Shown: positions 1 to 31,445 of the stretch, piece by piece
Numbering within the stretch: the first letter of the stretch is position 1
Layout: each line of letters starts with the position of its first letter
Source: Candidatus Helarchaeota archaeon
GTDB taxonomy: Archaea > Asgardarchaeota > Lokiarchaeia > Helarchaeales > RDOG01
NCBI GenBank assembly: GCA_019058315.1
Contig: JAHPZH010000011.1
Span: forward strand, 1 to 31,445
Direction: 5' to 3'
Length of the DNA stretch: 31,445 bases
Notes under the pieces: model-generated
What the model saw: the letters and a program-made list of their open reading frames with translations, nothing else
Told to the model about the DNA's origin: nothing
Databases searched by the model: none
Translations under genes and position numbers: made by a program

Positions 1-899
<899 letters not shown>

Positions 900-1365
900 C
901 TGGTTAATCGGTCGCTATATTAAAGAAAAATTTGGGATTTTCCACAATAGACATATTTTTTCATCTAAGGAATAATCCTAATCTAAATATAACGCATAAG
1001 TGGAAAAGTTAAAGGGGTCGTCTATTTTCTGGTGTTAATTTGAACGTTCTCACTGGCTGGCGTTCTTCCCATCATTGCAGCTCCTTCATCACCACGTTAG
1101 CTGGGAGCATACTAGGTATGTGGACATATCCACAGCACAGCCACACGAAATGTGTCAAATACAAACATTTACTCGAATAACATATAGCATATATTCAGTA
1201 AATGTCAAAACGTGTCAAATCAAAAAGATTTGACAAAAAATGCCAAAACAATGGCAAATATTCTAATGAATTTGTAGAATATAAAATTAACTAAAATTAA
1301 GAAAAAGTGGATTATCATTATTATTTCAAATATTTAAAGTGACAATTTTCAATTTGACATATCCA
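900..1365 (-). other. Pre-rRNA 5' leader / external transcribed spacer with processing-stem strand and multiple hairpins
   Basis: Non-coding region upstream of 16S. GC-richer segment at about 1045-1150 with a box-C-like GTGATGA (minus, 1086-1092). Inverted repeats at 1119-1134, 1165-1205, 1213-1235, 1241-1256 and 1258-1282. Confidence 0.55.
1213..1235. repeat. Perfect 9-bp inverted repeat TGTCAAATC-N5-GATTTGACA within a cluster of TGTCAAA motifs
   Basis: Read directly. Further TGTCAAA copies at 1153 and 1203, and inverted TTTGACA at 1353. Confidence 0.8.
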
Positions 1366-1443
1366 TTGAAACTTAATATTTCAAATACTATTTAAAAAAA
1401 ACTTTATAGTAAAATAATTATCAGAAAATATAATTATTAGGAA

Positions 1444-2571
1444 TTATCGCCTAACTTTTAAGAATTCTTCTTCAACTAGAACGCTTATACCCTTAAAGGG
1501 TGCAATATCCCCTTCGAAATTTACTAGATTTTCCGTATAGATGCTTTCTACTCTTTTAAGAAGGCGATCCATCTTCCATTTTAGCATATCTAAATATTTT
1601 TTCGTAAAAAGAATCATAAGCACATATTCTCCGTGAGTAAACATGAAACTAAAGTCTCCGTGGTCAATATAATTAACATCTTTAGAGCTTTTTGAAATTT
1701 CCTTAAGTATTGTTTGAACTCCTGCTAACCCTCCAGCTATCATTATAGGTCCTTTAACTTGAACCTCAGATGCTATTTCTTGAAGAAAATCATACGAAAA
1801 AATAGGAACACCAGAACTTTTATAGAGTATATATAGATTTTTTATAGCTTGCGGCCATTCGAGTTCCTCCATGCTTCTAAGGGTGATTGCACTGAAACCA
1901 AACAGTAATAGTCCAAAAACATTGAAAAAACCACCGACTATATAGACTAAATAACCGTAAGTTTCGACCATGGTCTGTGTTCTTAAGATATCGCCAGACG
2001 CACCGATCATGAATCCAAATAACATGGTCATGATGGGTCTTCCGGTTGAGGAGAAAATAAAGCTTCGACAGTAATAAAGAACAACAAACATAAAAGGAAT
2101 GAAGATCCCTGGCACAGAAATAGATAAGATCATGCGAGATGGTTCTCTGGGAAGGAAAGCGGTAATGGCAGTTAAAATAAATCCAATCTTCCAAAAAAAG
2201 CCCTTCGTATTCATCTTCAGACTTGTTTCAAAAACATAGACGAGGGTTACAACCCCAACCATAGTAATTGTATAGGATATGTTCAAAAATGTTAGTTTCA
2301 TTTCCTCCATTCCTCCTGGACCTAAATACATATCCGATATCAAACTCATAATTGCAGTAATACAATAACATAAAAAGAACGTCATCCATCCAGGAACAAG
2401 TTGAACTTTTATTCGATCCCTATATGCAACTATCCATTCTTTTAGCATATAGACAAAAAGGGCACCCATCATCGTTATCACTAAATAATGAAGTCCCACT
2501 GCCAAATCTCGAAGAACTATATTTTGGAAAAGCTGATGGTTAATAAGATTGTAAAATAGCATACCTACCAT
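1444..2571 (-). CDS. Seven-transmembrane protein with C-terminal longin/roadblock-like domain (Asgard-type)
   Basis: About 7 hydrophobic segments in aa 25-232, then IKNLYILYKSSGVPIFSYDF...AGGLAGVQTILKEI...YIDHGD...FEGDIAPF, a pattern typical of Asgard longin-like domains. Confidence 0.75.
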   Translation of the reverse strand: MVGMLFYNLINHQLFQNIVLRDLAVGLHYLVITMMGALFVYMLKEWIVAYRDRIKVQLVPGWMTFFLCYCITAIMSLISDMYLGPGGMEEMKLTFLNISYTITMVGVVTLVYVFETSLKMNTKGFFWKIGFILTAITAFLPREPSRMILSISVPGIFIPFMFVVLYYCRSFIFSSTGRPIMTMLFGFMIGASGDILRTQTMVETYGYLVYIVGGFFNVFGLLLFGFSAITLRSMEELEWPQAIKNLYILYKSSGVPIFSYDFLQEIASEVQVKGPIMIAGGLAGVQTILKEISKSSKDVNYIDHGDFSFMFTHGEYVLMILFTKKYLDMLKWKMDRLLKRVESIYTENLVNFEGDIAPFKGISVLVEEEFLKVRR

Positions 2572-2687
2572 TTTTAGTATTTTCTATAAGGAATATAGTC
2601 TTTATGTTACTATTATGGTGTGAATTTTTAAATGAAATTTTATTTGTGATTAGATAAAAAGAAAAGCAAAATTGAAGATATGGAGAC

Positions 2688-3422
2688 ATGACATTGGATA
2701 ATTTATATGAAAAATTAACTGATCCTAGATTAACTAAATTTTGTATAATCATAACTATGTTAATATTTTTACCAGGATTAATCATTGCGATAATAATAGC
2801 GCATTTCTTAGGACCAGCAGCATATATTCCACTGTTGCCAAGCGTTTTAAATAATCCAGGAAGTATAAGATGGGGCAGATATGGTCTAATGCAGAATTGG
2901 ATATCAGATCTTGGTTCATTTCGTTTTACGCCCACACCTTTTATTCTAGATTGTATGTTAATGTCGGCTGGCTGTCTGATGATACCTGTATTTTTCTATC
3001 TCCATAAGAAATTTCTACCAACTCCTAGTAAAATAAGTTCAATTGATGGAGATACAAAAGCTGCAAGAGAATTTGGGTTTGTAACAACTCTCTTTCTTGT
3101 TCTTGGAGCAATTGGAGCCTTTGGTGCGGGATTATTTAGTGAGGATAGAAGCTATTTTGGATTGCATGGAGTGTTTTCCCTCATTGTATTTGGGGGTTTT
3201 GCGGTTGGAGGGCTATGTGCTGCATTAGTAATTGTGTTAAAAGATACATTCATACCTAAATTCTTTGGAATAATAATCCTTTGTTCTCCTGTTGCAACTC
3301 TCTTATTCGTAATTAACCCGTTTAACAATCTCTATATTCTCGAATGGATTATGATGTTCGCGATATTTGCATGGATAATTCCAATAGCAGTGATAGTGTA
3401 CAAGGAAGCAAAGGAAGAATGA
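2688..3422 (+). CDS. DUF998-like multi-pass membrane protein
   Basis: NWISDLG motif, GxF-S-E-D and H in TM segments, about 6 TM helices; GGAG upstream of the ATG. Confidence 0.65.
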   Translation: MTLDNLYEKLTDPRLTKFCIIITMLIFLPGLIIAIIIAHFLGPAAYIPLLPSVLNNPGSIRWGRYGLMQNWISDLGSFRFTPTPFILDCMLMSAGCLMIPVFFYLHKKFLPTPSKISSIDGDTKAAREFGFVTTLFLVLGAIGAFGAGLFSEDRSYFGLHGVFSLIVFGGFAVGGLCAALVIVLKDTFIPKFFGIIILCSPVATLLFVINPFNNLYILEWIMMFAIFAWIIPIAVIVYKEAKEE

Positions 3423-3524
3423 ACAACCCGATAAGAGATTAATCAGTTAATATATCAAATTTTTATATAATTAAGTCTTAAAATACGTTTATAAGTTAGT
3501 GGATGAGCAAAGAATATAATATTT

Positions 3525-4031
3525 TTAATATTTTCGAATTTGATATATTGAAATTAAGGGTGCTCCAATAACTAGACCAATAAGTAGCGAAGGAACAAAA
3601 ATAGCATAAAATCTATCAACAGAACTATAAAACCAAAAATAAAATATAAAAAGAGAAGCTAATAGTATAATTTCCACAATTATTATAGTAAAAATATAAT
3701 GTTTTTTGTGGCACTTTTTACATAATATTATTTTTGAGTATATATAACTCCTTAATTTTATCTTCTCTACTATTTCTCCACATAAATCACAAAGTTCATT
3801 ACTTGGATTTTCTTCATAACGAGTTTTTGCATATTTATTAAAGATTATAATGCAAATTCCATCCCCCAAAAATGTTAAACTTAAAATTAACAATAAATAA
3901 TCGAACTTATTTGATTCTAGGAAATTAGGTGAAAATATTATTGGAATTAAGAACAATATAAAATTGAATAAACCGACAAATAAAGATAATTTTGCCCAGT
4001 CATATCCAAATTCTCGCTCATATTCGGACAA
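3525..4031 (-). CDS. Hypothetical 4-TM membrane protein with central CxxC...CxxC zinc finger
   Basis: Two TM pairs flank CDLC and CKKC; TTG start. Confidence 0.6.
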   Translation of the reverse strand: MSEYEREFGYDWAKLSLFVGLFNFILFLIPIIFSPNFLESNKFDYLLLILSLTFLGDGICIIIFNKYAKTRYEENPSNELCDLCGEIVEKIKLRSYIYSKIILCKKCHKKHYIFTIIIVEIILLASLFIFYFWFYSSVDRFYAIFVPSLLIGLVIGAPLISIYQIRKY

Positions 4032-4384
4032 CCTAGATTCGCCTTTTAAAAATCTCTAATATAATAAGAACATTCCTACTAATTAAATATTTTAGTTTAA
4101 ATTAAAAAAAAAAATAAAGCTAAAAAAAATTATTTATTCAAATAATATCAAATTTGCAATAGATTATAAGAAATGATAACGAAATTACTAATTTTATTAA
4201 CAAAATGTTGCTATTTTTTCAAGATTTGGGAGAAAAATGTGTGAAAAATTTATAAAATTAAATAAGCGCCTTTTTTTATTAAAAATCAGCACTATCTTTT
4301 TAAGATTTATAATCCATACTTAATCAAACTTAGCTAATTTATTATTAAATAAAAGGGTATATAGATAGAGCTGGAGCGAAACAA

Positions 4385-5050
4385 ATGTCAATAAATAATG
4401 AATATGAAACGACAAGGCAAGAAATGAAGGCACTAGACGATATGCAAGACTTTATGCGTTTGGTCTTTTCTACAATAAAAGAATTGGGTTTAATGTTAGA
4501 TGATTGGGTTGATAAAAAAGCAGATTCTTTAGATAAACGCCTTAAAAAGCTCACTGAATTGGAGAGTAAAGCTGAGGATCTTAAACGGACTATATTAGAT
4601 AAGCTCTCTGAAGCAGAAGGATTATTACATAGAGGAGATTTAATGAACCTAGTCATGAGAATTGACGAAATTGTTGACATGGCAGAAGGTGCGGGTTATC
4701 GAATTAAATCAGTATCAGATTGGAAGATGGATTCTGAAACAAAAGATCTTCTACAAAATATGATGGCTAAAGTTTTAGAAATTATGAACACCTTAAAAAA
4801 AGTTATTTTTATATTAACACAAAACGCAGAAAAAGCTATTAAAGAGACTGAAAATATAAGTAAAATTGAGAGAATTATTGATAGATGTAGGAGAAAATTA
4901 ATGGATCATCTCTATTCTTTAGATTTGGACTTTAGAATTACCCTTAAAATGCGAGATTTAATAAACCGAATCGAAGAAATTGCTGACTTAGCAGAAGGAG
5001 TTGCAGATTCAGCTCGAATAATTGGAGTCACTAGAAGAGGTTTCAGTTAA
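4385..5050 (+). CDS. DUF47 / PhoU-like phosphate transport regulator (TIGR00153-like)
   Basis: Two helical repeats with LESKAEDLKR, IDEIVDMAE, IERIIDRCRR and IEEIADLAE motifs; GGAG upstream. Confidence 0.85.
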   Translation: MSINNEYETTRQEMKALDDMQDFMRLVFSTIKELGLMLDDWVDKKADSLDKRLKKLTELESKAEDLKRTILDKLSEAEGLLHRGDLMNLVMRIDEIVDMAEGAGYRIKSVSDWKMDSETKDLLQNMMAKVLEIMNTLKKVIFILTQNAEKAIKETENISKIERIIDRCRRKLMDHLYSLDLDFRITLKMRDLINRIEEIADLAEGVADSARIIGVTRRGFS

Positions 5051-5148
5051 TTTTTGTATAAAATAAATTAATTAGAAGAACAAGAATAAAATATAAATTA
5101 AAAAAATTGGAAATAATTTCCTCTAAAAATTAGGAGGTATCCTTCTAA

Positions 5149-5703
5149 ATGGAGAAAGATAAAAAGATAGCAGCACATATTGTTGGGAATCGTGTAATTG
5201 TTTTTAATCCAGAAAAGGGGACTGAACTATATAAAAATGGATTTTTTGGTAAACCAGTAGGTATAAGAAAGCCAAAGACCTTCGATTTTAACCGTCCATT
5301 AGAGTTATCTCTCCTTGAAGCATACTATTTACTCGAACAGGGCAAAATTGAAATTTATGATAGTGATAAAAAAGTTTTAAAGGAAATATTTTTAAATATG
5401 GTGCGGGAGCACTATGAAAATTTCGATTCAAAGTATACCGTATATAAAGATTTAAGAGGAAAAAATTTTGTAGTTAGACCAGGTCTAAAATTTGGTGCAG
5501 ATTTCGGTGTTTATGAACACGGTCCGGGAATTGATCATGCGCCTTTTATTGTTCACGTCCTTCCGAATACAAAAAAAATATCAGCTATTGAAATGGTTAG
5601 AGCTGGGCGGTTAGCAACTTCTGTAAGGAAAAAATTCATCATTGCTACATTACCAATGCCCGATAAGATTAATTATTTTATATTTACCTGGTTTAAACCA
5701 TAA
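5149..5703 (+). CDS. endA: tRNA-intron (splicing) endonuclease, catalytic subunit
   Basis: LSLLEAYYL, VYKDLR...VRPGLKFGADFGVY...HAPF and GRLATSVRKK, with catalytic Tyr/His/Lys present; GGAGGT upstream. Confidence 0.95.
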   Translation: MEKDKKIAAHIVGNRVIVFNPEKGTELYKNGFFGKPVGIRKPKTFDFNRPLELSLLEAYYLLEQGKIEIYDSDKKVLKEIFLNMVREHYENFDSKYTVYKDLRGKNFVVRPGLKFGADFGVYEHGPGIDHAPFIVHVLPNTKKISAIEMVRAGRLATSVRKKFIIATLPMPDKINYFIFTWFKP

Positions 5704-5961
5704 AAAATTGAACGAATTATTAATAATATTTTTTCATTTTAATTAAAATTTTAAAAGTAAATGATGAATTGATTAAGAATTAAGGGAATTATATCAAAAA
5801 TATTTTTATTTTTCATTAATATTTTTACCAAATTCTATGAAATGTGACATATTAAATTCAAAAATATTTATTTATAAAACGGTTAGATATAAAAAACACT
5901 TATAGATATTCTTAATAAATTACTAGCTAGTTTATTTTAATACATTTTATAAGGTTATTAC

Positions 5962-6813
5962 ATGTCTGAAGATGAAGAATTAACAAAAAAGGTAAAAGAT
6001 CTTGCACTTGAACTTGGAGCGGATAAAGTTGGAATAGCTGATGCCACATTGGCTGAAGATCCTCCACATGGTCATGGTAATCCTTCGGCTATGATGAAAG
6101 ATGCTAAGACCGCAATTTCATTGGTTTTGGCGTACCCCGATGCTACATATGGAATTGATATGACAGATGATCTTATTATAGGTGGAATCTATGTAGCCAC
6201 TCAAGAATTTATGAATACTGAGCTTAGTCGAATAGCTTTAAGGCTAGCAAGATTTTTAGAAAAAGAAGGATATAAAGCAGTAGTAATATCACCTGAACTT
6301 CCTAGAGATGAAAAAAGATGGGCAGGTGCCATTTCTCATCGATATATGGGGCAATTGGCTGGTGTAGGTGAGATAGGTCAAAGTAATTTATTACTTACTC
6401 CAGAATGGGGTCCGAGAATACAATTAACTACAGTTATTACAAATGCACCTTTAAAAGTGGACGGTCCTAAATTAATTGATAAAGTTTGTAAGCATTGTAA
6501 CACATGCGTAGAAAAGTGTCCACCTCGTGCAATAGGGGCAGAGAATTATCCTCCGTACAATTTTAATATAAATAGATGCTTCTGGGGCGTTATGGGCTGG
6601 TATCGGCTAACAAAAGTCGAGGAACCTCCAAAAGATTGGGTGGATGCTAGACCAACAGCCATGATAATGGTACCGAAATACGAAAGACAATATCCACAAA
6701 TTAAAGAATACCAAGAACTCGAATCAAGACTTGGTTGGTATCCTTTATGTGCAGAGTGTGTAGTCCACTGTGGTGTAGGAATAGAAGCTGCTGAAAAACG
6801 TCAAAAGAAATAA
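5962..6813 (+). CDS. QueG / reductive dehalogenase-like cobalamin-binding 2x[4Fe-4S] protein
   Basis: LGADKVGIA, ISHRYMGQLAGVGEIGQSNLLLTPEWGPRIQL, CKHCNTCVEKCP and C...CAECVVHC. Confidence 0.85.
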   Translation: MSEDEELTKKVKDLALELGADKVGIADATLAEDPPHGHGNPSAMMKDAKTAISLVLAYPDATYGIDMTDDLIIGGIYVATQEFMNTELSRIALRLARFLEKEGYKAVVISPELPRDEKRWAGAISHRYMGQLAGVGEIGQSNLLLTPEWGPRIQLTTVITNAPLKVDGPKLIDKVCKHCNTCVEKCPPRAIGAENYPPYNFNINRCFWGVMGWYRLTKVEEPPKDWVDARPTAMIMVPKYERQYPQIKEYQELESRLGWYPLCAECVVHCGVGIEAAEKRQKK

Positions 6814-6865
6814 TTTCTCTTTTTTAATTTTTCTTATTTTAAAAAATAAAAGGAAAAAAAACAGT

Positions 6866-7276
6866 TTATTTTTCTTTAAATTGATCTTTATGTAGAGTCT
6901 TCCAACCACCGCGCAATGCATTATAGCCTTTTATTATAAATAGAAATATTACAACTCCAATTACAACATACATCAAATATTGGACGAATGTTCTTATTGG
7001 TTCAAGTACTTTTGTATCTAATATATAATAAATTAAGAAATGTGGGTCGGGTCTTACCAAAATAAATGTCCATTTGAAATTAGAACTAAATTTATAGACC
7101 GAATGCTCAAATAGATTACCAATAACTATAGTTGCCAGAATTAGGAGTCCGGCATTAATTGCAACTAAAAGAGGATCCTCATTAGATAAGATAATAAATG
7201 CAAGTACTATTATACCAAGCATACAAGCAAGGAATATTAACATCGGATCGAAACCGAATATTTCAGCACGTACCAT
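6866..7276 (-). CDS. Hypothetical membrane protein (about 3 TM)
   Basis: Hydrophobic segments; GAGGTG SD; starts 9 nt after the upstream stop codon. Confidence 0.7.
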   Translation of the reverse strand: MVRAEIFGFDPMLIFLACMLGIIVLAFIILSNEDPLLVAINAGLLILATIVIGNLFEHSVYKFSSNFKWTFILVRPDPHFLIYYILDTKVLEPIRTFVQYLMYVVIGVVIFLFIIKGYNALRGGWKTLHKDQFKEK

Positions 7277-7285
7277 ATTTACACC

Positions 7286-7888
7286 TCACATCATTAATTT
7301 TCCAACTTTGACTCCTAATAGTGCTCTTGATATTGGGGACATTTTAACTCTGCCCTTAAGTAATAATAACATTGTTCTAGCAAGTCCTTTCAAACGATGG
7401 ACAATAGGACCAACTACAAGGTCTCCGAGACCCCCGATGTCCCAATGTGAACCATACATTACAACATCAGCATCACGATGCGCCCAATCCTTGTACCTTA
7501 ATTTAGAGTTTCCACATTTAGGGCATTTAATTTCAACAATTTTTTTAGTTGGTGTCCCTAATATCGATTCTTCACCTTCTGGGCGAGGAGGAAGTTTAAT
7601 TGCTTCTTCACGAGTTGGTAGGTCTTTGTAAAAACCTCTCCATTTACATTTTTTATTCATACATTTGACCATTGGAGTTGGATAACTTTTGTATCTTAGC
7701 CAAGGTTTCTTTTCTCCACCGACTTCAACTTCTTCAAAGAATAAGACTAAAGCTTCAGTTAAATTGGGAAGAGTAATTTGTGCTACCGTCCCGAAAAGGT
7801 CTTCCATGCATTTTTTTTGTTCATCTTTTGTTTTGCTTCGAATGCCTGCGAGCATCATCTCGCCGATAACTTCTGCTGGACTTTTCAT
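7286..7888 (-). CDS. Hypothetical protein, possible SCP2-like fold with inserted zinc ribbon
   Basis: CMNKKC and CPKCG pairs. C-terminal DADVVMYGS...LLLLKGRVKM resembles the SCP2 ADxxxxGS...GKxKI pattern. GAGGT SD. Confidence 0.55.
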   Translation of the reverse strand: MKSPAEVIGEMMLAGIRSKTKDEQKKCMEDLFGTVAQITLPNLTEALVLFFEEVEVGGEKKPWLRYKSYPTPMVKCMNKKCKWRGFYKDLPTREEAIKLPPRPEGEESILGTPTKKIVEIKCPKCGNSKLRYKDWAHRDADVVMYGSHWDIGGLGDLVVGPIVHRLKGLARTMLLLLKGRVKMSPISRALLGVKVGKLMM

Positions 7889-8000
7889 TAATTGAACCTC
7901 TCATTAATTTTCGAATAAAATAATCAGTTAACAATTGGTAAATTTTTCGAATTTTAAAATTTTCCAATTCAAAAAAGAGATAATATTCAAAGAAAATTAA

Positions 8001-8270
8001 TTATTCTTCTATCAAACCAAGTTTTTCAAGTTTTGAGACGAATTCTTTAACATCTTTAAGCGCAGTTTCTTTATCTACCTCGAATTCCGCATAAATAATA
8101 TCGGCCAAAGCTTCTATTGTAGTTTCTTTTTTCAAATTCTTTAGTAATATAGCTCCTGCTTCATTAGCTTCAAAGAATTTTGAAGTTTCATAGTCAACTA
8201 CGACCGCACCTTCAGTGCGTGCTATATAACTTCCTTTTTCTTCCATATCAACCTCTGATTTTAGCTTCAT
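8001..8270 (-). CDS. PqqD-family RiPP recognition element (RRE)
   Basis: 89 aa; AVVVDYETSKFFEANEAGAILLKNL...TIEALADIIYAEFEVDKETALKDVKEFVSKLEKLGLI fits the 3-beta/3-alpha PqqD consensus; GGAGGT SD upstream of the ATG. Confidence 0.9.
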   Translation of the reverse strand: MKLKSEVDMEEKGSYIARTEGAVVVDYETSKFFEANEAGAILLKNLKKETTIEALADIIYAEFEVDKETALKDVKEFVSKLEKLGLIEE

Positions 8271-8296
8271 TCATAAACCTCCAACTTGAAAATTAT

Positions 8297-8407
8297 TTAA
8301 AAAACCGAACCGAAAGAATCACTCTTCATTGTATCGGTAATACCTTTTCTTTCTTCAATTTTTGGTTTTTCATATTTTTTTTTCTTTTTAGTGGGTTCAG
8401 TTGCCAT
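8297..8407 (-). CDS. Putative RiPP precursor peptide, 36 aa: MATEPTKKKKKYEKPKIEERKGITDTMKSDSFGSVF
   Basis: Hand-translated ATG (8407) to TAA (8297); not in the ORF track. YEKPKI matches the YxxPx[LI] RRE-binding leader motif. Ends 26 nt upstream of the RRE gene on the same strand. Confidence 0.8.
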   Translation of the reverse strand: MATEPTKKKKKYEKPKIEERKGITDTMKSDSFGSVF

Positions 8408-8472
8408 AATATTCACATTTTTTAAGTTATTTGAAAAATAATTTTAATTTAATGAAATAAGCTTATCGATAT

Positions 8473-8488
8473 TATTAAAATTTTTTTC
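8473..8488 (-). promoter_or_regulatory. Candidate BRE-TATA promoter for the peptide-RRE unit
   Basis: Minus strand GAAAAAAA-TTTTAATA about 65 nt upstream of the peptide ATG. The AT-rich background makes this weak. Confidence 0.35.
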
Positions 8489-8505
8489 TCATAAATGTTA
8501 TAAAT

Positions 8506-8976
8506 TTAAAATTCAAATTCGTCCATGTGTCCAAATTTAATACTATAATCAAGCATCCAAAGCTTTTTCGGAATAAAATGTAAAACAGTTCGTTTTTCAT
8601 TAAGCGGAATGAGTTCAAAAACTTTATATTTTTTTACCATTATATCCCAAGCACTTTTAAATTCTGATTTTGGGTATTGAAGAACTTCTGCACTGGCTTG
8701 TACTTGAAGACCTTTTATATTTTTTACATCATCCTTATTTATATTGACTACATCATGGACTTCATAAAATACTTGGGGATTTTCTAGAATATTTTTAACT
8801 TTCCTCGATCCAATCCATGTAGATACAAAAACTTCCATTTCTTTATTAGCGTATTCAAGGCAAGCACAGTGGGGCATTCCTGTTTGACTTGCTGTCGCCA
8901 TAGTTAAAAGGTTATGAGATTCAAGATATACAATTGCTTTTTCCAAAATATGCTTTTTATCCTTATTTTTACTCAT
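8506..8976 (-). CDS. Pyridoxamine 5'-phosphate oxidase-like (split-barrel, FMN/F420-binding) protein
   Basis: LTMATAS..GMPH, SRKVKNILENPQV and KGLQVQASA motifs. ATG at 8976 is preferred because the 9048 start overlaps the upstream gene. Confidence 0.85.
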   Translation of the reverse strand: MSKNKDKKHILEKAIVYLESHNLLTMATASQTGMPHCACLEYANKEMEVFVSTWIGSRKVKNILENPQVFYEVHDVVNINKDDVKNIKGLQVQASAEVLQYPKSEFKSAWDIMVKKYKVFELIPLNEKRTVLHFIPKKLWMLDYSIKFGHMDEFEF

Positions 8977-9016
8977 ATTACCATCTTTTTTTGATTTAGT
9001 TATTTTAAAATAATTA

Positions 9017-10336
9017 TTAGGATTTTCGTAAAATTGCATTAACAGCAAGTTTGGCAGATCTTACGGGCGCATCAATTCCACATCCAGTTCCTTTAACCGT
9101 ATCTCCACAGAAATATAAATTCTTTAGAGGAGATACCACATCTGGTTTTGCTTTCCAAACTTGGTAAGGTCTTCTATGAACTCCATCGATTAAGCGTTTT
9201 GGTAAAACTGGATTTTGGAACCAATCACAATTTTTTTCCCAGTCATAATCCGGAAATAGTTCTAAAATTTCATTGATAGAATTTTTTGCTAAAAAATTCA
9301 TTTTTTTTCGAGTCATTGAATGATATGGTTCTACAATTTGGCCTCCTGTAAGTAAATGCTTTCCAGGAGGAACAATACTTCTAGTGAAATTCGAAGGTTG
9401 CCACAATTGAAGTGTGGTATGATTAATGGGAGTATCTAAGACTGAAATATAAGCTTTTTCAGTATAAAGTGGTTCGTTTAACCCTGCAACAAGACCTATA
9501 CCAGCAAAGTAAGATTCATCTTCTAAATAACGAACTCGTTTCACAAACCATACAGGAAATTCGTCTTCTGGAATTAATTTAAAATTTTCCCAAACAGGTA
9601 GGGAAGAAATAATGATTTTAGAGCTCACTTCTTTATTTTCTTTTCCATAAATTATCTTTTTAACCTCTTTATTTTCAACAATAACTTTTTTTATAGATGT
9701 ACTCCGGTAGATTTTTCCACCTAAAGCTTCTATTCTTTCTGCTAATGAATTTGAAAAAGAAATGAATCCACCTTCAGGATAACCTGCGCGAATTCCCGAG
9801 CGTATCCAGTCTTGAAATCGGCGAATTACACAACCTGCACTTTGTTCATTGGGATCACCTAAACTGGTCATAATATAACTATGTATAAAAAAGAATTCTT
9901 TTGCCTCCTCGTTATCTACTCTTTCTTCAATCCAATTTTTAAATGTTACATTATCGAGTGCTTCAGTTTGTTCAAAAGTCATTGTAGAAATTTCTGAATA
10001 TACACGATCCACTGCTTTTTTTGGAGCTCCAGAGCCAATCATTTGGCTTTCTTTTTTTAATTTTTCTTTAAAATAGATTAACATATCCTCGAAGGGGTAG
10101 ACTTTTACTTCTCGAGCTCCAACAAATTGAATTACTTTGCATACATCTGATTCTTGACCACTAGGGCATATATGACTTCCAAAATCAATTAAATAATCAT
10201 TCATGTTTAAAGTAGTGGCTCTACCTCCTAAAAATTGAGATTTTTCGAACACAGCTACTTCAAAACCAGCTTTCGCAAGAAGTGCAGCTGCACTTAATCC
10301 TGCTATTCCAGCACCAATAACAATAACATCGACCAA
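9017..10336 (-). CDS. FAD-dependent oxidoreductase, phytoene desaturase / amine oxidase superfamily
   Basis: DVIVIGAGIAGLSAA...EK...GGRA, YPEGG and LKNLYFCGD..GTG.GI; TTG start. Confidence 0.9.
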   Translation of the reverse strand: MVDVIVIGAGIAGLSAAALLAKAGFEVAVFEKSQFLGGRATTLNMNDYLIDFGSHICPSGQESDVCKVIQFVGAREVKVYPFEDMLIYFKEKLKKESQMIGSGAPKKAVDRVYSEISTMTFEQTEALDNVTFKNWIEERVDNEEAKEFFFIHSYIMTSLGDPNEQSAGCVIRRFQDWIRSGIRAGYPEGGFISFSNSLAERIEALGGKIYRSTSIKKVIVENKEVKKIIYGKENKEVSSKIIISSLPVWENFKLIPEDEFPVWFVKRVRYLEDESYFAGIGLVAGLNEPLYTEKAYISVLDTPINHTTLQLWQPSNFTRSIVPPGKHLLTGGQIVEPYHSMTRKKMNFLAKNSINEILELFPDYDWEKNCDWFQNPVLPKRLIDGVHRRPYQVWKAKPDVVSPLKNLYFCGDTVKGTGCGIDAPVRSAKLAVNAILRKS

Positions 10337-10626
10337 TTAAATATACTCTCCTAAACCTCTTAATTTAAATTTAAAAAATGAATTTGAATATTTTTTCTTG
10401 TAACTCTTTGTAGTTTTTTTTTGAAAGTCTTTTAGATATATTCTATCAAATTTTAAGACTCATAATTATATTTAATTTTAGTTGTCTAATTAGCGAAATC
10501 CCTTAAAGTGTTCAAAATTTTGACTTTAATTTTAAGCAATAAAATAAAAATTTAAAATATAAACCCAAAACACCTTAAAAGCTCTAAAAGTAAAAAAAAA
10601 AATTATGATAAATTAATAGCTAGTTT

Positions 10627-11058
10627 TTAAGACTCTAACTTAAGAATTATTTTATTTCCTTCTACTTTTAATTCGTAGGTTTGAATATCATATGTTTTTA
10701 CTGGATCAACTAATGTTTTTACATACTTTAAAAAATTTAGCATGTCTTTAGGAAGTTTATCTGTATCTTTTAATTCTTCAGACTCAGGTTCTTTAACCTT
10801 TTTTCCCGTAGTAACATCAAAATGAGCAAAATGAAAAGGACAAATTACATTTTTCCCGACCAATTTACCCATCGAAAGTAGAGCATTCATATGACCACAT
10901 CTATCATCAATAGCATAAAACTTCCCATCAACATTAGCGATTAATATATCCATCCCTTCTACTTGGACATTTTTCATTTTTCCTTTTTCTATATCACTCA
11001 CATTAGCTACTTCTATATATATGGGTTCTTTCTTAACTGCTTGCAATATACGTCTCAT
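10627..11058 (-). CDS. Rieske [2Fe-2S] ferredoxin
   Basis: CGH...CPFH ligand boxes and FDVTTG. Confidence 0.9.
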   Translation of the reverse strand: MRRILQAVKKEPIYIEVANVSDIEKGKMKNVQVEGMDILIANVDGKFYAIDDRCGHMNALLSMGKLVGKNVICPFHFAHFDVTTGKKVKEPESEELKDTDKLPKDMLNFLKYVKTLVDPVKTYDIQTYELKVEGNKIILKLES

Positions 11059-11287
11059 TTAAATCTTCATTCCTATATTATTTTTTAATTATAGAAAGAT
11101 TATTATATAATAATACATCGAAAGTTTGAATAAATTACTTTTTAATATTAATTTCATAATTAAAAATAGTGGAAATTTTTCCTAAATATGTTTCATCATT
11201 GCTTTTTATAGAAAAAAGAAAAATTGAGGGAGATTCATATTATAATCTTTATAAAATAAACCGAAAAGATATAATTTTTTCTAGAAT

Positions 11288-12646
11288 TTATCTAAATGCA
11301 TAGAATCGTTTAATAAGTTTAGTCATAGTTCTTATTTCTTCACCTTGTCTCTGAGAGAATTTTAAATATTCAGAAGTTAATATATCGTCAACATAGATTG
11401 GGAAAATTCTAGAGAGAGCTGCTGATAATATCAGTTCGAATGCACGTCTTTCAGCTATACTTAGATCATGTTTTTTTCCTAATCGTGTTCCATCTTTAGC
11501 AAAAACTGGATTTTTTTCTAATGGAAGGTTTAATATTTCATTACATAATTCTGTCCCAGGGATTGGTTCTGTAATACTAACAGTATAATCACTTAGAACA
11601 AGCTCTTCAACAAGCTCTTTAGTCATATTGAAATCTTCTTCAGATTCTCCGGGATATCCAACGATAAAAGCACCATCTACTTTTAATTTTCCATTATATT
11701 TTCGTACTCTATTAATTGTTTCTTTTATTTTTTCAACTCTTATTCCTTTTCTCATTTTTTTAAGGATTTTATTACTACCTGATTCAATACCAAAAATTAT
11801 CAAACCATATGTATATTTAAGAATAGCCTCTACGATCGAATCGGGTATCATATCAATCCTCAAATCCGGTGCTGCTAAATTTTGTGGTCCTGTAACTTTA
11901 CTAATAGCCTTTAGCATTTGTATCACTTTCTCTTCTTCTATCTTTACCCCTTGTTGACATCCATAGAGAGCAACATTACCAGTTCCGATAGCAATTTTTT
12001 TTGCTCCTGCTTTTTTAAATGCTCTCACTTCAGTTACTAAACTATTTAAAAGACGAGTTCGTATCTTAGTGCCAAATAATTTTGGTATTAAACAAAATGA
12101 GCAATTTGCCGCACATCCCCTATGTGTTTCTATGTAAACACTAGCTCCACGTATACTTTGTGAGCCAATATCTTCAGGAATTTTTGGTAAAGGTTTTTCT
12201 GATATATCAGCAGGTTCTCTTCGTTTTGTTATTACCGTTTTACCATTACTTTTAAATGCAATACCATCCACATTTTCTAAATCTTTAGAATTTAACCATG
12301 TATCAACCAAGTCTAGAACAGTATCTTCACCCTCACCGATAACTACTACATCTACTTCGGGAATACAATTGAAAATGAATTGAGGTGAAATTGAAATTGG
12401 TCCACCAATCACAATAAACTTACCAGATTTTTTAAGTTCAGTAATTAGAGATTTTATTTTTCCTGTAAGATGCAAAGTGGAGCTTAAACTAAATCCTACG
12501 AAATTAGAGTTTTGTGCTTCGGATAATATTAATTTACGGGAAAGCTGAGTTTTATACCCCTTATTTTCTAAAATTCCAGCAATCGTCATTGCCCCGTAAG
12601 AGTAAATATCATCTGGTGAGAATATTGTAATATTGGGTTTTTCCAT
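11288..12646 (-). CDS. Cobalamin-dependent radical SAM methyltransferase, MJ0865 / MCR glutamine C-methyltransferase (MgmA)-like
   Basis: N-terminal IYSYGAMTIAGIL, B12-domain GGP and GEGE, IRGASVYIETHRGCAANCSFC (CxxxCxxC), PDLRID, GIESGS, FIVGYPGE and EPIPGT. Confidence 0.8.
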   Translation of the reverse strand: MEKPNITIFSPDDIYSYGAMTIAGILENKGYKTQLSRKLILSEAQNSNFVGFSLSSTLHLTGKIKSLITELKKSGKFIVIGGPISISPQFIFNCIPEVDVVVIGEGEDTVLDLVDTWLNSKDLENVDGIAFKSNGKTVITKRREPADISEKPLPKIPEDIGSQSIRGASVYIETHRGCAANCSFCLIPKLFGTKIRTRLLNSLVTEVRAFKKAGAKKIAIGTGNVALYGCQQGVKIEEEKVIQMLKAISKVTGPQNLAAPDLRIDMIPDSIVEAILKYTYGLIIFGIESGSNKILKKMRKGIRVEKIKETINRVRKYNGKLKVDGAFIVGYPGESEEDFNMTKELVEELVLSDYTVSITEPIPGTELCNEILNLPLEKNPVFAKDGTRLGKKHDLSIAERRAFELILSAALSRIFPIYVDDILTSEYLKFSQRQGEEIRTMTKLIKRFYAFR

Positions 12647-12707
12647 AATTAAAAAATGTACAGATTTTTCTTAAGAGTTGTGTGTATTCAATAAAATTTT
12701 TTATTTT

Positions 12708-14090
12708 TTAATCTTTTCTATTTAAAGCTAATTTTAAGAAATTAACGGCAAAATTTGGGACGCTTGCTATGTGGATATGTAGAAACGAGGCTATTGTATT
12801 ATTTATACAAATTCCATCATTTGACCCATCAATTCCTTTTCCTCTTTTAATCTTATATCCAAAATTAGGAGTAGAAATTTTAATTATTTTTGAGTAATGG
12901 AACTCATGTCCTTTAATAGAAATATTAGGAGGTAGAAATGGATGAAATTGAGTCGTATTTCCCTCCACATAAGAAAGACCTTGCCTATTTGTCGTCATTA
13001 TTACGTCTGAGGGGAATAAATTGGCAAATTGGTATTGATCACCTGTTTTTGTGATTAATTTTGAATTTAAAATCATTAAACCTCCACATTCAGCATAAAC
13101 TGGACGATTATCTAATATAATATTTTTCAAATCCTTTAGAAAATTTACATTTTGTGATATTTCTTGGCAATAAATTTCTGGAAATCCTCCACCAATTAAA
13201 TAGCAGTCAGCCTCAGGTAAAGTTTCTCCCACTACTGGACTAAATTCTATTAATTTTGCTCCATTTTCTGAAAAAGCATCTAAGTTATCTTGATAATAAA
13301 AATTAAAGGCCGCATCATTTGCAATTCCTATTCTTATTTTTTGCTTAGATAATTCTTCATCCTTATTCCATAAAGGCTCTTTAGTTTCATTTATTTCTTC
13401 AACTTTATTTGCAATAGCCAATATTTGTTCTATATCAACATTTTCATTAATAAATCCACCCATATTTGTAATTATTTCTTGTTTTTCTTTAAATTCGGCC
13501 ATAGGGATTAAACCAAGGTGTCGCTGTTGCAATACTTGTTCCATATCATTCGGAATAGCCCCAATTACTGGAATTTTGGCATATTTTTCAATAGCAGTTA
13601 CAGTTTTTTGAGCATGTTTGTGAGTGCTAAATTTATTTAGAATAACTCCTGCGATATTTACTTCAGGATCTAATTGTTTAAAACCTAAAATATAGGCCGC
13701 AGCACTTTTGGTTATCCCTCTGATATCAATTACGAGAATTATAGGAACTTTTAATATTTTAGCAATATGTGCGGTGCTACCTATATCGTTAATTGCATTT
13801 AATCCCTCATATAATCCTCTAACTCCCTCAATAACTGCTATATCGCTACCTTTAGCTGCATGAGAGAAACTCCATCTAATTTGTGCTTCAGACATTAAAA
13901 AACTATCTAAATTTCTAGAAGCTCGGTTTGTGGCTATTGAATGATAAGAAGGATCTATGAAATCAGGTCCAACTTTGAAGGGTTGAACTTTTAGACCTTT
14001 ATAAGTTAATGCTTTCATTATCCCTGTTGCAATTGTAGTTTTTCCTACGCTACTTCCAGTCCCTGCAATTAAAATTCGTGGAGTATTCAG
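12708..14090 (-). CDS. cfbB: Ni-sirohydrochlorin a,c-diamide synthase (CbiA/CobB family); extended to a CTG start
   Basis: The in-frame upstream extension encodes PRILIAGTGSSVGKTT (P-loop). Also FKVGPDFIDP, EGVRGLYEG, RHLGL, YAECGG and GHEFHYS. Lies next to cfbCDE. Confidence 0.9.
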   Translation of the reverse strand: MNTPRILIAGTGSSVGKTTIATGIMKALTYKGLKVQPFKVGPDFIDPSYHSIATNRASRNLDSFLMSEAQIRWSFSHAAKGSDIAVIEGVRGLYEGLNAINDIGSTAHIAKILKVPIILVIDIRGITKSAAAYILGFKQLDPEVNIAGVILNKFSTHKHAQKTVTAIEKYAKIPVIGAIPNDMEQVLQQRHLGLIPMAEFKEKQEIITNMGGFINENVDIEQILAIANKVEEINETKEPLWNKDEELSKQKIRIGIANDAAFNFYYQDNLDAFSENGAKLIEFSPVVGETLPEADCYLIGGGFPEIYCQEISQNVNFLKDLKNIILDNRPVYAECGGLMILNSKLITKTGDQYQFANLFPSDVIMTTNRQGLSYVEGNTTQFHPFLPPNISIKGHEFHYSKIIKISTPNFGYKIKRGKGIDGSNDGICINNTIASFLHIHIASVPNFAVNFLKLALNRKD

Positions 14091-14884
14091 TATTGACCCT
14101 CATTGACTAATTTTCTTAATTCATCATCAGTAAGTGGAATAGGAACGTTATTAGTTTGATTTTTTAAGATTTTTTTTGCAAGTTCTTCAAAGAAATAAGT
14201 TAATTCATTTTCACCATTATTTTCAAATACAGTTATTAATTTTTTCTCGCATTTTTTAATTAGTTCGGAATATATTAAATAAGAAATGAGTGGGGACCCA
14301 ATTTTTTCTGCGAACCTTGAAATCATTACCTGTTCATCGGTTTGGGACCTTGAATTTCCAATTATTCCTGCTAAATTTGCCTTATTCTCCCGTATTCCTC
14401 TACAAATGTTATTAGCTGCAAGAATAGATAGATATTCACCACTTGTAATTATGTAAATTTCTTCCGAATAGCCCTTCCGAATTGGGACTGCAAATCCTCC
14501 ACAGACGACATCTCCTGGAACATCAAAAATAATTAAATCCAACCCATCAAATAAATTTAACTTATTTAATTCTTGGACTGCTACGATAATACCTCTTCCA
14601 GCACAGCCCACACCAGGTGTAGGACCGCCAACTTCTATACATTTAACCCCCTTGTAGCCATTAATTAAGATATTTTTTAGGTTTAATTTTTCATTCCGTC
14701 TTAGAATATCCAATACAGTTTCGACCTTCTTACCATGAGTCAGAATTATTGTGCTATCACATTTTGGATCGCACCCAATAACCATCACTTTATGACCTAA
14801 TTGGGCAGCTGCAGCGGCAAGATTTTGTCCAATAATTGATTTGCCAATTCCACCTTTGCCATAAATTGCAATCTTTTTAACCAT
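14087..14884 (-). CDS. cfbC: Ni-sirohydrochlorin a,c-diamide reductive cyclase ATPase subunit (NifH-like)
   Basis: YGKGGIGKS, GCDPK.DST, GGPTPGVGCAGRG and DVPGDVVCGGFA; directly abuts cfbD; no nifDK in the window. Confidence 0.92.
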   Translation of the reverse strand: MVKKIAIYGKGGIGKSIIGQNLAAAAAQLGHKVMVIGCDPKCDSTIILTHGKKVETVLDILRRNEKLNLKNILINGYKGVKCIEVGGPTPGVGCAGRGIIVAVQELNKLNLFDGLDLIIFDVPGDVVCGGFAVPIRKGYSEEIYIITSGEYLSILAANNICRGIRENKANLAGIIGNSRSQTDEQVMISRFAEKIGSPLISYLIYSELIKKCEKKLITVFENNGENELTYFFEELAKKILKNQTNNVPIPLTDDELRKLVNEGQY

Positions 14885-15970
14885 TTATTTGACTCCAGCA
14901 ATTTTACGTAGTTTAGCACCTAATTCGCTAGTAACAATTTTGTTTGTGCCCATAACATCTGAATGAGAAGTTAATTCAACTCCAACATATTTATATCCCA
15001 TCTCTCGTAAAGGTTCGACCTCTCTCGGACCATTTGTAATAGCTATACAATTATTTTTATTTTTCAATGGGATTGCATGAGGTAACCCAAGGAGGACTTT
15101 TAAGTCAAAATTATCATTTTTTTCGATAATTTTTGCAGCTCTTTCTCCAGATATCGGATATTCGTCTAAACCTCCCGTAATATGATTTATTTCAACCCCA
15201 TTTTTTTCAAGATCTTCTAAAATATTCTTGGAATCTTTTCTAATTCTAGCTAATCCTATATTAGGATCTAAATTTGCAATATTAAGAATTGAACAGTTAT
15301 ATTGTTGATTTATTTGATTTATCGCCAGTAATATGTCTGCAAACAAAAATGTTGTTTCTTTCTTTGAATTCAATATTATCGCAATATTTTTTTTATTTTT
15401 TATATGTTTAAAAATTATTTCTGCCAGGAAAGATTTATCATCTCCTTGACTTGGTTTAATATATTCTTTTTTTGCCATTCCAAATTCTTTTTCTATTTCT
15501 GTAGCTCTTTTTAACATTCTTTCTTGTCTTTTAAATTCATCTAAAGTTATTAAATCATTATTATATGCACTTTCTAAAGTTTTTATAGCCCCAATAGTAT
15601 TATCACCCATACAAGCATGGACTTCTACAATAATTGTTTTAACATTCAAATTAGCTTCATCTACAGCGGATTGTATTTCTTCTCCTATAATCATTGTAGA
15701 GCAAGTTCCAACTATTCCGATTAAATTCGGATTAAACATCTCTTTTATTTTCTCTATAGTATTGATTAATTTGTTTTTTGCACCGAAAATTATATCATTT
15801 TCTAATAAAGCAGTAGTTACAACTCGAACTCCATCTTCTTCTAAAAGTCGTGCAGCACGAAAGCAGCAACCAGCGGGACCATGGATGATTATCACATCAA
15901 CGTCCAGATCTCTTAAAGTATACATTGCTGCAACAATTGGGCTAGGTCTTGGGTGCATAATTTCAGTCAT
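14885..15970 (-). CDS. cfbD: Ni-sirohydrochlorin a,c-diamide reductive cyclase catalytic subunit (methanogenesis marker 13)
   Basis: MHPRPSPIVAAMYTLRD, HGPAGCCF, VGTC, GGLDEYP and TNGPR motifs. Confidence 0.93.
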   Translation of the reverse strand: MTEIMHPRPSPIVAAMYTLRDLDVDVIIIHGPAGCCFRAARLLEEDGVRVVTTALLENDIIFGAKNKLINTIEKIKEMFNPNLIGIVGTCSTMIIGEEIQSAVDEANLNVKTIIVEVHACMGDNTIGAIKTLESAYNNDLITLDEFKRQERMLKRATEIEKEFGMAKKEYIKPSQGDDKSFLAEIIFKHIKNKKNIAIILNSKKETTFLFADILLAINQINQQYNCSILNIANLDPNIGLARIRKDSKNILEDLEKNGVEINHITGGLDEYPISGERAAKIIEKNDNFDLKVLLGLPHAIPLKNKNNCIAITNGPREVEPLREMGYKYVGVELTSHSDVMGTNKIVTSELGAKLRKIAGVK

Positions 15971-15974
15971 TTAA

Positions 15975-17342
15975 TTAACCTTTCACTTTTTTTGAGATAA
16001 AAATGATATCATTTTTTCTAGCTTTCTCACATAAACTATTTAATAATTTATTTAAATCTAGAAATGAATTTCCTATATTTAAATTCGTAGAATAAACATC
16101 TGCTATAATACTTTTCCATTTTGATATAATTCTTTGAATTTTATCTATATCCACTCCTTCACAAACTGAACTATTAGCATCAAAAATTAACCATATTTTA
16201 CAATTATTTTTAATTAGATAAGAACTTATAGATTTTAGAGCGGCATTTAATGAAATTTCTCCAACTCCGGAATTAATATCGTTTAATAGCCAACAACCAT
16301 TCATTTTGGAGAGATTTAATCTATTCTTTATCCCATTAAAACCATATAAATTTTCGATAATTTTATTTTTATCTATTTTTAAAATAAGTGCAACTCCTAC
16401 ATAAGTTAGTAATGCATAAAAATATCCTGGACCAATTACTTTGCCAGAAATTGAGCCTTTAATTCTACCTCTCTGACTATCATTGGAAGAGAGGTCATAT
16501 ATGATTTCTAGATTATTACGTTTATTAAAGTTGACTAAATCTATCATATTACTCCGAATTTGACCAGTTTTTCCGAAGGAAATTAGGTAAGCCTCTGTTT
16601 TTATATTATTAATTAATTTTTTAGAATTTTTATCATCAGCATTATACAGTATTATAGAATTTTTTTTTGCAAATTCTAAGAGTTGTTTTTTACCATAACT
16701 TGCATTTTTAGTCGCATTAGCAATAGGATAATCTTCAATTATATTCGTTAATACTCCGATATCCGCTAAACCAATCCCACCTAAGCTGATTTCAAATATT
16801 CCAATATCAAATTCCTTTAAATATTTTTTAATATGGAGTAAATAAGGAGGAGCTATTTCAATTATATTCTCTAAATATTTTGAATTTCCTTCTTGAAATA
16901 ACTCTAGACCCCGACTGCTCAAACATAATACTTTTTTTTGATATGATAGTAATATTGCAAGTGTTATGGCCGTTGTAGATTTTCCGTGAGTTCCTGTAAT
17001 TTCAATAATTATTTTATCCTTTAATTGTGATTTCAATAAATATCCAACAATTTTATGAAAACTTACAATTTCAATTTCTTTTTCAATAGCTTTTGAAATG
17101 AATTGGGGGTTACAATGAACTGGAGCGATAATTGTATCTGAATTTTTTAAAGAGATCTCAGTTAAATTTTTTAAGATTTGGATTCCATTTGAATTAAATT
17201 GAGCAATTTCTTCTGAATCCATTGTATTATAAACATCAACACCTACAACATCCCATTTTTTTTTGAGTTCTCTTGCTAATATTTTTCCTCCATGGGTCAT
17301 ATCGACAATAATAATTCTATGAAAAGACAGCAATTCTCTCAA
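15975..17342 (-). CDS. cfbE: Coenzyme F430 synthase (Mur-ligase family)
   Basis: VDMTHGG, APVHC, ITGTHGKSTT, FEISLGG.G, DYPIA, D.NSG and VCEG; TTG start overlapping the apgM stop (TTGA). Confidence 0.9.
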   Translation of the reverse strand: MRELLSFHRIIIVDMTHGGKILARELKKKWDVVGVDVYNTMDSEEIAQFNSNGIQILKNLTEISLKNSDTIIAPVHCNPQFISKAIEKEIEIVSFHKIVGYLLKSQLKDKIIIEITGTHGKSTTAITLAILLSYQKKVLCLSSRGLELFQEGNSKYLENIIEIAPPYLLHIKKYLKEFDIGIFEISLGGIGLADIGVLTNIIEDYPIANATKNASYGKKQLLEFAKKNSIILYNADDKNSKKLINNIKTEAYLISFGKTGQIRSNMIDLVNFNKRNNLEIIYDLSSNDSQRGRIKGSISGKVIGPGYFYALLTYVGVALILKIDKNKIIENLYGFNGIKNRLNLSKMNGCWLLNDINSGVGEISLNAALKSISSYLIKNNCKIWLIFDANSSVCEGVDIDKIQRIISKWKSIIADVYSTNLNIGNSFLDLNKLLNSLCEKARKNDIIFISKKVKG

Positions 17343-18604
17343 GGCATAAATGTTTTTAATCGTTTTGTTGACATTAAAATTAAGTTCATCAATTTTATTG
17401 CTCTAAAAGTGCCTAAAGAACCATGAATACAATCAAGTTCTGAAAATTTTTTAACTCTATCTACCCTAACAAAGGGTCCTTTCATCAACAAAGGGATTGG
17501 ATGTCCAGAATGTTCACGCATAAGGCAAGGAGTTGAATGGTCAGAAGTTATAATAATGGTATCATCTTTATCCATATTATCTGTTATGAATGGAATATAT
17601 GAGTCTATTTCTTCTAGAATTTCTTTTTTCATTATATAATCTCCATCTTCACCTGCAATATCTGGATCTTTAATATGTAATATTGTCATATCATGATCCT
17701 TTATTAATTTTGAACCTGTTATGAATTTATCCTTTAATGTTAATTTTGATCCAGTTTTTTCTGGTCTTTTAACATCAATTCTTAAAAATCTTGCCACACC
17801 ACTATAAAGTGGATAAGAACTCATAAAAACCGGTTTTTCAAATTTATATCTGTCTGTAAAAGATTCCAAAAAACGCAAATAACCCGCACCTCTCGTTACA
17901 ATTGCATTTGCCTTAGTTGGATTATCTTTTGAAAGTTCTTCTTGAGCCGCTTTAATGAACCAATTCATAAAATTAGCTGTAATTCGTGCACTATTATGTT
18001 CCGATTCTGGTTCAACTTTTAAAATTGGTTTACCTATTTCTCTAGGATCACTATTTGTAATAGAGGATGAAGCATTTTTTCCACTAATTATTAAGACTCC
18101 ACGATATCCCTTTGTATGGTTAATATTATAATCCAAACACCAATATTTTTCGCACACAAGTTCATTAAGTCTCTTATAAAGGTTTTTAGATTTCTCTCCG
18201 CTGATTCTTCCGGCTCTTCTATCCGTTATCAAGCCATTTTCATCAATTGAAGCAAAATTAATCCTTGCAACAACCGATCCTTGTGGAACTTCAATTCCAG
18301 CACCAAGAGCTTCTAGAGATCCTCTCCCTGGATATTTATCTAATTCATATCCCAATAAGGCTAAGTGAGCAGGACCCGAACCTATTGGAATATGAGCTTC
18401 ATGTGTAGGATATATAAGACCGTTAGCCCCCTCTTCAGCTAATTTATCTAAATTCGGAGTATCAGCAGCTTCTAAAGGTGTACCGTTTAATTCTTTGACA
18501 TAAATATCAGGCATTCCATCTAATATGATGAAAATTACTTTATAATCAGATTTACGAATATAAAATTTATAATAATAATTCCAATCCTTATCTTTAATTT
18601 CCAT
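17339..18604 (-). CDS. apgM: 2,3-bisphosphoglycerate-independent phosphoglycerate mutase (archaeal type)
   Basis: ILDG..D, TPLEAA.TPNLD, GS..AHLALLGY, GRG.LEALG, DRRAGRI, D.AGEDGD, SDHSTP and HSGHP.P. Confidence 0.88.
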   Translation of the reverse strand: MEIKDKDWNYYYKFYIRKSDYKVIFIILDGMPDIYVKELNGTPLEAADTPNLDKLAEEGANGLIYPTHEAHIPIGSGPAHLALLGYELDKYPGRGSLEALGAGIEVPQGSVVARINFASIDENGLITDRRAGRISGEKSKNLYKRLNELVCEKYWCLDYNINHTKGYRGVLIISGKNASSSITNSDPREIGKPILKVEPESEHNSARITANFMNWFIKAAQEELSKDNPTKANAIVTRGAGYLRFLESFTDRYKFEKPVFMSSYPLYSGVARFLRIDVKRPEKTGSKLTLKDKFITGSKLIKDHDMTILHIKDPDIAGEDGDYIMKKEILEEIDSYIPFITDNMDKDDTIIITSDHSTPCLMREHSGHPIPLLMKGPFVRVDRVKKFSELDCIHGSLGTFRAIKLMNLILMSTKRLKTFMP

Positions 18605-18685
18605 ATTTTATTGTAAGCTTATATTTGGTAAAAAATCTTATTAAAATAAAATATTCAAGAATGAATCTTAATTGAAATCTAACAA

Positions 18686-26573: not shown

Positions 26574-28709
26574 ATGAGAAATTTTAGAATACTGCTTATA
26601 GGTGTAGAGGATCAACAAATAAATGAATTAAATGATGAAGAAATTATAATAATTAATAATATTCTCGATGCATCACCTTTATATGATTTTGATATTATTT
26701 TTATTAATTCGAATACGTTAAAAATTGAAGGTGACTTAAAAGAACTACGGTCAGAATTTAATTATTTTTTCTCAACAGGAGGAGTAATTGTAATATATCC
26801 AAAACCTTTTTCTACTAGAGAATTCTTTCCTGTAAATTTACCAAAATTTAAAGTTTTAGAAGACAAGGTTGGTAAGGTTATTAAACCTAATGAAAGCCAT
26901 AAATTTTCGTCTATTTTTGAAGAATTTGAATTTGTCTGGACTTGGCATTCAACAGACTCATTTTATAATGATGAAATATTAGCATGGAACAATGCTGGAT
27001 TAATAATTTCTTATAAAAAGAGAAGAGGGAAAAATTCTAAAATTTTAGTTTTTCCTCAATTGAAAAACGAAAAAAGAGACATTAATAAATTTATTCGAAA
27101 TCTAATTGATAAGATTAAAAAGTATTATTTGAAAAGAAGAAGGAAAAAAACAATTGAATTGGCGGAAAATTTAAGATTAGCTCTTGATATACCACAAGAA
27201 TACTTTGAAAAAGGCACTTCGAATCTAATAAGTGCTAAATGGAATTATACCGAGCAAAAAGTGGATACAATAATTCAGAATTCTACACTTTTTTTAATTA
27301 AGAAATTTAATGATGCAAAAAATCAATGCATAACAATGATTAGTAATATTGAAAGACGATTGGCTAATTTACCTATATCCAAAGCACTAAAAGAGATTGA
27401 AGAAGAATATAGTGAGTTATATGATGAAATTAACGAAAAATTATTAATTCCATTAGAAATAAACGCAGATCTATATGAGATTTTAAAACCGTTTGAAATA
27501 AGGGGAGAAGAATTAACAGAATATGAATGGCAATTATTACATAATCTTTTTTATTCCGCTTTCGAACATCCAGATCATGATCTTAGAGTAGCTATAAATG
27601 ATTATAAAAATATACATGAAAGTTTACTAGAAAAACTAATAAAACTTCAAGAAAAAGATATTAAAAAAACACAGCCAACAAAATATCCAGTAAATTATAA
27701 AATAAATACCAAAATAAATCAAAATCATTTCCCCTTTCCTATAAAAATTAAGAGTTATTTACAAAATATTTATTATTACATAAAAAAAGACGAATATTTC
27801 AAACTGCTTAACGTTTTAATTAACCTACCAACAGAAGACCAGAAAAGAATACTCACAATTCTGGTGCTAAATAAGGAAAGCCATACATCCTATGATCTTG
27901 AGTTGGTTGGTGAAAGATTTAATATTTATCTCGATAAAAATAAAGACAGATCACATTTAAAAGATAAAAAATTACATTTAGATTATTATTTTACTCAAAA
28001 AGAAAATATAGAAGTTAAAAATAATGTTCTCGCTTATATTCAGGCAAGATGTAAAGAAAATGAAATAACTTTAGAACTTGATAAAATATCTTTAAAAATT
28101 AAAGAACAAGATATTTTGCAGTTAATTGATACAGAATATGATTCAACAACTGATTCAATCAAGTCACAATTAAATAAATTAGGATTCAAAACTAAAATTG
28201 ATAAAATTTCGGTGAAGAATATTGAGGAGTGGTTTAAGGTTATTTCATTTATCGGGAACGCTCTACACAAATCTTTTGATGTTCCAAATTATTTTCGATT
28301 TCATGCTTCAAAATGGAAAGATGAAGTCAAAGATTTTCATCCGTGGTTATTAGAGAAATTAATAGAAAAATTTGGGCAAAATGCTGTATCCGCTCCTGGA
28401 GTTTCTGGGGGTCATGTTGATTTTAGAGTTTTTAATATTCCTATTGAAGCTAAATTATATAAAAAATCGAATATTAAGAATATTAATCATGTAAAAAACG
28501 ATATTTGGAAATTTCAGAATCAATTAATTCGCGAAGCAGGACATGTAGGTCTAGGTGTGTCAGTTGTTGTAGATGTAAGAAATTCGATAATAAATAATGA
28601 AATACAAGCTACACATTTAGGAGAATGTGTTGATATTAAAGAATTTAATAATACTTTTATTATAATATTCATCTTTCAAGCCTTTTTAGGTACACCCTCA
28701 AAAATTTAA
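26574..28709 (+). CDS. Large hypothetical protein with C-terminal PD-(D/E)xK restriction-endonuclease-like domain
   Basis: DEVKDFHPWL...GGHVDF...IPIEAK...Q motif spacing; helical middle region. Confidence 0.6.
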   Translation: MRNFRILLIGVEDQQINELNDEEIIIINNILDASPLYDFDIIFINSNTLKIEGDLKELRSEFNYFFSTGGVIVIYPKPFSTREFFPVNLPKFKVLEDKVGKVIKPNESHKFSSIFEEFEFVWTWHSTDSFYNDEILAWNNAGLIISYKKRRGKNSKILVFPQLKNEKRDINKFIRNLIDKIKKYYLKRRRKKTIELAENLRLALDIPQEYFEKGTSNLISAKWNYTEQKVDTIIQNSTLFLIKKFNDAKNQCITMISNIERRLANLPISKALKEIEEEYSELYDEINEKLLIPLEINADLYEILKPFEIRGEELTEYEWQLLHNLFYSAFEHPDHDLRVAINDYKNIHESLLEKLIKLQEKDIKKTQPTKYPVNYKINTKINQNHFPFPIKIKSYLQNIYYYIKKDEYFKLLNVLINLPTEDQKRILTILVLNKESHTSYDLELVGERFNIYLDKNKDRSHLKDKKLHLDYYFTQKENIEVKNNVLAYIQARCKENEITLELDKISLKIKEQDILQLIDTEYDSTTDSIKSQLNKLGFKTKIDKISVKNIEEWFKVISFIGNALHKSFDVPNYFRFHASKWKDEVKDFHPWLLEKLIEKFGQNAVSAPGVSGGHVDFRVFNIPIEAKLYKKSNIKNINHVKNDIWKFQNQLIREAGHVGLGVSVVVDVRNSIINNEIQATHLGECVDIKEFNNTFIIIFIFQAFLGTPSKI

Positions 28710-28814
28710 ATATAAAAATATAATGAAAACTAAATTATTTTTGAAGAATAACAAGATTTCATTCTTTTAACTTGAATTTTAATTGGGTCTATAAATGGAT
28801 AGAAATATATAATA

Positions 28815-29531
28815 TCAAGAAATTAATGCATCGAATGGGATTTTTTTAATATCATCTTTACGATTACATAAGATTAATGCTTTTTTAATTTCTTCTACCT
28901 TTTTTAAAAATTCTTGTCTCTCCCTTTTCTTTTTAAGATGCTTAATATAATCAATTATCTGTTGAACTTCCAAAAAAATTATTTCCTCTATTGGAATTCT
29001 TGAGAAAAAATGACTTAATTTCCCTATAAAAGCTTTCTTTGCATCATTATTAATTCTAGCAATCCAACATTTTTCAATATTTTTGAAGATAAAATTATAA
29101 GGTATAATGAATGGATATAGGAAATTCACACGAAATGGTCCTATTTCTTCTGACTCGGGCGGTAACAGCTTTGGGAGATAAAAAAATCTAGTAGGCTCAA
29201 GTATATTGTTTCTTATATATCCAATCATTTTATTTGGTTCACTTTGGCTAATTATTTCTAAAGGAAAAAATATTAGATCGTACTGGGACATAATATCGCA
29301 ATCTTGACTACCTAAAATAGCAGTTGTTGAAGAAATTATTGTTTCTGCTTGAATAGTATTCCCCTTTTCTAAAACTTCGGTCAATATTTCACTAGCCTGA
29401 TCTTTAAGAGGTTTTTCATTATTTTTTGCTGATCTGACCAATATATCAAACGAAAAGTAAGGTAAATGAGTAAAAATATCTCCTTGTTTTATTGGAGAAT
29501 TCTCGTCATATTTATAATCATAAATAGTCAT
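28815..29531 (-). CDS. Conserved hypothetical protein (QGD...SQxCD type, possibly PemK/MazF-like)
   Basis: IKQGDIF, ILGSQDCDI, RFFYLP and HFFSRIP motifs. Confidence 0.55.
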   Translation of the reverse strand: MTIYDYKYDENSPIKQGDIFTHLPYFSFDILVRSAKNNEKPLKDQASEILTEVLEKGNTIQAETIISSTTAILGSQDCDIMSQYDLIFFPLEIISQSEPNKMIGYIRNNILEPTRFFYLPKLLPPESEEIGPFRVNFLYPFIIPYNFIFKNIEKCWIARINNDAKKAFIGKLSHFFSRIPIEEIIFLEVQQIIDYIKHLKKKRERQEFLKKVEEIKKALILCNRKDDIKKIPFDALIS

Positions 29532-29552
29532 TTTTTTTAACCAAACTCACGA

Positions 29553-30113
29553 TCAATTGGATTTTTTAATATTGAAATCTCTTAATCTCCTATTTTTATC
29601 TCTGTTTTCATCTCTTATTGTTAAAAAAATTAGATTTCTTATTCTAAATTTTAGATCTCTATCTTTTTCCACTGCCAAACTCTTATAAATTCCCTCTAAA
29701 AATAGTGAATCAGTCCAGTTGTAGTCACACTCTCCTTCAAGTAATTTATTTTTAATGAATATAATGGTTTTTTCTTGAATTTTGAATCGTTGAATGTTAT
29801 CAAAGGCTCTATATAAATCTCCAAAAGAAAATAATGGTTTTTGGTCAGATTTCTTTTCAAATGTAATTTTAACAAATATATGGAAGAAATCAGCAATTAA
29901 TTCAGGATTCCAGTCGTCTGTAAACTCAGTTATTTTATTGCTTATAAAATTTGGCAAATCAGGTGTAAATTCTAATTGTTTGGGTTCAATTTCAACAAGA
30001 TGCGTCGCTTTTACTGGTTTTTTCTCCCACTCATAAGTCTTTTCGATCCATTCCTCTATTGATTTTGAGAAGTCCGATAATTTTTTTGAACGATCAGAAA
30101 TAGATTCGTTCAT
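29553..30113 (-). CDS. Hypothetical protein, middle gene of the TIGR04255 cassette
   Basis: 186-aa ORF; ATGA overlap with the upstream gene. Confidence 0.65.
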   Translation of the reverse strand: MNESISDRSKKLSDFSKSIEEWIEKTYEWEKKPVKATHLVEIEPKQLEFTPDLPNFISNKITEFTDDWNPELIADFFHIFVKITFEKKSDQKPLFSFGDLYRAFDNIQRFKIQEKTIIFIKNKLLEGECDYNWTDSLFLEGIYKSLAVEKDRDLKFRIRNLIFLTIRDENRDKNRRLRDFNIKKSN

Positions 30114-30871
30114 TCTATTTCAATTCCCAATTTATTTAAATATTCTTCTGTTAGAAATTCAATAAAATAATGTTCGATTAATTTATGTGCATCGTTGAGA
30201 TATCTTTCTAATTCATTTTCCACCACAAGAATATTTACTTCACGATCGATATAACTAGTTTCTAAAATATATTTTAAATCTTCACTACTTTTCTTAACTT
30301 CTGGGAGCGATCTTAGACGAAGAACTAGTTTAGTTTTATTTATTTCATAAGGAAGCACCCCAATAAAGATGTCGTGTGGTAATAAATCCCAATCTTCAGG
30401 ATTTTTAATAGTAACAGTAAAATAATCTTTAAAGTTAAATCTAAGATCATTGGGAATTATAAATTTATCAAAATAAGTTAAATATATGTCCTTAATGTTT
30501 GTTAAGTCTAGACTTTCTTTAAGTACTTTTAAAACTCCAATTAATTCTTTGAGTAAATTCTCCCAAGTGGAATATGTTGTATATGTAAAAGTTATGTGTT
30601 CTCTTCCAATATCTAATAATTTTTTTCCATCCTTATCTGAGAATCTTAAATAACCAAGCGAGGGTATATCTACTGTTTGCCCCCGTTTTAATATAGGTAG
30701 AAGAGCTAAGTTAGGTTCATGTTCATATGGTATTTGAATATTTTTTGCCAATACTGCTGCTTTAGTAAGACTTAGTTCGAAATTTTTATAAAAAATTAAT
30801 TGCAAAGCAACCCTGTCTAACGGAGGAGTTTTCGTTATTCTTTTTATTTTCTTCATAAATATAAAATTCAT
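30110..30871 (-). CDS. TIGR04255 family protein
   Basis: PPLDRVALQLIF, YSTWE, I.L.Y.DKF and AH..I...F pattern; the start may be the ATG at 30856. Confidence 0.75.
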   Translation of the reverse strand: MNFIFMKKIKRITKTPPLDRVALQLIFYKNFELSLTKAAVLAKNIQIPYEHEPNLALLPILKRGQTVDIPSLGYLRFSDKDGKKLLDIGREHITFTYTTYSTWENLLKELIGVLKVLKESLDLTNIKDIYLTYFDKFIIPNDLRFNFKDYFTVTIKNPEDWDLLPHDIFIGVLPYEINKTKLVLRLRSLPEVKKSSEDLKYILETSYIDREVNILVVENELERYLNDAHKLIEHYFIEFLTEEYLNKLGIEIE

Positions 30872-31007
30872 TTCTAAAATTTATTTATTTTTTCTTTTCA
30901 TTATTCTCTCATATTTCTCCTTTTTGTGTATTATATTATGAGGTAACTAAAAAAAGGTTCCAGTGACTAAAAAAAATTCCAAAAATATAAGATCAATAAA
31001 ATGAGAA

Positions 31008-31445
31008 TTATTTCATGGGACGAAATTTATCTAATAACTCCCAAAATTTGGGTAATTTTTTAATATTGTCTAAATCCTTATCCCTTAAAATATATTCTCT
31101 TGAGGGACTTTTTTCATTTTTTAAAGTCTTTTCGAGATAATCAAGGGATTTTTTTATTTTTTCCTCTATTGAAAAAATGCAAGTTATGTTATAAAGTGCT
31201 TCGTAGTCATCGGATTTTATTTCAAGAATCTTGTTATATTTTTCAAAGGATGCTTTGAATAACTCCTCCGCTTCGACACCATCCTTGGTTCTTGCAAGCT
31301 CCATTAGGGCAGTTCCCCAGTTAAAAAGTGCATTTTGTTGGTCTGGTTTTATTTCTAGAGCTTTTTTATATTTTTCAAAGGATGCCCTGAATAACTCTTC
31401 CGCCTCGACACCAACCTTGATTCTTGCAAGCTCCATTAGGGCATT
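31008..31445 (-). CDS. TPR-repeat protein, C-terminal part (5' truncated by the window edge)
   Basis: Frame stays open to 31445. 44-aa repeats (ALMELAR...FEKY.K.LEIK.D...AL.NWG) and a terminal YNxxC...DxDL TPR cap. Confidence 0.85.
   Translation of the reverse strand, partial: NALMELARIKVGVEAEELFRASFEKYKKALEIKPDQQNALFNWGTALMELARTKDGVEAEELFKASFEKYNKILEIKSDDYEALYNITCIFSIEEKIKKSLDYLEKTLKNEKSPSREYILRDKDLDNIKKLPKFWELLDKFRPMK
31195..31445 (-). repeat. 132-bp tandem coding repeat (about 2 copies visible)
   Basis: GCCCTAATGGAGCTTGCAAGAA occurs with its ATG at 31436 and again at 31304, exactly 132 nt apart. Confidence 0.9.

What the first reader, a model, noticed from the sequence alone, without database searches (positions are those of the whole stretch)
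8001..8407. Hidden RiPP precursor + PqqD/RRE pair in a probable Asgard archaeon
Seen: an unannotated 36-codon ORF (8407-8297), MATEPTKKKKKYEKPKIEERKGITDTMKSDSFGSVF, ends 26 nt upstream of a stand-alone PqqD-like gene, with a possible promoter of its own. Known: YxxPx[LI] is the leader motif bound by RREs of lasso-peptide and related RiPP pathways, typically with Tyr at about -17 from the cleavage site. Inference: that register cuts after K28 and leaves an 8-aa core, SDSFGSVF. This core cannot form a canonical lasso ring (too short, no D/E at position 7-9, Met rather than Thr at -2). No lasso cyclase, transglutaminase-like peptidase, YcaO or SPASM radical SAM is in the window. This points to an unclassified RiPP, possibly a PQQ/mycofactocin-style peptide-derived cofactor or signal. 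It would be matured in trans or by atypical neighbours (flavin enzymes upstream, SCP2-Zn and membrane proteins downstream).
Basis: partly seen in the sequence, partly recalled or inferred. Interest (0 to 1): 0.88.

Follow-up and report, generated by a model that had tools for sequence, protein, structure and literature searches.

The report
Peptide–RRE cassette linked to alkane-reductase maturation
A tiny conserved peptide gene and its peptide-binding chaperone (a PqqD/RRE protein) form a two-gene cassette found only in two unrelated groups of alkane-eating archaea, nearly always beside the genes that build or switch on their key nickel enzyme, which points to an undescribed helper of that enzyme rather than an ordinary antibiotic-like peptide.

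Summary
The 36-codon ORF (8297-8407, minus strand) ends 26 nt before a genuine PqqD/RRE gene (8001-8270). It is translated and under strong purifying selection: in codons 7-36, 22 of 27 variable columns are third positions.

All 26 loci of this RRE clade that I fetched (about 14 distinct sequences) carry the same kind of small ORF, with an invariant Y-x-x-P and a conserved C-terminal tail. The RRE fold is closest to lasso B1 proteins. This is not a lasso, PQQ or mycofactocin system: the own genome has no B2 protease and no YcaO, and the tail cannot form a lasso ring.

The host is a Helarchaeales archaeon, and the cassette sits in an F430 (cfbBCDE) and MCR-modification island. In close relatives the order is B12-radical-SAM, PNPOx-like gene, peptide, RRE.

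The only other holders are Syntropharchaeia, butane and propane oxidisers of another phylum. Their paralogous cassettes lie in operons with Mmp6-Mmp5-Mmp15-Mmp15, or next to component A2, Mmp3 or McrBA.

My best reading is a fixed-function peptide plus RRE module of the alkyl-CoM reductase activation/maturation toolkit. The modifying enzyme is unidentified. I found no paper or earlier scan note describing it. No expression or biochemical data were available.

The parts
8297..8407 (-). Precursor-like peptide gene, 36 aa (39 aa if the conserved in-frame GTG at 8416 is the start). It has a Lys-rich N-terminus, a leader motif K-Y-x-K-P-x-I-x-E, and a conserved tail G-I-T-D-T-M-K-S-D-S-[FIL]-G-S-V-F.
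   Evidence: sequence; conservation; Y12, P15, E19 invariant; third-position bias 4/1/22; 19 synonymous-only against 3 replacement codons; present in 26 of 26 loci; single copy in the genome.
8001..8270 (-). Stand-alone PqqD-family RiPP recognition element (RRE), 89 aa, with a clade-specific N-terminal strand (K-L-K-x-E-V-x-M-E-E-K-x-x-Y-I-x-R).
   Evidence: PF05402, 60.9 bits; lasso_PqqD models 50.6 and 33.6 bits, both below their cut-offs; model pLDDT 93; TbiB1-leader complexes TM 0.78-0.86; only stand-alone PqqD in the genome.
8278..8282 (-). GGAGG Shine-Dalgarno-like element 7 nt before the RRE start, conserved in all five close loci. It implies that the RRE is translated from the same transcript as the peptide.
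   Evidence: alignment.
8413..8416 (-). Conserved GTG(A), in frame, three codons before the ATG. It is either an SD-like element or an alternative start codon.
8452..8458 (-). Conserved ATTTCAT block in an AT-rich stretch about 50 nt upstream of the ATG. It may be an archaeal promoter element (untested).
   Evidence: one search was uninformative.
8506..8976 (-). Context: PNPOx-like split-barrel flavoprotein (possibly F420/FMN-dependent). It always lies directly upstream of the peptide in Helarchaeales group 1 and is absent in family f3.
11288..12646 (-). Context: B12-binding radical SAM matching TIGR04014 (MCR glutamine C-methyltransferase family) above its cut-off. In relatives only the PNPOx-like gene separates it from the peptide.
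   Evidence: 486.5 bits, cut-off 360; (above cut-off only in the four genomes that hold the cassette).
12708..17342 (-). Context: coenzyme F430 biosynthesis genes cfbB (12708-14018), cfbC (14087-14884), cfbD (14885-15970) and cfbE (15975-17342).
   Evidence: the same order is seen in L006 and L007.
7286..7888 (-). Context: 200-aa SCP2-fold protein with an inserted four-Cys zinc ribbon, 113 nt downstream of the RRE. It is a likely carrier of hydrophobic ligands, with 4 paralogues in the genome.
   Evidence: C76, C81, C122, C125 invariant; pLDDT 87.5.
6866..7276 (-). Context: 136-aa membrane protein that follows the SCP2-Zn gene.
5962..6813 (+). Context: reductive-dehalogenase/QueG-like Fe-S protein, convergent with the cassette's strand. 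An orthologue-grade copy (41% identity, E 4e-79) closes the Syntropharchaeia peptide-RRE-Mmp operon. A paralogue sits beside an ACR operon on contig C5.

Best explanation
The locus is a two-gene cassette. A ribosomally made peptide of about 36 aa is bound through its K-Y-x-K-P-x-I-x-E leader by a discrete lasso-B1-like RRE encoded 26 nt downstream on the same transcript. The cassette belongs to the accessory gene set of the alkyl-/methyl-coenzyme M reductase (ACR/MCR) of multi-carbon-alkane-oxidising archaea.

Proposed mechanism: the RRE holds the leader as an added beta-strand. It then presents the conserved C-terminal tail (…[VTI]-M-x-x-x-x-G-[LF]-COOH) to an enzyme or complex of the ACR maturation/activation machinery, which modifies or uses it. 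The product is therefore a fixed-function peptide-derived factor (in the sense of PqqA or MftA), not a variable antimicrobial.

Candidate partners differ by lineage. In this Helarchaeales group they are the adjacent B12-radical SAM and PNPOx-like flavoprotein. In Syntropharchaeia they are Mmp6/Mmp5/Mmp15 with the RDH-like Fe-S protein, or component A2.

Shown: the peptide is real and constrained; the RRE family and fold; strict pairing of the two genes; restriction to two alkanotroph lineages; repeated co-location with MCR/F430 genes.

Inferred: binding, modification, the partner enzyme, and the role in ACR biogenesis.
For: (1) The gene is real. The codon-position pattern is 4/1/22, with 19 synonymous-only against 3 replacement codons in codons 7-36.

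(2) The RRE is genuine: PF05402 at 60.9 bits. The model has pLDDT 93, and its best PDB matches are TbiB1 and another lasso B1 protein solved with their leader peptides, TM 0.78-0.86.

(3) Pairing is strict. 26 of 26 loci, about 14 distinct sequences, have the ORF 6-33 nt upstream, with Y, P and E invariant.

(4) Complex test: ipSAE 0.51, best of 3 controls 0.02, verdict 'weak support'. The mark was reached by 58 of 80 solved complexes and 2 of 110 mismatched pairs. At 0.60 or under it was reached by only 7 of those 80 and by both mismatches. The runs agree in at least 90% of contacts and the partner pLDDT is at least 56. Like complexes are solved, so the pass may come from memory.

(5) Distribution. 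In the alignment-seeded search, 30 proteins score E<=2e-25 and the next scores 6e-10. Every named hit is Helarchaeota or Syntropharchaeia/Syntrophoarchaeum/'Halobacteriota archaeon'. Only 4 of 400 Asgard genomes match. PF05402 does not ring in the M. jannaschii and M. acetivorans controls.

(6) Context.
- Window and L006-L011: cfbE-D-C-B, TIGR04014 B12-rSAM, PNPOx, peptide, RRE.
- L056-58 and L066-67: peptide-RRE-Mmp6-Mmp5-Mmp15-Mmp15-RDH-like-Zn82-Zn48 with gaps of 0-66 nt, and McrBA divergent in L056/57.
- L076: Mmp3 … peptide-RRE-A2, with A2 at TIGR03269 650 bits against a cut-off of 517.
- L055: an A2-like ATPase directly upstream.
- L062/63: Mmp6 5.7 kb away.
- L051-53: uroporphyrinogen-III methyltransferase 1.9 kb away.

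(7) Within the order, the cassette, TIGR04014 and Mmp15 are above cut-off in the same 4 of 7 genomes.

(8) The tail is as conserved as the leader across paralogues, as in cofactor precursors.

(9) Mmp5, Mmp6, Mmp15 and A2 are parts of the 'MCR activation operon' (bioRxiv 10.64898/2026.03.18.712670; PMC12176620).
Against: - No modifying enzyme is constantly adjacent. Three contexts have no unambiguous MCR gene within reach: Helarchaeales f3 (MsvR-like regulator only), Syn-B (DUF460) and Syn-C (LarC-like gene plus two PurP-like genes).
- The link rests on gene neighbourhood and co-occurrence alone. The seven Helarchaeales genomes amount to about four independent lineages, and the co-occurrence cannot be separated from presence of the whole ACR system.
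- The cassette was not found in classical methanogens, or in named hits from other alkanotrophs (Alkanophaga, Methanoliparia, Bathyarchaeia, Hadarchaeia). It therefore cannot be a general requirement of MCR/ACR.
- The adjacent B12-rSAM scores as the McrA glutamine methyltransferase, and the peptides have no conserved Gln.
- The PNPOx-like gene could instead belong to the tetrapyrrole cluster.
- The complex prediction is only a weak pass.
- The RRE tree does not resolve Hel+Syn monophyly.
- There is no expression or mass-spectrometric evidence.
Confidence: 0.55

Rival explanations
1. Unmodified small protein plus adaptor. The RRE-like protein is a peptide-binding adaptor, and the 36-aa product is a small subunit or assembly factor. 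The pair acts as a heterodimer, for example tethering or chaperoning a component of the ACR activation complex or F430 delivery, with no chemistry performed on the peptide.
For: No maturase travels with the cassette. The own genome has no B2 protease and no YcaO. The whole peptide is conserved apart from residues 2-6, which would suit a structural partner. The tightest operons contain activation-complex genes and not classical RiPP enzymes.
Against: All characterised stand-alone PqqD-family proteins known to me deliver a peptide to a modifying enzyme (established knowledge of PqqD, MftB and lasso B1). The tail ends in small residues plus one hydrophobic residue and was modelled with low confidence (partner pLDDT 56). 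That looks more like a presented substrate than a folded subunit.
Confidence: 0.25
2. An ordinary secondary-metabolite RiPP (signal or antimicrobial) whose maturase is encoded elsewhere, for example one of the genome's 12 SPASM radical SAM proteins. On this reading the position next to MCR/F430 genes is coincidental or reflects shared horizontal transfer only.
For: The own genome has 12 SPASM-domain proteins. Earlier notes list other RiPP-like loci in the same genome. Several cassette contexts have no MCR gene.
Against: At least five of about eight independent contexts have MCR-activation or F430 genes within 6 kb, three of them in the same tight operon. By my own rough estimate (an inference, not a tool result), a random 12-kb window would contain such a gene in about 3-10% of cases. 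The tail is conserved across paralogues, unlike the variable cores typical of antimicrobial RiPPs. The distribution is limited to two alkanotroph lineages.
Confidence: 0.12
3. A remnant of a lasso-peptide cluster (A + B1 genes) that lost its B2 protease and C cyclase and persists without function.
For: The best structural and NCBIfam similarities are to lasso B1 proteins. The leader register Y(-17), P(-14), I(-12) fits, and G(-8) is present in family f3.
Against: Strong purifying selection acts on the peptide, tail included. The cassette is conserved and has multiplied into at least five paralogous copies in Syntropharchaeales. No locus has a B2 or C gene. Position -2 is Met, Phe or Leu, never Thr. 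Tails of 5-10 residues with no Asp/Glu at positions 7-9 cannot form a lasso ring.
Confidence: 0.05
4. The small ORF is a chance reading frame or a cis-regulatory leader for the PqqD gene, not a functional peptide.
For: It is short, and its Lys-rich stretch is an A-run of low complexity. One Logan contig (L009) has a frameshift in that run.
Against: The codon-position pattern and the 19:3 ratio of synonymous to replacement codons. Amino-acid-level conservation across two phyla. No Rfam family matches.
Confidence: 0.02

Closest known systems
Lasso-peptide leader recognition: B1 proteins such as TbiB1 with the TbiA leader (PDB 5V1U/5V1V, 6JX3)
   Same: Both are discrete RREs of about 90 aa with a three-strand, three-helix winged-helix fold (TM 0.78-0.86, 23-24% identity). 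The cognate peptide carries Y-x-x-P-x-[IL] at the same spacing, and the peptide gene lies directly upstream.
   Different: There is no B2 protease in the genome and no cyclase at any locus. The NCBIfam lasso_PqqD models score below their cut-offs (50.6 against 70; 33.6 against 80). Position -2 is Met/Phe/Leu and not Thr. The tail is too short and lacks the ring-forming Asp/Glu. The RRE has an extra conserved N-terminal strand.
Peptide-derived redox cofactors: PQQ (PqqA/PqqD/PqqE) and mycofactocin (MftA/MftB/MftC)
   Same: Each has a small precursor with a conserved (not hypervariable) C-terminal part, plus a stand-alone PqqD-family chaperone. The product serves the cell's own enzymes. The precursor genes are very short and often missed.
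   Different: No radical SAM/SPASM partner is adjacent. The PqqA E-x-x-x-Y and MftA G-V-Y signatures are absent. The neighbourhood here is MCR activation and F430 genes, not dehydrogenases.
MCR activation operon of methanogens (Mmp5, Mmp6, Mmp17, Mmp7, Mmp3, Mmp15, A2); activation complex McrC/Mmp7/Mmp17/Mmp3/A2
   Same: In Syntropharchaeia the cassette is the first cistron pair of an Mmp6-Mmp5-Mmp15-Mmp15 operon, or it abuts A2 and Mmp3. In Helarchaeales it co-occurs with Mmp15, A2 and TIGR04014.
   Different: No PqqD or small peptide is reported in the operon or in the cryo-EM complex of model methanogens. PF05402 is absent from the M. jannaschii and M. acetivorans controls. The cassette is an addition specific to these lineages.
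Scaffold-peptide pathways (pearlins, 3-thiaglutamate), named from my own knowledge
   Same: A conserved small peptide recognised by an RRE-type domain serves as a carrier whose C-terminus is the site of chemistry.
   Different: No PEARL/LanB-like or TglHI-like enzyme was seen in any locus. This is an analogy only.

Membership tests
PqqD / RiPP recognition element (PF05402) | Sequence match above the curated threshold | tested here: met
   60.9 bits against a gathering score of 23.4, E 1.5e-16, covering profile positions 2-67 of 67.
PqqD / RiPP recognition element (PF05402) | Winged-helix fold with a three-stranded sheet and three helices | tested here: met
   AlphaFold2 model with pLDDT 93 and pTM 0.81: strands 7-12, 21-26, 31-36 and helices 37-45, 52-62, 67-83. 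Top PDB matches are RREs: TbiB1, lasso B1, PqqD, CteB, SuiB.
PqqD / RiPP recognition element (PF05402) | A cognate precursor peptide with a conserved recognition motif encoded nearby | tested here: met
   26 of 26 loci have an upstream ORF with [YW]-x-x-P-x-[IV]. Y12, P15 and E19 are invariant in 13 sequences.
PqqD / RiPP recognition element (PF05402) | Physical binding of the leader to the RRE | tested here: inconclusive
   Complex prediction gave weak support: 0.51 against a best control of 0.02. At 0.60 or under, only 7 of 80 solved complexes reached the mark, as did both mismatched pairs that passed. The runs agree in at least 90% of contacts and the partner pLDDT is at least 56. Like complexes are solved, so the pass may be from memory. 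A binding assay is needed.
Lasso peptide biosynthetic system | B1 RRE reaching the curated lasso_PqqD models | tested here: not met
   NF033530 scores 50.6 bits (cut-off 70) and NF033536 scores 33.6 bits (cut-off 80).
Lasso peptide biosynthetic system | Transglutaminase-like leader protease (B2, PF13471) | tested here: not met
   No match at E<=0.001 in the 5.79-Mb genome, which is 94% complete. None appears in any fetched locus.
Lasso peptide biosynthetic system | Asn-synthetase-like cyclase (C) | not tested
   A PF00733 search would be confounded by housekeeping AsnB. No such gene was called next to any cassette.
Lasso peptide biosynthetic system | Core able to form a 7-9-membered ring (Asp/Glu at core position 7-9) and Thr at -2 | tested here: not met
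   In the lasso register the cores are SDSFGSVF, VDGFDVGL, GATGL, GAGGL and similar. Position -2 is Met, Phe or Leu.
PQQ pathway | PqqA E-x-x-x-Y motif and an adjacent PqqE radical SAM/SPASM enzyme | tested here: not met
   The tail has no Glu/Tyr pair. No SPASM gene is in the window, and the genome's 12 SPASM proteins lie on other contigs.
Mycofactocin pathway | MftA C-terminal G-V-Y and an adjacent MftC | tested here: not met
   The tails end in GSVF, VGL, INL or GGL. There is no MftC-like neighbour.
MCR/ACR activation-maturation gene set | Repeated co-location with bona fide MCR accessory genes | tested here: met
   cfbBCDE + TIGR04014. Mmp6 138 bits (cut-off 126), Mmp5 220 (140) and Mmp15 696 and 649 (456) in one operon. 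A2 at 650 bits (cut-off 517) and Mmp3 at 333 (234) in L076. McrB and McrA adjacent in L056/57.
MCR/ACR activation-maturation gene set | Presence in MCR-encoding archaea generally | tested here: not met
   PF05402 does not ring in the M. jannaschii or M. acetivorans controls. G002 and G004 have a divergent McrA but no cassette. Named members come only from Helarchaeota and Syntropharchaeia.
MCR/ACR activation-maturation gene set | Physical or genetic interaction with ACR, Mmp proteins, A2 or F430 | not testable with these tools
   This needs pull-downs, genetics or cryo-EM.

The most novel reading that the evidence does not exclude
The peptide-RRE pair is a lineage-specific, essential component of the machinery that assembles or reductively activates the multi-carbon alkyl-CoM reductases of Syntropharchaeales and Helarchaeales. 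It could be a peptide-derived cofactor, or a Met-bearing factor that handles F430 or its nickel. These operons usually lack mcrC and mcrD (PMC9584954), and in ethyl-CoM reductase a Met replaces the canonical Gln as nickel ligand (PMC9081873). Its absence from expression hosts would then be one reason why ACRs have resisted heterologous activation.
Probability: 0.3. Interest if true: 0.92.

Novelty: new variant of a known kind. Interest (0 to 1): 0.78.

Why it matters
MCR and ACR enzymes control biological methane and short-chain alkane turnover. How they are assembled, modified and reduced to the active Ni(I) state is a long-standing problem, and the roles of Mmp5, Mmp6 and Mmp15 are still unknown.

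A conserved peptide-plus-chaperone cassette written into those operons, but only in butane/propane-type alkanotrophs of two different phyla, gives a concrete and testable candidate for a missing lineage-specific factor. It would also be the first RRE-dependent peptide tied to a central catabolic enzyme of archaea, as opposed to secondary metabolism. It suggests the cassette travelled with the ACR toolkit between Halobacteriota and Asgard archaea.

In practical terms, it is a short list of two small genes to add when trying to express active ACRs in model methanogens.

Tried and rejected
- Expression: the look-up of sequencing runs listed no RNA holder for window:6800-9100. This is no evidence either way.
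- Bacterial promoter/terminator scan: uninformative for an archaeon (10 sites against 8.5 expected).
- Rfam: only a sub-threshold chance hit (URE2_IRES, 26 bits against a gathering score of 70) inside the PqqD gene.
- NCBIfam scan of 13 peptides at E<=10: no family matched, lasso leader models included. Pfam and NCBIfam on the window peptide also gave none.
- Peptide as a mimic of an ACR subunit segment: the best local alignments to 21 ORFs of the three ACR regions were reached by 5-82 of 100 shuffles. Rejected.
- Peptide as a substrate of a glutamine methyltransferase: no conserved Gln. This is unlikely for that chemistry, though other C-methylation is not excluded.
- DUF460, which follows the RRE in L051-53: absent from the own genome, so it is not a general partner.
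- SCP2-Zn + membrane + RDH-like block as dedicated maturases: the block also exists in G001, which lacks the cassette. The SCP2 fold is a carrier, not an enzyme.
- Related-loci scans of genome and metagenome contigs returned few loci because of pattern limits. L061 had no PqqD of this clade.
- ESM Atlas feature search of the 200-aa protein: scores of 0.83 or below, uninformative.
- RRE phylogeny: the backbone is unresolved and the outgroups sit on long branches. No direction of transfer can be claimed.
- Literature: no paper held both PqqD and Helarchaeota, or PqqD and Syntrophoarchaeum. The MCR-activation papers do not mention it.
- Earlier scan notes: no hits by sequence or by words.
Full report
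**1. The observation**

The minus strand of the window carries the ORF MATEPTKKKKKYEKPKIEERKGITDTMKSDSFGSVF at 8297-8407. Its stop lies 26 nt before the ATG (8270) of an 89-aa protein. That protein matches Pfam PqqD (PF05402) at 60.9 bits, E 1.5e-16. It is the only stand-alone PqqD in the 5.79-Mb, 12-contig genome. A GGAGG sits 7 nt before the PqqD start.

**2. The ORF is a real gene**

The PqqD has close homologues (69-88% identity) on five other public contigs, and each has the same 36-codon ORF. From K7 to the C-terminus the peptide is almost invariant. Only residues 2-6 and position 32 (F/L/I) vary.

At the DNA level, codons 7-36 have 4, 1 and 22 variable columns at codon positions 1, 2 and 3. 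There are 19 synonymous-only variable codons against 3 with an amino-acid change. The intergenic flanks diverge freely except for the GGAGG, a GTG(A) just upstream of the ATG, and an ATTTCAT block about 50 nt upstream.

Several public gene callers did list the ORF, so it is only partly 'hidden'. The GTG at 8416 is in frame in all five loci and could be the start. No Rfam family explains the region.

**3. The RRE**

An AlphaFold2 model of the 89-aa protein (pLDDT 93) has three strands followed by three helices. Its best PDB matches are lasso-peptide B1 proteins crystallised with their YxxPxL leaders: TbiB1 5V1U/5V1V and 6JX3, TM 0.78-0.86. After these come PqqD itself and the RRE domains of CteB and SuiB.

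The controlled complex prediction of the RRE with the peptide gave ipSAE 0.51 against 0.02 for the best of three controls. The tool rates this as weak support:
- 58 of 80 solved complexes and 2 of 110 mismatched pairs reach the mark;
- at 0.60 or under, only 7 of the 80 and both mismatches that passed do so;
- the runs agree in at least 90% of contacts, and the partner pLDDT is at least 56.

Similar complexes are solved, so the pass may reflect likeness. I take recognition of the leader as likely but not shown.

**4. What it is not**

The own genome (94% complete) has no transglutaminase-like lasso protease and no YcaO. The NCBIfam lasso_PqqD models score below their cut-offs. In the lasso register, position -2 is Met/Phe/Leu and the 'cores' are 5-10 residues with no ring-forming acid. 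The PqqA and MftA signatures are absent, and no SPASM enzyme is nearby: the 12 in the genome lie elsewhere. None of 13 family peptides matches any NCBIfam model, even at E<=10.

**5.

The genes upstream on the same strand are:
- cfbE, cfbD, cfbC and cfbB, which make coenzyme F430;
- a B12-binding radical SAM that matches TIGR04014, the MCR glutamine C-methyltransferase family, at 486.5 bits (cut-off 360);
- a Rieske protein and an FAD amine-oxidase-like protein;
- a PNPOx-like flavoprotein, and then the peptide.

In all close relatives the order is cfbE-D-C-B, B12-rSAM, PNPOx, peptide, RRE, a 198/200-aa protein and a 136-aa membrane protein. The Rieske and FAD oxidase genes are therefore an insertion peculiar to this genome.

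It has four paralogues. Together with the membrane protein and the convergent RDH/QueG-like Fe-S gene, it also occurs in a related genome that lacks the cassette. I therefore do not regard it as a dedicated maturase.

**6. Distribution**

The host is a Helarchaeota-type Asgard archaeon.
- Among 400 genomes of the phylum, only four hold this RRE, all in one order.
- Within that order of seven genomes, the cassette, a TIGR04014-grade B12-rSAM and a bona fide Mmp15 occur in the same four.
- Two further genomes have only a divergent McrA and none of these three genes, and one genome has no McrA.

These genomes are kin. The pattern cannot be separated from presence of the whole ACR system, so it shows only that the cassette tracks that system.

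A profile search of 1.84 billion representatives gave thousands of generic PqqDs but only a handful of full-length relatives. An alignment-seeded search gave 30 proteins at E<=2e-25 and the next at 6e-10. Every named one is Helarchaeota, Ca. Syntropharchaeia/Syntropharchaeales, Ca. Syntrophoarchaeum butanivorans or sp. GoM_oil, or 'Halobacteriota archaeon'.

Syntrophoarchaeum is the butane oxidiser that uses alkyl-CoM reductases (PMC9081873). The family is thus confined, as far as these searches see, to two alkanotroph lineages of different phyla.

**7. The cassette in Syntropharchaeia**

Every member has the small ORF directly upstream. Examples are …KEYVPPKIDEWKSLDSVMESASGL, …REYCTPKVAEWQSMSKVMEGAGGL, …KPYVPPKVEEWQSLSSIMDGATGL and …EYIKPTIMEAKPRTIFGGAGGL.

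Across 13 sequences Y, P and E of Y-x-x-P-x-[IV]-x-E are invariant. The tail …[VTI]-M-x-x-x-x-G-[LF] is about as conserved as the leader.

The contexts are:
- peptide-RRE-Mmp6-Mmp5-Mmp15-Mmp15-RDH-like-Zn82-Zn48 with gaps of 0-66 nt, in two sequence-distinct versions, one of them divergent from McrB-McrA;
- Mmp3 … peptide-RRE-component A2, with A2 at 650 bits against a cut-off of 517; A2 identity places this contig in Syntropharchaeales;
- an A2-like ATPase followed by peptide-RRE;
- peptide-RRE-DUF460, with uroporphyrinogen-III methyltransferase 1.9 kb away;
- a LarC-like Ni-insertion gene, then peptide-RRE and two PurP-like genes;
- a housekeeping context with an Mmp6 5.7 kb away.

The RDH-like protein of the Mmp operon is 41% identical (E 4e-79) to the one in my window. 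Its paralogue in the own genome sits beside an ACR operon.

Mmp5, Mmp6, Mmp15 and A2 are members of what is now called the MCR activation operon. Mmp3 and A2 are subunits of the activation complex. Counting about eight independent contexts, at least five have such genes within 6 kb. My rough expectation for a random locus is 3-10%; this is an inference, not a computed test.

**8. Mechanism**

The best-supported reading is a fixed-function peptide plus RRE module that belongs to the ACR maturation/activation toolkit of these lineages. The RRE binds the leader. The conserved tail is then presented to a partner enzyme or complex.

Which partner is unknown, and it may differ by lineage: B12-rSAM and PNPOx here, Mmp6/5/15 with the RDH-like protein, or A2, in Syntropharchaeia.

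Two cautions apply to the nearest candidates. The lack of a conserved Gln argues against the canonical chemistry of TIGR04014. The PNPOx-like protein could equally belong to the tetrapyrrole cluster.

The main rival is that no chemistry occurs and the pair acts as an adaptor plus small subunit. An unrelated secondary-metabolite RiPP, a lasso remnant and a chance ORF are progressively less likely.

A test of whether the tail mimics an ACR segment was negative. The RRE tree is too poorly resolved to show Hel+Syn monophyly or a direction of transfer. The nearest relatives of Syntropharchaeales A2 outside that class include Helarchaeota and other alkanotrophs, which is consistent with a shared, mobile ACR toolkit.

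**9. Novelty and limits**

RRE-plus-precursor pairs are a known kind. A stand-alone pair embedded in MCR activation and F430 operons, restricted to multi-carbon alkanotrophs, appears undescribed. No held paper combines PqqD with Helarchaeota or Syntrophoarchaeum, the MCR-activation papers do not mention it, and earlier notes of this scan have no look-alike.

Everything functional rests on comparative genomics and structure prediction. No RNA run was listed, and no biochemical data exist.

Noticed in passing
window 12708-19483: A complete F430 cluster (cfbB, cfbC, cfbD, cfbE) lies here. An ApgM-like metalloenzyme gene (17339-18604) overlaps the cfbE start by 4 nt, followed by a uroporphyrinogen-III synthase gene (18686-19483). 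The ApgM-like gene keeps its place before cfbE in L006 and L007, so it may belong to the cluster and not to glycolysis.
   Followed up: partly
window 9017-11058: A Rieske [2Fe-2S] protein and an FAD amine-oxidase/CrtI-like protein sit between the B12-rSAM and the PNPOx-like gene in this genome only. All close relatives lack them, so this is a recent insertion.
   Followed up: partly
window 5962-6813; G000 C5:382722-383555; L056 5896-6735; L066 13696-14535: A family of roughly 280-aa reductive-dehalogenase/QueG-like Fe-S proteins recurs beside ACR operons and at the end of the Mmp6-5-15-15 operon, in both Helarchaeales and Syntropharchaeia (41-53% identity). It may be an undescribed ACR accessory protein.
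   Followed up: partly
G000 whole genome: No YcaO (PF02624) was found in a 94%-complete genome that has three McrA-type genes. If this is true absence, these ACRs would lack the thioglycine modification made by YcaO-TfuA in methanogens.
   Followed up: no
window 7286-7888; G000 C2:195742-196332, C3:546640-547221, C9:135534-136109: The SCP2-fold protein with an inserted zinc ribbon is a four-member family in this genome and occurs across the order. It may be a hydrophobic-ligand carrier of an alkane or fatty-acid metaboliser.
   Followed up: partly
L003 1937-2596; L004 522-1226; L005 2024-2686; L059: In Helarchaeales family f3 the cassette is always flanked by an HTH + V4R-type Cys-rich regulator that resembles the methanogen redox regulator MsvR (NF053755, E 1e-7). 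A TFB-like gene lies beside it, and the regulator's orientation varies.
   Followed up: partly
L009 2081-2176: One Logan contig has lost the peptide's start through a frameshift in the A-run that encodes the Lys stretch. This is probably an assembly error, but the homopolymer could slip in vivo.
   Followed up: no
L056 6741-7154; L066 14557-14969; G000 C2:124651-124860: Two small Cys-rich zinc-ribbon proteins (82 and 48 aa) close the Syntropharchaeia Mmp operon. The 82-aa one has a homologue 3 kb from Mmp6-Mmp5 in the Helarchaeales genome.
   Followed up: partly
G002 C103:30835-31227; G004 C97:11333-11722: Two genomes of the order carry a single, very divergent McrA-like gene (PF02249 E 1e-8 and 1e-6). 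They have no Mmp15, no TIGR04014 and no cassette. This may be a different kind of MCR-like system.
   Followed up: no
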